Of a stretch of DNA of 64,000 nucleotides, positions 1 to 64,000 are shown in pieces. Position numbers and translations under genes: made by a program. The notes beneath the pieces were generated by a model. It saw only the letters and a program-made list of their open reading frames with translations, was not told the origin of the DNA and searched no databases. How positions within the stretch are numbered: the stretch's first letter is position 1; the number at the start of each line of letters is the position of its first letter. Source of the stretch: a virus; the IMG/VR virus record IMGVR_UViG_3300005529_000029, positions 11,240 to 75,239 of that record; one strand, given 5' to 3'.

Positions 1-3000
1 ACAATCCTCGTAATCCAGGAATCTTCTTTGCAAGAGTCGAAATTCCCTGTGGTGCCAATGAGCTTAATCCCGAAAAACCAGTTCCTCCAGCTTCAACTGG
101 CGAGACCGAAAACGTCCCGGATGAACTGCCACCGCTAGGATTCGTGATTGAACTCACTGCACTATGAGCCAGGTTCGGGAAGATGCTACTAAAACCTCCA
201 CTAGAACTTGTTCGTCGCGCGCCACCTGAATTACTGCCAGAGCCTGCACCATTTCCGGAACCGGTTCCAGCACCAGCATAAGTTGGATCGAGGAAGTTCA
301 TGATCGCGCGGAAGAACTTCGAGGTAATCCATTCTGAGAAGAGTTGAGCAAGAGTACTCCTGAAGGATTCAAGTAGATGCTTAAATCTGGCTTCTGGACC
401 TCTGGTAAGAGCATCTGTAAGTGAAGACTGAAAATCCTTCTGGAAATCGCCTATCGCTTTATGAAGTTTAGTGAATTGATCAACTCTCTGAGCCTCGGCA
501 ATGAGAGAATCTTTCTGGGCCTGACTCAGATCATCATATTCAGACTTCTCAAGTTTAAGAGCAACCTGCTGAGCATAGGTTAAGTTGAGGCTCCGCTTCC
601 GCTGTTCTTCAATCTCGATAAGAAGATTCTTGTATTGATCCTGAGTCTTGTTGAAATCCTGTTGTGCTTTATCAGCATTAATTGCATCCTGTGCCTGCTG
701 AGCATAATCGAGGATCGAGTCCTTCTGTTCTCCCGTCAATGTCCTATCGCGACGTAATTTTGCCCTGATAGTGTCGACAAAAGAGGATTCGTCTTTCTTT
801 GGGAACTTCTGTTCGATCTCACTCTGGAATCGCTCGAAAGTCTGTTGAGCTTTATCATTCTGGGCAATGACATCAAGAGCATGCCCCACCTGCTGAAGTT
901 GAGTGATAAAATTCCTCATGTCAGTAGGAGCAAACTTTTCCAAGAACTCAAAAAGTGGCAGTCCAGCCGCGGCTCTTTGCTGTTCATCTGTAAGAGATTT
1001 GAGAACAACTTTACGGGCATCCTCGAGTAAAGTCATCTCTTTGGTCTTCACACCGAGCTGATCTAATGAATCTTTAGCTTGTGCAGTTAACTCCGCAAGA
1101 CTCTTAAGACCTTCATCATGGCGTTTCATTCCATCTAACTGGAGAGTGAAGTCGAGAACGCCTTGTGCGAGTTTGGCAAATCCAGGGTGAGCTTTATCAA
1201 CCTGTTGAATGAACTTACTTAGATCATTCTCGGCCTCTGAACCGAAAGCCTTCTTTTTGGCTTCGTCCATGGCCTTGATTTCTTTGGCCATCTCTTTAAA
1301 GCCATCTTTAATAATCTCCTGCTTGACTTTCTCGAGATCAGAGACTTTGCCATAGTTATTAACCGCATCACTTAACTCATCGTATTCTTTCCTAAGATCG
1401 GCAAAAGGAACTTCAGAAGTCGCCGTCGATTTGGTTTTACGCAAACCACCAGATTTATTCAGACCAGTCGCATTTTGAACTGCCTGTCGATCCTGGTCTA
1501 ATTGTCTCTGAAGTTTGACATCCTCAGAGAACTGAGGCTCTTTCATCAGATCACGAACCATCTGCTGAGTTGTCTGACCATATTCCGGATGGGTTAATCG
1601 CCATTGAATTGCTTCATCGGTTCTGGATTGGATTCGTCTGGCAACATCGCCAGCCATTAATCCGCGAATCTTCTGATCAAGATTCTGAACTGCATTAGCC
1701 TGGTTATCGATCGCGTTTGTTCCGGCATCCATCTGGCCAGTGAAGAAGTTATAACGATTGCCAGTTTCAGTTAGTGCTGCATAAAACTGATCAAAATTAC
1801 CCTTCGTATTTCCAAGAGTTGTCTGTAGATCAAAGAACTGTCTCGCACCTTCTTTGGTGCCTCCAGTTAAAAGAAGTATCTTCTGTCGCAGTGACTCTGT
1901 TTGCTTTTCTAGTTCTAACGATTTCTCGGTTATGCGAGTGACTTGCTGCTGTAACTCATCAAATGGGAGTCCAGTATTCTTATCATATCTGAGTAAGCCT
2001 ACAGGCTGATAATTTTCAACATCTCGCTTATGTTGCTCAAGCTCATTGATAATCTGCTTCTCTTGCTGATAACTCTTCTGGAAACCGGAAATGACATCGC
2101 CACCCTGGACGAGTTGCTCTTGCTTTCGTAATGCCAGCTCTTTCGCTAACTCTTCATTCAGAAGTTTTAAAGCCTCAGTCTGATCATGCGCACTATTAAT
2201 TCGCTGGCGAGATGCAGGATCCAATAGATCATACGCATTCTTTAGATCAACATTGGAGTCGGCTAAACTCTTTGTTCCTACAGTGATTCCTTTTAGATCA
2301 TTATTGGCAGATTGCAAAATATTAATCTGCTTCTGTAAGGAAGTGATCTCATTCTCTGAGGCAATATGTAGCTCATTATAGTTTTGGATCAGTTTATAAA
2401 TTCCATAACCGATTGCAGCCACTCCTGCAATGACTAATCCATAGACTCCGGCAGTGAGTGCCATTGCTCCAGCGCTCATCTCTGCAGCTTCACCAACTCC
2501 CATGAAATAGAGTCTGACCTGCATTAACACTGAGAGTAATCGTGAGCCACCTTCACCACTGGCAATCATTGCCTGAAGATTAAAGGCCGCAAACGCAATA
2601 GTCGCGCTCGTAATTGCAACCGTTGTCGCGGAAAACGCACCTGGATATTGATTGATAAACGCCAGGACTGAACTTAAAACAGTGATAAATGGCCCAGACA
2701 GAATCGTTAAACTCTTCTCAATATTGGCAGTAAACTGATCGAACTGTGCTCCAATTGATTGCTGTTCTTTCTTAAACGCTTCATCGACCTTGCCAGCGGC
2801 AATACTCATCGACGTCAGATCAGAAGAGAAGACTTGAGCTCGATTTCCGGTAAGAGAAAGAACAGTTGCAAGGGCCTGTGTACCCGCAAAGAGTTTTCCG
2901 ATGGTAGAAACATTACCACCAGTCTTTTGGTAGACTTCATCAAGGAAACCACCTAATCCTTTTGCTCGAAGGCCAGTCTCATTAAACTCAATACCTAACT

Positions 3001-4294
3001 GTCTGGCTAATCTCTGAGTAGTCTCTGATGGTTCTTCAATATCTTTCAGAGCTGCTCGTAAACCAGAAATAGCTCTTTGTGGTCCAAGAGTCTCAGAGGA
3101 TGCAGAGATTGCTGCAAACATCTCTTCCATCTTTAATCCAGATGAAGCCGCTAATTCTGAGATTCCACCTAAATCTTTGGCAAGTTGAGGAATCGTAATA
3201 TGGCCTTTAGCCACTGTCTGGAACATCTCATCATAGATTCTTGTAAGATCAGATGACTTTAACCCAAAGGCATCCATCACGGTCGTTCCAGCTTGGATTG
3301 CATCTTCGGTGGATCCAATACCAGCGCGCGCGGCTTTGACCGAACTTGTTAATGCATCAAGAGCATCTTTCTGATCGATACCGGCTTTCAAAACTTCGTA
3401 ATATCCATGAGCAAGGTCAGAGGTCTTACCATATTCGGCACCAAGACCTATCACCTGCTCGCGAACTTTATTAATTGATTGATCTTCTCCTAATAACATA
3501 TTTACATTGGCAAACTCTCGCTCAGATTGAACGACTTCGGCAAAACCCTCCTGGATTAATCTCAATGCCTCAAAGAATGTCCGGCGTATGATTGTTCCCT
3601 GAAGGATCGCGACTAAAACGCTCCGACCCATCACTGCATCTGTATTCTGTACAGAAGTTGAGAGAGAATTTGATGCAGATGCAGCAGTGAGCATTACATT
3701 ACCAAGTCGCTGCATCGCTATCTCATATTGTCCTCCCGCGGTAAGAGGTTTAGTTGTGATACCACCACGTAACTGCGCGCCAATGAATCCCGATAAGTCA
3801 GTTGGAAATGCAGTTCCTCCAGTTTGGAGAGCACCTGCATCTGGACGGACGAACTTGAAATTCTGGATCTGTAATAATGATCGGTAATAGTTCTCAGCTT
3901 CCTGCCGAGCTGCAGCAAATCTCGCTTTAGTGACTTCACCCCATAACTCAGCACTACGTTTTGCCTGCGCGAACTGAGCATCTAATTTTGCCACCACTAA
4001 TCTAAGTTTCTCGATCGAAGGTGAAGCAAAATCAGCCATCTTCTTGACTGAATCACGAAGGTCTTGAACGCGCTGGTTCGCCAGTCTCAACTCTTCCTGT
4101 ATTTTCCGAACCTCCATGAACTTCCTCATGAAGTCGGCGACTCCAGGACCGAGCTTGGCCAGATCGGCCAACATTCGCGTAATTGACTGATCAATGGAAT
4201 CAAAGACAGATTTGACCTGTGGACCTTGCTGTTTTGCTGAGGTCGAATCTATCTCTATTCCAATACTGGCAATATCTAGATTATTGATGTCCAT
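1..4294 (-). CDS. Tail tape measure protein (TP901-like core), C-terminus beyond the window edge
   Basis: Not in the ORF track because it has no stop in the window. ATG at 4294 gives MDINNLDIASIGIEIDSTSAKQQ...; the same frame reads open at the left edge (LAPQGISTLAKKIPGLRGL). Core reads ...TSSVKAARAGIGSTEDAIQAGTTVMDAFGL...EMFQTVAKGHITIPQLA... Lies directly after the tail chaperone. Confidence 0.93.
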   Translation of the reverse strand, partial: MDINNLDIASIGIEIDSTSAKQQGPQVKSVFDSIDQSITRMLADLAKLGPGVADFMRKFMEVRKIQEELRLANQRVQDLRDSVKKMADFASPSIEKLRLVVAKLDAQFAQAKRSAELWGEVTKARFAAARQEAENYYRSLLQIQNFKFVRPDAGALQTGGTAFPTDLSGFIGAQLRGGITTKPLTAGGQYEIAMQRLGNVMLTAASASNSLSTSVQNTDAVMGRSVLVAILQGTIIRRTFFEALRLIQEGFAEVVQSEREFANVNMLLGEDQSINKVREQVIGLGAEYGKTSDLAHGYYEVLKAGIDQKDALDALTSSVKAARAGIGSTEDAIQAGTTVMDAFGLKSSDLTRIYDEMFQTVAKGHITIPQLAKDLGGISELAASSGLKMEEMFAAISASSETLGPQRAISGLRAALKDIEEPSETTQRLARQLGIEFNETGLRAKGLGGFLDEVYQKTGGNVSTIGKLFAGTQALATVLSLTGNRAQVFSSDLTSMSIAAGKVDEAFKKEQQSIGAQFDQFTANIEKSLTILSGPFITVLSSVLAFINQYPGAFSATTVAITSATIAFAAFNLQAMIASGEGGSRLLSVLMQVRLYFMGVGEAAEMSAGAMALTAGVYGLVIAGVAAIGYGIYKLIQNYNELHIASENEITSLQKQINILQSANNDLKGITVGTKSLADSNVDLKNAYDLLDPASRQRINSAHDQTEALKLLNEELAKELALRKQEQLVQGGDVISGFQKSYQQEKQIINELEQHKRDVENYQPVGLLRYDKNTGLPFDELQQQVTRITEKSLELEKQTESLRQKILLLTGGTKEGARQFFDLQTTLGNTKGNFDQFYAALTETGNRYNFFTGQMDAGTNAIDNQANAVQNLDQKIRGLMAGDVARRIQSRTDEAIQWRLTHPEYGQTTQQMVRDLMKEPQFSEDVKLQRQLDQDRQAVQNATGLNKSGGLRKTKSTATSEVPFADLRKEYDELSDAVNNYGKVSDLEKVKQEIIKDGFKEMAKEIKAMDEAKKKAFGSEAENDLSKFIQQVDKAHPGFAKLAQGVLDFTLQLDGMKRHDEGLKSLAELTAQAKDSLDQLGVKTKEMTLLEDARKVVLKSLTDEQQRAAAGLPLFEFLEKFAPTDMRNFITQLQQVGHALDVIAQNDKAQQTFERFQSEIEQKFPKKDESSFVDTIRAKLRRDRTLTGEQKDSILDYAQQAQDAINADKAQQDFNKTQDQYKNLLIEIEEQRKRSLNLTYAQQVALKLEKSEYDDLSQAQKDSLIAEAQRVDQFTKLHKAIGDFQKDFQSSLTDALTRGPEARFKHLLESFRSTLAQLFSEWITSKFFRAIMNFLDPTYAGAGTGSGNGAGSGSNSGGARRTSSSGGFSSIFPNLAHSAVSSITNPSGGSSSGTFSVSPVEAGGTGFSGLSSLAPQGISTLAKKIPGLRGL

Positions 4295-4651
4295 TTAATC
4301 AGTCTTGTTTATGTGTGAAACGAATAGCTGATCGAGGTCTTTAATCCTATCAATCAGCCATGGATTAAGGAAAATGCGGTGAAGCTGGCAATAAAAGAAC
4401 AAGTCTGACCAGGATAACAGATCGATGCCAAAACCTGTTGATCGGCGACCCTTATTTACCTCAAAGAAGATATCAAGGATCGCCGCAGATTCAGGCATCA
4501 GCTCAGGCTCTCTATTCTCAGGTCGTATCAGGGACTTCCCTGACTCTTTTTCCTGCTCTTCAATCTTGCGGAGTGCAGGCAGAAAATCCGTTCTCTTTGG
4601 CCCAGCAACTAAGAGACGGAAACGCCAGTCTGCCCACTCTCGGAGTTTTTT
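4295..4651 (-). CDS. Tail assembly chaperone frameshift extension (gpGT-like C-terminal part)
   Basis: The -1 frame from slippery A AAA AAC (4651-4645) reads KLREWADWRFRLL... and continues in frame into ORF 4498-4295 (RRSTGFGIDLLSWSDLFFYCQL). Confidence 0.85.
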   Translation of the reverse strand, partial: KKLREWADWRFRLLVAGPKRTDFLPALRKIEEQEKESGKSLIRPENREPELMPESAAILDIFFEVNKGRRSTGFGIDLLSWSDLFFYCQLHRIFLNPWLIDRIKDLDQLFVSHINKTD

Positions 4652-5040
4652 TCGATAACCGCCAGGAAGTTCTTGCGGTTATTGATAAATTGATCAACTT
4701 GCTCCCGGATGAATGCAAGTTTTGAGTTTTTATAGAGCTGATAGGCAGTCTCAAACTTGCAGGCAACTGGCTGTCCATCCTGAGTGATTCCTTCCCACTC
4801 AAGAGTGCAGGCAGCAAGAACTTTGATTCCAGCTTCCTGTTGACCTTCAAGGGATCCTTTACCTTGAAGGTATTTTTCCCTTGCGGTATTAATGTATTTG
4901 CTCTCAGCGGTTCGATAAACGTCGCTATCTACACCGGCGAGTTTGATCCGAATGTCTGTGTCTTTTCCATTAGGAAGAACAATCGTTAGCCATTGCCCAT
5001 CATCAGAGGTATTACTCTGCATTAATGCTGTGATATCCAT
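4609..5040 (-). CDS. Tail assembly chaperone (gpG-like)
   Basis: 143 aa between tail tube and tape measure genes; IKLAGVDSDVYR and LAACTLEWEGI motifs; ends at a slippery heptamer. Confidence 0.85.
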   Translation of the reverse strand: MDITALMQSNTSDDGQWLTIVLPNGKDTDIRIKLAGVDSDVYRTAESKYINTAREKYLQGKGSLEGQQEAGIKVLAACTLEWEGITQDGQPVACKFETAYQLYKNSKLAFIREQVDQFINNRKNFLAVIEKNSESGQTGVSVS

Positions 5041-5091
5041 CAGGAATTTAACCGCGTATTAGCGGCCCCTTTCTTAGTTGGAATTGCGAAA

Positions 5092-6285
5092 TTAGATATT
5101 GGTTATTTGCTCAATGAAGAACTTGGTTCCATAGGTCGAGTCATACTCGGCATAGAACATCATGTCCTGAGTTATGCTCTTTCCAGTTTTCTTATCTGTC
5201 TTTGTTACACAACAGGTCGGAAAATTCAGCCGGTACTTATCACCCTTGCTCTGGTCGACAATAGTGATCTGCGCCGAAATACGAGTGCCATTCTTCATCT
5301 TGGTGAGATAGGTCTCATCAAAGAAATAGGCGTTGATGGCAACCTCAGATCGGAAGATATCTTGCTCAATATGAGAAGGAACTTGAGAACCAACCTGATT
5401 CTTAGCATCGCGGCCATTCTTGAAATCGATCTTAACCGATTCACCACCAGTCAAAGTTGCTAGATTGGCCAGTCCAGCGTCACCAAGTTGTAAGGAGCAT
5501 CCAGAGACCGCGCCGGCATCTGGAACGTTATTATTTGTCGCCGTATAAGTTGATCCTGCGACTTGCGCAAGAGCCTGCGTCAGTCCGACAATTGGGAACG
5601 TCGCTTTAACAGCACCAGAAGTAGGTATATCGATCGTCGCATCGCCCACTTCACAGCCGGCATAGACTTCATAAACGATTGGCGAAAGATCACCGAACTG
5701 CTGCTCGATCGAAAGGGTTGGCCTTGATGTTCCACCGGCAATAGCAACTTGTCGGTTACTCAGGAAAGTGACCGAGACTGGACCGGCCTCATCAACACAG
5801 GCTTCAGTAAATGTTAACTGTGTCGATGAAATCGCTGTGATTGTCTTGATGCCATTATTACTGACTGATCCGGAGATAGTGACTCGATCGCCAATGGCCA
5901 GCCGAGCTGAGCCTAGGGGATCTGTTAAGAAGTTACCTGACGTCGCCGTGAACTTCTTTGTTCCGGCTGCAAAACCGCCACTGCGAGTAACAGTGATAGT
6001 TGCAAACGCTCCACCAATTGCAGATTCGATGAATCTGAGAATTGCGGCTTCATTGACCATCAAAGTGTCGATAGATCCGCGTGGAGTGAATGTTCCACCA
6101 ACCTGTACGCCACCCTGTCGATCTGACCTGACCATTGCGGCTTCCTCATATTTCTGCTCGAGATTGATGATCGAATTCTCGAGATGAGGAATAATGCTAT
6201 AGGCTGGAGTCGCTGGTGTCGTCCCAACTGTGACCTCTGGAATGAGGCTAAATTGGGTTACGCTACTTGATGCTGGTCTGGCCAT
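5092..6285 (-). CDS. Major tail tube protein
   Basis: 397 aa, Thr/Gly/Ser-rich; EVTVGTTPATP N-terminal motif typical of tail tube proteins; synteny. Confidence 0.85.
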   Translation of the reverse strand: MARPASSSVTQFSLIPEVTVGTTPATPAYSIIPHLENSIINLEQKYEEAAMVRSDRQGGVQVGGTFTPRGSIDTLMVNEAAILRFIESAIGGAFATITVTRSGGFAAGTKKFTATSGNFLTDPLGSARLAIGDRVTISGSVSNNGIKTITAISSTQLTFTEACVDEAGPVSVTFLSNRQVAIAGGTSRPTLSIEQQFGDLSPIVYEVYAGCEVGDATIDIPTSGAVKATFPIVGLTQALAQVAGSTYTATNNNVPDAGAVSGCSLQLGDAGLANLATLTGGESVKIDFKNGRDAKNQVGSQVPSHIEQDIFRSEVAINAYFFDETYLTKMKNGTRISAQITIVDQSKGDKYRLNFPTCCVTKTDKKTGKSITQDMMFYAEYDSTYGTKFFIEQITNI

Positions 6286-6298
6286 AATCGCTCCTTAT

Positions 6299-6754
6299 TT
6301 AAAAAGTAACTGACTCGTAAAAATCGAATGGTGTATTGACAATCATTCGAAAGCACCCATCATCTGGAATCTGCCGTGGCAAACTTGATGCGCGAAAAAG
6401 CAATCCACTGAAACTGGCCCGGTTAAATATCGCCCTTGCATAATCGACCAAAAGATTCAGAGCTGATGTACCATTGCCCTTTGGTCCCATCACTGATAAC
6501 TGGACAGTGCCAAAACATTGATTCTGGCCACCACCATTCTGACCAATTGTTGCTATTGCAGATGGACCCATCAAAATATCTAGTTGCAACCAAGCTGAAT
6601 CTGTTGGTGGTCGATCTATAATTGAGCCATCAACGTTAACCAATCCCTTCACGTTTGGGTACTGAATCGGAGTCCGAGGATTATTGCTATTATCAACCCA
6701 GAGGGTCTTAAGCCGCGATTCAATAGCACTCCGGATTATCTCTGTCGTTCCCAT
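6299..6754 (-). CDS. Tail terminator-like protein
   Basis: 151 aa; GTVQLSVMGPKGNGT motif; immediately before the tail tube gene. Confidence 0.7.
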   Translation of the reverse strand: MGTTEIIRSAIESRLKTLWVDNSNNPRTPIQYPNVKGLVNVDGSIIDRPPTDSAWLQLDILMGPSAIATIGQNGGGQNQCFGTVQLSVMGPKGNGTSALNLLVDYARAIFNRASFSGLLFRASSLPRQIPDDGCFRMIVNTPFDFYESVTF

Positions 6755-7150
6755 TTACTGTCTCTCTGCAATCTGAAGAACCGCAGGCGCTACAACCTTT
6801 ACAATTCCGACTGGCGCCTGTTGTGATGTCCCATTCTCTAGACCTTTAACGACGTAATCTAAAGAATTCGTTATATACGTCTTCGATGGTTCTTTGATCT
6901 GAGCTGCAAACTCGGCAGCTTGAACTTTTCCCTCATATCCATCTGGATCCCGCGCATCCATATCAACGGAGGTATCAGGTTCATCAATCGCGTTATTCCA
7001 GTTTGCCCTTGCTCGACCGGTCTTCACTGGTGTCTGATCAATAAGGAGTTGCGCAGCAGCAATATGCACTCGCTGATGTTTCTGTACGACCTTTTTAGGG
7101 ATCGTCTCTTCAGTGAATCTCAGAAAGACCTGTTGATAATTGCTACTCAT
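6755..7150 (-). CDS. HK97 gp10-like tail completion protein
   Basis: TPVKTGRARANW and YITNSLDYVVKGLENGTSQQAPVG motifs. Confidence 0.85.
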   Translation of the reverse strand: MSSNYQQVFLRFTEETIPKKVVQKHQRVHIAAAQLLIDQTPVKTGRARANWNNAIDEPDTSVDMDARDPDGYEGKVQAAEFAAQIKEPSKTYITNSLDYVVKGLENGTSQQAPVGIVKVVAPAVLQIAERQ

Positions 7151-7563
7151 GCTTGTTCCAGGTAGAGTAAGTAACTTAGGATGGTCCCATCCGGCGCATC
7201 AGGTTCAAAGTTCCTGATATTGAAATAAATGCCGTCTCTACCGCGTTTAATCTGGCCCTGAAGGGTGACACTGAAACTAAGTGGGCTTCCGGATGTATCT
7301 AAAACCGCCATCTGGAATTGAGCCTTCTCAGTTGCCGGATCGGATTGACTCTTTCCAGTCTTACGTTGAAATGAATCTTCATCCAGGCTTTGCCAGATCC
7401 CAACAATCGCATGTGATCGACTGACTTCATTTCCCTGACTCAGTACTCCGGAAGTTGTGTTATAGCCAGTCGCTCCCTCGGCGATATAAAGACTTGTCTG
7501 ATCTCCAATTTTAAGAGCTGCTTTAAGAGCTGCTCTTTGGAGGGTTAGATCGATATTTCCCAT
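7147..7563 (-). CDS. Putative head closure / head-tail joining protein
   Basis: 138 aa; GYNTTSG motif; position between adaptor and gp10-like genes. Confidence 0.55.
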   Translation of the reverse strand: MGNIDLTLQRAALKAALKIGDQTSLYIAEGATGYNTTSGVLSQGNEVSRSHAIVGIWQSLDEDSFQRKTGKSQSDPATEKAQFQMAVLDTSGSPLSFSVTLQGQIKRGRDGIYFNIRNFEPDAPDGTILSYLLYLEQA

Positions 7564-7598
7564 CTTAGTCTTTCAAAGGGATTTATATACTTAAGTTC

Positions 7599-7841
7599 CT
7601 ATTTCCCTTCAGGGCGTTTATCCAAGCCTTTTTCGGCTAGCACTTCTGCGACGTCATCCACATGTAGGCAATCGACCATGCAAGCGAAGTCATTGAACGG
7701 CTGAATTACTGCGATATTGCCATTGCAATAATCATTTCCCGCAGTTGCGCTGTGGAGTACGCCATAGGCTATGACCTTACCCCCTTCCAGCTTCACGATT
7801 TTGTCTCCGTTTTTTGCTTCACGTCCGTTTCTGTAGTGCAT
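7599..7841 (-). CDS. Small hypothetical phage protein (MHYRNGREAKNGDKIV type)
   Basis: ATG at 7841 downstream of an AAAGGA RBS; sits inside the head-tail cluster. Confidence 0.7.
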   Translation of the reverse strand: MHYRNGREAKNGDKIVKLEGGKVIAYGVLHSATAGNDYCNGNIAVIQPFNDFACMVDCLHVDDVAEVLAEKGLDKRPEGK

Positions 7842-7862
7842 TTTGTTTTTTCCTTTCAAAGA

Positions 7863-8348
7863 TCAGCAACCACCTTGACCAAGGCAATTCATCGTCATGG
7901 ATACGATTCCAATTGGATTTACTGCCACTTGAGCATTACAGGTCCAGCAGGTTGTGAGAGCACAACCACAATAAGGTCTTGGTGAAACATTGCCGCCAAG
8001 AAGTGGCATCGCAACCACAACATAAGGTCCGCGCTGTGGCGTATCATAGAGGAGAAATAGTCCCTGCATAACCAGGTAATCTCTCGTGCGAGTATCAGAA
8101 CTATCAACTCCATATTTGCCGCCAAAGATTCGATCAGCGCGTTCGCCAAGATTATCGATGTCATCCATCAAAGCATTTAGGTACTGATTCTGAGCATCTG
8201 TAAGTGAAGCTAACTTCGCTGCCAGATTTGGGAATCGTCCAGGATGCTTTAAATACATATCGAGATTCCGGATTAATGTAAGCCAGCGTAGTTGTCGGAT
8301 AGCCGATAACGCTGGTGACGCATTCTGAATCTCGATAGTTGTGGGCAT
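7863..8348 (-). CDS. Putative head-tail adaptor / hypothetical virion protein
   Basis: 161-aa ORF in the adaptor position; Cys-rich C-terminus. Confidence 0.5.
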   Translation of the reverse strand: MPTTIEIQNASPALSAIRQLRWLTLIRNLDMYLKHPGRFPNLAAKLASLTDAQNQYLNALMDDIDNLGERADRIFGGKYGVDSSDTRTRDYLVMQGLFLLYDTPQRGPYVVVAMPLLGGNVSPRPYCGCALTTCWTCNAQVAVNPIGIVSMTMNCLGQGGC

Positions 8349-8359
8349 TACTTCGTCTC

Positions 8360-8770
8360 TTAGGTCTTAGTCTCAGATGGCCTTGTGGCATCACTTAACA
8401 TCGACTGGTAAGTGATATTCTCATCTTCTTTCTCACGAAGCTGCTGCCTGAGACTCTCTATCTCTTTCTCAGCATCATTGAGCTTTGATTCCAGGGAAAG
8501 ATTTCGTGGTCCAGACGGCGCCTCGATCGTAACTTTTGTCTTTCCCTTTTCAGCATCATTTGCTGGACGAATGACCTCAAGACGAACGAGCTTCTTAATC
8601 TCAGGATCACTCGGATCATGTTCGAAGACATCGCCTCGAAACTTGGGGAGAGCATTAATAGATTTATCGCCTACTTTGAATGGCGGAACTGTTGCCCCGC
8701 CACTCAGCATCACAAACTTAGACATTTTCGATTCCGGCGCCTTTGCGCCTACCTGCGTATTAGCAGCCAT
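8360..8770 (-). CDS. Hypothetical protein after major capsid (C-terminal coiled coil)
   Basis: 136 aa with an AAGGA RBS. Confidence 0.7.
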   Translation of the reverse strand: MAANTQVGAKAPESKMSKFVMLSGGATVPPFKVGDKSINALPKFRGDVFEHDPSDPEIKKLVRLEVIRPANDAEKGKTKVTIEAPSGPRNLSLESKLNDAEKEIESLRQQLREKEDENITYQSMLSDATRPSETKT

Positions 8771-8807
8771 CGTACTTTCCTTTCTTAAGTGAGTTCGGGA
8801 CGTATCA

Positions 8808-9833
8808 TTACGACACGTCGATGATAACTATCGCAGATGGATAGAAGATTACTGGTCCACCGTTATGACCCTTTTCAACTTCGAGTCGGCGTGGCGTGGG
8901 TTGACCATGCTCTGCTGAATCGTAGACATAGGTGTATGGTCCAGGAGCAAAACCAGGCGTCGATGCAGAGCGGACCATTCGGTACTGTCCAAGTGGCTCT
9001 CCATTTGGACGGTTGCCGACCAGAATCACCTTGCCATCAGGAATGAACTTGTGGAAGGTCTTGGAATCATCGAAGTAGCCTTCATTATATATCACGAACT
9101 TTGGCAGATTATACGCGCGAAGAACGAAGTTTACGTCAACTTCACCATTGACTGTTGATCCACCGCCAATACGCTTGCCGCCAAGATCACTGGCATTAGT
9201 ATTATTGACAAGATCATTCCAGGTCTTCAGATTGCAATAGCAGGTCGCATCAGGTCCAAACGAAACTGAGTGGCCATCTGCCAATAACTGTGCTCCCTGA
9301 AGATCAACTAATGGTGTTGCTGATGAATGGGTGCTCCACGTTGACGCATCGTATGTCTGGAGGTCAAATCCAGCTTTGTACTGGACGATTCCTTTGACGT
9401 CGGAAACAGAGATCGTGCCCGTTCCCACGAGTGTCCAGATGATATATCTAATTCGCGTGATTTCACGAATCCGGAGTTGCTCGTTCAACTCCATGATGTA
9501 CTCTTCGAGATCGATTACAGTGCCGATGGAAGTTACCTGCTTGCGCTTAAGTATTTCCTTTTCGGAAACTGGAACTTTTTCCGAGAATACGCCGGGATCC
9601 ATCTGGAACTCAGTATCAGAAAGACGGCTGATTAACGGTACTTCACCTTCCAGTCCACGGACGTTTTGTAGACCGCGGTAATTATCACGCTGGAACCATT
9701 GAAGCGTGAAAACATCTTTATTGACCATCGGGAAGAACTGGAATTCAGGGCCATTCATATTCTGGTCGGCAATGAAATCAGCATTGATCCTCATTAACTC
9801 GACCGCTCTCGGATATCTGATAATTTCTGTCAT
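8808..9833 (-). CDS. Major capsid protein (lambda gpE-like)
   Basis: 341 aa; WSTHSSATPLVDL and YNEGYFDDSKTFHKFIPDGKVILVG motifs; GGAGG RBS; synteny. Confidence 0.9.
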   Translation of the reverse strand: MTEIIRYPRAVELMRINADFIADQNMNGPEFQFFPMVNKDVFTLQWFQRDNYRGLQNVRGLEGEVPLISRLSDTEFQMDPGVFSEKVPVSEKEILKRKQVTSIGTVIDLEEYIMELNEQLRIREITRIRYIIWTLVGTGTISVSDVKGIVQYKAGFDLQTYDASTWSTHSSATPLVDLQGAQLLADGHSVSFGPDATCYCNLKTWNDLVNNTNASDLGGKRIGGGSTVNGEVDVNFVLRAYNLPKFVIYNEGYFDDSKTFHKFIPDGKVILVGNRPNGEPLGQYRMVRSASTPGFAPGPYTYVYDSAEHGQPTPRRLEVEKGHNGGPVIFYPSAIVIIDVS

Positions 9834-9848
9834 TTTGTTCCTCCAGGA

Positions 9849-10601
9849 TTAGAATATGAACGAGTCTGAAGTCTGACGACCACCAAGATCGGCAATCGCA
9901 TCAGCATTCAGTCCGGTTATAGCCGCGGTAGCAAACTCACCACCTATCCAAACTTCAGTAGTCAGTTCACCGAGAATTTCAGTAAGTACGGTATTACCCT
10001 GAGTGATCAGGTTATTAGCATCAGAGATCGAGTCAGCTCTCAGAATGCCAATCGCCTTTGCTGTACCGTCCGTCTTCGCTCGACAGGTATTTGTGAGAGG
10101 CGGTTCAACGGCGGCAAGAGCTGCAGTAAGATCAGCCGCATCAAAGACGAACGCAGAACCGTCGTTATTTTTGAATAGTCTGAGCACTGGTGATCCGACA
10201 AGAGCCGTGATATACCAGTTAACTGATGTCGCTCCTGTTGGAAGCGGCGTAACTGCACTCACAGAACCCTTATGCAAGCTATCACCAGGGGACCATTGCA
10301 CGACCGGCGATAAAGTTGTCTCACCATTGGCATTCACAAAGGTATAGCCAATTGTATAGTTGCCAGCCGGTACAGTACCTGCTGCGCCATTAGCGACGAC
10401 TGGGGCAGCAGCAGGAACGGCAACGCGAGTACTATCAAAAGTAGTGAGTTGCTTGTTGGATGTTAAGGCAGCGACGACGGTGCCTTTTGCGAGAGTCGAA
10501 TTAGCCTGCATCGGATAAGGAGCAAGAGACGGCCTCTTGATATTTTCCCGAATCGGCTCCAGGACATCGATCGAATATTGTCTGACAACATTCTGAGTCA
10601 T
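9849..10601 (-). CDS. Head decoration protein with inserted beta-rich domain
   Basis: LAKGTVVA...DGTAKAIGIL decoration motifs; lies between protease and capsid genes. Confidence 0.7.
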   Translation of the reverse strand: MTQNVVRQYSIDVLEPIRENIKRPSLAPYPMQANSTLAKGTVVAALTSNKQLTTFDSTRVAVPAAAPVVANGAAGTVPAGNYTIGYTFVNANGETTLSPVVQWSPGDSLHKGSVSAVTPLPTGATSVNWYITALVGSPVLRLFKNNDGSAFVFDAADLTAALAAVEPPLTNTCRAKTDGTAKAIGILRADSISDANNLITQGNTVLTEILGELTTEVWIGGEFATAAITGLNADAIADLGGRQTSDSFIF

Positions 10602-10607
10602 TATGGA

Positions 10608-12293
10608 TTACTCCTTTTCGTTTGATGGAACCGACCGGAGGCCGGCTTTATTACGCTGTTGCTGAGCTCGAGCGTAAATGGTTGACCCGCCAGGGGTGAG
10701 CGAGTGAAGATGAGCTATTCGCTCCTCGTCAATTTCTTCAGAAGTGTCTGCACTCGAGAGTTTTTCATGCTTCTTCGGATCAAAACTCTGGTCCGTCAGA
10801 CCATGTTTTGGTGCAGATTCGAATGCGGCTTTAAGAACGTCGACGCGCTTGCCTTCAGGAAGAGGCATTAACTCATCGGCGGCGGCGGCAAAGAAATAAC
10901 TCTGTGCAACTGGGCCAAGATCTGCAAAGTTCTCTGCCTTCTTATCGCCTCGATCGCCACGTGCATCCTGGGCTGGGAAAATCTTCTGAGCATGGATCAA
11001 ATCTTCTGCCCATCGATCTGCCTCAGAGATAAATCGCTTCTCAGTATCAGCCGAGAGAACTGGCTTGCGCTTGAGTTGCGCATTTTCTTTTTCGAGTTCT
11101 ACAACTCGCAAGTTCGCCAAATTAGCGCTGGCGGTAAGTTCGGCAATCTTCTTATCCTTCTCTGCCGATTCTGCTGAAGGCGCATTCACTATTTCAGTTG
11201 CCGCGGCCTCACCTGATGCTATTTGATCCACATCATCAAAATTCTTGAGATAGGCCATCAACCTTTCCCACTTTGAGGGCTTAGATTCTTTTGTCATTGT
11301 TTTGACTCCTTTACGATTTGCATTCCCCTTCTCAGTATTGACAGCAACCGAACTAGATTCAGGATGGTCAGAACTTTTTACAGTTGGCACACTTGAATGC
11401 CTGATTGAATAAGTAGGTTTACTTGACGTATCTGAATTCTTGGCTTTATCGATTAACTCGTCCAGAAGAGTTTCAAAGGATCCAAGTCGATCAGCCATTC
11501 CTGCATTAATAGCTTCTTGGCCGACCTTCAGGCCGCCACCGCCAAAGTTATCGATTACGTCTTCAGAAGAGACTCCACGATTCTTGGCCACCGTATCGAC
11601 AAATACCTGTGCCATTGAATCAGCAAGTTCCTGCCAGGCCTTACGTCCCTTTTCTGAATCCGGAGTTAGTCTCTTATTTGGTGATTGACTGGAAATTATT
11701 TCCTTGCGCTGGATACCATTTGCAGCATCACGTTTCTTCGTATCTGTATAGAGTAATGCCACACCAATTGAGCCAAGTAATGCTGTGTCATTCGTGATAA
11801 TCTCGCTTGCTGCGCTGGCAATCCAATACGCGGCAGAAGCTGCCATTCCATCAATATAGGCATAGACTGGTTTTGAACCGCGAGTGTCATAAACCATCTT
11901 GGCAAATTCGCTAATGCCATTTGCCTCACCACCTGGAGAATCAAAACTAATCAGAATACATTTGCACTCTTCATCATCTACAAGTGCTTTATAATCTTCA
12001 GCGATCTTTTGGAGCGATGTCATCCCACTGATTTCATCAAACATATCCGCCCGACGAACGATTGGGCCATTGATCGACATCACACCAACACCATCGATGA
12101 TAGACGCTTTGCCATCCCCAACAGGCTTTCCAGATCGAAGCGCTATCGCGGCAGGTTTCGAGTCTCGTAACTCTTTAATCCGCTTTGCTTCATCAAGATC
12201 GAAGTTTTCACGAGTCGCAATATCACGAATCAGAGTCAAATATGGCTCGTAAATTAACCAGGGTGTATTGTCGATAAGTTCTAAAACTTTCAT
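10608..12293 (-). CDS. S49-family prohead protease fused to scaffold
   Basis: FDSPGG, MAASAAYWIASAA and GSIGV motifs; long charged C-terminal scaffold-like region. Confidence 0.93.
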   Translation of the reverse strand: MKVLELIDNTPWLIYEPYLTLIRDIATRENFDLDEAKRIKELRDSKPAAIALRSGKPVGDGKASIIDGVGVMSINGPIVRRADMFDEISGMTSLQKIAEDYKALVDDEECKCILISFDSPGGEANGISEFAKMVYDTRGSKPVYAYIDGMAASAAYWIASAASEIITNDTALLGSIGVALLYTDTKKRDAANGIQRKEIISSQSPNKRLTPDSEKGRKAWQELADSMAQVFVDTVAKNRGVSSEDVIDNFGGGGLKVGQEAINAGMADRLGSFETLLDELIDKAKNSDTSSKPTYSIRHSSVPTVKSSDHPESSSVAVNTEKGNANRKGVKTMTKESKPSKWERLMAYLKNFDDVDQIASGEAAATEIVNAPSAESAEKDKKIAELTASANLANLRVVELEKENAQLKRKPVLSADTEKRFISEADRWAEDLIHAQKIFPAQDARGDRGDKKAENFADLGPVAQSYFFAAAADELMPLPEGKRVDVLKAAFESAPKHGLTDQSFDPKKHEKLSSADTSEEIDEERIAHLHSLTPGGSTIYARAQQQRNKAGLRSVPSNEKE

Positions 12294-13768
12294 GCGGCAA
12301 TCTCCCCTTCATCTGAATTTGGCGACTTCTGCGGGCTTGGAGTTTCAGCAGGATTTTGATTTTGAGTTGTAGTTTCTTGAATCGTGATACTGGCTGGTTT
12401 ACGATCAGTCAGATCGCGCGGCTCAAGACCCATCTTGGCATCGAGTTCTGGTAACTGAGCTTCATCAACTGCACCCTGTCCAACAAGTTGCGCTACACCC
12501 TGAGCAATCTCATTGAAGTTCGGAATTGGCTTATCACCTAATGAACATTGAGGAAGGAACTCTTCGGCAACTGCATCCCCAAAGTTGTAAGCAACAGCAG
12601 GTCTAAAGATCGCCTGTTGAATCATCATTCCAATGGTTATCTTCAACCACCAGATTGCCAGCTCCCATATTGAAAGGTGTGTCTGTGAAGCTGCTCGAGC
12701 CTGACTTCGGCCTTCACGATTCGCAAGAGTCACGAACATAATTGCTTTCGCAATTTGCTCTGACACAAGATTCATTAGTGAGGTAAATACTTGTCCATCG
12801 TGCTTACTCTCAAGGAATTTGGCATCTGTTCCATGTGGAACTGCAAGAACCCTCGAGTTAGCCATCTGCATACCAGCAGAGGCGAGTTGCTGCTCAGGCG
12901 TCTGTACGATTGGAGTTATGCCATCAGCAGCATAGACAATATCGCCGTTCTGATTTCGTAACTCGACATCAAGAGCATCCTGCGCGGCAACTAGGATTAA
13001 TCCAGGAACTGCAGCAAACTGAGCAAACCGTAAACATTCAGGCCAGATCGAATTTTTGACATTCCAGGGATTAAACGCACTTCGAATCTGCGAGCGTCCA
13101 CGTGGATCATTATTATGAGGCTCAAAAGTAGCGATGAAGAATTTCTCTTTGGGTAATAGCTGCTGTTTATCGACAAACCCATTACCGAAGACTGGATACA
13201 TTCCCATTCCTACGCGGAATCCGAGAATGCCTACCAGATTCATAAAAGTGTCGACAACGAATGTCACACGTCGACGCTGGATAGGATTGATCGACTTGAG
13301 AACCAGCTTTGCCCGATCCGGACCAAAGCGAGGAATTTCCCAGGTAAGCTCAGCCACTTTATTGCCATGCGTGAATGCTTCAGTGAGTATCGTTTCGAGG
13401 ATTGTCACAAATGGTTGCTGAATCCTGGTTAATTGACGCGCACAAAAATCGCTAATCTGTTGAGCTCTCTTAAACTTCGGATCCTTGCTTCGGAACGTTG
13501 GACGGGCCTGAATTCCATCTGCCAGCGCTGTCTGAATCATCAACTTCACAGAGCTGGATACATCCGGATCAGTCATCATCAGGTCATAAACATCACGACC
13601 CATTAAGCGAGTCAGTTCATCGGCATTATGAGCGAGAGCTTGAGGAGAGAGATTGATAGACGAAAGCATTCCACTCACAACATAGTGCTGTTGTGGATTG
13701 GCTTTAGGTGTATTCCCATCGCCAATTCTATTTGGTGGATCCTGCTTCTTTACTGCTCTTTCAGTCAT
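12290..13768 (-). CDS. Portal protein (Mu gp29 / DUF935-like)
   Basis: 492 aa; YDLMMTDPDVSS, HGNKVAELTW and NDPRGRSQIR motifs; between terL and protease. Confidence 0.88.
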   Translation of the reverse strand: MTERAVKKQDPPNRIGDGNTPKANPQQHYVVSGMLSSINLSPQALAHNADELTRLMGRDVYDLMMTDPDVSSSVKLMIQTALADGIQARPTFRSKDPKFKRAQQISDFCARQLTRIQQPFVTILETILTEAFTHGNKVAELTWEIPRFGPDRAKLVLKSINPIQRRRVTFVVDTFMNLVGILGFRVGMGMYPVFGNGFVDKQQLLPKEKFFIATFEPHNNDPRGRSQIRSAFNPWNVKNSIWPECLRFAQFAAVPGLILVAAQDALDVELRNQNGDIVYAADGITPIVQTPEQQLASAGMQMANSRVLAVPHGTDAKFLESKHDGQVFTSLMNLVSEQIAKAIMFVTLANREGRSQARAASQTHLSIWELAIWWLKITIGMMIQQAIFRPAVAYNFGDAVAEEFLPQCSLGDKPIPNFNEIAQGVAQLVGQGAVDEAQLPELDAKMGLEPRDLTDRKPASITIQETTTQNQNPAETPSPQKSPNSDEGEIAA

Positions 13769-13779
13769 AAAATGGAAAT

Positions 13780-13805
13780 GGCTCGCTCAAATTAATGAGC
13801 GAGCC
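13780..13805 (-). promoter_or_regulatory. Perfect 10-bp RNA hairpin 11 nt upstream of the portal start
   Basis: GGCTCGCTCA (13780-13789) / TGAGCGAGCC (13796-13805) with a 6-nt loop. Confidence 0.6.
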
Positions 13806-13903
13806 GCATCAGTTCTCGCATTGTGACCGATTATGGTCTGCGCCGGATTAAGAAGACCTCAAGACTCACGATAACTTCCTGTGTACATTTACGGCAAATA
13901 ACT

Positions 13904-14137
13904 CTAAATGTCAACAGTATTTTGAGAAATATTTTCAGATTGGGCTTGAACTCCAGGTCTCCACTTGAGAAAACGTCGGCAGGATGTGCATTGAAATTTG
14001 AAGACAGTCCGGATTTTAACGGCGCCAATGATAAGAATTGTCGCTGAGGTAGCTCCAATAATCTCACCGCACCGCTTACACTTATAGACTGTGAACTCCA
14101 TTTCAATCGGTATAGGCATTGGATTAAATGGCACCAT
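13904..14137 (-). CDS. Small zinc-ribbon protein (Mu Com-like)
   Basis: 77 aa with CKRC...CTSC; overlaps the end of terL. Confidence 0.6.
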   Translation of the reverse strand: MVPFNPMPIPIEMEFTVYKCKRCGEIIGATSATILIIGAVKIRTVFKFQCTSCRRFLKWRPGVQAQSENISQNTVDI

Positions 14138-15776
14138 AGATCTTGAAGTTCTTTAGACTATCGCGTTCACCCGCGACCGCTGCACCGCCTGATCGCTTTG
14201 ATCGCTTCTCAAAATAAGCCTCTGCCTGACTATGAGCATCAACCTGATCGTTATTTGCTCCATTAGGAAACATCTCGTGTTCATGAATACACTCTTCAAC
14301 CCAGGAGTAGAGCTGGGGATGTGGCATAAAGACATCGCCCGCGGCAATCGTATATTCCATCGCGACAGCGCGATCTTCCTTTGAGCCAAGAGGATCAACT
14401 GCCATAATTCCAGTGAGTTTCTTTTTTAAGAGCTGAATAACTGCAACGCCATTCGCGCGTTCTTCAATCAATTTCACTCTTGCAGTTGGCCATTTCCTCG
14501 ATGTTTTAACGATGGCTCTGAGAGTTTCAGGTATATCCATTCGTTCGCGAATGACGTCAAGAAAGAACTTCTGACTTCCCTTACGACCTATCACAAGCCC
14601 GACAACGTATGAGGAGTCATTTAGATTCTTGAAAGAACAGTCCCATGTTTGAATGATCTCGTCAAAGGCAGATGGTAGAGTGATACAGGCATAATCTTTA
14701 TATGATCCATCTTCCTGTTGAACTTGAATTGATGGCATTGGCTGAGTCCTGGTCGTGTAGTATCGCCACCACCATCGCTTGAACATTCCACCGCCAATGG
14801 GAACGGGATCCTGTTGAAGCTGTCCAGCAGCGGCAAATGGACCCATCTCTTTCTCAAGAATCTTTGCTTCTGCTTCTGGAAATCGTTCTGGCGCTAAAAG
14901 CTCACCTTTCTCTGTACGAGGATCACTCCAGCCAATACACGTGACATGCTTCACAGGTTTGGGTACATATCTAAATGGTAGGCAGAGATGTTCCCAACCA
15001 CCTTGTTCAAGAACGTAACCCGATAGATCGTTTTGTCGACAGCGCTGCATGATCATTACGTCAACATCAGTAGCAGGATCGATCTTTCGGCTAACCCAGA
15101 CCTGGCGGTACCACTGAATAGCACTCTTAATCATCGTGTCATTAAGAGCATCTTTCATATTATGAGCATCATCGATCACTCGGCGATTGCCACCTTCGCC
15201 AGTTGCCGTTCCACTAACTGATGTCGCGATCCGATAGCCAGCGCGATTGTTCTTATAGTTACTCTTAATATTCTGATCACTAACCAGGTGATATAAGTGC
15301 CCCCATCGTCTCTGATACCATTCACTCTGGATAACAGCACGACAAGCAATATTGTCCCGAAGAGTTAGATCGCCAGAATATGCAGCAAAGAGCCAGCGTA
15401 AGGTTGGTTCATGGATCCACTCCCAAGCTGGCCAGAGAACCGAAACAATCGATGACTTACCATGTCGAACGGGGATATTGATTAAGAGTTTGCGAATCTG
15501 GCCTAATCGAATTGCTTCAAGATGTTCACAGATTGCTCCTATATGAATTCCATCTTTAAATGGCTGTCCAGGATTAATAATTGGCCATGCTTGTTTGACG
15601 AATTCATATAGAGAGACTTCCGCTTTAACTGTGTTCTCCGGATCGGGAGGTTCTGGTCGAGCAATCGATTTATATTCTTTGATCTGATTAGAATCCTTCA
15701 GTGCAAGTTTCTTCGCCTCACGCTGAAGCTTTAAGTCATCAACAAGTTTATTGTATTCCAGAGTGCCGTGTTCCAT
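14124..15776 (-). CDS. terL: Terminase large subunit
   Basis: Walker A INIPVRHGKS, Walker B RRVIDDAH, nuclease motifs QTWDCSFK and NDQVDA. Confidence 0.96.
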   Translation of the reverse strand: MEHGTLEYNKLVDDLKLQREAKKLALKDSNQIKEYKSIARPEPPDPENTVKAEVSLYEFVKQAWPIINPGQPFKDGIHIGAICEHLEAIRLGQIRKLLINIPVRHGKSSIVSVLWPAWEWIHEPTLRWLFAAYSGDLTLRDNIACRAVIQSEWYQRRWGHLYHLVSDQNIKSNYKNNRAGYRIATSVSGTATGEGGNRRVIDDAHNMKDALNDTMIKSAIQWYRQVWVSRKIDPATDVDVMIMQRCRQNDLSGYVLEQGGWEHLCLPFRYVPKPVKHVTCIGWSDPRTEKGELLAPERFPEAEAKILEKEMGPFAAAGQLQQDPVPIGGGMFKRWWWRYYTTRTQPMPSIQVQQEDGSYKDYACITLPSAFDEIIQTWDCSFKNLNDSSYVVGLVIGRKGSQKFFLDVIRERMDIPETLRAIVKTSRKWPTARVKLIEERANGVAVIQLLKKKLTGIMAVDPLGSKEDRAVAMEYTIAAGDVFMPHPQLYSWVEECIHEHEMFPNGANNDQVDAHSQAEAYFEKRSKRSGGAAVAGERDSLKNFKIYGAI

Positions 15777-15778
15777 TT

Positions 15779-16423
15779 CTAACCTATGCGCTCAACCATC
15801 TCGATCGTTTCTTCTTTGATTTTGGCTTCGATTAGATTGTCAGTATTCGCCTCTGGTAATTGCTTCTGCTTATTGAATGTCTGCTCTTTAACCAATTCCC
15901 AGCGCGCGCGAAGGACATCACCTTTTCCATAGCCGGCATCGATCAATGCTTGTACGGCTAATTTCAGTTCGATATTTTGATCCATTAATCGCTTGAGAGC
16001 CTCAAGCGCAATATTCACTGCACTCTGATTCTGATCGGCAATAGCCTGTCCATCAGGAGTAGTCTGGGCAATGAGAGTAGGCTTATCAACTCCAGTGAGT
16101 TTTGCTTCTCTTTCATCTAACTTAAGACAGAATTCGGCCGCTTTAAGATCGCCATCCATTGCCTTTGGAAAGTATCTTTTACGTAACTGATCATAGGAAT
16201 ATAAACGCTTAAGGCGAATCTTCTCAGCATTCTCCATCTGCTGTTCTTTTAAGCGCTTGAAGAGGATCCTTATATCGGTATTGATAACTGTCAAACTGAC
16301 CTTGAGAGCTTCTGCGATCTCGCGGGAGTTCATTCCAGCGATAAGAGACTGAGATACCTTTAGCCGTCTCCCCTCGACGGTTAAGAGTTTGCCAGGCTGT
16401 GCTGTTTCAAAAGTACCTATCAT
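15779..16423 (-). CDS. terS: Terminase small subunit (N-terminal HTH)
   Basis: GMNSREIAEALKVS HTH and REAKLTGVDKP motif; directly upstream of terL. Confidence 0.75.
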   Translation of the reverse strand: MIGTFETAQPGKLLTVEGRRLKVSQSLIAGMNSREIAEALKVSLTVINTDIRILFKRLKEQQMENAEKIRLKRLYSYDQLRKRYFPKAMDGDLKAAEFCLKLDEREAKLTGVDKPTLIAQTTPDGQAIADQNQSAVNIALEALKRLMDQNIELKLAVQALIDAGYGKGDVLRARWELVKEQTFNKQKQLPEANTDNLIEAKIKEETIEMVERIG

Positions 16424-16489
16424 TTATACTTAGCAGTCTTCTTCGGTTTCGCCCATATCAAAATCATTTGGATATTCTTTATGCATCAC

Positions 16490-17359
16490 TTAAGCCTTCG
16501 CTTTCTTTGGCTCTAACTGATTCACAAAACCAAGCTGATCAAGCTGGGTATGAATCTGTAACCAGTCCTCTTTGGAGTCTGGCATTCGGTTATGCGTCTC
16601 AAGGAACTCGCAATAGAGATGCGTTACATAGACCATGGCCATAAAGGCAGTCGAGGTATTGATGATCCGCATTGAATCCTTGGCTTCGATAATAGCTTTC
16701 GCAATTTCTGGAAACTGCTCTTTGGCTCCAATCAGATGTAACTTGGATCCATTGGTAATCTCCTTTAGGCAGCTCTTTAGAGACTCCAATTCCTTCGGCA
16801 GAAATAGCAGGTCAATCGACTGCATAACTAATGCTTGATCAGAGAACGCTTTGAGGTCGATTGGTTTGAAAGCCTCAAAATAAGTGTCATCAATTCCGGC
16901 ATATTGCTTGAGAGCAATGTCCTCAATCTCTTCCCAGATTTTCTTGAGCTGGCCAGGATCATCTTCACCGACGATCGAGTTATGCGAGATACGAATAGCA
17001 ATCTGTTGCTGTCGGGAAAGGTTTCTATTGGTATAGATATAGAAGTGGTACTTCTCTCCCGCTTCATGGCCTGCTCGAATGCGATGGTGTCCACTAAGGA
17101 CATAGATTTTGTTATCTTTATCGATCCAGCAAAGCGGCCAGGATGATGACGCTCCATCGGCTTTGATATTCGCTACGAGTTGCTGAAATTGCTGCTTCTT
17201 CATGAAACGTGGGTTATCTTCAGCAAAGATAAACTCCTCGAACGTGCCTACACCTAATCGAAAAGGTTTTTGGTACTTTTCGAATGTAATATTAAGAGGA
17301 ATCAGGCTACTTTTGAATTCGCTGAGCTCGGTGTCTTGCTCGCCCATTTTGACCACCAT
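16490..17359 (-). CDS. ParB/Srx-like N-terminal domain protein
   Basis: NPRFM...LVANIKADG...YVLSGHHRIRA motif. Confidence 0.85.
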   Translation of the reverse strand: MVVKMGEQDTELSEFKSSLIPLNITFEKYQKPFRLGVGTFEEFIFAEDNPRFMKKQQFQQLVANIKADGASSSWPLCWIDKDNKIYVLSGHHRIRAGHEAGEKYHFYIYTNRNLSRQQQIAIRISHNSIVGEDDPGQLKKIWEEIEDIALKQYAGIDDTYFEAFKPIDLKAFSDQALVMQSIDLLFLPKELESLKSCLKEITNGSKLHLIGAKEQFPEIAKAIIEAKDSMRIINTSTAFMAMVYVTHLYCEFLETHNRMPDSKEDWLQIHTQLDQLGFVNQLEPKKAKA

Positions 17360-17934
17360 TCTTGATAAAACTGCTTCATTCCCTTATTTGGCCAATCGGC
17401 ATAATAAGTGAGAGCACCTACTTCCCTTTTGATGCACTCCATATAACTTCGATATTTCATTGATGATTGGCGATGTGTCCAGGCGGTTGTGATTACACCA
17501 ACCGATTTTAGAAGGTTTGTCTTCTCCAACTCAGCGCGCATTTCATTGCTGAGAGCAATCATCGCGATTAACTTTGAGGCTAGTTCATGTGGTTTTGGCT
17601 CGATCGGAAAGTCTGATAGCAGATACCAGATTCGTTTATTAATGAAGTCATGACGAATCCGGCTCATCTCAATAAAGCCAAGAACTTTTCCATCGGCGAG
17701 AACGGCAAATCCTTGCTCGGCTGAGCAGAAGTCTATGTGCCTGGCAAGGAAGAGTCCCTTGTAATACTGAACATCTGCAGTACTAAAGACACCAGTGGGA
17801 TGTGAGTTTTGAAGGATTAACTTCTCAAGAGAAAAGTCGCCTGAACTGCCAATGATGATTTGCTTGTCATTAAAGACTGAGGCATTCTTGGCAATAAAAC
17901 TTCTGATATTCGCATTAATCGAGCTTGCAAACAT
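17302..17934 (-). CDS. ParB-associated DNA-modification protein (putative antirestriction methyltransferase / Mom-like), apparently internally shortened
   Basis: N-terminal MFASSIN...GSSGDFSLEK and C-terminal YLLSDFP...SKL...SMKYR motifs recall the family usually paired with ParB in phages. Confidence 0.55.
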   Translation of the reverse strand: MFASSINANIRSFIAKNASVFNDKQIIIGSSGDFSLEKLILQNSHPTGVFSTADVQYYKGLFLARHIDFCSAEQGFAVLADGKVLGFIEMSRIRHDFINKRIWYLLSDFPIEPKPHELASKLIAMIALSNEMRAELEKTNLLKSVGVITTAWTHRQSSMKYRSYMECIKREVGALTYYADWPNKGMKQFYQEWWSKWASKTPSSANSKVA

Positions 17935-17937
17935 TAC

Positions 17938-18324
17938 CTAATCATCGAACTTCGGTTTGTGGACTGGATAAATATGTCTCTTCTGATGACGCGGATAATC
18001 GCGCTTTAGATCTTCGATCTCTTGTTCCAGGGCCTTGATCTTCGCATCATCTCTTATGGATTTAATTAATAAGTCCTGAGCTCTCTGACGTTCTACCCGC
18101 TTCTCGTATCGGGACTTAATTAAAAGAAAGACGCCGGCAATGATTCCACCGAGGATCGTATTTAGGATTGTAATCAACCCGCGTTCAGTATCTCCGGAAA
18201 GAAGAAAAATAAGCGGTTTCCCCAGCTCACCAACAACTACGAAGAGAATCCAGGCGATGAAGGCGTCAAGTAGTGCTCGCATAGTTATTGGCGTCCTCTC
18301 TTGGCTAAATTGATTCTCAGGCAT
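17938..18324 (-). CDS. Membrane protein, holin-like
   Basis: Two hydrophobic segments followed by a charged coiled-coil tail. Confidence 0.5.
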   Translation of the reverse strand: MPENQFSQERTPITMRALLDAFIAWILFVVVGELGKPLIFLLSGDTERGLITILNTILGGIIAGVFLLIKSRYEKRVERQRAQDLLIKSIRDDAKIKALEQEIEDLKRDYPRHQKRHIYPVHKPKFDD

Positions 18325-18374
18325 TATGGACCTCCGTGCGGTCTTTCCAGGATTGCCCTCGATATTCTTATTAC

Positions 18375-18629
18375 TTATGCTTCCGGTTCAGGTTGAATAA
18401 TTGTCTCAGGGTGAGATTCTTCGATCACTGGCGCTGGACTGGACATAGAGTTGAGAATCTTTGCCTCGGCATCGATGACCGATTTACCGAGCGAAAGCAA
18501 TTCTTCTCTTGTCTGTCCTGTATGATCAAGAAGACGTTCCCAGATTTGCTCTAGTTTAACACCATCTTCATGGCTTTCTTCTAACCATTTCACCACCGCG
18601 GAAGAGTCGATTTGAAAATGTCCTGACAT
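18375..18629 (-). CDS. Hypothetical protein
   Basis: 84 aa with an AGGAG RBS. Confidence 0.7.
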   Translation of the reverse strand: MSGHFQIDSSAVVKWLEESHEDGVKLEQIWERLLDHTGQTREELLSLGKSVIDAEAKILNSMSSPAPVIEESHPETIIQPEPEA

Positions 18630-18650
18630 TGGTATTCTCCTTTTTAGAAA

Positions 18651-18681
18651 GGTGGGTGCAGGTTTTTAATCTGCACCCATT
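18651..18681 (-). terminator. Stem-loop, probable intrinsic terminator
   Basis: GGTGGGTGCAGG / TCTGCACCCATT arms, followed by a short U-run on the minus strand. Confidence 0.55.
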
Positions 18682-18704
18682 AGGTGCTCGTGCAGGGAAA
18701 AGAT

Positions 18705-19106
18705 TTAACTGACCTTTGGAGCCACTTGCTGTGACTGTAGTGCCTTCTGAAGATCAGTAACGGCACTCGTCAGTCGACTCAGAGTATCATTGATACTGGA
18801 TGACGGCTGCTGGTTCGAACCCCCATGATGTGTTCCACAAGTCGCACAGGCTCGATCATCAGAATGACGTACCAGATTCTGTGAGGATACAGTGATCGCT
18901 CCCGCAATGCCCGCCGTCGCCGTGGCCAGGATAACTTTCAGCGCATTATCGAAATCCAGTGATGAGTTATTCACCCGGTTGGATAACTTCATCCCATCGA
19001 TGCCCTGTTGTCGGCCATCGATATTATTCTCAAGAAACCTCTCTTGGGTTTCATCATCTTCGGCATTTGCCGCGGCTGTGGCATTTCCTATAACTCCATC
19101 TGACAT
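18705..19106 (-). CDS. Hypothetical protein
   Basis: 133 aa with an AAGGAG RBS. Confidence 0.7.
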   Translation of the reverse strand: MSDGVIGNATAAANAEDDETQERFLENNIDGRQQGIDGMKLSNRVNNSSLDFDNALKVILATATAGIAGAITVSSQNLVRHSDDRACATCGTHHGGSNQQPSSSINDTLSRLTSAVTDLQKALQSQQVAPKVS

Positions 19107-19257
19107 AATTAGCTCCTTTTAAACTTAACTTGGAAAACGTGAACGAACTTTGAAACTCAACGCTGTCATTGCCATAGCGGGCAAACTCACACCGATTTGG
19201 AAATTATCCAGCAGAATTCGAGTTAATAGTTTCCACCAAGTAATGACAGCGAAACTC

Positions 19258-19491
19258 TTATTGATTGGCTGCGATATTCGCTGCGATCTCTGCCTGATTT
19301 GCAATAAACGCCTTATGATCATCAGATAGATTGCCAAAGAACTGATTAACAATATCGGCCCAACTCATCTCAGGATTCTGAGACTTAAAGTGATTAATCA
19401 AGGCCGCAATACCACCAATGATGACGGGTGAATTCTGAAGAATCTCGAGGGTGATAGCCTCTCCAACTGGCATAGGTATATTAGAACTCAT
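19258..19491 (-). CDS. Hypothetical small protein (lysis cluster)
   Basis: 77 aa, overlaps the end of the upstream gene. Confidence 0.65.
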   Translation of the reverse strand: MSSNIPMPVGEAITLEILQNSPVIIGGIAALINHFKSQNPEMSWADIVNQFFGNLSDDHKAFIANQAEIAANIAANQ

Positions 19492-20302
19492 ATCCCTTAA
19501 CTCCTTCTATGCAGGATTTCCAATTAGATGGATCCGTAATATCAATGCATATTTCTATCGACGTTGGCAGTTGAGACTTCAACAAGGTGATAAGCGACTG
19601 AACTGTAGCCTGAGCTGAGGCGACAATTGTATGAAGTTGCTGATCTCCAATAGAGGCAAAAACAGGATCGTTAAAAAGTCCGGCAATTTGTTGGCCTAAA
19701 TTTAGAGCCTGAAGAATTGGTGGTCCTGTAAAGTTTGTATTATCGGTAATGATCTTCCCGGCCTGTTCTTCCAAGTCGATTGACTTGCCCCAGATCTCAT
19801 TAATAGCATTCGACTGAGAGTTAAGTTGCGCGATCTGGTCATGGCGCTGTTTATCAGTTAGAGTCTTATCGGCCTTAAGTTGCGCCAATTTTGTGCGATA
19901 GACATTCATGTAGGTATCCATCGCGGTACGACCGGAAAACCGAATATCATCCACATATTTCAGAGCCTTCTGTTGTGGGGTCTGCTGAACTTGCGTTGAT
20001 GGTTTTGGAGTTCCACATCCATATTGAGGGATTAAAATCATAGAGCATAATAGAAATACGAGAATGATCTTTGTGGCCTGGCCAAAGTTTCCTGGTGTTG
20101 GCGCATTTGGATCGTATGGTTCTTGGGCAGACGATCCATCAGGGTTATATGAATGTGCGATGATCGCTACGATTCCCTGAACGAACACAATCCCAAGCGC
20201 AATCCAGGGTTTTACTTTGTCTGACGCAATCGGAGTCGCCAGGTTTAGAAGATGAACGAGCAATGCACAAATCTGAATCAAAACATTTGTTTTTCGAGTC
20301 AT
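19481..20302 (-). CDS. Membrane protein with holin-like N-terminus and internal lipobox-like segment (spanin candidate)
   Basis: Two N-terminal TM segments ending ...HSYNPDG, then IILVFLLCSMILIPQYGC and a helical soluble domain. Confidence 0.5.
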   Translation of the reverse strand: MTRKTNVLIQICALLVHLLNLATPIASDKVKPWIALGIVFVQGIVAIIAHSYNPDGSSAQEPYDPNAPTPGNFGQATKIILVFLLCSMILIPQYGCGTPKPSTQVQQTPQQKALKYVDDIRFSGRTAMDTYMNVYRTKLAQLKADKTLTDKQRHDQIAQLNSQSNAINEIWGKSIDLEEQAGKIITDNTNFTGPPILQALNLGQQIAGLFNDPVFASIGDQQLHTIVASAQATVQSLITLLKSQLPTSIEICIDITDPSNWKSCIEGVKGYEF

Positions 20303-20307
20303 TTGAC

Positions 20308-20904
20308 CTATCTCCTATTTTTTAACTCATTAGCTAAATTCATATTGTGACTAACGGCATACCAGTGAGCTCCAGCAATCCCATGAAGCATTGCTTCATA
20401 GATTCGGGCATCGATCTTTTTGTGTGTAAACCCAAGTCTCATAATAACTGGCAATGTGGCCAAGCCAGCATCAATACCAATTGCAGTGGGAACGCTCAAT
20501 TGACGTTTGCTATTTTTTGCGATACCAGTTTCGATGCAGCCAAATTTCTGACAGTGGAGTTGAGATTCAATATCGGCAGTCACGCTCGCCGCATAATCCG
20601 CCATCGATAGGATGCACCAAACTCCACAATGAACATCGGGTTGTGTGGGTCCAATATGACCCTGAATAGTCTGTTGCCACGGCATGTTCTGGGCTATTTT
20701 CGATTGATCAAAATCTCGAGCTGAGATAGGAGCGACATTAAGATGTGGCACCTTAAGCAATTTGGGTTTGACTGCATCGATCCCATTGCCATTAAATTGC
20801 ACTTTGGGCATTTCCAGGTGAACGACTTTTGTACTGGCCATCTGTCCATAAGCGGCTCCAAGGAATCCAAAGAGACAGATCAATAGGGAGAGGGTCTTTT
20901 TCAT
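20308..20904 (-). CDS. Secreted or membrane protein (lysis cluster)
   Basis: Signal peptide MKKTLSLLICLFGFLGAAYG. Confidence 0.65.
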   Translation of the reverse strand: MKKTLSLLICLFGFLGAAYGQMASTKVVHLEMPKVQFNGNGIDAVKPKLLKVPHLNVAPISARDFDQSKIAQNMPWQQTIQGHIGPTQPDVHCGVWCILSMADYAASVTADIESQLHCQKFGCIETGIAKNSKRQLSVPTAIGIDAGLATLPVIMRLGFTHKKIDARIYEAMLHGIAGAHWYAVSHNMNLANELKNRR

Positions 20905-21512
20905 AATGGTACCTCGCTTGAAGATTGGTCTATGATGAGTGCTTCAGAAAGAATTCGTTCGAAGGTCACAGCTAATCCGGCAATAGTTGCGGCCGAATCC
21001 TGGCCATTAATAATCCTGCGACACTCGATATACGCCTTGCAGATTTCCTCAAGAGCTATTGGAGTTTGATCATTCAGATAATCATTGAGAGATTTGCCAG
21101 TGAATAGACCTTGACGCATTCCAAGGGATGCAATCTGATATGCAATCTCCGGCTGGCAGGCAAGTTCAGGATCATTGACGAGATCCTGATTAATTAGGCG
21201 ACCGAGTTTTAAGTAATTGTCTTTCCACGTTAACTGAATGTAACCGCGGCCATAATAGACAAGTCCGGTCTTCGCATCTGGCATTCCATAAGATCGACCC
21301 TTCCCTTTTCCAAACTCCTCGCGCGGTAAGAATGTATGCGCCGTTTCCCATTTGATCGTTGCTAGAAGATAGGCATGTTTCTCAAGAACTAATGGCTCCT
21401 TGAACTGATCATCGGCATTGATAAATCCAAGGACTTGTCGGAGTCCCGCTGGCTGAATATGTCCAGGAAACGCGCGTGGATAAGCAGATACGGTTTGGTC
21501 GACATTATACAT
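20901..21512 (-). CDS. Endolysin, glycoside hydrolase family 19-like
   Basis: AYLLATIKWET, YYGRGYIQLTWKDNY and RRIING motifs; ATG at 21512 after GGAGG. Confidence 0.9.
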   Translation of the reverse strand: MYNVDQTVSAYPRAFPGHIQPAGLRQVLGFINADDQFKEPLVLEKHAYLLATIKWETAHTFLPREEFGKGKGRSYGMPDAKTGLVYYGRGYIQLTWKDNYLKLGRLINQDLVNDPELACQPEIAYQIASLGMRQGLFTGKSLNDYLNDQTPIALEEICKAYIECRRIINGQDSAATIAGLAVTFERILSEALIIDQSSSEVPL

Positions 21513-21537
21513 ATCGACCTCCACTCATCCGGAAAAA

Positions 21538-21612
21538 TGGAGCGCTGGCCTTCAGTGACGAAGGTTTTCCTGACTGGTTGTCAGTCGCATCAGCGTAAAT
21601 GCTTCCAGCGCT
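21538..21612 (-). ncRNA. tRNA-like cloverleaf element ending in CCA (non-canonical)
   Basis: Four perfect stems around a junction, then CCA and TTTTT. Lacks the D-loop GG and T-loop TTC of real tRNAs. Confidence 0.45.
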
Positions 21613-21702
21613 TAAAATCTGTGCAGATATATAGGTGGGCACTGAGGAGAGAGTTGTCATCTTTTTGGCCGCAGAATAAAGAAATTTACGATCGCCTCCC
21701 AA

Positions 21703-21731
21703 AAACTAAGTAAAAGGTCTTTAAATGTCAA
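21703..21731 (-). promoter_or_regulatory. Sigma70-type promoter for the late/lysis operon
   Basis: TTGACA (21731-21726), 17 bp, TAGTTT (21708-21703). Confidence 0.65.
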
Positions 21732-21791
21732 TATAAAAGTGTTAATGTATACGCAAAAATCAATACATTTCTGATTTCTTTAGGAGAATTT

Positions 21792-22535
21792 ATGAGTGCT
21801 GAGGTCGAATCATCAATCGAATCATCTGAGGTCAAACATCGGAAGAGTCAGATACTTATCAATAATTGTTGCCAGCATATAGAAGCGGCTATTCTAAAAT
21901 GTTTTCCAGAATACTATTGGGAGCACTGGATGGTAGTTGAAGATTCTCGGTATGAGCCATTGGCCGGAAAACCGCTGATGATAATTCTCGGTTTGGGCTA
22001 TCGCTCAGTCAGAGATGATGTGATTCGATCAATAGCAAAGAAGCATCCGGAAGTGCTGATCATCTCGCTTTTTAATATTGGCCGCCCTGGCTTTCGAGCA
22101 ATACTCGAGGATACATTCACGCCGTTTCATATCGAGCTTCTAAATTTCGTAAAGGGATTACCGGCGTTAATAACCTGTGATTGTGCAACTCAGCCAAAGA
22201 GTTTACAGGCATCGCAGATCCTCGAGCGCGCGAAAGAAGTTATCTATCGTCGTTATAAAGAGGCGCCACTAAATCTCTGGACTGTGGCAGATGAACTCAA
22301 GATTACGGCATCCCAGCTTTCAGCCTTTTTGAATCGAGGGGCAGGCATCAGTTTTCGAGCATTACTGCAGGGAATCCGGATCGAGAAAGCAAAAGAGTTG
22401 ATGACGTCACACCCGCAGATGTCAATTAAACAGATAGCATATTCTGTGGGATTTTCTGACACGCATTATTTCTCACGATGCTTTCATAAAGTTGTCGGAG
22501 TGACCCCGACCGAATATAATAAGGGCAATGGATAA
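21792..22535 (+). CDS. AraC-family transcriptional regulator
   Basis: Double HTH: VADELKITASQLSAFL...RIEKAKELM...IKQIAYSVGFSDTHYFSRCFHKVVGVTPTEY. Confidence 0.93.
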   Translation: MSAEVESSIESSEVKHRKSQILINNCCQHIEAAILKCFPEYYWEHWMVVEDSRYEPLAGKPLMIILGLGYRSVRDDVIRSIAKKHPEVLIISLFNIGRPGFRAILEDTFTPFHIELLNFVKGLPALITCDCATQPKSLQASQILERAKEVIYRRYKEAPLNLWTVADELKITASQLSAFLNRGAGISFRALLQGIRIEKAKELMTSHPQMSIKQIAYSVGFSDTHYFSRCFHKVVGVTPTEYNKGNG

Positions 22536-22782
22536 ACGATATTATCTTCGGGCTCGTATCTGGGGTATGACCTCTCTTGAAATTGATAAGATGAGGGAGG
22601 ATACATCTATCAAAATTATTTGTGCAGTTCAGCAGGTGGCAGATCGCTTGAAGAAAACCTATCCAGATATCGCAGATCGAATTTTTACAATTGAATCCTA
22701 TACAAACGCTTTTCCGGATAAATCGGAAATCCTTGTACGACACGCTGACCAAATTGTCATAGACGAACCTGATGGAAAATAA
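22528..22782 (+). CDS. Hypothetical protein
   Basis: Overlapping-gene chain after araC. Confidence 0.65.
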   Translation: MDKRYYLRARIWGMTSLEIDKMREDTSIKIICAVQQVADRLKKTYPDIADRIFTIESYTNAFPDKSEILVRHADQIVIDEPDGK

Positions 22783-23038
22783 TAAAGAGTCTTGGGCCAC
22801 ATCTAGCAATTCGGATCCAGTCTCGGATCTCAAGAGGTCCATAGAAAAGGCATTCGAATCTGTCGATAGCATTGCTTACTCCGATTGGGATATTTCCAGA
22901 TCTGGGAGAGACAAGACGTCGTTTTCATTACTCGACGTTAAATCTGGTAAGATCATCAGCCCTAACTTTGATACTGAAGATGAACTGGCCAATTGGATGA
23001 TGCAGAATTGGAGAAAACTTCATCTTGGAACTCACTGA
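22772..23038 (+). CDS. Hypothetical protein
   Basis: Overlapping-gene chain. Confidence 0.6.
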   Translation: MENNKESWATSSNSDPVSDLKRSIEKAFESVDSIAYSDWDISRSGRDKTSFSLLDVKSGKIISPNFDTEDELANWMMQNWRKLHLGTH

Positions 23039-23270
23039 AGAAAACATTAAGGCATTCATTTCCTGGCTCTACGATCAGGATGGATTCACCGAGTCGATGG
23101 TTCGATCAGTTGAGAGTTTTCTCAGAAAAATTAGCGAGACACATCAAAACGCGGACCAATTCTCAATGAGACTCCAAGGTATGCATTACAACTTTAGCTT
23201 TAAGACTTTCCCGGATTTTAAGATCACTGAACTTAACAAATCACTGCAATGTGTCGATAGCGATTTATGA
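23025..23270 (+). CDS. Hypothetical protein
   Basis: Overlapping-gene chain; TTG start after GGAG. Confidence 0.55.
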   Translation: MELTEENIKAFISWLYDQDGFTESMVRSVESFLRKISETHQNADQFSMRLQGMHYNFSFKTFPDFKITELNKSLQCVDSDL

Positions 23271-23580
23271 TATAATTCCACCTATGGGATTGATCCTTCT
23301 TATCATTGGCTTGGCAGTCGGCTTCACGATCGGCTTCATTCTGAACTGCCAGCCTGGATGGAAGGAACTGCTCTCGCTCCGAACCTCAATCAAGTTATAC
23401 CAGCAGGTCTTCGGCAAATATCCTGACGACGATCTCAAAAAGTTTTTAGATCCTTCTTGCATCGACAAACCGCGCCCCGCTGTTGACTGGAGTAGCGACC
23501 AGCCTATCGAAGTCACTTATACTCCAGTCCAGCATAAACGGATCGCTCCAGATCAGTGGCAATGGAAAGCCGAGGAATGA
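23251..23580 (+). CDS. Hypothetical membrane-anchored protein
   Basis: N-terminal TM helix. Confidence 0.6.
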   Translation: MSIAIYDIIPPMGLILLIIGLAVGFTIGFILNCQPGWKELLSLRTSIKLYQQVFGKYPDDDLKKFLDPSCIDKPRPAVDWSSDQPIEVTYTPVQHKRIAPDQWQWKAEE

Positions 23581-23822
23581 TGATCACTACGATAGATTCT
23601 GTACCTGATTTAAGCAATTTTCGCGATCAGACAATTTTGCAGTTTAATGTATCTTGGCTAATGTCCGATCAGATCACTGCTTTAATCGGTAAACTGATCT
23701 CAATTGATGGAGTGGCTGGTATCTGGCAAATAAAAAAGTGCGAGACTCGACTTCCTGGATTCACCACCGTAACTCTTTATGGATATGCTCCATCTAATGA
23801 GAAAACCCAGCAATCAAAATGA
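23577..23822 (+). CDS. Hypothetical protein
   Basis: ATGA overlap with the previous gene. Confidence 0.55.
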   Translation: MMITTIDSVPDLSNFRDQTILQFNVSWLMSDQITALIGKLISIDGVAGIWQIKKCETRLPGFTTVTLYGYAPSNEKTQQSK

Positions 23823-24001
23823 ATTATATAACCATCATTAATCCAACACCACGCGAACTCCCAGTCCAAATAACTGTATCCTCACCACTGGATAGATATG
23901 TATCTCCTAATGCGCTAGAATTGCCAGTACAGATTTCCATTAGTTGTCCTGTGCCGCCAACTCCAGTTTCTGATTTGCAATTGCTATCCCTTCGCTATTA
24001 G
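23819..24001 (+). CDS. Hypothetical Pro-rich peptide with duplicated ELPVQI motif
   Basis: ATGA overlap; internal repeat. Confidence 0.45.
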   Translation: MNYITIINPTPRELPVQITVSSPLDRYVSPNALELPVQISISCPVPPTPVSDLQLLSLRY

Positions 24002-24185
24002 CGAATTTCTTTGTGCAATTTTTTATTTCCTGATTTTTCCACTCGCTTCATACGCATATTTTTGTTTTGGATATTTCGACAAGAGCGCTTATATGTGCCT
24101 GGCGCGCCAGCGCATTGCGACCCCCTTTAGCGAGCTAACGATCCACCCCTGGCACTAGCCTGGCGCGGGTTAGGTAGGGGAGCGT

Positions 24186-24612
24186 GTCAGGTAATCGGAG
24201 CTCGGTCGTATTAGGTAACTACCTGATACTGCGCGAGTTACGGTCATTTTGATACGTCACTTCGACTAATTCACTCAAAAATGTCGAATAGACACACAGA
24301 TTTGTTACCTTCGGTGACGATTAACCAGAATCGGGTCAGTTCGACTCAAAACCGGTTAATTGACCGTCTTTAAACATATCCACTCGTCAGGTAATATCTT
24401 GATAAGTGTACATAATAAGACGTTTAGATACAGTAAGATAGGGATTATCTAGCGTAAGCTATTACAAATAAAGCGTTTATCGTGACTTATGGCATGACGG
24501 TTGTATATAAGGTAGGTGACTCTAAACGAGTTCGGTCTCTGACAATCCATTACCTATAAACCTGACTGTCTCATATTGTACGTCATTCTGACAGGAAAGA
24601 CGGTCAGGTAAT
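24186..24612 (+). repeat. Three dispersed copies of GTCAGGTAAT
   Basis: At 24186-24195, 24386-24395 and 24603-24612 within a 690-bp intergenic region. Confidence 0.8.
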
Positions 24613-24647
24613 GACAGGTGACTGGGTTCGACCGTTCTTTGACAATC
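24514..24647 (+). promoter_or_regulatory. Two tandem hairpin plus boxA-like units (nut / rrn-antitermination-like)
   Basis: AGGTGACT-hairpin-GGTCTCTGACAATC and AGGTGACT-hairpin-GTTCTTTGACAATC; boxA-like 12-mers at 24534 and 24634. Confidence 0.5.
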
Positions 24648-24693
24648 GAAGTACCACGACCGAAATCACATCTTAAGTATCGGAGATAATCAC

Positions 24694-25077
24694 ATGTCAA
24701 CCAATACCAATATCGTTAACGTCAACGCTCTGTCTTCTGATAAGGCTGCTGAAATCCGGCGACGTATCGAGGAAAAGCGGGCACAGAAGATTGACACTGA
24801 GGTTAAGGTCGAGATCGCGAATGAGCAGCTTGGCGAGCAGATCAAAGACTTCGCCACGCAGATCATGGCCAAGTGCGATCAGTACATCATGTGTGTCGAG
24901 GAAGGCCGTCTTGAGGAGCTGCCCATGGACGCAGGGCTTCCGGCAATCTACAAGGAGCTCAACAAGCGCGTCACTTGGATTAAGGACAATTACAAGTTTA
25001 TTAAGACGGGCGAGCACACAAACTTCAAGAGAGCTGGGCTGCAGAATCCGGTTCTGGCTGAAATTATCGGCGAGTAG
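24694..25077 (+). CDS. Hypothetical early protein
   Basis: 127 aa, GGAG RBS, followed by a terminator-like hairpin. Confidence 0.8.
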   Translation: MSTNTNIVNVNALSSDKAAEIRRRIEEKRAQKIDTEVKVEIANEQLGEQIKDFATQIMAKCDQYIMCVEEGRLEELPMDAGLPAIYKELNKRVTWIKDNYKFIKTGEHTNFKRAGLQNPVLAEIIGE

Positions 25078-25099
25078 TTAAACCTTAACATCGGTTAGC

Positions 25100-25127
25100 G
25101 GGTCCGGTTTGGTGTCCCGGACCCTTT
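25100..25127 (+). terminator. Stem-loop terminator
   Basis: GGGTCCGG / CCGGACCC followed by TTT. Confidence 0.55.
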
Positions 25128-25148
25128 GTCATTTTACAGGAGCGCGAC

Positions 25149-25316
25149 ATGGATACGTTAACTCTTATCAATGGATACAATGAAGCAGCGAAGGTACTAG
25201 GCCAAGCAAAGATAGATGCCGTTCATGATGCCCAAGCAATTTATAGTCAGGTCTATCGAATTGACGAGTATATAAATGGGCAGATCATGGCATTGCTTGC
25301 CGAGCTGAAAGGCTAA
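25149..25316 (+). CDS. Small hypothetical protein (55 aa, below the ORF-track cutoff)
   Basis: AGGAG RBS; MDTLTLINGYNEAAKVLGQ...AELKG. Confidence 0.65.
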   Translation: MDTLTLINGYNEAAKVLGQAKIDAVHDAQAIYSQVYRIDEYINGQIMALLAELKG

Positions 25317-25338
25317 TGATTCCCATAGGCGAATGACC

Positions 25339-25373
25339 AAGGGGAGCGGGTTGCCACCGACTCCCCTTTTCTT
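25339..25373 (+). terminator. Intrinsic terminator
   Basis: AAGGGGAG / CTCCCCTT stem followed by TTCTT. Confidence 0.75.
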
Positions 25374-25407
25374 ATGCCCAGGCGATGCCAGGCGATGCCA
25401 GGCGCGC
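25374..25407 (+). repeat. Tandem ATGCCAGGCG repeat, 3 copies
   Basis: atgcccaggcg atgccaggcg atgccaggcg cgc. Confidence 0.8.
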
Positions 25408-25627
25408 AGCTAGAAGTGTACATTAAGCGAGCTGGATCCTGGCAGCATAGCGCGCCGGCGCAGCCTTGCCCGAGTAAGTAGCCAGGTGTACAGGCGCAGC
25501 CAGCTTGATCTTGCAGGCTATTCACGGCGCGCATTAAGCATTCATGGGCAAGCATAGATCTACGAGCGCTAATCGAACCAAGGGCGCTTAGCAAATCATC
25601 AGGCAATACTTTAAGAAGGAGCAGCGA

Positions 25628-26056
25628 ATGAAAGCACGAAGAATAGATGGGCAGGTTATAGATATTCAAACTGGCCAGCAATTAACCGGCAAGGCGCTGG
25701 AAAGCATCACGATTACTTGGGCTGATATGAAAGGCGGGATCGGAGTCAGGTTCGATGACTGGCTCTTCGAGTGTGTGCTTGTTAGGCTTAGCCCAATTGA
25801 TCCCGTAAATAGCTCACGAAATCATCAAGCTATTAACAGTCTAAAAGAATTTCTAGACTATAACGTTCGAGTTAAGCAGCAGCGCGTGGAGATCCTGGAA
25901 TCACGGATCGCGGTATTATCAGAAGTGCCAGCGGATCGCTTTGACGCTCGGGCGTTTGAGCAAGCGCTATCTCTCAAAGAAGCTGATCTGCAGAAAGTCA
26001 AGTTAGAGCTCGAACAATTCAAATCCTGGCGCGATCTGATCACCAGCCAATTCTAG
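25628..26056 (+). CDS. Hypothetical protein (C-terminal coiled coil)
   Basis: 142 aa, AAGGAG RBS. Confidence 0.75.
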   Translation: MKARRIDGQVIDIQTGQQLTGKALESITITWADMKGGIGVRFDDWLFECVLVRLSPIDPVNSSRNHQAINSLKEFLDYNVRVKQQRVEILESRIAVLSEVPADRFDARAFEQALSLKEADLQKVKLELEQFKSWRDLITSQF

Positions 26057-26092
26057 AATCGATTCTACATTTGTAGCAATATGCTTTTTATG

Positions 26093-26172
26093 TTGACGCA
26101 TCTCTACACGCTTGTGTATAGTTGCCAAAGTCCAGCAAAACAGCAATATCAACTCTACACAGCTTTGTATAG
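26093..26172 (+). promoter_or_regulatory. Promoter overlapped by palindromic operators
   Basis: TTGACG (26093), 18 bp, TATAGT (26117). CTCTACA-N6-TGTAKAG at 26102-26121 and 26153-26172, with a third copy at 26381-26400. Confidence 0.7.
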
Positions 26173-26181
26173 TTACGACCT

Positions 26182-26481
26182 ATGGAACGATTCTCAATTA
26201 AGCAGGCAGCAAGTAGGCTCGGCGTTATTCCTCGCCGCGTCTACCAGTTCATCGAACAGGGTAGGCTTGTCGCGCAAACTGATGAGTTCTCAGGCAAATT
26301 ATTCATTACCGGCGATCAGCTTACCAAATTCAAGCGCCTGGATCGATCGCCAGGTAATCCCAATTTCAAGCAAAAGACATCTCTACACAGCGATGTAGAG
26401 TTAGACGCAGAGTCCACTGATACCGCGAGAACTTTTGAGCCTGATCCGGAAAGCAATTGGGCTCGCGCTTTTGACGATTAA
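26182..26481 (+). CDS. Helix-turn-helix DNA-binding protein (excisionase / MerR-like)
   Basis: FSIKQAASRLGVIPRRVYQFIEQGRLVA motif. Confidence 0.85.
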   Translation: MERFSIKQAASRLGVIPRRVYQFIEQGRLVAQTDEFSGKLFITGDQLTKFKRLDRSPGNPNFKQKTSLHSDVELDAESTDTARTFEPDPESNWARAFDD

Positions 26482-26830
26482 TAGGCAGCATAGAGATATG
26501 ATTAAGCCATTTGATAGCAGCTAATTAGCTAAATATGACATTCGCTGTCATATTTGCAGCAGATGCGCGCGCGGCGGCTTGGGGCAAAGCGCAATTTTAA
26601 AAAGATCACGGGCGATTCTCAGGGTCAAATACCAGGTAAAAAAGGTCAACGCAGAACGATCTACGACTCATCGTACAACAAAATAGTGCACAATCATCCA
26701 ATTGAGCCTTAATGACACAGGGAGCGGGTATATGAGCCATATAGAAACACGAGCGAAATAGGCTTATAGGTATATCCCTGACGTAAGGTAATCCTAAGGA
26801 ATAAGGGCAGATAAAGGCTATTAGTCTGAG

Positions 26831-26860
26831 TTGATTTCATAAGCTAATCTATGTTAAAGT
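26831..26860 (+). promoter_or_regulatory. Probable early promoter
   Basis: TTGATT, 18 bp, TAAAGT with extended -10 TGn. Confidence 0.5.
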
Positions 26861-26921
26861 GTCCTCGGTTTTTGTGTACATTTAGGGACATTTACGGAGC
26901 TATAGAGCGGAGGGTAAAGCA

Positions 26922-27128
26922 ATGGCAGATCGGGATATGGATGCTCTCAACTTAAATGAGCCAGAAGAGGCAAGTCCGCGTGATCTGGCAAGTTTCTGCG
27001 GTTTAGAGGCTGGTAAATGCGTAAGGAATGGGTCTGCTGATAGTGCCAGGTACTACGCTCGATGGGCAGCACATTATGGATTTGAGGCATTGCTCAAAGA
27101 AGAGAGGGATAATGATCATGGGTTATAG
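26922..27128 (+). CDS. Hypothetical protein
   Basis: GGAGG RBS. Confidence 0.65.
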   Translation: MADRDMDALNLNEPEEASPRDLASFCGLEAGKCVRNGSADSARYYARWAAHYGFEALLKEERDNDHGL

Positions 27129-27309
27129 ACCACCGCGACCGCCATTACGTGTTAGAGATATCTTTCCGGCACCACCCTGCCCTGATCCTCCAGGCGATGG
27201 ACGTTGTAAATCTTGTGGCGCTCCCCTCAGTAGGGAGTTCGTCATTAAAGGTCACTGCGGTTACTGCGGAATCACGATCCATCAACGGCAAGTTCCACGT
27301 GAAACATAG
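27112..27309 (+). CDS. Small zinc-finger protein
   Basis: CKSCGAPL...CGYCG. Confidence 0.6.
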   Translation: MIMGYRPPRPPLRVRDIFPAPPCPDPPGDGRCKSCGAPLSREFVIKGHCGYCGITIHQRQVPRET

Positions 27310-27503
27310 GCGAAATTATGAAATCAAACACAGTTCATAAGAACCAAGCGGGCTCGATTCCTTGTGGCGTCGATAGAGGCTACAACAAGATTAGAGCAAA
27401 GCAGATCTTCGTCACTTCCCACGATTGGCGCGTTGTCACCTGCAAACGTTGCCTTCTCACAATAAGCAAAAGCAAAAAGAGCAATAAAGGAGCATAAAAA
27501 ATT

Positions 27504-27746
27504 ATGATTATCGAGATTGATGGAGTTCAAACTAGTGACGTCCAGGTGGCGAAAGTCACCTTCCAGAAATGCGATGAACTTCCATTTGACTTCAGCTTGG
27601 TTTTTGGAGCGGATCATTCGATTAAGGCTGAGGCTGAAATGGATGGCGAAATGCTTGATTTAACACCATTAATTGGTTCTCTCAATATCATTGAAATGTT
27701 TAAAAATCGTGAGGGAGCATCGGCAAACGCTACCGGAGGTTTCTAA
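27504..27746 (+). CDS. Hypothetical protein
   Basis: AAGGAG RBS. Confidence 0.7.
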   Translation: MIIEIDGVQTSDVQVAKVTFQKCDELPFDFSLVFGADHSIKAEAEMDGEMLDLTPLIGSLNIIEMFKNREGASANATGGF

Positions 27747-27747
27747 T

Positions 27748-28047
27748 ATGTCGTTGCAAGACTTCGATTCCCTTCCCGATGATACGACCGTTGACACTAT
27801 CACCGCAGTCCTCAGAGCCGCGCGCCAGTCATTTACCAATGAAGAGACTCTAATAAAAGCCTGCATTCTCTGTGATACCGAATACCATATACCGGTGGAA
27901 GCCTCCGACCTGGCTGAATACAAGAGTCCGGATCGGCGCAAGATCCAGGAAGTCTTTCCTTACCTTCCTTCTGGCGATCGCGAGCTCCTCATCTCTGGCA
28001 TCTGTGAGAAATGCTTCGATGATTATTGCGAGGAGGATGAAGACTAA
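27748..28047 (+). CDS. Hypothetical zinc-binding protein
   Basis: CILC...IQEVFPYL...RELLISGICEKC; GGAGG RBS. Confidence 0.7.
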   Translation: MSLQDFDSLPDDTTVDTITAVLRAARQSFTNEETLIKACILCDTEYHIPVEASDLAEYKSPDRRKIQEVFPYLPSGDRELLISGICEKCFDDYCEEDED

Positions 28048-28433
28048 TGGCCGCGATTAATCCCGCAAAGCTTTATTCAACTGTCTGGGGTCTCTCAATG
28101 TCCGTTGTGAAGCCGATCCGAGTTGAATTATTGGCCAGAGCCAAAAATGGACGGATCGAATTCCCTCTGCAGGAGAGCTCGTTAAAGATTTCCAGGCAGA
28201 TCATCAACTTTCGCCAGTTAATTGTCCAGATGGCCTACAGCGATCTTCAGAATATGCTTGATCACGCAGATAAGCCAGAACAGATCAAATATATCCAGGA
28301 TGGCGTGGCTTTCTCCCATAAAAAGCTTGATGAAGCTATCGAATTTCACCGCGGACTCTTTGCTGAAATACAGCTCTGGAAGAAGACCAAAAAGCCTTTT
28401 CCTCGAGCCTTTGAATCAGTCGAATTTGTATAG
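28047..28433 (+). CDS. Hypothetical protein
   Basis: TAATG coupling with the previous gene. Confidence 0.7.
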   Translation: MAAINPAKLYSTVWGLSMSVVKPIRVELLARAKNGRIEFPLQESSLKISRQIINFRQLIVQMAYSDLQNMLDHADKPEQIKYIQDGVAFSHKKLDEAIEFHRGLFAEIQLWKKTKKPFPRAFESVEFV

Positions 28434-28441
28434 GAGCATTT

Positions 28442-28660
28442 ATGCCAGCACCAGATGACGATGCAGAAGATCGAATCTACAAATGGGAGATTGGCCCTTC
28501 AATCGACCGCGATTATGACTTTAATGTGACCGATGATGATGATCGAGCAGCTCAAATCCTTTATGAGATCGCTGAACACGAAATCGACAATCTGTTACCT
28601 GGCAAGTCGACTACGATAACCATTAAGCATAACAAGATCGAACCAAAACCTAATTCCTGA
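28442..28660 (+). CDS. Hypothetical protein
   Basis: AGGAG RBS. Confidence 0.7.
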   Translation: MPAPDDDAEDRIYKWEIGPSIDRDYDFNVTDDDDRAAQILYEIAEHEIDNLLPGKSTTITIKHNKIEPKPNS

Positions 28661-28695
28661 AAGCGCTTTCACCAATTTCAAAAGGAGATAATCAC

Positions 28696-29016
28696 ATGGG
28701 CTATGAAACTTACCATCAACTCTACATTGACACCAATAATGAAGCCATCTGGAAGGCGATTGACGAGGATCCGACATATGCGGATGTCAAATATGCTGTC
28801 GGTTCTGATGGAACTAGCGGCGATAGCTGTAAATGGTATGACCACGAGGTAGATATGAGGCGCCTCTCGGCCCAATTTCCAGATGTTCTTTTCACCCTTA
28901 ATGGCTCTGACGAAAATAACGAGGACATCTGGATCGAATACTATAAAGGCGGCAAGATGCAACGGTGTCCAGCCATAATCACTTTTGATGAGTACGATGA
29001 ATCAAAGCTAAGTTAA
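28696..29016 (+). CDS. Hypothetical phage protein
   Basis: CKWYDHEVDMRRLSAQFPDVLFTLNG motif; AAGGAG RBS. Confidence 0.8.
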   Translation: MGYETYHQLYIDTNNEAIWKAIDEDPTYADVKYAVGSDGTSGDSCKWYDHEVDMRRLSAQFPDVLFTLNGSDENNEDIWIEYYKGGKMQRCPAIITFDEYDESKLS

Positions 29017-29027
29017 GGAGCAATTCC

Positions 29028-29516
29028 ATGTCAAGCATTCTATTTAACCTAGGCGAATACAAACACTTTGAAGAGAAAAGCGATCTGCTTAAACATCTCT
29101 ACAACAGTTCGCGTCCATATACTCAGCAAGATTTGCCAGCGAGCGTGGGAGAATTTCTTTTTGAGCTTAACGCTGAAGCATATGCAGAAAGATATGCTGA
29201 GAACGCAGAGACCGGAAGTGAAATTGAAGAAGCGCGCGCCAATCTGTCATTTGATCCCTCTGATTATGACTTCGGCAAGGTCACTGACTGGAATAACCTG
29301 CTTCAAATCTATGATCTTCTTAAGCGAATTCGTTATCAATGCGATGAATTCCACGAGGGACATCCCGCAATGGATCGCTATGAGATTCTTCAACTGATGA
29401 TAACTATCCTCTCTCAAGTGCTCATAAATAAGATGAAAGCCGGAAGTGAGTTTAACGACATTCCCGCTAAATACTATACGTTCTCGGCGGCGACTGACAA
29501 AGAAACCCTTTTTTGA
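29028..29516 (+). CDS. Hypothetical protein
   Basis: AAGGAG RBS. Confidence 0.75.
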   Translation: MSSILFNLGEYKHFEEKSDLLKHLYNSSRPYTQQDLPASVGEFLFELNAEAYAERYAENAETGSEIEEARANLSFDPSDYDFGKVTDWNNLLQIYDLLKRIRYQCDEFHEGHPAMDRYEILQLMITILSQVLINKMKAGSEFNDIPAKYYTFSAATDKETLF

Positions 29517-29536
29517 CCTTTTGGGGTATACATATT

Positions 29537-29965
29537 ATGCAAAATACAGCAGAATTGGATAAGAGTCTGACAGACCATCCTGGAACTATTGGTGGTGGCG
29601 CCGTCGTCAAGGTCTGGAATGAACCTGAAGGCAAGTTCTACACGATCCAGCGTGAAGACAGTTCAACTTTCCGGCTTCAGATCTTCCATGATCGGCAAGC
29701 ATTAATCAACCGCCTTTCTGAGCTATTAGCAATCTTCAGAACGAAATTTGGAATACCTAAGAGCTGCGATCCTGGCGTTTATATTCGAGCATTAGGATAC
29801 CGAACTGCCGCAAACGACATTGAACACATCTCTGTGGCTCATCTTCTGCTACGGCTTCCAGAAATCTCTCCTGATGCTGCGGTAATTACCAATGACGATA
29901 TTAACGCCTGGCTTGAACCTCTCGGTCTCTATTTCGAGCCAAGGGAAAGTGAGCAATCCCAATGA
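29537..29965 (+). CDS. Hypothetical protein
   Basis: Open frame within the operon. Confidence 0.7.
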   Translation: MQNTAELDKSLTDHPGTIGGGAVVKVWNEPEGKFYTIQREDSSTFRLQIFHDRQALINRLSELLAIFRTKFGIPKSCDPGVYIRALGYRTAANDIEHISVAHLLLRLPEISPDAAVITNDDINAWLEPLGLYFEPRESEQSQ

Positions 29966-30156
29966 AGCCACTTTATGCAAATACCTGTGGTGATTGCGGG
30001 AACCGAATAATTTCCAAGTCTATCTGGACACTTCCATTGCTCTTAATTTGGCACGATCTCAACGTTCATGGACTTCTATTCACCGATGCCTGGAACCCTC
30101 GCAAGATCATCAGTCGCCACCATAAAACAAGACAACGAGAAAGAGAGGGCAAATAA
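29962..30156 (+). CDS. Hypothetical protein
   Basis: ATGA overlap. Confidence 0.55.
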   Translation: MKPLYANTCGDCGNRIISKSIWTLPLLLIWHDLNVHGLLFTDAWNPRKIISRHHKTRQREREGK

Positions 30157-30158
30157 TC

Positions 30159-30404
30159 ATGACCAAAGAACAAGAGATCGAGCAGGCAAGACGGCAATAT
30201 GACGCTTTAGGGCAATCATGTGATCGATTGCTTCAGGCTCAGATCAAAGCTCAATCAACCGGCAACTGGCCTCTCTTCAAGAAGATCAGGGATGCTCACT
30301 CGCGAGTGGTCCAGCGCCGGCGCTACCTGAAGGTTCTAATAGAAGTTTTACCAGGAATCCAGGGACAAGAGCCAAATCCGCGTTCAAAGTCTTTTTGGCG
30401 TTAA
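30159..30404 (+). CDS. Hypothetical protein
   Basis: GAGGG RBS; last gene before the promoter. Confidence 0.65.
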   Translation: MTKEQEIEQARRQYDALGQSCDRLLQAQIKAQSTGNWPLFKKIRDAHSRVVQRRRYLKVLIEVLPGIQGQEPNPRSKSFWR

Positions 30405-30411
30405 AGCTGAC

Positions 30412-30440
30412 TTGATTTTGTAAACATTTAGTGATATATT
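30412..30440 (+). promoter_or_regulatory. Sigma70-type promoter
   Basis: TTGATT (30412), 17 bp, TATATT (30435), with extended -10 TG. Confidence 0.7.
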
Positions 30441-30445
30441 AAGAC

Positions 30446-31218
30446 AATACCGGACATTTAAGCTCTAGAGCCGGTATTCAGCCTCAAGTTCGATTTCGGC
30501 GGAGTTCCAATGACAGGCAATCAGCAAATACACACACAGAGATTGTCCTCTGATTACCTGCTGGGACTCCGCTCTGAGTTTCCCCTGGCGGGAAGGTCTA
30601 TCCGAATCCATAAGCAAAGGAAAGGAGAGTGCGCATACAACCAGGTGGGCGCTATAGACTTCACCGATGTCCTGGGCATTTACGCGGAAAACTGCCGTAG
30701 TGGTTTCCCTGAGTCCAGATCGACATCTGCCGAGATGCGTCCTGAAATGGTTTCTGGAGCTGTGATGCTTGAAAACGTAGAGCATCGCCAAGGGTTCACA
30801 GGCATGAGGTCGGTTGCTCGACCGGTTTGTGAGAATCGTAAATCCCCGCGCTCCATGGCCAAATTTAATCCCATAAGACTTTGGGATCGCACAACACTCT
30901 TTGACAAAGTGCCGGAGCTGGAATCCAGAGAAGTACACGCTGAAGTCTTGTAAAAGACGAGTCAGCCTGGAAACACAGTGAAATCGGCCACGTCTCAGGA
31001 ACAGAGCTCTTAAACTCACCTGAGGCCCATTTCGCCGTCATCGCGAACGGACACCGGAGAAAATAGTATCCGGGCCAAGCCGGTCTAACCACGGTAGCGA
31101 TGAGTCGGGCGACGTATGCGATTTTTTCGTTGACCATGTGATTACGACAAAGCAAGTAGTCGACAGTTTGGCTTTATATGGGAGATCGGACTATCGAAGC
31201 GGTCTCCCATCTTTTTTT
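30446..31218 (+). ncRNA. Putative large structured non-coding RNA (about 770 nt)
   Basis: Bounded by a promoter and a terminator; more than 12 hand-verified helices including nested and long-range pairs; no convincing CDS. Confidence 0.7.
31178..31218 (+). terminator. Intrinsic terminator
   Basis: ATGGGAGATCG / CGGTCTCCCAT stem followed by T7. Confidence 0.8.
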
Positions 31219-31284
31219 AATTTGCTTATGGATTTCGATAGACCGCACAAATCAAATTTCAATGGAGTCAGGAGACAGACCACC

Positions 31285-31491
31285 ATGCAAAGAACCGGCA
31301 AGTATATATGTTATTTCCTACAGAGTGATACGAACAAAGAATTTGACTCGCTGCAGTTAGCATTAGAGGCTGCGAGAAAATACGTGGGGAATGCTGCCTA
31401 TACTAAACCATTCCCACACGAAGAAACATATTTGTTCGGTCCTGGCGATGGTACAACTAGCGTCACAGTCCGGGAAAAAATCATATTCTAA
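31285..31491 (+). CDS. Hypothetical protein
   Basis: Likely start ATG 31285 after AGGAG; the upstream part of ORF 31138 runs through the terminator. Confidence 0.65.
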   Translation: MQRTGKYICYFLQSDTNKEFDSLQLALEAARKYVGNAAYTKPFPHEETYLFGPGDGTTSVTVREKIIF

Positions 31492-31505
31492 AATTAGAAG
31501 CACAT

Positions 31506-31928
31506 ATGTCCCAAACTATAGAGATTCTTGAAAAGCAGATCGAGGAGCTGAGGTTTCAGCTTCAACAAACGAAGGATCGTGAAGCGAGTCTCCTCAGATG
31601 GATTAAAGAGATTCGTGATTGGGTAGAGGAACAAGAGGCTTGTATCCAATGCGATGACTTTTTATATTGTGAAAAGCATGCATTCAATGGTTACAAGATC
31701 GATGTGATGGGTGCTTATGAGTCCTACCTGATGCTGCTCCAGAAGTTCAAGAAAGTATCATACAAAGCAAATCAGGCAATAGAGTTCCTAACCTGGCTCG
31801 ATGAGTTCATATCAAGCGAGACCGCTACAGTTCAGGCAATCTCCACCGTCGAACTAATTCGGGAGCGAGTAACACTGATCAAAGAACAGATGGAGTTTAA
31901 TGATGACACTTCAGCAAATAAAGGCTAG
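31506..31928 (+). CDS. Hypothetical protein
   Basis: 140 aa; coiled coil plus CxxC. Confidence 0.7.
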   Translation: MSQTIEILEKQIEELRFQLQQTKDREASLLRWIKEIRDWVEEQEACIQCDDFLYCEKHAFNGYKIDVMGAYESYLMLLQKFKKVSYKANQAIEFLTWLDEFISSETATVQAISTVELIRERVTLIKEQMEFNDDTSANKG

Positions 31929-32178
31929 AGAGCAGGTCGCTCACTTCTCTTTTGCCGACGTTAATAAGTGCTTTATCGCAATGGGATTTCATCACGTCAC
32001 AAGTATCTATGGTGGCATTCAGAGTGAAGCTGGGATCCATATCTATGCGAAGAATCGTTCCAGAATCCTGGCGATCAGGAATGGCAGCGACGGAATATGG
32101 TCATTCTATCACGAATCAGGCAAGGCATTTCTTGATCGAATGATCGGCGTTAAGAGTGAACTGGAGAAACTCACATGA
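31900..32178 (+). CDS. Hypothetical protein
   Basis: GGAG RBS; overlap chain. Confidence 0.65.
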   Translation: MMTLQQIKAREQVAHFSFADVNKCFIAMGFHHVTSIYGGIQSEAGIHIYAKNRSRILAIRNGSDGIWSFYHESGKAFLDRMIGVKSELEKLT

Positions 32179-32396
32179 CAAAAGAGCAACTCGAGAAGTT
32201 TATTAAGATTCGCAACGAATCACCTTTCAATTCCAATATGCAATTTCAAATTGATGCTAATGCGGCCGGTTTCGATAACAAGGAATTAGGCGAAGCTCAG
32301 AAGATCGACTTCAATGATGGTTATGGATGGCAATGGATAACGCCCCATGGCCGCTTGATCGAGTCACCTGCAGGCCGGCTTACCCTCTTGAATTAG
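32175..32396 (+). CDS. Hypothetical protein
   Basis: ATGA overlap. Confidence 0.7.
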   Translation: MTKEQLEKFIKIRNESPFNSNMQFQIDANAAGFDNKELGEAQKIDFNDGYGWQWITPHGRLIESPAGRLTLLN

Positions 32397-32405
32397 GAGA
32401 CTGAT

Positions 32406-32747
32406 ATGAAAGACCTTGATGATTACCTGGCCCTGCAGAACAAAATCTTCAAATACTTTGGCTATCAAGAAGACTGGCGAGTTATTCCAATCGATGATCG
32501 ACGCCAGATGTATTGGTCAATCAACGGTCCTTTAGATTCTTCACAGACGGAGATTATATACCACCAGGACCGCGACACGGTAATCGCGCAGGATGGCAAT
32601 CACTATTGTGACACGCTTTACACTCAGCGCTTCTTACCAAAATGGGTCTATGAAGGTCCAGATTTTACCATGGTTGCAGTCAACACTCACGTAGATGGCA
32701 ATCAATTCCTTGCAATCTTTGATAACGCGAAACGAGTTCAGCTATAG
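32406..32747 (+). CDS. Hypothetical phage protein
   Basis: YFGYQEDWRVIPIDD...YTQRFLPKWVY; AGGAG RBS. Confidence 0.8.
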   Translation: MKDLDDYLALQNKIFKYFGYQEDWRVIPIDDRRQMYWSINGPLDSSQTEIIYHQDRDTVIAQDGNHYCDTLYTQRFLPKWVYEGPDFTMVAVNTHVDGNQFLAIFDNAKRVQL

Positions 32748-32761
32748 ATGGAGGCTACACA

Positions 32762-33487
32762 ATGAATTCTCTTCTTAACCCGCACGAAACCGAAACTGAT
32801 CCTACTCTTCTCGATGATTACGTTGCCAAGATGATGAAGCTCTCAGAGAAGATTCATTGTCTGGCCTGTGGCGAGAGCATCTGCGATGAATGCTTTAAGA
32901 AGATGATGGATCGCATTGCTGAGGGTGAAAAACCCATCCGGACAGCAACGAAAAAGACCCAGCGATCGAGACTGGAAACGTCTCTCGATAATCCAGAGCG
33001 TCTAAAGATTTACCTTGAAGGATTTCCTACAACCGCTCGATTCCCGCGGAAAAACCAATCGCTTAATCCAATCGCGCAGTTCCTCTCCGATAAGCTGAGC
33101 GAAAGAGTTTGCGTCGATCAGGCAGAAGCCTGGATTGATGGCGCAGATGAACTCATCGAATTACCCAATTGGGCTAAATGGCTCATGATCTCAATTCAAA
33201 AAGAGGATGGTTATATCAGCGTCGGCACAGCGGCCAAACTGGTCGGATCGTGGGTATCAGAGGAACTTCGGGAAAGAGCGCGCGACGTCGTGAACGAGCT
33301 GAACACGAAGATCCAAAACATCGCTAATAGCCTGTGCTATATGCTTGGAAATGACGATTTCTCTCAGGCATCATCACTTAATGAGCTTCCGAACCTGGCT
33401 CACAAACTCAAACAGCATCTGATTATCCTGAAGGATTATGAGTCTCAGCTCTCGCTGATTAGCGGTATTCACCAGTCTTCGAATTGA
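32762..33487 (+). CDS. Hypothetical protein
   Basis: 241 aa, GGAGG RBS. Confidence 0.75.
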   Translation: MNSLLNPHETETDPTLLDDYVAKMMKLSEKIHCLACGESICDECFKKMMDRIAEGEKPIRTATKKTQRSRLETSLDNPERLKIYLEGFPTTARFPRKNQSLNPIAQFLSDKLSERVCVDQAEAWIDGADELIELPNWAKWLMISIQKEDGYISVGTAAKLVGSWVSEELRERARDVVNELNTKIQNIANSLCYMLGNDDFSQASSLNELPNLAHKLKQHLIILKDYESQLSLISGIHQSSN

Positions 33488-33497
33488 TCTCGAAAAC

Positions 33498-33558
33498 GTC
33501 ACGTCGACCGATGCAGTTATTCTCTACGCCAACAGCGCGGTACGACGTGACTTTTTTT
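33498..33558 (+). terminator. Intrinsic terminator with a large loop
   Basis: GTCACGTCG-ACCG / CGGT-A-CGACGTGAC followed by T7. Confidence 0.7.
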
Positions 33559-33624
33559 GCTGGTTTTCCGTAAACATATCAACACACAAAATCTATTACT
33601 CCTCACAGAAAGAATAGGTCGCAA

Positions 33625-33834
33625 ATGGCAAATAAAGAACCTGATGCAAGTCTCTATGAAACCGAAGCGATGATTGCGTCCCTGAAACAGTTTCGTCAAT
33701 TAACACCTAATCGCGAGCTGCAACGCTCATTGGATAGAACTGTTGCTATCGCAATCGACGCGCACCGTGATCTTAAACGCAAATGTTTGAGAGTTACCAA
33801 GCGAACGATTAATCCGGAACTTATAGCCTCGTAA
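33625..33834 (+). CDS. Hypothetical protein
   Basis: 69-aa ORF. Confidence 0.6.
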   Translation: MANKEPDASLYETEAMIASLKQFRQLTPNRELQRSLDRTVAIAIDAHRDLKRKCLRVTKRTINPELIAS

Positions 33835-33849
33835 TTAAGGAGCATTCAA

Positions 33850-34728
33850 ATGAAACCTACAAAAACAAAGACTGCGCGAGCAACTAAAATAGCAAAGACG
33901 ACAAAAAGAGCCTCAAAGCCTTCAGCGAAATCGAAAGCAGTGATACCTGCGGCCAAAACTCAGCCGATTACCCATGAAGAGATTTTAGGAACTTCAGTGA
34001 CTACTGAGCAGGTCCAGGAGAAGGTTCTCGTATTACGCTCCTGCAAGGCTGATATGACCAGTTATGATGGCTTTAAGTGGCCAGAATCTGGTTTCGTAGA
34101 AGCGCCTGACTGGAAACCCACAAAGCAATGTGGAAATGGGCTTCATGGGTGGCAATGGGCTGTTGGTGATTTCCGGCTTGGATTCCATGACAGAGATACA
34201 AAGTGGCTAGTTATTGAGGTCGACAAGTCACAGATCGTTGAGCTTGACGGTAAGGTCAAATTCAAGAATGGCAATGTTATTAAGGTTGGAAACTGGCATG
34301 ATTGTTTTTGGTATGTGAGAACCCACACACCGAAGCCGGTTTTGGAGAAACCGGCGCCTGGTGACTACGCGCACTCTTCGACAACCGGTGACTACGCGCA
34401 CTCTTCGACAACCGGTTACTACGCGCACTCTTCGACAACCGGTAACTACGCGCACTCTTCGACAACCGGTTACTACGCGCACTCTTCGACAACCGGTGAC
34501 TACGCGCACTCTTCGACAACCGGTAACTACGCGACCGCTTGTGCCCTTGGCACAAACTGCCGCGCAAAAGCAGGAGATAAAGGTTCGATCATCCTCACCT
34601 ATTGGGATGATAAGGCGAATCGTTTTCGGCATGTCATTGGATACGTTGGCGAAGATGGAATCGAAGCTAATACTTGGTACGAAATCCAAGATGGAAAACT
34701 TGGTAAATGTTCGCGCCAGGATTATTAA
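33850..34728 (+). CDS. Phage protein with 9-aa G(D/Y/N)YAHSSTT repeats
   Basis: CGNGLHGW and YVGEDGIEANTWY motifs flank the repeats. Confidence 0.8.
   Translation: MKPTKTKTARATKIAKTTKRASKPSAKSKAVIPAAKTQPITHEEILGTSVTTEQVQEKVLVLRSCKADMTSYDGFKWPESGFVEAPDWKPTKQCGNGLHGWQWAVGDFRLGFHDRDTKWLVIEVDKSQIVELDGKVKFKNGNVIKVGNWHDCFWYVRTHTPKPVLEKPAPGDYAHSSTTGDYAHSSTTGYYAHSSTTGNYAHSSTTGYYAHSSTTGDYAHSSTTGNYATACALGTNCRAKAGDKGSIILTYWDDKANRFRHVIGYVGEDGIEANTWYEIQDGKLGKCSRQDY
34360..34533 (+). repeat. 27-bp coding tandem repeat, 6.4 copies
   Basis: GGT(G/T/A)ACTACGCGCACTCTTCGACAACC. Confidence 0.95.
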
Positions 34729-34743
34729 TCTCATTGCATTCCA

Positions 34744-35418
34744 ATGGACTGCCCTTTCTGCGGAGATGAGATTCTTACCGAAATAGAGATTGGCCCAGAT
34801 CGAGAGTTTTATGCTCAGTTTTGTTGCTCTGAAGCCGAGAGCATCATGCATGAGATGGATCGTAAGACCTGGGCCAATATTCTTCGAGAATGTGCTGGCA
34901 TCAAAATCCGTCAACCCTTTGATGCAGGTCTCACCTGGCAATTAGATTTCGGCCTCGAAATCGTCACAGTCGAACAAAGAGACGCAAAAGACTTTATTCG
35001 GAAATGGCATAGGCATAATCCTCCTCCGGCTGGCTGGAAATTCGGTTTTGGAATAGCCAATGGCGCCGATCTTATTGGAGTTTGCTGGGTAGGTCGTCCA
35101 GTCGCTCGAATGCTGGACCATAAGACAATCATCGAAGTTAATAGATTATGTGTTCGAGATGATCTGCCAAAAGCTCTCACTTGGAATGCCTGTTCTCAGA
35201 TGTATGGCGAGGCCGCGAGAAACGCCCAAGCAATGGGCTATCAGAAGATAATCACATATACACTGATTACTGAGGAAGGTACGGCATTAAAAGCTGCTGG
35301 CTGGCAGAAAGAGTTGGTTTCGAGTGGTGGCACTTGGGATCGGCCAAGTAGGTATAGAAAGCAGAAGTCACCGACAGTTCCTAAGATTCGCTGGGCAAAA
35401 TATCTCGTTTCAGTTTAA
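34744..35418 (+). CDS. XF1762-like protein (Mom-like fold, putative DNA modification)
   Basis: FIRKWHRHNPPPAG, VGRPVARMLD, EVNRLC, ITYTLITEEGTALKAAGW motifs. Confidence 0.75.
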   Translation: MDCPFCGDEILTEIEIGPDREFYAQFCCSEAESIMHEMDRKTWANILRECAGIKIRQPFDAGLTWQLDFGLEIVTVEQRDAKDFIRKWHRHNPPPAGWKFGFGIANGADLIGVCWVGRPVARMLDHKTIIEVNRLCVRDDLPKALTWNACSQMYGEAARNAQAMGYQKIITYTLITEEGTALKAAGWQKELVSSGGTWDRPSRYRKQKSPTVPKIRWAKYLVSV

Positions 35419-35553
35419 TTATTTGGCCGAAGAAACAGCGTTTCATCAATAAAACAGCTTGACCAATTTATAAAAATATCGCACTATCTGAGTCAGGTCC
35501 ACAATATAAATAAGAATCCACAGCCGCAACTGGATTCTCTTGGAGTCACCGAA

Positions 35554-35748
35554 ATGTCGATGTTGCTTGTGTATGTCGTGCTCACCATCATAAGTTTCTG
35601 GCTTTGGTCACAGATTTATAGCTTCTCGCCCATTCTCTTCATGATGGGTTATTACTGGTATTGGAAGGCATTCATCCTTGGTCTATTTGGCCTTATTCCT
35701 GATGATAAGGATTTTCGGGTTTATCTTGAGACCCAATCGCAATTATAA
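35554..35748 (+). CDS. Small hydrophobic membrane protein
   Basis: 64 aa, two hydrophobic stretches, GGAG RBS. Confidence 0.55.
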   Translation: MSMLLVYVVLTIISFWLWSQIYSFSPILFMMGYYWYWKAFILGLFGLIPDDKDFRVYLETQSQL

Positions 35749-35866
35749 CTGAACGCGCCTTCATCAATTTAAATCTGCCGCAACAGATTCCCTTCTAAGT
35801 GAGAGAGCCAGGTAATCCTATTCTGGCTTAGGTAAATCAAAGACCAATCAAAAGGAGCTAACTGAG

Positions 35867-36103
35867 ATGGCCGACAATTCGGCTGGAGAATCTCAGCGCG
35901 TCAAAGTGTGTTCGTTTTGTGGCGCTCAGATTCCTCTCATACCAAAGTCGCATCCGGATGACATGTTCAAGATTATCTGGACATTCAAACATTCTTGCCC
36001 GCGAAGAGACGCCTTGATCGAAGAACTCTATCGTGACAGGCCCACCTTACGAGGGGTTAAAGAGAAAGGAGATGCTAGTGAGCAAAGAGAAACATACACC
36101 TGA
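35867..36103 (+). CDS. Hypothetical protein
   Basis: AAGGAG RBS; CSFC. Confidence 0.65.
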   Translation: MADNSAGESQRVKVCSFCGAQIPLIPKSHPDDMFKIIWTFKHSCPRRDALIEELYRDRPTLRGVKEKGDASEQRETYT

Positions 36104-36434
36104 GCCATGGAGCGTAGAAGATCCGCGTCTTGAATATCCACAGAATTATAAACTCTGGATACGTAGCGAGTCACAGCCCAATTTCATTGGCGAAGTTGAC
36201 CTAAGCGATTACTCCAATGAAGAAATAGCAATGGCAAATGCTAATCGAATAGTTGCTTGCATTAATGCATGCAAGGACATTCCGACCGAAAATCTCGAAG
36301 CAGGAGTCATTGATGAACTTCGCGGTGCAGCTCAGAAGGTCATCGACAATTGGGAGCGTGGCGATTTATCAGCAGCAGTTCGCGCGCTTAATATTACCCT
36401 CGGTAAACTCTCAACTCCAATCTCTGAGCTCTAG
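36072..36434 (+). CDS. Hypothetical phage protein
   Basis: KHTPEPW...ANANRIVACINAC motif; AAGGAG RBS. Confidence 0.75.
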   Translation: MLVSKEKHTPEPWSVEDPRLEYPQNYKLWIRSESQPNFIGEVDLSDYSNEEIAMANANRIVACINACKDIPTENLEAGVIDELRGAAQKVIDNWERGDLSAAVRALNITLGKLSTPISEL

Positions 36435-36481
36435 CCTCATCAATTAAAGGATCTATATTCATATCCAGAAAGGCATAACCA

Positions 36482-37630
36482 ATGATAAAGAATAATCCAG
36501 ATGCTCCGATGGAGTTCACATTAAAGAAAGAAGACTTCCTGCGAGAGTTAACGCTGATCCAGGGCGTCATTGAAAAGAAGAGCACGATCCCAATCCTCTC
36601 GTATATTGCGATCGCTGCAAACGAGATAGGTGAGGATGGCAAAATCACTTTGATTGGCACAGATATGGATTTAAGTCTGACATCGACATGTCCGGCGAAT
36701 ATCAAGAATGCCGGCGTCGTTACAGTATCTGCAAAGCGGCTATTTGAGATCGTCAGGAATCTGCCAGATGAGCCGATCCATATCAAATGGATCGCTAATG
36801 ATGGTATCGTCCTAACCTGCGCCAAATTCGTCTCCAAAGTCCTCGGCGCCGATCCAAATACTTTCCCGGCGATCGAGACAACTGAGCAGCCAGGTATCGA
36901 AGCGAATAGCAAGATTCTTGCCGATCTGATCGCCAGAACCTCATTTGCAATCACCACGGATGAATCTCGATATGCTCTTAATGGCGCTCTAATACTTCGA
37001 GAAGGAAAAAACCTCGTAATGGTAGCGACTGATGCGCACCGGCTTTCAGTAGCTCAATCTCAAGCTGAAGAACCATTAAAGGCTGGCCAGAAGTTACGGG
37101 CCTTGATTCCAAAGAAGACACTTTCAATGCTCTCAAAGTTATTGATAGGCATCGATGAGACAATCACCTTCATTGAAGATGGCAATCACTTCTTCTTCAA
37201 TATTGGAGAGCGAGTTCTAGTATCGAGATTACTTTCTGGCCAGTTCCCGAATTACGAGCTGGTTCTCCCGAAAGATAACAACAAGAAGTTGGTTGTAGAC
37301 GCCTCTAATCTTGGGAAAGCAGTTCGAAGGGTCTCTCTTATGGCAGATGAGCGTAGTCATGCGGTCAAGTTGTCAGTATCCGATAAACAGATCCAACTTG
37401 AGACTAGATCGAGCGAGACCGGCGAAGCAACTGAGATTCTTTCTGCAGAGTACGAAGGACCAGCTCTTACACTCGCATTCAATGCTCAATACGTGACTGA
37501 GTTGCTCAGTGTTATCAGTGCCGAGAAACTGGAATTCGCCCTGAAGGATGAACAGAGCCAAATCCAGATTCGTCCTATTGGCGAAGCAAAGATCGATCAC
37601 AAATACATCGTGATGCCAATGAGGTTATGA
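36482..37630 (+). CDS. dnaN: DNA polymerase III beta sliding clamp
   Basis: KKSTIPILS, GTDMD, DESRYALNG, VATDAHRL, GQFPNY, C-terminal IVMPMRL. Confidence 0.97.
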   Translation: MIKNNPDAPMEFTLKKEDFLRELTLIQGVIEKKSTIPILSYIAIAANEIGEDGKITLIGTDMDLSLTSTCPANIKNAGVVTVSAKRLFEIVRNLPDEPIHIKWIANDGIVLTCAKFVSKVLGADPNTFPAIETTEQPGIEANSKILADLIARTSFAITTDESRYALNGALILREGKNLVMVATDAHRLSVAQSQAEEPLKAGQKLRALIPKKTLSMLSKLLIGIDETITFIEDGNHFFFNIGERVLVSRLLSGQFPNYELVLPKDNNKKLVVDASNLGKAVRRVSLMADERSHAVKLSVSDKQIQLETRSSETGEATEILSAEYEGPALTLAFNAQYVTELLSVISAEKLEFALKDEQSQIQIRPIGEAKIDHKYIVMPMRL

Positions 37631-37633
37631 TTT

Positions 37634-37963
37634 ATGAGCTATTACGATTACGAACAGTCAAAGAAAATATCAAGCGATGATCCCCAATTTGCGGCATTAA
37701 TAATGGCTGCAATTCGTAAAGCCGATTCTAACAACGCTGAGAAGCTCGCAATGGCATTTCCCTTTATCTATGCTGAATTCCAAGCGAGATACCACGTTGC
37801 TGGTGGCATCCTTCCAGGCGAAAAAGTCACACCACCTGACGAAGATACTTGTGAGTTATCTTCTCCAATTAACCAAGCATCAGTTGAGCTAATCAACTCA
37901 ATCGTGCGGACAAAAATATCCAAGGAAGCAATCCTAAGAGACTTTGATGATGAGGAAACCTAA
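37634..37963 (+). CDS. Hypothetical phage protein
   Basis: ALIMAAIRKADSNNAEKLAMAFP motif. Confidence 0.75.
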   Translation: MSYYDYEQSKKISSDDPQFAALIMAAIRKADSNNAEKLAMAFPFIYAEFQARYHVAGGILPGEKVTPPDEDTCELSSPINQASVELINSIVRTKISKEAILRDFDDEET

Positions 37964-37975
37964 AGGAGCGATCTT

Positions 37976-38164
37976 ATGACAAAGAAGAAAGAGCTAGACA
38001 TCAATAATCCTGACATCGCAAGCATTGGTATCGAGATTGATTGCACATCTAAAGGTGGCCGGAGGGAAGCTCAGGCTGTCTTCAACTCCATTGATGCGAG
38101 TATTAAGAAGAAATTAAAGAGCCTGAAAAGATACAAAAAGAGACACGCAAATAAGGAGCGATAA
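37976..38164 (+). CDS. 62-aa paralog / mimic of the tape measure N-terminus
   Basis: DINNPDIASIGIEIDCTS vs TMP DINNLDIASIGIEIDSTS; VFNSIDASI vs VFDSIDQSI; AAGGAG RBS. Confidence 0.85.
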   Translation: MTKKKELDINNPDIASIGIEIDCTSKGGRREAQAVFNSIDASIKKKLKSLKRYKKRHANKER

Positions 38165-38166
38165 AA

Positions 38167-39810
38167 ATGTCGGCCATAATAGAAGTGCAAAAACCACAGC
38201 ATAGGAAAGAACGAGCTAACCCGGACTGGCCGGTTAAGGTCTACTCATATTGGATTGAGCCAATAGGCGATATCCCGGAATGGTTTTGGTTATTCCATGA
38301 TCATATGCAACTACTCTGGAACGATATGGTGATTGCGCATGATGCTTTTATTGACGAACGTGAATTCTCTGAAGAATCAGATGGGAAATGGGATACAGAT
38401 CGTAAACGGCTTGAATTCTCTGGCCTACGTGAGAAGCTCAAGAATGTGGCCAAGTCTAAAAAGGGTATTCTTCCTAGCTCATGCTATTATGAGGTTAGGG
38501 ATCGATTTCTCATCACGATGGGCAGATATTGGAATCCTGACTCCACACTAAAACGCAGACGAAACGAAACAAAGAATTTCGATCTTGGGCGACCTGGAAT
38601 GAAATTTGGTCGCAATAAAGTACTCATCCCACATGATTTGAATGCTGCAAATATCTCAACGTCTATTCTCTTTTCTAATAAAAAACCTCTCACCATTTTG
38701 CAGCGCACAAAACAACAGGGGCCGACGCGAGGAATTTTTGAGACACTCGGTTATAACTTTAACTTTCGCATCAATCTTCATCGGCCGATTCCAAATGGTA
38801 ATATCAAGCGTATCGCTATTGTCGGGGAAATGGTTAAACCATTTGGATGGCAGTGGCGACTGAACCTGACCATTGAAGAGCCACCAGTAAGACCTCAAAG
38901 GAAGAATGGTAGGGTTGCAGCAATCGACCTTGGATGGCGTTTAATGGACGATTGTATTCGAATAGGCGTGTTAGTTGATAACAGTGATAATGCTATTGAA
39001 CTATCCATTCCGCTGGATTTTGCGAATAATTCGCTAAGACGTCAAAGAGAGCATTTCATGGACGTGACCGATGCATGTCTTCCTATACATTCTATTCCAG
39101 ACATCTGGAAAGCTCAACAGGAGTCAGACCTCATCTTAGAAGTCTGCAAAAATCGTCTAACCGCTCTTATTCCTGAGCTTTTACCAAATAAGGTTGCATG
39201 GGATAAGGCTCGACATAAGAGTCTTATTAAGTTACTCAATACATTGCGGGAAGATCATCCAGAGAGTTCCGCAATTGCAGTTATAGAGCAGTGGCGTACG
39301 ACAAACTGGGTTCTACATAGAAGATGGCGGGCAGCATATGAACGATTCATGAGATGGAGGCGTGAAATCTACAGAGTCCTGGCTGCGGAGATTGCTTCTA
39401 CGTATGACGAGATCGTTTTAGAGGATCGTTTGAATCTAGCAGAGATGTCGAGAGACGAACAGGCACCACCAGCTATCAAAGCAAGTCAAAAATACCGACA
39501 CTGGACATCGCTTTATCTCTTTAAAGAATGCTTAAAATATGCGATGGATAAACAGCAAAAACTCATTATCGCGGGTAAAACTGCTTACTCAACAGCAACT
39601 TGCTCAACCTGTGATGGTAAGATTAATACCGATGCTTCACTCTATCTAACCTGTGCTAATGGGCATACCTTGGATCAGGATCTTAATGCAGCGCGAAACC
39701 TATTAAAATCATATCCAGAATGCGAGAGCCTCCCAGGGTTAGAGTCGCCGATTAGGCACTCGCAACTTTCTAAGTGCGTTAGGACGCTAAGTCTTTTAAA
39801 ATCACTATAA
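38167..39810 (+). CDS. cas12: Compact type V CRISPR effector (TnpB-derived, Cas12m / V-U1-like), 547 aa
   Basis: RuvC-I AAIDLGWR (D254), RuvC-II IVLED (E419), Zn finger C479xxC482...C496xxxH500, RuvC-III DQDLNAARNL (D505); array starts 9 bp after the stop. Confidence 0.9.
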   Translation: MSAIIEVQKPQHRKERANPDWPVKVYSYWIEPIGDIPEWFWLFHDHMQLLWNDMVIAHDAFIDEREFSEESDGKWDTDRKRLEFSGLREKLKNVAKSKKGILPSSCYYEVRDRFLITMGRYWNPDSTLKRRRNETKNFDLGRPGMKFGRNKVLIPHDLNAANISTSILFSNKKPLTILQRTKQQGPTRGIFETLGYNFNFRINLHRPIPNGNIKRIAIVGEMVKPFGWQWRLNLTIEEPPVRPQRKNGRVAAIDLGWRLMDDCIRIGVLVDNSDNAIELSIPLDFANNSLRRQREHFMDVTDACLPIHSIPDIWKAQQESDLILEVCKNRLTALIPELLPNKVAWDKARHKSLIKLLNTLREDHPESSAIAVIEQWRTTNWVLHRRWRAAYERFMRWRREIYRVLAAEIASTYDEIVLEDRLNLAEMSRDEQAPPAIKASQKYRHWTSLYLFKECLKYAMDKQQKLIIAGKTAYSTATCSTCDGKINTDASLYLTCANGHTLDQDLNAARNLLKSYPECESLPGLESPIRHSQLSKCVRTLSLLKSL

Positions 39811-39819
39811 ATTGCCGCT

Positions 39820-40050
39820 GTGACAACTCTTGCTCAACCGAGTCTCGGTTGAGACACTGCGCTGCCAATTCCTTGGCGGAAAGCTCAAAAAGTGACAACT
39901 CTTGCTCAACCGAGTCTCGGTTGAGACGTCTTGCCTCTGCTTCTCTCCTCGAGCCTTTCACTGGTGACAACTCTTGCTCAACCGAGTCTCGGTTGAGACA
40001 GCGGAGGACGCGAGCGACAGCCTACCCTAATCCGCGTGACAACTCTTGCT
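39820..40050 (+). CRISPR. CRISPR array: 3 identical 36-bp repeats plus a truncated fourth, three 36-bp spacers
   Basis: Repeat GTGACAACTCTTGCTCAACCGAGTCTCGGTTGAGAC at 39820, 39892 and 39964; 15-bp partial at 40036. Spacers 39856-39891, 39928-39963, 40000-40035. Confidence 0.97.
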
Positions 40051-40074
40051 GAATTTTATTAATGAATATATAAT
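40046..40074 (+). promoter_or_regulatory. Promoter whose -35 box lies in the truncated repeat
   Basis: TTGCTG (40046-40051), 17 bp, TATAAT (40069-40074). Confidence 0.6.
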
Positions 40075-40080
40075 TCTGCT

Positions 40081-40151
40081 GGTTATCATTGGGTTATCTT
40101 TTTGAACGAGAGTTTGACGGACCTAGGGCTTCGAAAGAGGCCCTTTTCTTT
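40081..40151 (+). ncRNA. Candidate small RNA (about 70 nt) with a partial anti-repeat
   Basis: TTGAACGAGAGTT (40102-40114) pairs 12/13 (one G-U) with repeat nt 6-18; ends in a terminator. Confidence 0.4.
40125..40151 (+). terminator. Intrinsic terminator
   Basis: AGGGCTTC-GAAA-GAGGCCCT followed by TTTCTTT. Confidence 0.85.
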
Positions 40152-40231
40152 CTCCTTTTCCTGTCTACATTTACATCTCTTTGTTGACATTCACACCCAC
40201 ATTAACCTAAAAAACATTTACAGGAGTTCTT

Positions 40232-41827
40232 ATGTCTCTTCTTAGCGACGTAAAACGAGCGCGTTCTTGTTCTGTGCCAATTATCAGGATTACGACCCCT
40301 GACCCAATCAATTTGATGTTGACGTTAGCTAATGATGGGGATCCTACCCAGCAACATACTGAAGCACCAAAAGTCGGTTGGGACTGCATTCGTGGGCATT
40401 TCCACCTGAACAAAGCCGGTGAATCCTGGATTAACTCAAAGCTGAGTATTCCCGATCCGAAGGATGCGAACAAATTCAATAAGACGAACATCGTCACAGC
40501 GCCCGAAGCTGTGGGAGTCCTATTATCGCTTCCGGAAAATAGTATAGCTGTAATGCTTAATGCCCATCGGTATCTGACCAATGATGCAAATGGCGCGCGG
40601 TTTATCCAGGTCCTGATGAATATCAGGGACCGGTTTAAGAATAATGGCCGAACTCTCTTCCTTCTCACAACCGATTGTCCTTTACCAATCGAGCTACAGC
40701 ATGACGTCGTGAGTCTCTCAGAAGATTATCCAGATGACAAAGCGCTAAAAGAGATCATCGAGCCAATCTTTAACGATGCAAAGCTCTCTCCGACCAATGA
40801 CATGGTTGAGAGAATTGTCGATGGGATTCGTGGATTACCGGCTTTTCCCGCTGAACAGGTGACAGCAATGGCAACGACCATTGGCAAAGGCGTCGACGTT
40901 GATCTTCTCTGGCGACTAAAAGAACAGCAGATCAAAAACATCAAGGGTTTACGGTTCGACACGTCCAGAGAAACATTTGACGATCTCGGTGGGCTCTTAG
41001 CCTGGAAGACCTTTACTCACCGGCTTCTCTCAGGGCGACAAAGATTCAAGCTAGTCGTCCGTCTTGAAGAGATTGAGAAAGCGATGGCTGGAGTTGGCGG
41101 CGATGGAAAACACGGTGATACATCGGGTGTCTCGGCCGGGATCCTCGGTTATCTCCTTGAAGTCTTCGAAGACTATGGCTGGACGGGAGCTTTACTTTTT
41201 GGGGTTCCGGGCAGTGGGAAGAGCGCGAGCAGTAAAGCACTTGGCAATACATTCGGAATCAAAACGATGGTCATGGATATTGCCGGAGCGAAAGAAAGTT
41301 ACGTCGGTGCATCAGAACAAAATGTCAGAGAGCAGGTCAAAGCAATTAAGGCAATCGGTGGTAATGACATTTTATTTCTAGCCTCGTGCAATGGACTTGA
41401 TGCTCTTCCACCAGCTCTAAAGCGTCGGTTCAAACTCGGCGTCTGGTTCTTCAATACTCCGACAAAAGAAGAGCGAGAGAGCATCTGGACTATTAACGTC
41501 AAGAAGTTCAGCCTGAATGAGAGCCAGGAACTCCCGGATCAAGACGGTTTGACCGGTGCAGACATCAGGAATATCTGCGAGATCGCGTATCAGCTTTCGA
41601 GTCCGACAGAGGAATGCTCTTTAGCTGAGGCAGCTCAGTACATTGTTCCAGTCTGCAAATCCGATCCGACTTCAATCACTCAGATGCAGACTCTTGCTGA
41701 TGGGCGATTCTTATCAGCCAGTTTGCCTGGGATCTATCGAATGAATCCAGAAGAAGAGATCGCAATTCCTGAGTCAAAACAATCACGTAGATTCGCGCAT
41801 GAATCCGATCCAGGTTTCACTTTTTAA
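40232..41827 (+). CDS. AAA+ ATPase (Ycf46-like)
   Basis: TFDDLGGL, LEEIEKAMAG, GVPGSGKS, SYVGASEQN, LPPALKRRF, LTGADI motifs. Confidence 0.88.
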   Translation: MSLLSDVKRARSCSVPIIRITTPDPINLMLTLANDGDPTQQHTEAPKVGWDCIRGHFHLNKAGESWINSKLSIPDPKDANKFNKTNIVTAPEAVGVLLSLPENSIAVMLNAHRYLTNDANGARFIQVLMNIRDRFKNNGRTLFLLTTDCPLPIELQHDVVSLSEDYPDDKALKEIIEPIFNDAKLSPTNDMVERIVDGIRGLPAFPAEQVTAMATTIGKGVDVDLLWRLKEQQIKNIKGLRFDTSRETFDDLGGLLAWKTFTHRLLSGRQRFKLVVRLEEIEKAMAGVGGDGKHGDTSGVSAGILGYLLEVFEDYGWTGALLFGVPGSGKSASSKALGNTFGIKTMVMDIAGAKESYVGASEQNVREQVKAIKAIGGNDILFLASCNGLDALPPALKRRFKLGVWFFNTPTKEERESIWTINVKKFSLNESQELPDQDGLTGADIRNICEIAYQLSSPTEECSLAEAAQYIVPVCKSDPTSITQMQTLADGRFLSASLPGIYRMNPEEEIAIPESKQSRRFAHESDPGFTF

Positions 41828-41832
41828 CCGCT

Positions 41833-42060
41833 ATGGCCAAGAAGTCTAAGACCGTCACTTTACATACTTGCGAGCAGGCACATCTACGTTTTGATCGAAG
41901 AAAGCGTTCAGAACGTGAAGTCTGTGAGGCTTGCATGGAAGAAAACCAATCTTTCGGCGCAGTCCAACTGGAGTATTTCAAGGAAGACTTACTGAATCGG
42001 CCAGCATTTCCTCAGCGGAGAGCAAAGAATCTCTCAGAGCTAGATGGCGATCGAGATTAG
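41833..42060 (+). CDS. Hypothetical protein
   Basis: 75-aa ORF within the operon. Confidence 0.6.
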   Translation: MAKKSKTVTLHTCEQAHLRFDRRKRSEREVCEACMEENQSFGAVQLEYFKEDLLNRPAFPQRRAKNLSELDGDRD

Positions 42061-42069
42061 GAGATAAGC

Positions 42070-42828
42070 ATGTCAACTGAACAACAAAGGTTCCTACCTA
42101 ATATTCCTCCCCAAACTAACTGGCTAAAAGACCACTGCATGAAGGCATATTCTTCATATGAGAGTCTTCAAGAGCCAGTATCGTTAACGATTTTTGATCA
42201 GCAGTGGCTAGCTGTATCTAATGCTCATTATCTCATCATCGTGCGTTCAGAAGAACCTGGCACATCAAAGAATCCAATAGAGGCGCGAAGGTTAATCAGC
42301 AATGTTCTTAGTAACTATGATGAGGCCCGTGAAGTTAACATTCCATTCTCGTTATTGCAGGAGTGGATCGGCGAACCCGAAGTTAAGCCACCCTGTGAAA
42401 CCTGCGAATCAACTGGCTATGTCAAATGTGATAACTGCCACAGTTTTGGATCTATCGATTGTAAGTGCGACAATTGCAATAACAGTCATCCAAAAGAATG
42501 CAAAGAATGCTCTGGTGAAGGCAAAAAGCAATGCGCTAATTGTCGTCACGCAATCCCACCCATAACAAGATACGGATATCTTGGCCCAGCTTGGATGAAC
42601 CTGGATCAGCTATACGCAATCTTTCAGCATTTGATAAGTGACGAGGTTCTTATTAGCGTCTTACCTATTAGCCCCCAACCTAGCTCTGGATATTTAGTGT
42701 TGATGAGGGATTCTTTCGATCAATGGCGCGTAGTGATCATGTCATTGGTTCAGACTGGTGAACATAATCCAGCATATCCAACTCTCGATATTACGAAAGG
42801 AACCATCAATGCTGGAATCAATCTCTAG
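42070..42828 (+). CDS. Protein with DnaJ-type CxxCxxxG zinc-finger repeats
   Basis: CETCESTG, CDNCHSFG, CKECSGEG. Confidence 0.75.
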   Translation: MSTEQQRFLPNIPPQTNWLKDHCMKAYSSYESLQEPVSLTIFDQQWLAVSNAHYLIIVRSEEPGTSKNPIEARRLISNVLSNYDEAREVNIPFSLLQEWIGEPEVKPPCETCESTGYVKCDNCHSFGSIDCKCDNCNNSHPKECKECSGEGKKQCANCRHAIPPITRYGYLGPAWMNLDQLYAIFQHLISDEVLISVLPISPQPSSGYLVLMRDSFDQWRVVIMSLVQTGEHNPAYPTLDITKGTINAGINL

Positions 42829-43087
42829 AGAGCAACTCACTGAAAAACTCTTTCTGCATATGCTCCAGCGTGATGCCATCGCGGATTGTGGAATGCAGAC
42901 CGATGAAAGTATTGAAGGTCTAAAGCTGGACGCTAAAGACATTGCTGATCGCATCTATCCCGATCTGACTGAACAGAACCTCCAACAGCAATTAGACGAA
43001 GTTTTTGAGATGGTACGTCTCGTTGAACTCCAACATGAGGCGCGGGTTCTCAGGTATCAGGCCGCAAGTTTTGAAATAGAGGAGTAG
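42809..43087 (+). CDS. Hypothetical protein
   Basis: AAGGA RBS. Confidence 0.65.
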   Translation: MLESISREQLTEKLFLHMLQRDAIADCGMQTDESIEGLKLDAKDIADRIYPDLTEQNLQQQLDEVFEMVRLVELQHEARVLRYQAASFEIEE

Positions 43088-43091
43088 CAAC

Positions 43092-43604
43092 ATGTCCCAT
43101 ATAACGACTGTAGAAAAAGAGATCAAAAACCTGGATGGAGCCAAACGTGCAGCTCAGGCTCTTGGTCTCGGTTTTGAACTCGGACCTTCACCTGTCAAAT
43201 ATTTCTCCGGTGATGGTCCGGTCTGTGACGCGATTATCTATCTTCCAAAGGCGACCAAGGCATCGAAATATACGCTCGGTCTCAGGCTCAATCCAAAGAC
43301 TGGATGCTATGACCTGTGTGCTGATGAAGAGTTGATTGGTGGTCGTTCCGGAACCGATGATTACGGTGTCAACGATCCACTCAGGAAGATTCTTGGCGAA
43401 GACTGCCGCAACTTCATGAAGGAATATTCTTGCGAGATTATTCAGGGAACCTATGGCCCGCTTCTCGCTGGTAATCCCAATCTCAGATTGGAACGAACAA
43501 ATCACCCTGATGGCAGCATCGACTTCCGAATCTACGACGTAACCGATGTCGAGATCGCGTCCACGCAGGAAATGATTCAAGACTTATGGCAGGGGGTGGC
43601 ATAG
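43092..43604 (+). CDS. DUF1257-like protein
   Basis: MSHITTVEKEIKNL...AAQALG N-terminus typical of the family. Confidence 0.7.
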   Translation: MSHITTVEKEIKNLDGAKRAAQALGLGFELGPSPVKYFSGDGPVCDAIIYLPKATKASKYTLGLRLNPKTGCYDLCADEELIGGRSGTDDYGVNDPLRKILGEDCRNFMKEYSCEIIQGTYGPLLAGNPNLRLERTNHPDGSIDFRIYDVTDVEIASTQEMIQDLWQGVA

Positions 43605-43606
43605 CT

Positions 43607-43804
43607 ATGGCTAAAGAAATCCATATCAACATTGGCGAGGAAGGCGAGATCACAATCAAAGCTGAAGGGTACTCCGGAGACGAATGCTTAAAAGCCACTG
43701 AACCTTTCGAGCGCGCGCTTGGCCGGAAGAAATCCCAAGATCTCACACCAGAATTTTTCGAGACGCCAATTCAGCAACAAGAGGAAGATCAGGTAAAGGT
43801 TTAA
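43607..43804 (+). CDS. DUF2997-like protein
   Basis: IKAEGYSGDECLKATEPFERALG...TPEFF. Confidence 0.8.
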   Translation: MAKEIHINIGEEGEITIKAEGYSGDECLKATEPFERALGRKKSQDLTPEFFETPIQQQEEDQVKV

Positions 43805-43809
43805 GAAGT

Positions 43810-45402
43810 ATGCAAGTCAATAAACCAACGCAACCCGTTCTCACACAATTCACGATCCCTCCGGCAACTGGATCAGTAGGACAAAAAGTCTGGCAGATAA
43901 CTTCAAGCCCTCAATTTCAAAACGTTCTTTATCAGTGTGCGCCTGGAGATATCCTTGAGATACCTGCTGGTTCTCGATTGGTAGCACCGGTAGGTGGTTT
44001 TATCTTACCGGCTAAAAGTAATCCTCAAGGTCTTTGGATCACTATTCGTTCAAGCCTGGCAATAACCTTGTCCCTAGATAAAAGAGTCTCACCTGGCAAT
44101 CAACTGCAGATGGCTTCTTTAATCGGTCAAGACTCTGGACCTGTCTTATTAACGGCGCAGAGCCAGTCCAATAACGTGGCGTTTTATTACTTTGCAGGTC
44201 TGAATATCACTGTCCTGTCGACTTCGATGCCAGACGCCAAAGACCCTCATACACAGTTCAATAGTGGGTTAATTCGACTTGGCGATCTATCTGAGACAAG
44301 CCTGTCGCACATGCCACATGACTTCATCTTTGATAGATGCATCATCGCTGGCCAGCCGAATCTCAATACCATCCGGGGAATTGCTCTTAATTGCTCAAGA
44401 GTTGCAATCGTTAATTGCTATCTTCCCGATTTCCACGCGATTGGGAATGATGCCCAGGCTATATGGGGATCGAACGGACTTGGCATGTACCTTATCCAGA
44501 ATAACTATCTGGAAGGGTCAGGCGAGAATATCATGTTCGGTGGTACTGATCCGAAGATTCAGGGCCTGATTCCGAGCGACATCATCATCAGAGGTAATAC
44601 AATTGCCAAACCTCTTACCTGGAAACAGAACGATCCTTCATACCTTGGTTATCATTGGGGAATTAAGAATCTGCTCGAGCTGAAGAATGCTCAGCGCGTC
44701 CTCATCGAAAATAACGAGTTCTCAGGTTCATGGGCAGATGCTCAGACTGGAATTGGCATCAGTTTCAAATCGAACAATCAGGATGGAACCGCGCCATGGT
44801 GTCAAACCAGCGATGTGGAATTTAGGAATAACAAGATCACCGGCGTTGGTTTAGGAGTCAGTATTCTTGGCACTGACTTCAATCAGAAAACCGACAATCT
44901 GACATCGCGCATCTGGATTCACGATAACGATTTTGCCGACATCAATTCCAGATGGACTGGTAATACTCAGGCTGCAAGCGGGAACGCGATGCAGGTTCTT
45001 TCTGCAGTTGATCTCTTAGTCGAGAATAACAGTTTCGACAATAATGGTAATGCTCTAGTTCTTGATTCCGCAGACCCAAACTCTACCGTTAAGACAGAGC
45101 GATTTGCTTTCAGGAATAACGTCGTCAATTTCGGTCCTTATGGGATTAAGGGCAGTGGCGCGGCTTCTGGAAATGACAGCATTGCCAAGTTCATAGACGA
45201 TGCTGATTTCACTGGTAACAACTTTATTGGCGATGTGTCGCTGATCAAACAATATCCCGTGAATAATAGCATCCTGGCATCCAGGCCAGTGAGGAAGCCG
45301 TCTCTACCAACAGCCGATCTGACTATCAAAGGTACGGTTCAATTCGATCCGTTGACCGGAAAACTGAGTTTTACCAGTGCCCCTATCATAACTCTGGAGT
45401 AA
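43810..45402 (+). CDS. Right-handed parallel beta-helix (pectin-lyase fold) protein
   Basis: IQNNYLEGSGENIMFGG, PSDIIIRGN, KNLLELKNAQRVLIENN; Asn ladders. Confidence 0.85.
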   Translation: MQVNKPTQPVLTQFTIPPATGSVGQKVWQITSSPQFQNVLYQCAPGDILEIPAGSRLVAPVGGFILPAKSNPQGLWITIRSSLAITLSLDKRVSPGNQLQMASLIGQDSGPVLLTAQSQSNNVAFYYFAGLNITVLSTSMPDAKDPHTQFNSGLIRLGDLSETSLSHMPHDFIFDRCIIAGQPNLNTIRGIALNCSRVAIVNCYLPDFHAIGNDAQAIWGSNGLGMYLIQNNYLEGSGENIMFGGTDPKIQGLIPSDIIIRGNTIAKPLTWKQNDPSYLGYHWGIKNLLELKNAQRVLIENNEFSGSWADAQTGIGISFKSNNQDGTAPWCQTSDVEFRNNKITGVGLGVSILGTDFNQKTDNLTSRIWIHDNDFADINSRWTGNTQAASGNAMQVLSAVDLLVENNSFDNNGNALVLDSADPNSTVKTERFAFRNNVVNFGPYGIKGSGAASGNDSIAKFIDDADFTGNNFIGDVSLIKQYPVNNSILASRPVRKPSLPTADLTIKGTVQFDPLTGKLSFTSAPIITLE

Positions 45403-45405
45403 ATC

Positions 45406-45702
45406 ATGTCAGAGATAAGAATTGTCATCAGCCCTGATGGCCGCTTAGTCAGGGCAATCTATAACGACAATCTCAGAGAACTCTTTAATAAACTCGGACT
45501 GGCGCAAACCCATCGAGCAAGTCACGTTGAACCAGACGAAAACAATAACTGGATAGCTGACTGTTCACCTATTGGCGGGCCAAAACTTGGTCCATTCGAA
45601 CGGCGGGAAGACGCTCTTACCGCTGAGGTTACTTACATAAATACGAAAGGCTTGTTCCAGATGACCAGTCCAGACACAAGCCCTTCAAACGGAGATAAAT
45701 AA
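45406..45702 (+). CDS. Hypothetical protein of the AAA/DUF1257 module
   Basis: RASHVEPD...WIADCSPIGGPKLGPF...AL.AEV motif. Confidence 0.75.
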   Translation: MSEIRIVISPDGRLVRAIYNDNLRELFNKLGLAQTHRASHVEPDENNNWIADCSPIGGPKLGPFERREDALTAEVTYINTKGLFQMTSPDTSPSNGDK

Positions 45703-46653
45703 ATGCCCGATCAAAATACCGAAACCAATGTTTCCGGCTCCAGCATTTTTGACAAAGCAACATGTCTGAGTCTGAAATTATCAGCTTTCCGGACAAATTG
45801 CAATGCCAGTATTCAATTGGTCGAAACAGACGCCGATCGAGAGCGCCTAAAACTGAAGAAGAACAAACTCCAGAATGAGACACTCGACAAGATCAACTCG
45901 CGTCATCAGGAGATTCGTAACTACATCGCGAAGCGTTGCCTTCCCAATAATCTATTCCGATCTGGGACATATATTCTCCCGGATAAGATATTGAATGACG
46001 TCATCCAGTATCTTCACGCTCAGAAGCTGCAACTTGAGCCGTTGATCGAACAGTTCATGGCCGAATATGAAGATGCCTACGCTAATGATTTCACCGCAGA
46101 AAGAGAGGCGCTTCAAAGTCAGTTCAACCTCGAGGATTATCCAGCGCCGGCAAAGGTCAGACGTAGGTTTGATATTGAGTGGAACATCTTCACTTACGAT
46201 GCGCCTGGCAAACTCTCTCGACTCAACCAGGAACTCTTTCTCGAAGAACAGGAGAAGATCCGCGAACAAGGCAAGCAAACTCTGGAAGAGCTGCAGCAAT
46301 TAATGAGAGCTCAGTTCGTCCAAGGCGTTGAACATATGCTTGACCGACTTACTCCCGGAGCAAATGGCAAGAAGAAAATCTTCAAAGACTCCTCGATTAA
46401 TGGCTTTAAGGAGTGGATCGATTTCTTTGAAGCACGAAACATCGCCGACGATCAGGAATTGTCAAAGATAGTTGAGCTGGCCAAATTGGCCCTGGATGGT
46501 GTAGATCCTGAAGTCCTTCGTAATAACGAAGCAGTTAGAAGCGCAGTTGCTCAACACTTCTCTGAGATTAAATCAATTATTGACGACTCGATCACTACGA
46601 CAGGCAGGAAATTCTTTGAGTTGGAGGAGGAACAAAAGCCCGCGGCGGCGTAA
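45703..46653 (+). CDS. DUF3150-like protein
   Basis: 316 aa, helical; FNLEDYP and KKKIFKDSSI motifs. Confidence 0.65.
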   Translation: MPDQNTETNVSGSSIFDKATCLSLKLSAFRTNCNASIQLVETDADRERLKLKKNKLQNETLDKINSRHQEIRNYIAKRCLPNNLFRSGTYILPDKILNDVIQYLHAQKLQLEPLIEQFMAEYEDAYANDFTAEREALQSQFNLEDYPAPAKVRRRFDIEWNIFTYDAPGKLSRLNQELFLEEQEKIREQGKQTLEELQQLMRAQFVQGVEHMLDRLTPGANGKKKIFKDSSINGFKEWIDFFEARNIADDQELSKIVELAKLALDGVDPEVLRNNEAVRSAVAQHFSEIKSIIDDSITTTGRKFFELEEEQKPAAA

Positions 46654-46655
46654 CT

Positions 46656-47042
46656 ATGGCAGGAACTTTGATCATTCACACTCGATCGTGCAAAGAAGGT
46701 AAACCTGGCAATTTTGGGGTATTCCGGAATGGCTGGGGCCTATATGATTGGCTTAAGAAGCGCGAATTGATTAATCGAAGTGAATTTGCGCCAAGCCAAG
46801 CGTTGCTCAAATCCGTTAAGACAGGTCTCTCTTTTGAGAAATTCAGAGAGAGATATATTCAGGAAATGCGCGAGCATAAGAAAGCTAATCCTCAGACTTG
46901 GGATCAGCTCCTGGCGCATGAAGAGATCACCCTATGTTGTTTCGAGCACGACCCCAGAGAATGTCACCGTTCGATCCTGGCCGAGCTAATCCAAAAATGG
47001 GCAGAATTCAATGGATTAACAGTAACTATGGACATTCAATAA
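46656..47042 (+). CDS. DUF488-like protein
   Basis: APSQALL...FRERYIQEM...ITLCCFE...CHRSILA. Confidence 0.8.
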   Translation: MAGTLIIHTRSCKEGKPGNFGVFRNGWGLYDWLKKRELINRSEFAPSQALLKSVKTGLSFEKFRERYIQEMREHKKANPQTWDQLLAHEEITLCCFEHDPRECHRSILAELIQKWAEFNGLTVTMDIQ

Positions 47043-47080
47043 AAGCATCCAATACAATCTGATTCTGTGAGGGAAGTCCT

Positions 47081-47302
47081 ATGATCAAAAGGCCCGTCAA
47101 GCCGATGAAAAAGGACCGGTTATCCCACACTATCTCTGTCCGATTCAGCGAAGCTCAACGCGCTGAGATTCAGGAAGCTGTGGTTAACCAGGGTTTTTTA
47201 AACGAGGCAGATGCAATCCGAAGTTTTGTTCATCAAGCCATGCATCTACCTGATATAATCAGAACGATTGTTAGAGACGAACTCAAGAAAGCCCAAGAGT
47301 AG
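47081..47302 (+). CDS. Ribbon-helix-helix-like regulator
   Basis: ISVRFSEAQRAEI...NEADAIR. Confidence 0.65.
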   Translation: MIKRPVKPMKKDRLSHTISVRFSEAQRAEIQEAVVNQGFLNEADAIRSFVHQAMHLPDIIRTIVRDELKKAQE

Positions 47303-47330
47303 TTTTAGACGATCTTCTGCCAGAAAGATT

Positions 47331-47363
47331 AAGACCCTCGGGCCTGAAAAGCTCGAGGGTCTT
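47331..47363. terminator. Hairpin between convergent genes (possible bidirectional terminator)
   Basis: AAGACCCTCGGGC / GCTCGAGGGTCTT. Confidence 0.75.
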
Positions 47364-47404
47364 TGATCATTAATGCTAGATACAAAGCTAAGATGGCTTA
47401 TGGT

Positions 47405-47656
47405 TTATTTGGTGTTCCGTCTTGGTTTCTTCTTTTCGCTTTCTTTTTCTTTAACATGTTCCATTCCTTCAAGAAACTCCTGCGGATTATCCCGCTTAAA
47501 TTTCCTGATAAAGTCCTTTATCGCGGCGCGAACCGCATTCGAGTCATTTAATCCCATCGCATAGCATACGACTTTAAATTCCCTGGCGTCCTCTTCATTG
47601 AGACGACTTGAGATATTCTTTTCGACTGCTTCGCCTGGGCCAACTATTCTTGGCAT
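47405..47656 (-). CDS. Ribbon-helix-helix-like regulator (repressor candidate)
   Basis: NISSRLNEEDAREF...GLNDSNAVRAAI; the only convincing minus-strand gene in the right arm; GAGGG RBS. Confidence 0.65.
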   Translation of the reverse strand: MPRIVGPGEAVEKNISSRLNEEDAREFKVVCYAMGLNDSNAVRAAIKDFIRKFKRDNPQEFLEGMEHVKEKESEKKKPRRNTK

Positions 47657-47970
47657 GTAATACCCTCTTCATCCTGAGCTTAGGTTTTTTGTTTTTTAAC
47701 TCTACGCCTGCTGGGGAGTTTTCACTCCTTGGAGTGTCATTTTATAGCGATTCCACGTCATAATGCAAGCATATGTAAACATTTTGTCATCTCTACGCTT
47801 ACATCTTGTTTATTTCAAGCATTTAGCTTTATTTCACTCTAAATAGGTCTTTACAGTTTAGTCCTCATAAATTATTCTGTAAACATATAAATGAATGCAG
47901 CTACATTTGCAGTAAGGTTAATTAAACAGAATCGGAAAAAGCCACCCGAGAGATTAGAAAGGCGGTCTAT

Positions 47971-48276
47971 ATGGCAGAGGAAATCATAGAGGGAACCACA
48001 GGCACGGACCAGGCTAAAGATCAGATCAATGTGACCAATATCAAGGAGCGTAGACGAAAGCGCTCAACGGTCGCTGGTACTAATAAATCTGAGAACATCA
48101 ATTTCCGGATGTCAGAGGAAGAGACCGATATGCTGTTCGAGCAATCTACATCGGTCAAACTGGCAATGTCGACCTATGTTGGATTCGTGATGAGCAAGGT
48201 TATTGTAGGTGAGAATCCTATTCCGGCATTGGTTGCAATGGGTGTCAAGTTTCCAAAAGTCGCAGTTAACCAGTAA
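47971..48276 (+). CDS. Ribbon-helix-helix-like regulator
   Basis: KSENINFRMSEEE...LAMSTYV; divergent from 47656. Confidence 0.6.
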   Translation: MAEEIIEGTTGTDQAKDQINVTNIKERRRKRSTVAGTNKSENINFRMSEEETDMLFEQSTSVKLAMSTYVGFVMSKVIVGENPIPALVAMGVKFPKVAVNQ

Positions 48277-48319
48277 CTCCCAGATTCCAAGCAAGTCATA
48301 ACATCATAGGAGATAAATC

Positions 48320-50197
48320 ATGTCTGCTAATGCTTCTATCGTCCATGAAGCCCAGGTAGTTCCCGAAGTTCTCAATGGACACGACCAGTCCTATGGAGCT
48401 TCACAAGCACTTGAAAGACGCTCTGAAAATGTCTCAGTTCAGTTTATGCCGGCCCTCACACCTCAAGCAATGCTTGAACGTCGCAACGTGATAGTTGAGC
48501 TGATGGGTTCTGTGCTGAAAGAAGGAATGCACTATGGACCGGCCTTTCCAGGATCAGATAAACCGACATTACTGCAGCCAGGCGCCGAGGTTCTTTGTTC
48601 AACATTCGGTTTAACGCCACGTCCGACGATCGTTGAGATGGTTCAGGACTGGACCGGTGAGGAACATGGCGGTGAGCCATTCTTTTCATACCACTATCGG
48701 TATGGCCTTTACCGCGGCGATCAGCTTTTGGGTGAAGCAGATGCGATCTGCAACTCCAAAGAAAAGAAGTTTCGCTGGCGCTGGGTGCAGGAACAAGACA
48801 TTCCACCAGGATTCCCGAAGGCTAAATGTAAGACTCAGAGTGCGGTCATTTCTGAGTTCAAATTCTCAGTCGATAAAGCTGAGACCGGTGGGAAGTATGG
48901 CAAGCCAAAAGAGTATTGGGACAAATTCAGAGCTGCGATCGAGCGAGGCGAAGCTAAACTGGTAATGAAAAAGGCTAGTGGCAACCGTGAGTTTGAGGCA
49001 TACGAGATTGGCTCGGTTCTTTATCGCGTTCCAAATGAGGAAATCTTCGATCAGATCAACACGATCATGCAGATGGCTCAGAAGCGGGCATTAATTCGTG
49101 TTACTCGTATGGTAACGGGAGCAAGCGAATTCTTCACTCAGGACTTCCCTGACGATGATAACGAGCCTGACGGACATGTTGTGGAGTCCAAAGAGAAGAA
49201 GAGCGCAGCGAAACAGCAAGATCTGCCACCTACATCGAACCCACCGGAATCTCAGCCAGCTCATAGTAATGCAGTTAATACCAAGGCAATGCAGGGCGTT
49301 CGTATAAAGCGTGCGCAGGTTATCCTTGAATTAGGTCTAATCCGTCGCGAAGGTCCAGCATTCTGGGTTGGTTCTACTACACAAAAGAACGTCGAGTTTC
49401 AGGTATGGCGTGATGAAGCCGGCCGGGTCAAATGCACTTGTGGCGACTTTTGCGAACTCGGTCCCAATGATACATCTTTCAGATGTGAGCATATCCTGGC
49501 AGTTAAGGAGTATCTTGATCAAAAGAAGGTATCAGCTAGCAATCAGACCGATGATAATGTGATCTCCAATCAACAAATGCAGCGATTAGAAAAACTCGCT
49601 GAAGATAAAGAGATCGATCTCGAGCTGGTCTGCAACAGCGAATACAAATGTGATGTGATTAACCTCACTCAGAATCAGGCTGCAGAGTTTATAGCAAAGC
49701 TCGAAGCCATGGACGTTGACAACGCCCGCTTTAATGCCCCGATCCCAAGCAATAAGCAGAATAAAGTCCAATCACAGGAAGACGCGATGCTTGATAAGAT
49801 CATTCCAAAAGAAATGATCTGGCAGATGTCCAAGCCTTCAAAAGAGGCATTCTGTGATGTCGATGGAACGTTTGGGAAAGCCGGCGAAGAACGATTCCGA
49901 GCTCACCTGATTCATCACACTGGCAAGAACACTCGCAAGGACCTAACATTCAGGCTAGCTAACCCCTATATCGCTCTCCTGAACGAATTGGCAGGCATCC
50001 GGAATACCTGGAATATCCTGATAGCGGATAATAATGGCAACTACGATCAGGATCAGCATAATTCCGCCCTCGAGCATTTACGAGCCACAACCACCAAATG
50101 GTACAAAGAACCGATCGCCTTTGAGAAGCTCAACCTGGAACAGGCAAAGCGGTATCATCAGTTCGTTCTCGCAGCTCTTGAAGACAAATCAAATTAA
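48320..50197 (+). CDS. Putative ssDNA-annealing / recombination protein with a SWIM zinc finger
   Basis: KPTLLQPGAEVLC and NTIMQMAQKRAL motifs; SWIM CTCGDF...CEHILAV. Confidence 0.65.
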   Translation: MSANASIVHEAQVVPEVLNGHDQSYGASQALERRSENVSVQFMPALTPQAMLERRNVIVELMGSVLKEGMHYGPAFPGSDKPTLLQPGAEVLCSTFGLTPRPTIVEMVQDWTGEEHGGEPFFSYHYRYGLYRGDQLLGEADAICNSKEKKFRWRWVQEQDIPPGFPKAKCKTQSAVISEFKFSVDKAETGGKYGKPKEYWDKFRAAIERGEAKLVMKKASGNREFEAYEIGSVLYRVPNEEIFDQINTIMQMAQKRALIRVTRMVTGASEFFTQDFPDDDNEPDGHVVESKEKKSAAKQQDLPPTSNPPESQPAHSNAVNTKAMQGVRIKRAQVILELGLIRREGPAFWVGSTTQKNVEFQVWRDEAGRVKCTCGDFCELGPNDTSFRCEHILAVKEYLDQKKVSASNQTDDNVISNQQMQRLEKLAEDKEIDLELVCNSEYKCDVINLTQNQAAEFIAKLEAMDVDNARFNAPIPSNKQNKVQSQEDAMLDKIIPKEMIWQMSKPSKEAFCDVDGTFGKAGEERFRAHLIHHTGKNTRKDLTFRLANPYIALLNELAGIRNTWNILIADNNGNYDQDQHNSALEHLRATTTKWYKEPIAFEKLNLEQAKRYHQFVLAALEDKSN

Positions 50198-50224
50198 GCC
50201 AGGCAATTAAGGAGATCACCCCAG

Positions 50225-50998
50225 ATGTCATTATTGCCTGCGCAAGAAATTGCGTCTGAATCTTTCTCTGAGCTTTCACCGGAGTTCACTGCAAATGGAC
50301 TTGCCAGAGAGTTCGAGAGTGATTCCTTAACTGAGACTCAGATTAGTCGCCTGCTAAATGGTTTCGAGCAGGCGACTAACGTTATCGATCTAATCATCCC
50401 TCTGGTTCCAAGGATCAAGAATACTGAGCATGTCAGTTACTTACGCGATGCTTCTGATAAGTTAGGTGAAAAGTCCTGGCGTTTAAAGATCGCCTGTGAT
50501 TCCGAGCTTATTCACCGAGCTGAGGCCAAACGTGGCCGAGGCCACAAAGACCTCGATGGTATTGGTGTCGTCGCTCAGGTTAGGAAACTGGCATACGAAA
50601 AAGGCGTTTCAGCACGTCAGATATTCCTCAATGATCAGATCCACAAAACATTCTTCAAAGAACCCGACGAAAATATTGAAAGCGCAGCCACCACTTTAGG
50701 ACCGACTTTTTTCAGGATCGCTCTCTCTGCTGAGGATCCAAAGACAGCAATTAAGGTCTTTGCCAAACAGAAAGATGACAATCCTTTCTTTAGCACCCGC
50801 GATGCTGAAGTGATGGTGGGTAAAAAACCTTTCAGACGGGTCGACTTTGAGAGAGTTGAACATTTAATTCAAGCAGGTCAAGCAGTGGTTGACATTTGGC
50901 AAACACACTTCGCCGACCTCGAGGATGATCCCGAAATCCGTAGCGCGTTTAATGAACTTGAGAAGGAAATCAAATCGTTTAACGAGGGTAATGTATGA
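50225..50998 (+). CDS. Hypothetical protein
   Basis: 257 aa, AGGAG RBS. Confidence 0.75.
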   Translation: MSLLPAQEIASESFSELSPEFTANGLAREFESDSLTETQISRLLNGFEQATNVIDLIIPLVPRIKNTEHVSYLRDASDKLGEKSWRLKIACDSELIHRAEAKRGRGHKDLDGIGVVAQVRKLAYEKGVSARQIFLNDQIHKTFFKEPDENIESAATTLGPTFFRIALSAEDPKTAIKVFAKQKDDNPFFSTRDAEVMVGKKPFRRVDFERVEHLIQAGQAVVDIWQTHFADLEDDPEIRSAFNELEKEIKSFNEGNV

Positions 50999-51708
50999 TT
51001 TGGCCAACATTAGATACGCCTGCACCGCCACTATCAGATACGTTTATTAGTGATATTGATACCGAGGTAAAACATTTGCATCAATATTGTTATGATCATT
51101 ATAACCTTTTAGCAGATCCGCTTTGGAATGACGCTGAATTCCCAAGCGATGGTAGTCCTATTCCATACAGAAATAATGCCATCCGATATCCCCTTGGTCC
51201 TAATACTGAAGCCTATTGGCGAGAATATACGATTACTGATACCGACACTGGAACATATTTAGCAGGCATATGCCATTATCCAGTTGATCGTGATGAAGCG
51301 ATCCAGGTAATTGCCAGCCTGATATACACGCTGAAAACCTCTTACGGCGATGAATATTCATTCTCGATTCTGGAGCTCATTAAAGAATATGAGGCAATAT
51401 CTCATCTAAGCGAGATTCTTTATCAGCCTTGTGATAATCAAGCTGGTGCCCATCTAGCAGGTTATATCTACCTCCTAGAAGCCGAAGAGACGGGATCTTA
51501 TAAGATTGGTCGTGCAAAGGACCTAGACAACCGCATTAAAACATTTGAGGTAAAACTGCCATTTGAAACCGAACTGCGCCATTCAATCAAAGTTCAAGAC
51601 ATGGCCTGTGCGGAGTTGGCTCTTCACAAAAAGTTTGCAGGTCGCCGTATAAATGGCGAGTGGTTCAAATTAACTCCTGAAGACGTTTCCTGGATTTGTT
51701 CATTATAG
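50995..51708 (+). CDS. GIY-YIG / T5orf172-domain protein
   Basis: GYIYLL...YKIGRA...RI...ELALHKKF...RINGEWF. Confidence 0.85.
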   Translation: MIWPTLDTPAPPLSDTFISDIDTEVKHLHQYCYDHYNLLADPLWNDAEFPSDGSPIPYRNNAIRYPLGPNTEAYWREYTITDTDTGTYLAGICHYPVDRDEAIQVIASLIYTLKTSYGDEYSFSILELIKEYEAISHLSEILYQPCDNQAGAHLAGYIYLLEAEETGSYKIGRAKDLDNRIKTFEVKLPFETELRHSIKVQDMACAELALHKKFAGRRINGEWFKLTPEDVSWICSL

Positions 51709-51716
51709 GCTTAAAC

Positions 51717-52799
51717 ATGGCTTACGTACCGGACGAAGCAATTAAACGAACAAATGAGATCGGGATGAAAGCCTTCTTGCTGTTCTCATATTACTGCATG
51801 AGGGCAGATAAGAATGGATGCTCATTCGCTCAAAGTTCCACAATAGCCTCAGAATTGGAAATTGGGCTAAGTCATATATACGAGTATCGCAAGAAACTAA
51901 TACAGGTTGGCTGGATTAGCGCAGATGGCGATAACATTACGGTTTTATTGGGTTTTCCGTTATGCCCTAACTCCAAAAATCGGAGCGATGGTCCAAAAAT
52001 CGGATCACGGCGACTGCAAAAATCGGACAAATCAACTCCGAAAATTGGAGTTAACGCAGATATAAACGCAGATATAGATGTCCAAAAATCGGAGTCCCTT
52101 AATCCAGAAATTGGAGTCGATAACTCCAAAAATCGGAGCGATAGCAGTCCAAAAATCGGACCTGCATGTAAGGAAGAACCAAACCAATTAACCAACCCAT
52201 TTAACCAAACCAATGAACCAACCCATGCCGAACAGAGTCCGGCTGGAGATGATGACTCTTGGTTTGATACTGAAACCGTACTCACGATTCAAGAGGACAA
52301 TCCAGAATCAGAGCCTGACAAACCAAAGCCAAAAAGGGAAAGGAAACCTGACGCTCTCTTTCCACTGGTTGAGGAAATCTTTTCATACTGGAAACTCGTG
52401 ATGAATCACCCAAGGGCAAGTTTATCTACGAAGCGTAGAAGAATGGTCCGCGCCCGACTTAAAGAGAAATACACGGTCGATGACATTAAACGCGGAATCG
52501 ATGGATGCAAAGCAACGCCATTCAATATGGGCGAAAATAAAGATCATGCAATACACGATGATCTAGAGCTAATTTGCCGTACCACTGAACATCTTGATCG
52601 CTATATTGGCAATTATTACAAATCACAAACTGGCCAAAGTCCACAGACTCAGAACGTCTACAAATTAAGCCAGAAAGGAGGAAGCATTGGAGGATATAAC
52701 CCAAATAACAGACCAACTGGCAATAGATCAGAGCCAATCCAAGAGAACCTCATCAAGCCAAAACGCGAACTCTTACCATCCAAATCAGCAAGTGGCTAA
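51717..52799 (+). CDS. Replication initiator (lambda O-like, N-terminal HTH)
   Basis: IASELEIGLSHIY HTH, internal iterons, C-terminal EIFSYWK...RARLKE domain; followed by a DnaC-like gene. Confidence 0.82.
   Translation: MAYVPDEAIKRTNEIGMKAFLLFSYYCMRADKNGCSFAQSSTIASELEIGLSHIYEYRKKLIQVGWISADGDNITVLLGFPLCPNSKNRSDGPKIGSRRLQKSDKSTPKIGVNADINADIDVQKSESLNPEIGVDNSKNRSDSSPKIGPACKEEPNQLTNPFNQTNEPTHAEQSPAGDDDSWFDTETVLTIQEDNPESEPDKPKPKRERKPDALFPLVEEIFSYWKLVMNHPRASLSTKRRRMVRARLKEKYTVDDIKRGIDGCKATPFNMGENKDHAIHDDLELICRTTEHLDRYIGNYYKSQTGQSPQTQNVYKLSQKGGSIGGYNPNNRPTGNRSEPIQENLIKPKRELLPSKSASG
51972..52160 (+). repeat. Iteron cluster (probable replication origin)
   Basis: TCCAAAAATCGGA exact at 51972, 51992, 52081, 52125 and 52148; variants at 52015, 52037 and 52103. 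Confidence 0.85.
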
Positions 52800-53520
52800 T
52801 TCATGCATGCGCTGTCAGGATATTGGGTTCTATTACGTCGATCGAAAGTACGGAATTCCTATCCAGCAAGGAACACAGATTGATCGCGCGAAACACGCAA
52901 TGATGCGCTGCAATTGTGTAACTGAGGCTTTCTTCAAAAGGACGATTCCGGCTGAGTTCTATCCAGCAATCCTAAATGATCTAAAACCTTTCTGGGATGG
53001 TCGTGATGGCTACCAGGATGTTCGAAAATACGCTGAGATTCTAAGCGCAATCAAAGTATCACCAATGGCAGATTATTTAATCTGCGGCTCGTATGGTGTA
53101 GGTAAGTCTCACCTTGGCTGGTCACTCTGGCGTTATGGAGTCGAACACTCGAGAAAATCATTCTACTTCACTGCTATTGATCTTTTAGAGCAATACAGAG
53201 CTGAGGACTTTGCCTGGAAGAAAGATGAAGAAGCGCCAAAAGCCGAAGTCACAGCAACCGATATTCGAAACGATCGCAGTTATTACACGATCGTCATTGA
53301 CGAGTTCGATAGTCCATCTGTCACACAGTACCAGGCCCAGAAGATGTCAGAGCTAATCAACACGATCTATGAATGCTCTGACAGAGTTCAACTGGTCGTT
53401 ATCTCGAACTTCAAACCTGATCAGCTTTTAGACAAGTGGTCAAACAATGGCGGTGCTTATGGCGCCAAGATCATGCGCAGGATTAACCATCTGTGCACTT
53501 ACGTAGATCTATTCAGATAA
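52687..53520 (+). CDS. DnaC / IstB-like helicase loader ATPase
   Basis: CMRC...CNC Zn site, GSYGVGKS, IVIDEF, ISN; TTG start after AGGAGG. Confidence 0.85.
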   Translation: MEDITQITDQLAIDQSQSKRTSSSQNANSYHPNQQVANSCMRCQDIGFYYVDRKYGIPIQQGTQIDRAKHAMMRCNCVTEAFFKRTIPAEFYPAILNDLKPFWDGRDGYQDVRKYAEILSAIKVSPMADYLICGSYGVGKSHLGWSLWRYGVEHSRKSFYFTAIDLLEQYRAEDFAWKKDEEAPKAEVTATDIRNDRSYYTIVIDEFDSPSVTQYQAQKMSELINTIYECSDRVQLVVISNFKPDQLLDKWSNNGGAYGAKIMRRINHLCTYVDLFR

Positions 53521-53524
53521 AAAT

Positions 53525-55003
53525 ATGAGCATACAAGACGTCATAGATAATAAACTTCCCTATTTCATTCCTCAGGGCCATTCAATGGAGCTGCTTAAGC
53601 AGATTCCAGATGAAACGGTTCAATGTGTCGTTACGAGTCCTCCATACTGGGGCCTCCGCGATTACAAAATACCTCCAACTATCTGGGGTGGCAATCCTCT
53701 CTGCACTCATGTCTTTGTCGAGTTAGAATTTAGTAAAGAGATTCGATCGGGCAAAGGTCTGGCTAAGTCTAAGGCCTCAACTCGTGGTGGGGCAAAGAAG
53801 GTCGCAAAAATTCCTGATATTCGGGAAGAACAAGGCCTTTGTCAGATTTGCGGAGCTTGGAAAGGCACTCTTGGACTTGAACCAACTCGCGATCTCTACA
53901 TCGATCATCTGATTCTATTATTTCAGGAGATAAAGCGCGTCCTTCGAAAAGATGGAACCTGCTTCGTTAATATCGGCGATAGCTCAGCAGGTAGTTCAGT
54001 CGGCTGGTCAAAGAAGCCTCACAAAGTTAGCCAGCCGCATATCAGTTCATATCCCTCGGGAAGGCCACCAAATTACATATCTTCGACTCAAGATGATGGC
54101 CTCAAACCTAAAGAGCTCTCATTAATCCCATTCCTATTGGCAATCGCCCTTCAAAGGGATGGCTGGTGGATCCGTCGCGATAATATCTGGGCCAAGGGAG
54201 TTTCCCTGGCAAAGACCTATCACGGTTCTTGTATGCCAAGTTCCGTAGAAGATGCACCTACTCAATCACACGAATATGTCTTCCTGATAACCAAATCAAA
54301 GAAGTATTACTACGATCGCTTTGCAGTTAGAGAAGAGGCTCAGACAGAAACTTTCGAACGCGCGAAACGTGGAGTCTCGGCAAATCATAAGAACCTTCAA
54401 GTTCCTGGCCAGAAACCACATTCAATGCATAAAGCCAGAGCGAATGGTGAAGGCTATGGCGCTCCGGAAATGGGTCGGAATCTTCGAAGTGTCTGGTGCA
54501 TTAACCCTGAAAGAACAGAGGAAGAGTTTTACGCTTCATATCCAACCAAACTCGCGCTCATTTGTGTGAAGTTAGGCACAAGTGAGAAGGGCTGCTGTCC
54601 TCACTGCAAAACTCCCTGGAAACGAATAGTTGAACCCACGCCTGAATATGCTCAGCACTTGGGAAAAGATTGGGGTAATCACGAGCAGGATCATCTAGAA
54701 GGCCGCGGTCACTTCAAGTTACTCGATGGTTCGAAATCCAATCAGAGAGCTATTAAACGAATCGGTCCATCGATCACTGCTGAATATATAACCAAGGGCT
54801 GGAAACAAGCATGTAAGTGTGAACCTCACGAACCTATCCCAAGTATTGTTTTCGATCCCTTCAATGGTAGAGGCACAACTGGCGTAGCAGCTCATCGAAT
54901 GAAGCAACGCTATATCGGTCTCGAACTCAATGAAAAAGCAATCGAAATGTCTAAGCGGAGGATTGAAGAGGATTCTCCACTCTTCGATGCAGTAAATATA
55001 TGA
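53525..55003 (+). CDS. Site-specific DNA methyltransferase (N4C/N6A, beta class)
   Basis: VTSPPYW catalytic motif; VFDPFNGRGTT SAM-binding motif. Confidence 0.92.
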   Translation: MSIQDVIDNKLPYFIPQGHSMELLKQIPDETVQCVVTSPPYWGLRDYKIPPTIWGGNPLCTHVFVELEFSKEIRSGKGLAKSKASTRGGAKKVAKIPDIREEQGLCQICGAWKGTLGLEPTRDLYIDHLILLFQEIKRVLRKDGTCFVNIGDSSAGSSVGWSKKPHKVSQPHISSYPSGRPPNYISSTQDDGLKPKELSLIPFLLAIALQRDGWWIRRDNIWAKGVSLAKTYHGSCMPSSVEDAPTQSHEYVFLITKSKKYYYDRFAVREEAQTETFERAKRGVSANHKNLQVPGQKPHSMHKARANGEGYGAPEMGRNLRSVWCINPERTEEEFYASYPTKLALICVKLGTSEKGCCPHCKTPWKRIVEPTPEYAQHLGKDWGNHEQDHLEGRGHFKLLDGSKSNQRAIKRIGPSITAEYITKGWKQACKCEPHEPIPSIVFDPFNGRGTTGVAAHRMKQRYIGLELNEKAIEMSKRRIEEDSPLFDAVNI

Positions 55004-55371
55004 ACACAGATCTTTATATGCAACTTGGCATTCTCTCGGCAGTGGTCTTTTTGATCATTGCAATTTTTCTCAATCACAGAAAGGACAAACAACGCATGAG
55101 TGCATTACTTGATCTCACGAACCAGATCCTCGCAAAAGAGGCAACTCTGGAAACGGCAGTCGGTCAGACAGTCACGTTCTTGAAGAACCAGAGCCAGCAA
55201 ATCGCAACTCTGACTCAGGAACTCGCCAATGCCGGAACTCCCGAAGAAGTTGCGGCAGTTCAGGCAAAACTGACGACGCTTAGTACGAGTCTCGATTCTG
55301 ACGCGAACACCCTTCAATCGGCAATTGGTGGTGGTACCACAACAACCACGGCCAGTTCTTCTAGTAACTAA
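55000..55371 (+). CDS. Membrane-anchored coiled-coil protein
   Basis: N-terminal TM helix. Confidence 0.7.
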   Translation: MNTDLYMQLGILSAVVFLIIAIFLNHRKDKQRMSALLDLTNQILAKEATLETAVGQTVTFLKNQSQQIATLTQELANAGTPEEVAAVQAKLTTLSTSLDSDANTLQSAIGGGTTTTTASSSSN

Positions 55372-55398
55372 TCAACCCTGGGTTGCTGGCTGTAATAA

Positions 55399-55659
55399 GT
55401 GGGCAACCCAGAATCTCTCTTGGAGATGACTCATATGTGTCCAGGCCAAACTTTATGTGGAACATGTCACGGAGTTTTAATCAGGTGTCCAAAGTGTCTT
55501 GATCCACAGGGCAAGATTATCAAAGAGAATTGCTCTTTCTGTTGCAACCATCGAATGTTCTTTACTCACACAGAGCACTGCCATCCGATGATTGCTAACT
55601 CACGATCAATCTTTGTCCCTTACATTCCACGACCATTTACGCCAGCAGAACTTAATTAA
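55399..55659 (+). CDS. Cys-rich hypothetical protein
   Basis: Several CxxC motifs; start uncertain. Confidence 0.5.
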   Translation: MGNPESLLEMTHMCPGQTLCGTCHGVLIRCPKCLDPQGKIIKENCSFCCNHRMFFTHTEHCHPMIANSRSIFVPYIPRPFTPAELN

Positions 55660-55668
55660 GGATCCATT

Positions 55669-55872
55669 ATGGCAGCAATAATCAAATGCGATAACTGCAG
55701 CAAAGAACTACGAGAGCATCAGAACTTGTTCTGGACGATAACTTACTCCACAAGAGTGAAGATTCTCGATGGCGGCTTTAAGAACGATCAACCCTATCAC
55801 TTCTGCTCAGATCAATGTCTTCGACAGTATGTCTTAGCTCATATTCCGGAGGGTCAACCAGCAAATGCCTAA
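55669..55872 (+). CDS. Small zinc-finger protein
   Basis: CDNC...HFCSDQC. Confidence 0.7.
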   Translation: MAAIIKCDNCSKELREHQNLFWTITYSTRVKILDGGFKNDQPYHFCSDQCLRQYVLAHIPEGQPANA

Positions 55873-56797
55873 GACACCTAATCTTGGAAATTGCAAAAAA
55901 TGTGGGATATCTGTATTTGGAAAAAGGCCAGATGCTCAGTATTGCTCTGACCATTGTTATAATAGACGGAGCACTTTTCCGGACAAAGAACGTCACTGCA
56001 AAGAATGTGGGACGGTTTTTCCCATTGTCAACCTATCGGATGCAAATCGCAGATATTGCTCTGGCGCTTGTGCAAAGAGAGCAACCACGAAACAAGTTAA
56101 ACAGTGGACAGAAGATCATCCAGAAGCAATGAGAGAATATAATTCTAATCGAGTAGCTAAGAATCCTGGAGCTTGGATAGAGAAATCAAAAAGAGGCCGG
56201 GCAGAATCTCTCAAATTGCTAGGTGGCAAATGTATCGTATGCGGTGTCGATAATCCAGTTTGGCTGCATATTGATTTTATTCCCACAACTCGTAATGTTC
56301 CATATAGACATTCTCGAGGAGTTGGCTACATTCGAAGAAATCTTCACCTGTTTAGACTTCTCTGCGCAAACCATCATTACGAATTAACACTAACTGGAAA
56401 AATCGAGGGCACGAACATTACACAACCCTTGAAACAAGATTCCAAAGAAAAATCAGCATCTTGGGCTTCGTTGGTCGGGATCCTGAAGTTCATTATACGG
56501 CGCAAGGTACAGCAGTCTGTGACTTCTCAATCGCCACAACTGAGAAAAGGCGTGATTCTAGTGGCGATCAACAGGATATTACCACGTGGTTTCGGGTTAG
56601 TTTCTGGGGTAAACAGGCCGAGATTGCTGGTCAGTATCTTGCCAAAGGTAAACAGGTCTACGTCGAAGGTCGTCTCTCGCAGAAAGAGTGGACGGATCGC
56701 GATGGCAATAAACGGACTTCGCTCGAAGTCAGCGGGACTGATATTCACTTCATCGGGACTCGTGGCGATGATTCCAAACCTCAACCGTCATCTTTAG
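55865..56797 (+). CDS. Zinc-finger / HNH-like endonuclease (C-terminal ~115 aa probably spurious overlap with ssb)
   Basis: CKKC, YCSDHC, CKEC, YCSGAC; LGGKCIVCG...LHIDFI...LLCANHH. Confidence 0.65.
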   Translation: MPKTPNLGNCKKCGISVFGKRPDAQYCSDHCYNRRSTFPDKERHCKECGTVFPIVNLSDANRRYCSGACAKRATTKQVKQWTEDHPEAMREYNSNRVAKNPGAWIEKSKRGRAESLKLLGGKCIVCGVDNPVWLHIDFIPTTRNVPYRHSRGVGYIRRNLHLFRLLCANHHYELTLTGKIEGTNITQPLKQDSKEKSASWASLVGILKFIIRRKVQQSVTSQSPQLRKGVILVAINRILPRGFGLVSGVNRPRLLVSILPKVNRSTSKVVSRRKSGRIAMAINGLRSKSAGLIFTSSGLVAMIPNLNRHL

Positions 56798-56859
56798 GCC
56801 GAGCCATGGCAGCATCATCCTCAACAGACAGTCCGGCTGATGATGACATCCCGTTCTAA
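56440..56859 (+). CDS. ssb: Single-stranded DNA-binding protein (no ATG start; see findings)
   Basis: FQRKISILGFVGRDPE, TTWFRV, YLAKGKQVYVEGRL, C-terminal DDDIPF. Confidence 0.9.
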   Translation, partial: FQRKISILGFVGRDPEVHYTAQGTAVCDFSIATTEKRRDSSGDQQDITTWFRVSFWGKQAEIAGQYLAKGKQVYVEGRLSQKEWTDRDGNKRTSLEVSGTDIHFIGTRGDDSKPQPSSLGRAMAASSSTDSPADDDIPF

Positions 56860-56870
56860 AAAGGAGAATT

Positions 56871-57536
56871 ATGGGTGAGAACAGCAAAATTGAATGGACT
56901 GATCATACCTTTAATCCCTGGTTAGGCTGTACCAAAATTTCGCCAGCCTGCACAAATTGCTATGCGGAATCCTGGGCAAAACGAAGTGGACTCGTCATAT
57001 GGGGAGAGAATAACGAGAGACGTAGAACATCAGAGTCTTACTGGAAGCAACCTATAAAGTGGAATGTAGAAGCTGAAGAATTAGGAATACGTCGCCGCGT
57101 ATTTTGTGCCTCACTTGCTGATGTGTTCGAGCCTCGCTCGGATCTAATCAGTTGGCGACTCCAATTGCTCGATCTTATCCGACGAACGCCTTACCTCGAT
57201 TGGTTACTCTTGACCAAGCGTCCCGAATGGATAATGCAGTTGTTATTTGCGAGTATCGAGACAGTGCAATGTGACGATGACAGGTACGACGACACCATTA
57301 TCTGGATCAGGAATTGGCTAGACCAACGACCTCCACAAAACATCTGGCTCGGTACTACCGTCGAAAATCAGGAGATGGCCGCTAAACGGATTCCTTCACT
57401 CCTGAAGATGCCAGCCACAATACGATTCCTTTCCTGCGAGCCATTGTTAGGTCCAATCAATTTTCAGCAATGGTTGGCAAGAAAGCCGCTGGCCGCAATC
57501 TTGATAGATATACATGGGATCAAATTCCAATTATAG
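56871..57536 (+). CDS. DUF5131 / phage Gp37-Gp68 family protein
   Basis: SKIEWTDHTFNPWLGCTKISPACTNCYAE, LLTKRPE, FLSCEPLLG. Confidence 0.9.
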   Translation: MGENSKIEWTDHTFNPWLGCTKISPACTNCYAESWAKRSGLVIWGENNERRRTSESYWKQPIKWNVEAEELGIRRRVFCASLADVFEPRSDLISWRLQLLDLIRRTPYLDWLLLTKRPEWIMQLLFASIETVQCDDDRYDDTIIWIRNWLDQRPPQNIWLGTTVENQEMAAKRIPSLLKMPATIRFLSCEPLLGPINFQQWLARKPLAAILIDIHGIKFQL

Positions 57537-57542
57537 GAGGCA

Positions 57543-58010
57543 GTGATAATGGGTCATAAACGAACGATCACTCGATCAAAGGCTATTGCAATAGCAAATG
57601 AACGCCAGGCTAGTCAGGCCTATATCAAACAGCTTGAACAGCAAAATCAAATTCTCGCATCGACCATTAATAGTCGATTGGCTCTTCTTGCCTGTCTTAC
57701 TGAGATACTCGGTGGCGAAGCCAAAATCCAATCTGATTACCTGGATCAGATGATGGCTGAGCTGATGAGCGGCAAGAAGAAACTTAACTCGATCGCTATC
57801 AAAGAAGGTGGTAGCGAAATTCCCACCCATCTCATTTTGGAACTCGCTGAAGGAATCGAACTCACAAGCGAAGAACCAGAAAAAGCAAAACCATATTTAA
57901 CTTTAGTTAGCAAGGAGAATGACGAATGCAAACCATCGGACCAAACAAATATCGAGTCGAACTCAAATCAGATCGAGACCTCAGAGCAGACATCCCAAGA
58001 ACGATTATAA
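57543..58010 (+). CDS. Hypothetical protein
   Basis: AGGAGG RBS. Confidence 0.7.
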   Translation: MIMGHKRTITRSKAIAIANERQASQAYIKQLEQQNQILASTINSRLALLACLTEILGGEAKIQSDYLDQMMAELMSGKKKLNSIAIKEGGSEIPTHLILELAEGIELTSEEPEKAKPYLTLVSKENDECKPSDQTNIESNSNQIETSEQTSQERL

Positions 58011-58225
58011 GAAATATCGCACATGCCGGACCAGAATCGGGATTCGATGTTTCGTTTCGTAAAAAGAAACTCGTCATTACGTATCCTGGCAGTAGGGGAA
58101 CGTTATGTGATGGCCGTTTCCGTCTCACTCGGGACGATCTAACGAAACTCCATAAAGCCTCAATTCGGTTTATTGAAATTGAATATCAGCGAAACAAAGA
58201 TCGCATCATCGTCACAGGAGTTTAA
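57926..58225 (+). CDS. Hypothetical protein
   Basis: AAGGAG RBS; overlaps the previous gene. Confidence 0.55.
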   Translation: MQTIGPNKYRVELKSDRDLRADIPRTIIRNIAHAGPESGFDVSFRKKKLVITYPGSRGTLCDGRFRLTRDDLTKLHKASIRFIEIEYQRNKDRIIVTGV

Positions 58226-58234
58226 GCGAAACCT

Positions 58235-58837
58235 ATGGATTATTCATTTCGGCCAATTCAGAAGTGGCCAGGAGAACAGCACAAGGTCCGGAAGGCTTCA
58301 AGATTCCAGGCTACCTATGGACAGACTCTTAACCTTCTGGAAAAGGAGTTAAAGCATCTCGGCGCCTTCAGAGTTGTTTTCCAGGTAGCACTCACAGAAG
58401 ACCAAATACGTCACGATGGTCGACCGAAATCAACTGCAAGAGCAACTCATCCCGGAGTAATCGTCTCATTTGAGAGTAATCGTATTGGCCCGCACTCCTT
58501 TCCCTGCGATACCTATAAAACGTGGGAGGACAATCTTCGGGCAATTGCTCTATCGCTTCAAGCGCTGCGAACCGTCGACCGTTATGGTGTAACGAAACGA
58601 GGAGAGCAATATACAGGCTGGAAGGCATTACCAGAATCCAGCAACTCATCAGAGACAGCGGCAAAACTCCTATCACACTTATCAGGTATTTCCATCGAAG
58701 GGATTCTCAAAGACGAATCGCTGCGAGACCGCGCCTATAAGATTGCAGCCAGCAAAACCCATCCCGATCTTCATCCGGATAAACAGGAAGTATTTATCAA
58801 AGTAAACGAGGCAGTAACTCTTCTTCGACAAAATTAG
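58235..58837 (+). CDS. Phage protein with C-terminal J-domain
   Basis: NLRAIALSLQALRTVDRYGV...QYTGWKALP; YKIAASKTHPD. Confidence 0.8.
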   Translation: MDYSFRPIQKWPGEQHKVRKASRFQATYGQTLNLLEKELKHLGAFRVVFQVALTEDQIRHDGRPKSTARATHPGVIVSFESNRIGPHSFPCDTYKTWEDNLRAIALSLQALRTVDRYGVTKRGEQYTGWKALPESSNSSETAAKLLSHLSGISIEGILKDESLRDRAYKIAASKTHPDLHPDKQEVFIKVNEAVTLLRQN

Positions 58838-58847
58838 GGGAAATCAA

Positions 58848-59273
58848 ATGGATAAACCACTTCTTGCCTTAACGCTTTGGCAACCGATGGCCTGGGCGAT
58901 ATTCGATACTCGATTTCCGAAGGATGTAGAGAACCGCGATTGGCCGACAAAATTGCGTGGAACTATTGCAATCCACGCTGCCAAGAACGAGCCGAAAAAT
59001 GATTTCTACGCTTACAAGGCATTTATTAAAGACACCTTCCCAGAGATTGAGTTTCCCTCGTCGTATGATCGAGGAGCAATTCTAGGTCTGGTCGATATTG
59101 TCGACTGCATGACTTCACACTCATCACGCTGGTTTGTCGGAACATACGGCTTTGTTCTGGCTAATCCACGCAAACTCGAATCGCCAATTCCCTGTCGGGG
59201 ATACCAAACCTTCTGGCAGGTACCAATTCACATTAAAGAGCTGATCCAGCATCAACTCAAAATAGCAGCATAA
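58848..59273 (+). CDS. ASCH-domain protein
   Basis: ALTLWQPMAW...KDVENRDW...RGTIAIHA. Confidence 0.9.
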   Translation: MDKPLLALTLWQPMAWAIFDTRFPKDVENRDWPTKLRGTIAIHAAKNEPKNDFYAYKAFIKDTFPEIEFPSSYDRGAILGLVDIVDCMTSHSSRWFVGTYGFVLANPRKLESPIPCRGYQTFWQVPIHIKELIQHQLKIAA

Positions 59274-59301
59274 ATTAAAAGAAAGGAAACGTAACTAACC
59301 T

Positions 59302-59751
59302 ATGTCCGCACAAATTGCAGAGGTAGCAACTCCACTAATTCCTGCACAGACACGAGTTACCCACATTTCACTTAAGCGTGTATGGAATCTCGGAAATTAC
59401 GAAAATCGTCAGCTAGAATGTAGTGTTGAAATCGCTCCTGGCGACAATGCCGGCGCCGTTCTCCAAACACTAGAAAACATCTTCACTGATCTTTACGCAA
59501 AACCAGTCGCGTCAGAATACACACTGGCACAGGCTCGAACGCAACTCGCTCAATTTGAGCAACAGGAAGAACCATTCACCGAGGCTCAGAAAAAGAAGAT
59601 TGCCGAGTTAAAAGCAACCTTATCTGAGCATGAGGCAGTCCTTCAAAAACGCCAAAACGCTAGAGACGCTCTCTCAACTCTTAATTACACCGAATCCCAT
59701 ATCGACCATAAAGACACGTGGGACTCGCCAGATGATTATGTCGGAAATTAA
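59302..59751 (+). CDS. Hypothetical protein
   Basis: NLGNYEN motif; AAGGA RBS. Confidence 0.75.
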   Translation: MSAQIAEVATPLIPAQTRVTHISLKRVWNLGNYENRQLECSVEIAPGDNAGAVLQTLENIFTDLYAKPVASEYTLAQARTQLAQFEQQEEPFTEAQKKKIAELKATLSEHEAVLQKRQNARDALSTLNYTESHIDHKDTWDSPDDYVGN

Positions 59752-60193
59752 TCGCCTGATCATCCATTGCGATGGAGCTTGCGACCGGAACCCAGGTGGT
59801 CTAACCACCTGGGGCTGGTCCGCTTCTCTCAATGGAAAAGAGATCAAGATTGGATATGGCTCTCTTGGCCGTGGCCCAATGATGTCCAGTGTAGTTGGTG
59901 AATTTACCGCAGTCATAAATGCGATGCGCTGGGCAAAAGATAATTACTCCGGGCTGATCGAAATCCGATCTGACTCCCGCTTCGTGGTCGACTCTATCAA
60001 TAAGAATTATAACGTTCAGGCACTCAGGGTCGTGAACCTTCACCGCGAAGCCGTCAACCTATTCAAACAACTTATAGCAGCTCGTCTTATCTGGGTTTCC
60101 CGATGGAAGAACAAACGAGCTGATGAATTAACCCGTATCGCATATCGAGAAGCAAAGAAGCTCGAACAAGAGCAAAGGAGAAAAGTATCATGA
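59738..60193 (+). CDS. Ribonuclease HI-family protein
   Basis: CDGACDRNPG, GEFTAV, RSDSRFVV, WVSRWKNKRADEL. Confidence 0.9.
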   Translation: MSEINRLIIHCDGACDRNPGGLTTWGWSASLNGKEIKIGYGSLGRGPMMSSVVGEFTAVINAMRWAKDNYSGLIEIRSDSRFVVDSINKNYNVQALRVVNLHREAVNLFKQLIAARLIWVSRWKNKRADELTRIAYREAKKLEQEQRRKVS

Positions 60194-60807
60194 GTGATGA
60201 AACACGAGAATTACCAGTCGAAATAAGCGAGACCGTAGATGAGGCATTCCGAAACGTCGGACATGTCATTCCATTTTCGTCTTCGAAAGAAGATAACCAC
60301 GAACCAATCAAACCAAAACCTGGTGCGCTGGCGGGATTTCCGAGCAAAATACGCGCGGTCGAGAATATTCCTGGCGAGATCGAAGAGACACTGAACTCGA
60401 TTCACGAAGTGAATAACCAGTTGAGGACTCTCGAAGAAGAACGCGAGGACATCCACTCACTGCTATCAGCAGAAATAGCCTCGGACAAATCCCTGACTAA
60501 CGACACTCTTCGAAAGGCATCTCTCAAGATGCGGCTAAGTGACCATGTTGCCTATCAACAAAATCTCGATCGGCAGAACCAACTCAACGATCAACGTTCT
60601 CGCCTCTCAAGCAGACTTGAGCGAATCAGAGCCGAATTAAACCTTCATATGGTCAATATTCTCAGCTTTGGTCATAGGTCAGAAGGTATTGCCGGAACCA
60701 TCCAGCCATATGATCCCGCTCAGACGATTATCGATGAGCTTGGGAAGAGCATCGCTCTTCAAGAGTCATTTCGCCGCGCATTAGGTCTCGGTCTGAGTAA
60801 TGTCTAA
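60190..60807 (+). CDS. Hypothetical coiled-coil protein
   Basis: ATGA overlap. Confidence 0.75.
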   Translation: MSDETRELPVEISETVDEAFRNVGHVIPFSSSKEDNHEPIKPKPGALAGFPSKIRAVENIPGEIEETLNSIHEVNNQLRTLEEEREDIHSLLSAEIASDKSLTNDTLRKASLKMRLSDHVAYQQNLDRQNQLNDQRSRLSSRLERIRAELNLHMVNILSFGHRSEGIAGTIQPYDPAQTIIDELGKSIALQESFRRALGLGLSNV

Positions 60808-60823
60808 TTAAAGAAAGGAAACT

Positions 60824-61057
60824 ATGGCTATCGAACAGATGATTCCTGCCAAGCGAACACGCGGGCCACGTAAGTCAACTAATAACCCAGAGATCGACGC
60901 AATACCCGCGATCCTGGCAATCCTCAAGCCTCTTTCTGGTGAAGAACAAGACAAAGTTCTCGCCTGCGTGGAGGCATATCGGCAAAGTGGGATAAAACCC
61001 ATTGCCGAGAATCGCAATCTTTCACCAATGGTCAAAGGTGACAATATTCCGTTCTAG
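60824..61057 (+). CDS. Hypothetical protein
   Basis: AAGGA RBS. Confidence 0.7.
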   Translation: MAIEQMIPAKRTRGPRKSTNNPEIDAIPAILAILKPLSGEEQDKVLACVEAYRQSGIKPIAENRNLSPMVKGDNIPF

Positions 61058-61065
61058 GAACGATC

Positions 61066-61446
61066 ATGGCATCAAATCAGGATCGAATGTCTGCCCAGGA
61101 ATATCGCGCATACCTTGAGACCCATGAAAAGACTGGAAAACGATCAAAGTATCGGTCGAAGAAGGTCAAGGAAAATGGCCGGACATACGATTCTAAGCAC
61201 GAATTTAACCGACATAAAGAAAACCTGAAGCGTGAGGAGCGAGGAGAGATCAGCTCCTTACGCTATCACGTTATCTATCCACTGGAAGTCAATGGCGTTC
61301 TTATAACTGAATACGAAGCAGATTTTGTCTATATGGAAAATGGCAAGCTCATCGTTGAGGACGCCAAGGGCTTTCCCACACCTGAATACGTGATCAAACG
61401 CAATCTCATGAAGGCAATCTATGGAATCGAAATCAGAGAGGTCTAA
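61066..61446 (+). CDS. DUF1064-family PD-(D/E)xK endonuclease
   Basis: SKYR, YDSKHE, YEADFVY, VEDAKG. Confidence 0.9.
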   Translation: MASNQDRMSAQEYRAYLETHEKTGKRSKYRSKKVKENGRTYDSKHEFNRHKENLKREERGEISSLRYHVIYPLEVNGVLITEYEADFVYMENGKLIVEDAKGFPTPEYVIKRNLMKAIYGIEIREV

Positions 61447-61462
61447 TATAGGAGATCATCGG

Positions 61463-61729
61463 ATGAATCAGCATAACCGAATCAGGATGGTCGAACCAAA
61501 CGAGAAACCGCCATTGCAGGAACTACAGGCAAAAGCAGATAAGGCTCGTGGTTTTCTCGATCCCCCAAGACTCGAGAGTGGCAAGCCGCTCCAGCAGGTA
61601 ACTTTCAATTCCCTTCACGGTCGAGACGAATCCGGAAAGCCGACCGAAGCCTTTAGGCGCTCACTTTCCAAGACAACGTATCGGATGTTCCTTCGTCGCA
61701 TTAAGAGCCAGGAACACGATAAATACTGA
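61463..61729 (+). CDS. Hypothetical protein
   Basis: AGGAG RBS. Confidence 0.6.
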   Translation: MNQHNRIRMVEPNEKPPLQELQAKADKARGFLDPPRLESGKPLQQVTFNSLHGRDESGKPTEAFRRSLSKTTYRMFLRRIKSQEHDKY

Positions 61730-61921
61730 AGTCGCTTTCACCAGAAATGGTCAAATCCGACCGTCTGACCGACCGCAGGAATAGGGTGTATTCCCTTCAA
61801 TTCTGACCGTGACTGTTAGTTCTCGGAAATTCCCGTACTCAGATACCCCTGAATCCAACAGAGGTCGTTTAAATCAAAAATCCACAATCTATAACCCTTA
61901 TAAAGAAAGGACGGTGGCAAT

Positions 61922-62266
61922 TTGAAAGACAAACGCGAGATTTATAACTCTCAAATCTCGCATCTCGTAAGTTGTATTTATTCAATCTGTGAACAGCATA
62001 ACATCCCATTCAATGCTGTCTTCGAGGTCTCAGACTTCTCAGCAGGTCTAGCGGAAATACAGGTCTCAGGCTTCTTACCGGCTAATGAAGATGGTCCAGT
62101 AAAAGAGTGCCGCTCGATCCTACTGGAAAATTTCACGGCTGTACCAGGTGACGTCGCAGCAATCGCCTTTCACATTCTGGAACATCACTGTGGAAATCCG
62201 ATGTGTCCGACTGAGAGATTAAAGCGCCAGGCAATGGGACAAACCACAAAAGGAGGCGGCCATTAA
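61922..62266 (+). CDS. Hypothetical protein
   Basis: TTG start after AAGGA. Confidence 0.65.
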   Translation: MKDKREIYNSQISHLVSCIYSICEQHNIPFNAVFEVSDFSAGLAEIQVSGFLPANEDGPVKECRSILLENFTAVPGDVAAIAFHILEHHCGNPMCPTERLKRQAMGQTTKGGGH

Positions 62267-62647
62267 ATGCCAAACCTATTAACCCTCGAAGATCTTCAGA
62301 AGATTCTAAGCCTGATCTCTTATGGCGATGATCACTCAGATTACGCTTTCGAAGCGATCGAGGATAATGAGAATCTATTTATCAGAGCGTTCTACAATGA
62401 ACGCGATGTTGTCACCGGCAAACTGGAAACTCAATACACCCGCAAATGGCATATCGAATATGATAACGAATTAGGTCAGGTCGTTCAGACCGCATTCAAA
62501 TGTGTCTTAACCAGTATCGAACATAGAGTTCGAGAACACTTCCTCTATCGCGGCAGGAATATTTTTGGACCACATTTCGATCTGGATCATCTCTGGGAAT
62601 TGGTCGGGCCACAAAACCATGAGTGCGATGTTGATCAGGCTTCATAA
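62267..62647 (+). CDS. Hypothetical phage protein
   Basis: TRKWHI...VVQTAFKCV...EHRVREHFLYRG..IFGPH. Confidence 0.8.
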   Translation: MPNLLTLEDLQKILSLISYGDDHSDYAFEAIEDNENLFIRAFYNERDVVTGKLETQYTRKWHIEYDNELGQVVQTAFKCVLTSIEHRVREHFLYRGRNIFGPHFDLDHLWELVGPQNHECDVDQAS

Positions 62648-62806
62648 ATGAAGAAACAGAAAGAGAAACCAGACCCAATTTGCCAGGGATTTGATCAGCT
62701 CATAAAAGAGATGAGAGAGTTCCGAAAGAAGATGGAGGCTACGCGCGCAAAGTGGCAAGAACAAGAAAGCCAGCAGAAGAAAAAACGAAATAAGAAAGCG
62801 AGCTAA
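62648..62806 (+). CDS. Small basic hypothetical protein (52 aa)
   Basis: Fills the gap between neighbouring genes exactly. Confidence 0.55.
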   Translation: MKKQKEKPDPICQGFDQLIKEMREFRKKMEATRAKWQEQESQQKKKRNKKAS

Positions 62807-62807
62807 C

Positions 62808-63263
62808 ATGAATTTATTTAATAAACTCTTTGGTCCTCCAGAAGAGATCAATGGTGGCGAGAGATGTCCAACATATCTTTATAGATGGACGCTCTTAAAA
62901 TTCCGAGGACGGGGTATCTATCTCCATCATTTTGTTGCCGATGATTGGAGCCTTGATCTTCATGATCATCCAAAACGATTTATCTCGATTGGTCTAAAGG
63001 GCTGCTATTGGGAAGAGACTCCCTGCCCAGACCCATGTTCTTCAGAGCCACATTCACATCAACGTCTTTTTCGCGCTCCATGGATTCGAACATTCCCAGC
63101 CGACCATATTCACCGCCTATCCGTTCCATCAAGGTCCTGCTGGACTGTGGTAATTGTCCTTAAACCAGTCCGTCAGTGGGGATTCTGGCATAAAGGTAAG
63201 TTCATCCATTGGCGTAGATATATCTCAAGTGAAATCGCAGACAAGATGAAAGCCTGCGATTAA
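62808..63263 (+). CDS. Cupin-like phage protein
   Basis: IYLHHF...LHDHP...HIHRL...WGF. Confidence 0.7.
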   Translation: MNLFNKLFGPPEEINGGERCPTYLYRWTLLKFRGRGIYLHHFVADDWSLDLHDHPKRFISIGLKGCYWEETPCPDPCSSEPHSHQRLFRAPWIRTFPADHIHRLSVPSRSCWTVVIVLKPVRQWGFWHKGKFIHWRRYISSEIADKMKACD

Positions 63264-63274
63264 AGGAACCTATA

Positions 63275-63877
63275 ATGTCTAATAATAAATTATCTCTACC
63301 CGAAAGTGATCTACTCTTACATAAGATCCAGCAGATTGCAGAAAGATTTGGCCATGGATCATCACAACAGCAAACCGCCTTTGAAGGTCTAAGGCAGATC
63401 AGCGAATTAATAAATAGGTCCTTTCCAATTGATATGCTCCTCTTCTGTCCCAACTGTGGAAAGCAGCATATTGATAAGGTCAAACCTGAGCAGAATTGGG
63501 ATAATCCCGCGCACCGTAGTCATCGGTGCGACTTCTGTACTCATATCTGGAGACCCGCAGATATATTTACGAATGGAGTTGAGTCGATCAATACCAAAGG
63601 ACAAGCTGATGGAAGTGCAGTCCCACAACTGAGCGAAAAACTCCAAAGGCTAGAAGCCAGTCTCATGGATAAGATAGATCGTGAGACTGTGCTAACAATG
63701 CTAAATTATGAAATGGGTGATTTGGCTATTGGGATGAAACCACCAGTTCTGTGCCAAAACTTTCTTGCCATCCTATTCGCAGAAATGCTCCAAGATGCGC
63801 CGAATTTCGTGACATCCACAATGACAATTAAGACTGATAAATACGAGTTCACGATAAGACGGAAGATGTCCCGCTGA
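63275..63877 (+). CDS. Hypothetical zinc-binding phage protein
   Basis: LFCPNCGKQHID...HRSHRCDFC. Confidence 0.75.
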   Translation: MSNNKLSLPESDLLLHKIQQIAERFGHGSSQQQTAFEGLRQISELINRSFPIDMLLFCPNCGKQHIDKVKPEQNWDNPAHRSHRCDFCTHIWRPADIFTNGVESINTKGQADGSAVPQLSEKLQRLEASLMDKIDRETVLTMLNYEMGDLAIGMKPPVLCQNFLAILFAEMLQDAPNFVTSTMTIKTDKYEFTIRRKMSR

Positions 63878-64000
63878 CAGTTGAAAGTTAAATAGGTGGC
63901 GGTTCACCTGGCCGATTTTGTAAGATCGGCAAAATCCTAATTTCAGTGAAAGGAAGAACCGCCTATGAAGAAAGTTAACACGAGAACCAAAGGGATCAAA

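Follow-up and report, generated by a model that had tools for sequence, protein, structure and literature searches.

A stretch of about 770 bases in the genome of a soil phage is a genuine promoter-to-terminator unit rich in hairpins, and an unusual small gene equipped with regulatory RNA folds is a likelier identity for it than a giant RNA of a new kind. This preference is held because no known giant RNA matches the stretch and because the only relative of its 147-codon open reading frame (ORF) keeps the frame. All coordinates refer to the window, the 64,000 nt that were analysed, which correspond to positions 11,240-75,239 of IMGVR_UViG_3300005529_000029 (full record approximately 75 kb, 79% complete); the + strand is the given strand. 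The unit and its immediate surroundings contain the following features:

30412 to 30440, + strand: sigma-70-type promoter, TTGATT-17-TATATT, with an extended -10 (TG at 30432-33)
30446 to 30478, + strand: hairpin at the very 5' end of the predicted transcript, closed by the 8-bp stem AATACCGG/CCGGTATT (z -3.13)
30499 to 30572, + strand: two-part hairpin of approximately 21 bp, -31.4 kcal/mol (z -4.41; minus strand z -4.80)
30510 to 30953, + strand: 147-codon ORF (product P0001), ATG start, TAA stop, GGAG 5 nt upstream at 30501-04
30595 to 30618, + strand: left arm of a 24-nt inverted repeat, within ORF codons 29-37 (basic patch IRxHKQxKG)
30868 to 30909, + strand: hairpin and boxA-like block, ATCCCA/TGGGAT at 30868-87, a 9-nt spacer, then CTCTTTGACAA at 30897-907
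30939 to 30966, + strand: hairpin GCTGA...TCAGC around GTCTT-GTAA-AAGAC, a GNRA-type loop (z -3.03)
30954 to 31177, + strand: ORF-free 3' region of 224 nt (G+C 0.53-0.55)
31178 to 31218, + strand: intrinsic terminator, 11-bp stem and 11-nt loop, then CTTTTTTT
31221 to 31244, + strand: right arm of the inverted repeat, 22/24 complementary, directly behind the terminator

Both ends of the unit had been correctly placed by an earlier, sequence-only reading of this DNA: the promoter is present, with the extended -10 TG in addition, and so is the terminator. The promoter starts 8 nt past the stop codon (30402-04) of an upstream 81-aa gene, and the predicted RNA runs from approximately 30447 to approximately 31218. 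Since promoter-like sites are as frequent in the scanned region as expected by chance, the promoter match alone is weak. The terminator hairpin (31178-31210; -17.6 kcal/mol, z -3.15), with T7 after its stem, is stronger than any other terminator-like site on the + strand of the + arm and was overlooked by a standard terminator scan only because its loop is longer than 8 nt; that loop, GGACTATCGAA, is a partial copy of the inverted-repeat motif. Between the terminator and the next gene (31219-31284), a consensus scan found no promoter-like site, so that this gene (ATG 31285) looks dependent on read-through. The G+C content of the unit is 50.6% compared with 45.7% for the genome, at 0.50-0.55 inside and 0.40-0.47 outside. 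Its 3' region (30954-31177) comprises a hairpin (30992-31026), a branched element (31038-31103), and a weak hairpin with a T-run ending near 31126; a structured 3' region of 224 nt is unusual for a phage gene.

The 13 helices previously found by hand were all complementary as claimed, with zero to two G-U pairs each. They are 30446-53/30471-78, 30499-508/30563-72, 30514-24/30550-60, and 30594-601/30654-61 in the 5' part; 30751-58/30924-31, 30762-69/30781-88, 30796-803/30825-32, 30808-13/30818-23, and 30868-73/30882-87 in the middle; 30939-43/30962-66, 30992-99/31019-26, and 31038-44/31097-103 in the 3' part; and the long-range helix 30491-97/30980-86, which is complementary but unstable in the ensemble. 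The GNRA hairpin (GTCTT at 30945-49, GTAA, AAGAC at 30954-58) is also present, and its loop holds the stop codon TAA of the ORF. The hairpin at 30499-30572 buries both the Shine-Dalgarno (SD) sequence GGAG (30501-04) and the ATG (30510-12). The plus-strand preference, suggested earlier from G-U pairs that work only on that strand, was borne out in part: the plus strand is preferred locally in three sub-domains, but the preference is reversed in two, and the minus strand as a whole folds equally well (z -2.86). When compared with shuffled sequences, the whole unit has a folding z-score of -2.96 or -2.5, which is only modestly unusual; eleven neighbouring segments of 773 nt range from +1.75 to -2.06, and the unit is thus the lowest of 12 segments yet no outlier.

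GOLLD and ROOL are large ornate RNAs of phages and prophages (PMC5737381; bioRxiv 10.1101/2024.12.08.627333), and the unit had been proposed as a member of one of these classes or of a new one. Membership found no support, as neither covariance model matches even at E<=10. A search of the whole 64-kb window with 4227 Rfam covariance models at the gathering score returned no GOLLD, ROOL, OLE, or group I/II intron, and at E<=10, the region 30300-31350 gave only two chance-level miRNA/lncRNA matches (E 3.7 and 7.1). According to the literature, tRNA genes are frequent, though not strictly defining, neighbours of GOLLD/ROOL in phages and prophages; ARAGORN found none in the 64-kb window. The phage has a Cas12-like array with a 36-nt repeat; the stretch showed no anti-repeat to it, the longest match being 7 nt, and a self-targeting spacer was likewise absent.

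The statement that the unit has no credible coding sequence did not hold, as the ORF has an ATG, a GGAG, and 147 codons, and its frame is kept in one known homolog. Among 3000 dinucleotide shuffles, 0.7% contained an ATG ORF of 147 codons or more on the + strand, and an SD sequence precedes 27 of 47 long ORFs of this phage compared with only 11% of all ATGs. The ORF is nonetheless a poor gene, having shadow-like codons, neutral-looking substitutions, a low pLDDT, and an SD and ATG placed in a hairpin. Its composition-normalised codon score is -0.11, against a shadow-ORF mean of -0.10, which puts it among the bottom 10% of presumed real ORFs; on a simpler codon score, it reaches -0.007, against 0.075-0.31 for 14 neighbours. 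AlphaFold2 gave P0001 a pLDDT of 31 and a pTM of 0.17, compared with 59.6 and 0.55 for a neighbouring orphan folded without alignment, and the ESM Atlas model of P0001 scored 0.27, compared with 0.56 for that of another neighbour. No relatives of P0001 or of its homolog P0003 were found in Pfam, PHROG, NCBIfam, or PDB; an NCBIfam 'ferredoxin' match was discarded as noise (14.9 bits, cut-off 163). P0001 has a pI of 8.9 with 16 Arg and 5 Lys, and a basic disordered protein is supported by pI values of 8.9-10.1 and the conserved basic patch; the same small, basic, Arg-rich, and unfolded character also fits a non-coding frame. We lean towards translation over non-coding status, and the ORF is somewhat more probably than otherwise translated into a small, basic, arginine-rich, unfolded, and fast-evolving protein.

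P0003 is the only relative of P0001 among 1.84 billion representatives of approximately 15 billion proteins (E 2e-12). It is 145 aa long, is 43% identical to P0001, and has the same frame and the same end; it is encoded on a 995-bp ENA contig and P0001 on a 102-kb contig. Codon-level conservation of the ORF in homologs without covariation was named by the sequence-only reading as a finding that would speak against an RNA; of this, the retention of frame and stop is seen in this single protein. The similarity is first detectable at the left repeat arm (30595) and is highest in the block WDxTTLFDKVPELExREV, in which the hairpin and boxA-like block (30868-30909) falls; a stretch of 72 nt is almost invariant. 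As the best-conserved protein block overlaps nucleotide-level motifs, its conservation may not reflect the protein. Similar residues occupy only seven of the 60 non-identical positions, and the mean BLOSUM62 score of -0.77 equals that of a neutral simulation. In simulated neutral drift, only 3-6% of sequences stay open, before indels are counted.

Further relatives were sought at several levels. Neither blastn with the stretch nor tblastn with P0001 and P0003 gave a match among 50,697 phage records; motif scans back-translated from P0001, P0003, or their alignment confirmed none in IMG/VR, JGI metagenomes, or GTDB genomes; and the neighbouring genes, used as synteny anchors, had no relatives in IMG/VR. 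No truncated relatives of the ORF, which could have pointed to unseen broken copies, were found. Four studies of soil or mine material contributed seven DNA runs in which the stretch is present, with no RNA run listed; the contigs from four of the runs are fragments 100% identical to it and hence show neither variation nor covariation.

Because the ORF is of poor coding quality, the reading of the unit as a non-coding structured RNA stays alive as a minority view. Such an RNA of approximately 770 nt (approximately 600 nt if excised at the long-range duplex) would represent a new and very rare family, acting as a cis-acting, put-like antiterminator or as a stable regulatory RNA, and its ORF would have arisen by chance or as a shadow frame. 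We consider it rather unlikely. The unit's own promoter and terminator, its G+C excess, the several + strand hairpins with z-scores of -3 to -4.4, and the lowest whole-unit z all agree with it, as do the shadow-like codon use, neutral-looking substitutions, missing predicted fold, and buried start of the ORF. A new giant class is, however, without comparative support: the reading frame is conserved, with 147 codons, an SD, and a frame and end common to the 145-aa homolog, a retention expected in 3-6% of cases under drift and unaccompanied by broken relatives, and an ORF of this length with an SD is very unlikely in non-coding sequence. From base changes inferred from the P0003 protein, 10 of 25 informative predicted pairs (40%) are kept, no significant excess over the 30% of a null set. 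The helix 30628-32/30649-53 speaks for the RNA reading: P0003 has four radical amino-acid changes there and can still form it, with an inferred swap of U-G to G-U. Rfam is silent even at E<=10, and the fold energy is not strand-specific and only slightly beyond that of coding neighbours.

The same substitution pattern, with the missing predicted fold, the atypical composition, and the extreme rarity of relatives, would also suit a decaying remnant, i.e., an acquired and once-functional gene drifting together with its downstream sequence, whose hairpins and repeats have no present function. This is the least probable of the explanations considered, since frame and stop are retained at 43% identity, the promoter, SD, and terminator are intact, the block of 72 nt has hardly changed, the inverted repeat still matches at 22/24, and the phage sequence is identical in samples of four studies.

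The 24-nt inverted repeat is an RNA- or DNA-level constraint far beyond chance, matching at 22/24 with arms 602 bp apart (chance expectation 0.00), and it shows nucleotide-level selection within the ORF, as a non-coding RNA would have it. In and beside the left arm, changes inferred from P0003 fall at 30597, 30607, and 30620-21. The right arm (31221-31244) lies 26 nt ahead of the SD of the next gene and is transcribed only on terminator read-through, so the arms can pair only then. In the predicted fold of the read-through RNA (30446-31284), the arm duplex is in the minimum free energy structure with pair probabilities of 0.8-1.0 and -32.4 kcal/mol. It can be extended to approximately 30 bp, on the left side to 30627 against the terminator U-tract. 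The predicted duplex, of at least approximately 20 bp and confined to the read-through transcript, thus has the form of an RNase III processing stalk. A variant with a large phage RNA builds on it: in this decidedly unlikely scenario, a new and very rare RNA of approximately 600-770 nt, with two members known, would have its body closed by an approximately 30-bp leader-trailer duplex, and its ORF would be kept open for ribosome transit. The closing duplex would form only after polymerase passes the RNA's own terminator, so that one segment could yield a terminated linear RNA or, after antitermination, a structured RNA excised by RNase III; ribosome transit would control the freedom of the left arm to pair, and the frame would not be kept for its product.

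Read at the level of DNA, the flanking repeats could bound either an invertible segment or a foreign insertion. In the first version, a flip of 30619-31220 would take the terminator off the sense strand and open the downstream genes; in the second, the unit would be of foreign origin or a MITE-like module with terminal inverted repeats. The P0003 similarity that starts at the left repeat and a G+C step roughly matching the segment fit this explanation, and each strand carries a long ORF, the two being exactly in codon register; both together were found in 0/3000 shuffles. On its own, a minus-strand ORF as long as the 184 codons seen here has a frequency of 0.27% among shuffles, and in-silico inversion fuses this ORF in frame to the downstream gene, giving 223 codons (frame chance 1-in-3). 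The minus-strand ORF, however, lacks an SD, begins with GTG, and scores worst on codon use. The 75-kb record (79% complete) contains neither a serine nor a tyrosine recombinase (PF00239, PF00589), no target-site duplication is visible, and further copies of the repeat are absent from the 64-kb window and from an exact scan of IMG/VR and JGI metagenomes, so the unit is not a multi-copy element. We regard a DNA-level element as very unlikely; the contigs from four runs are of low depth, which cannot reveal a minority orientation. One X4 contig stops precisely where the left repeat has its inner edge (30618); with a depth of 3-6x, this was treated as coincidence.

The explanation put forward here, for which we judge the chances evenly balanced, is a moron-like early unit that encodes a translated small basic disordered protein together with regulatory RNA, inserted between two small genes and doubling as a checkpoint for the genes behind it. 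The start of the ORF would be gated by the 21-bp hairpin hiding its SD and ATG. The conserved 3' block, with a hairpin, the boxA-like CUCUUUGACAA, and the GNRA hairpin, may be a nut- or rrn-leader-like loading site on the nascent RNA. The motif CTCTTTGACAA at 30897, which we take to be boxA-like from the boxA consensus, recurs in the window only in an early leader at 24635, with a looser copy at 24535. Loading at the 3' block would let polymerase pass the terminator, and P0001 may be the phage-specific factor, comparable to N in lambda. Past the terminator, the 24-nt sequence at 31221-31244 would pair with ORF codons 29-37, and a duplex of the RNase III type could sever the ORF mRNA from the message that follows, giving feedback like that of lambda sib or the rRNA leader-trailer helix. 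The N-like role, the boxA function, and the RNase III cleavage are proposals by likeness. On this best reading, the hairpins would be regulatory parts of an mRNA and not domains of a giant ornate RNA.

If the preferred reading is true, the unit joins the list of orphan early units, here from a soil phage that has not been cultured, and its interest lies mainly in its layout, which would place a gated small basic protein, a boxA-like block, the arm's strongest terminator, and a read-through-only duplex within 0.8 kb. It also carries a warning: high G+C, many hairpins, and an unconvincing ORF between a promoter and a terminator are not in themselves enough to make a giant ncRNA, and here the ORF statistics and the single homolog pull against that reading. 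The unit resembles GOLLD and ROOL in its size range of approximately 600-800 nt, its phage location, and its many hairpins; it differs in having no covariance-model match and no homolog family, in a window without tRNA genes, and in carrying a long ORF with an SD.

The put RNAs of HK022 are cis-acting, RNA-only antiterminators of approximately 65-70 nt with two defined stem-loops. No put-like stem-loops were recognised in the unit, which shares with them a structured RNA between an early promoter and a terminator; a put-type mechanism would apply if the ORF were untranslated.

Lambda sib/tI retroregulation and the rRNA leader-trailer helix both provide RNase III substrates only in extended transcripts. 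The leader-trailer helix has been described (PMC10250234), and the predicted 24-30 bp duplex of the unit would likewise form only past the terminator, enclosing approximately 600 nt like a processing stalk. In contrast to these systems, the unit has one of its arms within an ORF and 600 nt between the two.

The lambda pL-nutL-N-tL1 region is an N-type processive antitermination module. The unit is similar in its early promoter, its large hairpin at the ribosome-binding site, and its putative small, basic, arginine-rich, and predicted unfolded protein, as well as in the succession of a boxA-like motif with adjacent hairpins, a terminator, and genes without a promoter-like site (for boxA and Nus binding, see PMC2800207 and PMC2724277). 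P0001, however, has no sequence similarity to any N protein in Pfam, PHROG, NCBIfam, or PDB, the unit has no recognised boxB equivalent, and the boxA-like motif occupies the 3' end of the ORF instead of a leader, with the hairpin in front as in the rrn order.

Morons are autonomous promoter-gene-terminator units between the genes of lambdoid phages, such as HK97 and HK022, a concept that reportedly goes back to Hendrix and colleagues. The unit is moron-like in having its own sigma-70-type promoter and intrinsic terminator between two genes of a co-directional operon and a base composition unlike that of its neighbours; it departs from morons in the doubtful coding quality of its ORF, its long structured 3' region, and a repeat reaching across the terminator. 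Since the genes that follow lack a separate promoter-like site, the unit is, unlike a moron, not a neutral add-on. If the preferred reading is true, it would offer a compact and testable case of antitermination coupled to its own feedback, beyond the lambdoid phages that defined such circuits.

The unit, a promoter-to-terminator stretch at 30446-31218 that the sequence-only reading had taken for a giant non-coding RNA, reads most ordinarily as an autonomous, moron-like unit wedged between two genes, with a promoter, an ORF, a terminator and a foreign composition; this accounts for most observations. The earlier observation is partly confirmed as a whole, while a new giant RNA is unproven and a minority reading in our estimate.

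The source is a linear IMG/VR record of 75 kb (the window being its bases 11240-75239), estimated to be 79% complete, from a tailed phage that encodes a Mu-type portal, large terminase, tail tube, sliding clamp, methylase and Cas12f-like nuclease, with late genes on the minus strand up to ~21.5 kb and then a long plus-strand arm. Its terminase is only 30-38% identical to those of the nearest named phages. Near-identical DNA was found in soil and mine metagenomes of four studies, and every contig piece compared from these (29000-32500) is 100% identical to the phage, which appears to be widespread and, within the pieces compared, invariant. No tRNA genes were found in the 64-kb window, which includes:

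36482-37630: phage-encoded DNA polymerase III beta sliding clamp, full three-domain
38167-40035: 547-aa protein with a Cas12f1-like TNB domain, then a CRISPR array

The array has three identical 36-nt repeats (39820, 39892 and 39964) and 36-nt spacers; the spacers do not match the phage itself, and no complementarity to the repeat was found in 30400-31300.

The promoter claimed for the unit, TTGATT-17-TATATT at 30412-30440, is present, starting 8 nt past the stop of the 81-aa gene that precedes it and having TG two bases ahead of the -10 hexamer, and is plausible rather than proven, since shuffles contain promoter-like matches no less often than this region. The terminator is real and strong: its hairpin of -17.6 kcal/mol (z -3.15) has 11 bp in the stem and 11 nt in the loop and is followed by CTTTTTTT. 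In our own scan it outranks in strength every other terminator-like site that the plus arm has on its plus strand, and it is absent from the standard scan because the latter permits loops of at most 8 nt. A weaker hairpin with a T6 run at 31121-31126, ~90 nt ahead of the main terminator, may terminate partially or in tandem with it. No promoter-like site was found between the terminator and the next gene (68 aa; SD 31270-74, ATG 31285), nor on the plus strand from the terminator onward until ~39.5 kb. The G+C content is 0.50-0.55 across ~30500-31170 vs 0.40-0.47 on either side, and the rise also covers the ORF-free 3' part.

The statement that this region holds no credible CDS fails, given an ORF of unlikely length that has an SD and a frame kept in its homolog:

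30510-30953, plus strand: ORF of 147 codons, ATG 30510, TAA 30951-53, GGAG 5 nt upstream of the ATG

Plus-strand ATG ORFs of at least this length occur in 0.7% of 3000 dinucleotide-preserving shuffles of 30446-31284, and of 47 long phage ORFs 27 have an SD-like motif upstream, compared with just 11% of ATGs overall. When 1.84 billion representatives of ~15 billion predicted proteins were searched exhaustively with HMMER, exactly one relative of the ORF product (P0001) emerged, namely P0003, a protein of 145 aa encoded on a 995-bp ENA contig; the alignment covers residues 31-144 with 43% identity and two in-frame gaps, and has the same C-terminal residues at its end. A pair-profile word-based search of 5.8 billion clusters, covering similar lengths and shorter fragments, gave no further homologs, so that nothing points to an unseen set of homologs whose frames are broken. 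When neutral drift was simulated to equal amino-acid identity, indels not included, the frame stayed open in only 3-6%. Conservation of the frame in homologs at codon level, without covariation, was the outcome that the sequence-only reading itself had named as telling against it, and retention of the frame in P0003 weighs against a pure non-coding RNA.

A genuinely non-coding RNA, which we regard as possible but doubtful, draws on the poor coding quality of the ORF and the burial of its start, on constraints at the nucleotide level and on a 3' region that is long and structured. The composition-normalised codon score of the ORF is -0.11, compared with a mean of -0.10 for 65 shadow ORFs, and ranks among the bottom 10% of 99 ORFs presumed to be real; a simpler codon score gives -0.007 vs 0.075-0.31 in 14 neighbouring genes. 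At the non-identical aligned positions of P0001 and P0003, similar residues make up 7/60 (12%) with a mean BLOSUM62 of -0.77, and random nucleotide drift gives ~-0.74 with 24% similar residues; judged from these two proteins, the substitutions match random drift, unlike purifying selection on a folded protein. Neutral substitutions would also suit a decaying remnant, a reading made very improbable by intact signals and invariant blocks. AlphaFold2 with the two-sequence alignment reached a pLDDT of 30.9 and a pTM of 0.17, compared with 59.6 and 0.55 for a neighbouring 162-aa orphan folded without alignment, and the ESM Atlas model had a pLDDT of 0.27, compared with 0.56 for another neighbour. 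No relatives of the product were found in Pfam, PHROG, NCBIfam or PDB. The SD and ATG are buried in a hairpin of -31.4 kcal/mol. The predicted protein is basic (pI 8.9; P0003, 10.1) with 16 Arg to 5 Lys, a composition that an unfolded Arg-rich protein and a non-coding frame read as protein would share. Both bodies of evidence would be accommodated by an in-between case, with the frame kept open so that ribosomes can pass rather than for the sake of the protein.

All 13 helices listed for the proposed RNA are complementary as given, with 0-2 G-U pairs apiece. The sub-domain fold z-scores against shuffles (30446-78, -3.1; 30495-30576, -4.4; 30590-30665, -3.1; 30935-70, -3.0; 30988-31030, -2.9) are optimistic because the stretches were picked for their pairing. 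The whole unit has only a modest excess of folding energy (z -2.96 with 20 shuffles, -2.5 with 12), its minus strand scores -2.86, and 11 neighbouring 773-nt segments, mostly coding, range from +1.75 to -2.06; the fold is therefore somewhat above chance and marginally above its neighbours. Many G-U pairs had been said to work on the plus strand only; that strand is locally better in three sub-domains and worse in two, and overall the fold is not strand-specific. Membership of GOLLD or ROOL was rejected by covariance models: cmscan with 4227 Rfam models returned nothing at gathering scores in the 64-kb window, and a search of 30300-31350 at E<=10 gave just two hits at chance level, with models of animal RNAs (miRNA and lncRNA). 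To the extent that covariance models can decide, this rules out GOLLD, ROOL, OLE, group I and group II introns and similar families.

It was also asked whether predicted pairs (probability >=0.5) stay possible under the changes in P0003, taken as the forced base changes inferred from its amino acids by parsimony and not from its DNA; its contig was sought in the scanned DNA collections and is not there. Pairs remained possible in 10/25 informative cases vs 30% of 8691 arbitrary complementary position pairs, a test that lends no support to the fold and, having low power, would not refute it either. The 5-bp helix 30628-32/30649-53 could be kept in full across four radical residue replacements, with what looks like a U-G to G-U swap among the changes; helices 30607-09/30619-21 and 30762-69/30781-88 are not maintainable. 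The best-conserved P0003 block, WDxTTLFDKVPELExREV (30882-30953), overlaps four nucleotide-level features, listed here with the other boxA-like motifs of the early arm:

Inside the block: 3' arm of hairpin 30868-87
30897, plus strand, inside the block: boxA-like CTCTTTGACAA
30899-30909 and 30918-30928, inside the block: two perfect 11-bp palindromes, CTTTGACAAAG and CTGGAATCCAG, their centres 19 bp apart
Inside the block: beginning of the GNRA hairpin with the ORF stop codon
24535, plus strand: boxA-like GGTCTCTGACAA
24635, plus strand: boxA-like GTTCTTTGACAA

The palindromes may be DNA-binding sites rather than RNA features. By what we take to be the boxA consensus, the early leader has another copy of the motif at 30897, located at 24635, and a less exact one stands at 24535; the stricter pattern YTCTYTGACAA occurs 2 times vs 0.2 expected.

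A 24-nt inverted repeat and an antisense frame are further elements of the region:

30595-30618, plus strand: left repeat arm, GGTCTATCCGAATCCATAAGCAAA
31221-31244, plus strand: right repeat arm (complement, 22/24 matching)
30465-31019, minus strand: antisense ORF of 184 codons, these in exact register with the codons of the plus ORF

The chance expectation of such a 22/24 repeat in the window is 0.00. The right arm starts two bases past the terminator T-run and is thus transcribed on read-through only. In the fold of 30446-31284, the repeat duplex forms with pair probabilities of 0.8-1.0; alone it has -32.4 kcal/mol, and with the U-tract it extends to ~30 bp. The left arm corresponds to codons 29-37, the conserved basic patch IRxHKQxKG, where the similarity to P0003 starts. 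A GTCTAT/GACTAT core is present in four copies, two per orientation (30596-30601, 30654-30659, 31189-31194 and 31238-31243). Alternative pairings are open to both arms: a local one between the left arm and 30654-61, and one between the right arm and the terminator loop (31187-98 vs 31234-45, 11/12).

The repeats, the ORFs on both strands and an in-frame fusion after in-silico inversion could point to a DNA-level element bounded by repeats, either a terminator-flipping inverton or a foreign insertion; this is quite improbable, as no recombinase was found in the 75-kb record, the repeat lacks multiple copies (none further in the window, IMG/VR or JGI metagenomes) and read support is lacking. In-silico inversion of 30619-31220 takes the terminator off the sense strand and, by way of the right repeat, makes one frame of the minus-strand ORF and the 68-aa gene downstream (223 codons, end 31491), the frame match by itself being a 1-in-3 chance. 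An antisense ORF this long occurs in 0.27% of shuffles and jointly with the plus ORF in 0/3000; it has a GTG start, no SD and the worst codon score, and its openness needs a plus frame free of TTA, CTA and TCA, none of which the plus frame uses.

For the moron-like unit, we lean towards translation of the ORF because its length, SD and frame retention in the sole relative are hard numbers, and the evidence against translation is nearly as compatible with a basic protein that lacks a fold and evolves quickly as with a non-coding frame. The unit would in addition be a checkpoint controlling the downstream genes, themselves without a promoter-like site. The lambda pL-N-tL1 module comprises an early promoter, a large RBS hairpin, a small Arg-rich unfolded protein, a boxA site on the nascent RNA and a terminator before the delayed genes; the layout of the unit appears alike. 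The ORF product has no sequence similarity to lambda N. An RNase III-type substrate would arise only from polymerases past termination, with the predicted cut within the ORF. The N-like, boxA and sib/leader-trailer roles of the unit are proposed by analogy, its read-through-only duplex seeming comparable with lambda sib and with the rRNA leader-trailer helix (PMC10250234).

Follow-up and report, generated by a model that had tools for sequence, protein, structure and literature searches.

A phage locus was found in which a compact effector of the Cas12m (type V-M) family is encoded together with its own CRISPR array. By analogy with characterized members of the family, the system probably uses its fixed guide RNAs to bind and silence DNA, not to cut it. 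The carrier is an uncultured tailed phage of soil and mine habitats, represented by a viral record of 75,239 bp that is approximately 79% complete (about 21% of the genome lies outside the record). Its TerL shows at most 38% identity to that of any reference phage. The window referred to below is the whole 64,000-nt stretch of DNA that was analyzed; no tRNA genes were detected in it. The features of the locus are listed in Table 1.

Table 1. Features of the cas12m locus and its surroundings (positions in the window).
Feature	Position	Strand	Description
Sliding-clamp homologue	36482-37630	+	Upstream; tightly packed with the following ORFs
109-aa ORF	37634-37963	+	Upstream; between the sliding-clamp homologue and the 62-aa ORF
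62-aa ORF	37976-38164	+	Last ORF 5' of cas12m
cas12m-family effector gene	38167..39810	+	547 aa; ORF call, homology, AF2 model
CRISPR repeat 1	39820..39855	+	36 nt, GTGACAACTCTTGCTCAACCGAGTCTCGGTTGAGAC; repeat analysis
Spacer 1	39856..39891	+	36 nt, 50% GC; no target in protospacer searches
CRISPR repeat 2	39892..39927	+	Identical to repeat 1
Spacer 2	39928..39963	+	36 nt, 56% GC; no target in protospacer searches
CRISPR repeat 3	39964..39999	+	Identical to repeat 1
Spacer 3	40000..40035	+	36 nt, 67% GC; no target in protospacer searches
Truncated degenerate terminal repeat	40036..40053	+	Initial 15 nt identical, then diverging; without the 3' hairpin
Terminator-like hairpin	40125..40154	+	8 pairs and a T-rich tail; 3' of the array

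The 547-aa ORF described in the first-pass annotation was recovered, as was the array placed 9 nt past its stop codon, which ends at position 39810, with the first repeat beginning at 39820. The genes of the block 5' of cas12m (36482..38164) lie on the same strand as cas12m and are tightly packed, with gaps of 2–12 nt; co-transcription of cas12m with the phage replication module is therefore probable. The promoter scan returned no promoter-like site on the + strand directly 5' of cas12m. A candidate −35 box matched at only three of six positions, was absent from the output of the scan, and was rejected. The transcript of cas12m and the array probably ends at the terminator-like hairpin. The position of the gene corresponds to the early/replication module of the phage.

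The three identical 36-nt repeats described earlier were found, and since their period is 72 nt, the spacers measure 36 nt, as had been stated. A truncated fourth repeat, missed in the first-pass annotation, follows the third spacer; the array therefore contains three complete spacers. The 3' hairpin of the repeat (CTCAACCGAG-T-CTCGGTTGAG) and its AGAC end are as originally described. Judged from shuffled sequence, zero chance matches to the 3' 23 nt of the repeat are expected.

The motifs were located where the earlier reading had placed them. The catalytic triad is D-E-D, formed by D254 in RuvC-I, E419 in RuvC-II, and D505 in RuvC-III, and the zinc finger carries CCCH ligands (C479, C482, C496, and H500) that are conserved among relatives. 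In a comparison of 25 members of the family, conservation was at least 90% for D254 and E419, and D505 was invariant. The ORF of 547 codons is intact and retains every family-invariant residue.

HMM searches against Cas12 and TnpB yielded matches to Cas12m over nearly the full length, while TnpB was matched only C-terminally. The sequence alone matched the Cas12m chain 23vw_A in the PDB (E 2e-17, residues 201-514), and the family profile gave E-values of 9e-64, 1e-35, 4e-21, and 2e-16 for 23vw_A, UnCas12m4a, Cas12m2, and GoCas12m, respectively. All five solved Cas12m sequences were matched over approximately 460 of the 529 profile positions (~42-505). With the same profile, TnpB and Cas12f were matched in the C-terminal RuvC/TNB part only. 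The best PADLOC model was Cas12u1 (E 3.7e-33), which covers residues 199-515 only; the N-terminal 200 residues fall outside the match to this V-U1 model.

The AF2 model (pLDDT 83.9, pTM 0.75) was closest to Cas12m2 and GoCas12m, which accounted for the four best Foldseek matches (E 3.5e-20 to 1e-15). In VIA-align, the same two proteins gave the longest alignments, with Z scores of 20–22 over 445–467 residues, compared with Z scores of 18–20 over at most 361 residues for TnpB. The model agrees with the compact bilobed Cas12m fold, which comprises a WED domain, a helical REC lobe with a coiled-coil insertion, a RuvC domain that contains a helical insertion, and a zinc-finger/TNB region. In MmCas12m2 and GoCas12m (PDB 8hhl, 8hio, 8pm4), the domains follow one another as in the model, and a helical insertion likewise separates RuvC-I from RuvC-II. 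They differ in that they carry an H-D-D triad, share only 12–16% sequence identity with the phage protein, and have about 50–60 additional residues, most of them in the REC lobe. Sequence profile and predicted fold thus place the protein in the Cas12m (type V-M, formerly V-U1) family, and the repeat, considered below, agrees with this assignment.

The same data bear on an alternative reading, in which the gene encodes the TnpB from an IS200/IS605 or IS607 element and is guided by an omegaRNA, with the repeats incidental. NCBIfam TnpB and the Pfam families OrfB_IS605 and TNB give partial C-terminal matches, the PHROG annotation is 'transposase', and TnpB structures reach the Z scores given above. 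However, the scores remain far below the respective cut-offs (46.5 bits against 100 for NF040570, 41.9 against 350 for IS607_TnpB, and 26.2 against 425 for IS200_TnpB), the protein exceeds the ~350–450 aa of TnpB, and the full-length matches in both sequence and fold are to Cas12m. Moreover, tnpA and serine recombinase genes are absent from the record, the element is present only once in the genome, and the gene is followed by a regular repeat-spacer array whose handle is of the Cas12m type. The TnpB reading is effectively refuted.

Cas12f (type V-F, tracrRNA-dependent, 400–550 aa) was likewise considered and rejected: its solved chains match the TNB region only (E 1e-7 or weaker), fewer residues are aligned, and no anti-repeat above the background rate was found. 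On a bona fide 23vw-like Cas12m, the PADLOC profile PDLC01692, labelled Cas12f, and Cas12u1 gave almost equal scores; the label is therefore not discriminating. TnpB and Cas12f share the WED-RuvC-TNB core with the phage protein (Z 16–20) and the C-terminal profile matches, but they lack about 100 of the aligned residues, which belong to the REC and RuvC insertions. TnpB also uses a long omegaRNA, and Cas12f a tracrRNA and a dimer, whereas the locus described here has no IS context.

The repeat was compared with the published repeats of Ms, Tf, and Ap Cas12m and with viral repeats by alignment. Its 5'-GUGACAA is common to the published ApCas12m crRNA, and its 3' end is of the CUGAGAC type, as in the Ms and Tf repeats. 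The repeat RNA folds with −13.2 kcal/mol (z = −2.3) into a perfect hairpin of 9–10 bp with a 3-nt loop. Two pseudoknot helices have been described for the crRNA of PmCas12m; helices of this type were 87.5% paired over nine repeats, compared with 22–49% in slid controls, and double-sided changes were observed in seven of eight pairs. In the repeat GTGACAACTCTTGCTCAACCGAGTCTCGGTTGAGAC, all five pairs of the 3' helix can form, and the second helix has two of three pairs, or four in its own register. The features of a Cas12m handle, namely a repeat of 36–37 nt, a 3' hairpin that extends to position −3 with AC after it, and a pseudoknot helix, were all found, and the predicted fold of the repeat is compatible with a Cas12m crRNA. 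Since the long hairpin competes with the first pseudoknot helix (two of three pairs in the consensus register), the handle may nevertheless fold differently.

No anti-repeat longer than 13 nt was found anywhere in the 75-kb record, and no Rfam match was obtained within 37500-40600. A tracr-like anti-repeat at 40102-40114 shows true pairing at 12 of 13 positions, but pairing of this quality is no more frequent than background (0.156 per 100 nt per strand), and the candidate was rejected. On this computational evidence, the guide is predicted to be a single crRNA, with no tracrRNA.

RuvC-independent self-processing of pre-crRNA has been reported for Ms, Mm, and Pm Cas12m. By analogy, the phage effector would cut its own pre-crRNA inside the repeat without using RuvC, giving a crRNA with a repeat-derived hairpin/pseudoknot handle of ~30 nt and a guide of ~17–20 nt, for which a tracrRNA would not be needed. 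The complex of effector and crRNA would then recognize a PAM and form a stable R-loop, and its tight binding would block transcription or replication of the target without double-strand cleavage.

The first-pass annotation contrasted the intact triad with a degenerate RuvC in characterized Cas12m proteins. This contrast was wrong, as Cas12m clades 3 and 4 are D-E-D (PMC10442227). All eight tested Cas12m proteins bind dsDNA without cutting, and four of the eight are D-E-D (PMC11013384). These four orthologues, MsCas12m, Tf, Ap, and Un, did not cleave dsDNA (PMC11013384, Table S2), and purified MsCas12m showed neither cis nor trans cleavage of DNA or RNA (PMC11013384). The intact triad is therefore neither new nor predictive of cutting, contrary to the earlier suggestion. 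In addition, Cas12m2 did not regain cleavage when its H-D-D triad was changed to D-E-D. The alignment shows a D-E-D triad also in 23vw (577 aa), the closest solved structure, whose deposition describes it as a 'DNA-binding protein'.

These results weigh against the view taken in the first-pass annotation, in which a locus of the same anatomy would encode an effector with RNA-guided nuclease or nickase activity that degrades the DNA of competitors or of the host. Omura et al. suggested that D-E-D clades might cleave. The phage protein has D254, E419, D505, and an intact zinc finger, and the N-terminal lobe of the subclade is divergent. Of the 150 nearest cluster representatives, 129 (86%) retain the triad, which implies a selected metal-dependent role. 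However, D-E-D is also conserved in clades with negative members, so its conservation does not predict cutting. With all four assayed D-E-D proteins negative and no cleavage by the engineered D-E-D version of Cas12m2, an active nuclease is considered rather unlikely here, and RNA-guided binding and silencing is preferred.

The relatives of the protein are mostly distant. Nine related IMG/VR loci were fetched, all with 23–26% identity, and in all four locus types for which downstream sequence was available, an array lies directly 3' of the gene. One related IMG/VR protein is close to the solved 23vw (E 8e-103). Identity is 26% to the nearest 23vw-like (phage) protein and 28–36% to the nearest metagenomic relatives. 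The nearest homologues are metagenomic singletons, except for one protein from an Acidobacteriota MAG. At E<1e-30, the subclade comprises 104 clusters at 50% identity. A word-indexed homologue search returned nothing beyond the protein itself, and a search of genome contigs for related loci by N-terminal motifs gave no relatives. The name 'Cas12m4' was not mentioned in the literature search.

The protein had also been suggested to be a shorter-REC relative between TnpB and Cas12m, which does not hold. Its 547 aa fall within the published range (MsCas12m 536 aa, TfCas12m 567 aa, and UnCas12m 583 aa, the last from an IMG/VR scaffold; PMC11013384), it aligns with Cas12m over more residues than with TnpB, and the published Cas12m catalogue already lists MBI4468182.1, which belongs to the same subclade. 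The protein represents a large, sequence-divergent D-E-D Cas12m subclade that, unlike the tested clades, might have kept nuclease or nickase activity; such activity is unlikely, but if true, the phage would carry a 547-aa, tracrRNA-free, self-processing DNA cutter.

The nearest known counterparts are the D-E-D Cas12m proteins Ms, Tf, and Un and 23vw. They share the compact WED-REC-RuvC-zinc finger order, the triad, and the motifs LHRPxP, DLGWR, YRxxAAxI, and DQDxNAAxNL. Their repeats are likewise 36–37 nt long, with a GU start, a GAGAC end, and a hairpin/pseudoknot handle, the array lies directly downstream, and tracrRNA and adaptation genes are absent in both. In contrast, the N-terminal lobe of the phage protein is shorter (D254 versus D274 in Ms and H317 in Mm), the repeat hairpin is unusually long and perfect, with a 3-nt loop, and the array has just three spacers and ends in a truncated repeat.

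The absence of cas1, cas2, cas4, and tnpA, noted before for the window, was extended to the whole 75,239-bp record (~79% complete), in which no Cas1, Cas2, or Cas4 and no Y1 transposase, serine recombinase, or tyrosine integrase were found. The lack of an adaptation module beside the effector is as expected for type V-M. The gene and all three spacers were identical in contigs from 2017 soil runs (two studies) and from a 2024 mine run; no RNA run was listed among the sequencing runs containing the locus. With adaptation genes absent and no spacer differing between independent samples, the guides are taken to be fixed. The metagenomes in which the phage occurs, from soil and mine habitats, were sampled seven years apart.

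Protospacers were searched for as exact 22–24-mers, with the host genome outside the scope of the searches. The initial 24 nt of each of the three spacers had no match in IMG/VR, and 22 nt of spacer 3 and of spacer 2 had none in genome contigs and metagenome contigs, respectively. When the whole array was compared with reference phages and plasmids by blastn, only chance matches were obtained (E at least 3). Two spacers from the array of a related phage matched their own arrays only. The 3' 23-mer of the repeat had no match in IMG/VR or JGI metagenomes. The proposed use against competing elements or host genes is plausible by analogy, although these searches gave no target; the likely targets would be GC-richer DNA than that of the phage, from either a competing mobile element or the host.

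A frozen mini-array could also belong to a decaying or inert remnant, with a truncated end repeat, no current targets, and no benefit to the phage. Such a remnant would be in line with the small number of spacers (three), with the truncation of the last repeat, with spacers unchanged across samples and years, with the lack of a protospacer in any collection searched, and with the absence of adaptation genes. However, the ORF is intact with all family-invariant residues, the three repeats are 100% identical, and the operon is tightly packed, with a terminator past the array. Degenerate terminal repeats are normal in CRISPR arrays, and the lack of targets must be read within the limits of the protospacer searches stated above. 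A remnant is considered distinctly improbable.

Still less probable, and very unlikely overall, is self-regulation, in which guides or handles would steer Cas12m either to DNA and mRNAs of the phage itself or to a promoter of the host and so time expression. Cas12m is a natural transcriptional blocker, and the gene lies in the early/replication module. Nevertheless, no spacer match longer than 13 nt was found in the 75-kb record (~79% of the genome), and three methods (sequence with at most three mismatches, hairpin pattern, and covariance model) revealed no solitary repeat copies elsewhere in the window. Silencing of DNA by guided binding remains the preferred reading.

Cas12m in 'some prophages' has already been published (PMC11656645), and MvCas12m of myxophage MV-1 has 610 aa and eight spacers (bioRxiv 10.64898/2026.09.14.751636). 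The locus described here shares with these a virus-borne V-M organization, in which the array adjoins the gene of a D-E-D effector, the absence of cas1/2/4 and tracrRNA, and the lack of identified protospacers; it differs from MvCas12m in protein size, in having three spacers, and in its unrelated phage. It is a new example of the known Cas12m system, not a new kind. The D-E-D triad, small size, viral carrier, and absence of adaptation genes have all been described before, which makes the finding an incremental one.

With this locus, the Cas12m family gains a D-E-D protein of a soil phage that is both divergent and compact (547 aa), and attention is drawn to a large subclade that is almost exclusively metagenomic. 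The protein also bears on the published question of whether D-E-D in non-cutting Cas12m serves metal-mediated DNA binding only or hidden catalysis. The three-guide array, constant across habitats and seven years, presents phage guides as a fixed heritable specificity, not as adaptive immunity.

The 547-aa open reading frame, the array starting nine bases past its stop codon, and the three identical 36-nt repeats with 36-nt spacers described in the first-pass annotation were all confirmed in place (see table). Spacer length follows from the recurrence of the 36-nt repeats every 72 nt and, since the fourth repeat copy is incomplete, the array comprises three complete spacers and ends in a truncated repeat. 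No chance matches to the repeat were obtained in shuffled sequences. The RuvC residues D254, E419 and D505 (D-E-D) were also found, and the zinc finger was identified in a 25-sequence family alignment as CCCH, at C479/C482/C496/H500.

Features of the cas12m locus and related positions
Feature	Position	Strand	Detail
Tape measure protein, N-terminus	4154-4294	-
Small ORF directly upstream of cas12m	37976-38164	+	62 aa
cas12m-family effector ORF	38167-39810	+	547 aa
CRISPR repeats, identical (n = 3)	starts 39820, 39892, 39964		36 nt; 72-nt period
Spacers 1-3	39856-40035
Truncated terminal repeat (fourth copy)	40036-40053		only first 15 nt kept
AT-rich stretch	40054-40124		between truncated repeat and terminator
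Terminator-like hairpin and T-tail	40125-40154		3' of array
AAA-family ATPase gene	40232-41827	+	531 aa

Several comparisons were used to assign the effector. As a single sequence it matched only the Cas12f1-like TNB domain in Pfam, and it scored far under the cut-offs of the NCBIfam TnpB models. Its top PDB sequence match was 23vw_A (E 2e-17, residues 201-514), deposited as 'CRISPR-associated DNA-binding protein Cas12m' and likewise D-E-D in the alignment with the effector. An exhaustive HMMER search returned 1590 cluster representatives (104 at E<1e-30), mostly proteins of 500-560 aa matching over their full length at 28-36% identity.

The HMM comparison with Cas12 and TnpB proposed in the first-pass annotation was run against the PDB with a profile built from the 25-sequence alignment. 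Nearly full-length matches were obtained with the 23vw Cas12m (E 9e-64), UnCas12m4a (E 1e-35), Cas12m2 (E 4e-21) and GoCas12m (E 2e-16), while TnpB, Fanzor, TranC and Cas12f were matched more weakly and only in the C-terminal RuvC/TNB region. The best PADLOC model was Cas12u1, an older name of type V-M (E 3.7e-33, covering only residues 199-515). The proposed structural comparison agreed: with the AlphaFold2 model (pLDDT 83.9, pTM 0.75), the four best Foldseek matches were Cas12m2 and GoCas12m, and VIA-align superposed 445-467 residues on Cas12m (Z 20-22), whereas TnpB reached Z 18-20 over at most 361 residues. In addition, MBI4468182.1 (Acidobacteria, 570 aa), listed in a published catalogue of 134 Cas12m representatives (PMC11013384), carries the N-terminal and WED motifs of the effector subclade. 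Because of these profile, PADLOC, fold and catalogue matches, the effector was filed as a Cas12m family member in a divergent subclade.

Regarding PADLOC itself, its profile PDLC01692, labelled Cas12f (CAS-V-F), scored a bona fide Cas12m at E 5e-107, compared to 1e-111 for Cas12u1; with scores so nearly equal, this label can mis-type V-M effectors as V-F.

The intact triad had been taken as a sign of cleavage competence, on the premise that characterised Cas12m proteins have a degenerate RuvC. This premise does not hold, as D-E-D orthologues have been published and tested (PMC10442227, PMC11013384). Cas12m clades 3 and 4 are D-E-D (PMC10442227), and Bigelyte et al. tested MsCas12m (536 aa), TfCas12m (567 aa), ApCas12m (628 aa) and UnCas12m (583 aa), the last, tested in 2024, originating from an IMG/VR viral scaffold (PMC11013384). 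H-D-D and N-D-D proteins were tested alongside, and dsDNA ends were obtained from none (PMC11013384). No cis or trans cleavage of either DNA or RNA was seen with purified MsCas12m, whose D274A mutant retained pre-crRNA processing (PMC11013384). According to this literature, a D-E-D triad would not imply cutting. Retention of nuclease or nickase activity could draw on the strong conservation of the triad around the effector, kept in 129 of the 150 nearest cluster representatives, but the four D-E-D orthologues gave no dsDNA ends (PMC11013384) and restoring D-E-D in Cas12m2 did not bring cleavage back (PMC10442227), making such activity unlikely. Since the triad is likewise strongly conserved in clades that tested negative, its conservation indicates selection for a metal-dependent role, which need not be cutting. 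By analogy with the tested orthologues, the effector probably binds and silences DNA.

The repeat was compared in a nine-sequence alignment with five repeats from viruses and those published for the Ms, Tf and Ap crRNAs. All begin with 5'-GU(G/U/A)(A/G)CAA and share a 3' hairpin that ends at -3 and precedes a final AC. Pairing in the two interleaved helices reported for PmCas12m crRNA was 87.5% across the nine repeats, compared to 22-49% in slid controls, with double-sided changes in seven of eight pairs. The phage repeat forms the complete 3' helix (CUCAA/UUGAG, extendable); the other helix has two of three pairs in the consensus register, or four (ACUC/GAGU) in its own. Unusually, the 3' helix continues as a perfect hairpin of 9-10 bp around a 3-nt loop (-13.2 kcal/mol); this hairpin would compete with pseudoknot formation.

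No anti-repeat was detected in the 75,239-bp record, and no solitary repeat handles outside the array in the window. The AT-rich stretch contains a perfect TATAAT; the reading of it as the promoter of an anti-repeat RNA was rejected, with a -35 box matching at only three of six positions and 12/13 pairing to the repeat (40102-40114) at the genome-wide background rate. The ATPase gene begins about 80 nt past the terminator.

The IMG/VR record, of which the window covers bases 11240-75239, is about 79% complete (CheckV) and is a tailed phage encoding a tape measure protein, minor tail protein, major head protein, head protease, portal and large terminase, as well as a Mom-like protein, DNA methyltransferase, replication initiator and sliding clamp. 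The reported absence of cas1/2/4 and tnpA extends to this whole record, which lacks Cas1, Cas2, Cas4 and Y1 transposase; neither serine recombinase nor tyrosine integrase was found in it. The clamp gene and, after it, two small ORFs precede the effector gene, 2-12 nt separating each from the next, and nothing promoter-like was found immediately before the effector gene; we infer co-transcription with the replication module. The 62-aa ORF is similar to the first 47 residues of the tape measure protein encoded by the same phage (55% identity, E 1e-11) and looks like a free-standing copy of that N-terminus within the early/replication operon.

No spacer had a match in the phage's own record, in IMG/VR or among reference phages and plasmids, nor did spacer 3 in GTDB genomes or spacer 2 in JGI metagenomes. 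Spacer GC contents (50%, 56% and 67%) exceed that of the phage genome (45.7%; cas12m gene 43.1%), a weak hint, from three spacers, that the guides derive from foreign, GC-richer DNA. The locus (37600-40400) was present in contigs of two soil runs of 2017, from two studies, and two mine runs of 2024, three studies in all. Across them the cas12m gene showed no differences, covered spacers were identical, all three of them in contigs from the soil runs and a mine run, and no variant array junctions were seen; one of the mine runs differed by a single G>T at position 38110. As the record lacks adaptation genes, the guides behave like specificities that are fixed and inherited.

Nine distant IMG/VR relatives (23-26% identity) were fetched, and every locus type with downstream sequence had an array directly 3' of the gene, with 36-37-nt repeats. 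One type, L006, a 36-kb viral contig with five near-identical instances in IMG/VR, encodes a 558-aa protein close to 23vw (E 8e-103). Spacers 6 and 10 of its 15-repeat array (7041-8103) end in the same 10-nt 3' sequence (GGCGCGCATG); neither spacer yielded a protospacer. A related viral locus, L011, carries two consecutive arrays (7158-7914), each with its own repeat variant (GTGGAAAGGGTATCTCTGGACC... and ATGGAAAGGGCATCTCGACGCC...); the two variants are distinguished by changes that are compensatory in each pseudoknot helix.

Enrichment of V-M systems on plasmids and their occurrence in some prophages are known (PMC11656645), and an adaptation-less D-E-D phage Cas12m, MvCas12m (610 aa), was described in September 2026 (bioRxiv 10.64898/2026.09.14.751636). 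The remaining interest of the locus lies in the divergent subclade of its effector and the unusual hairpin in its handle.
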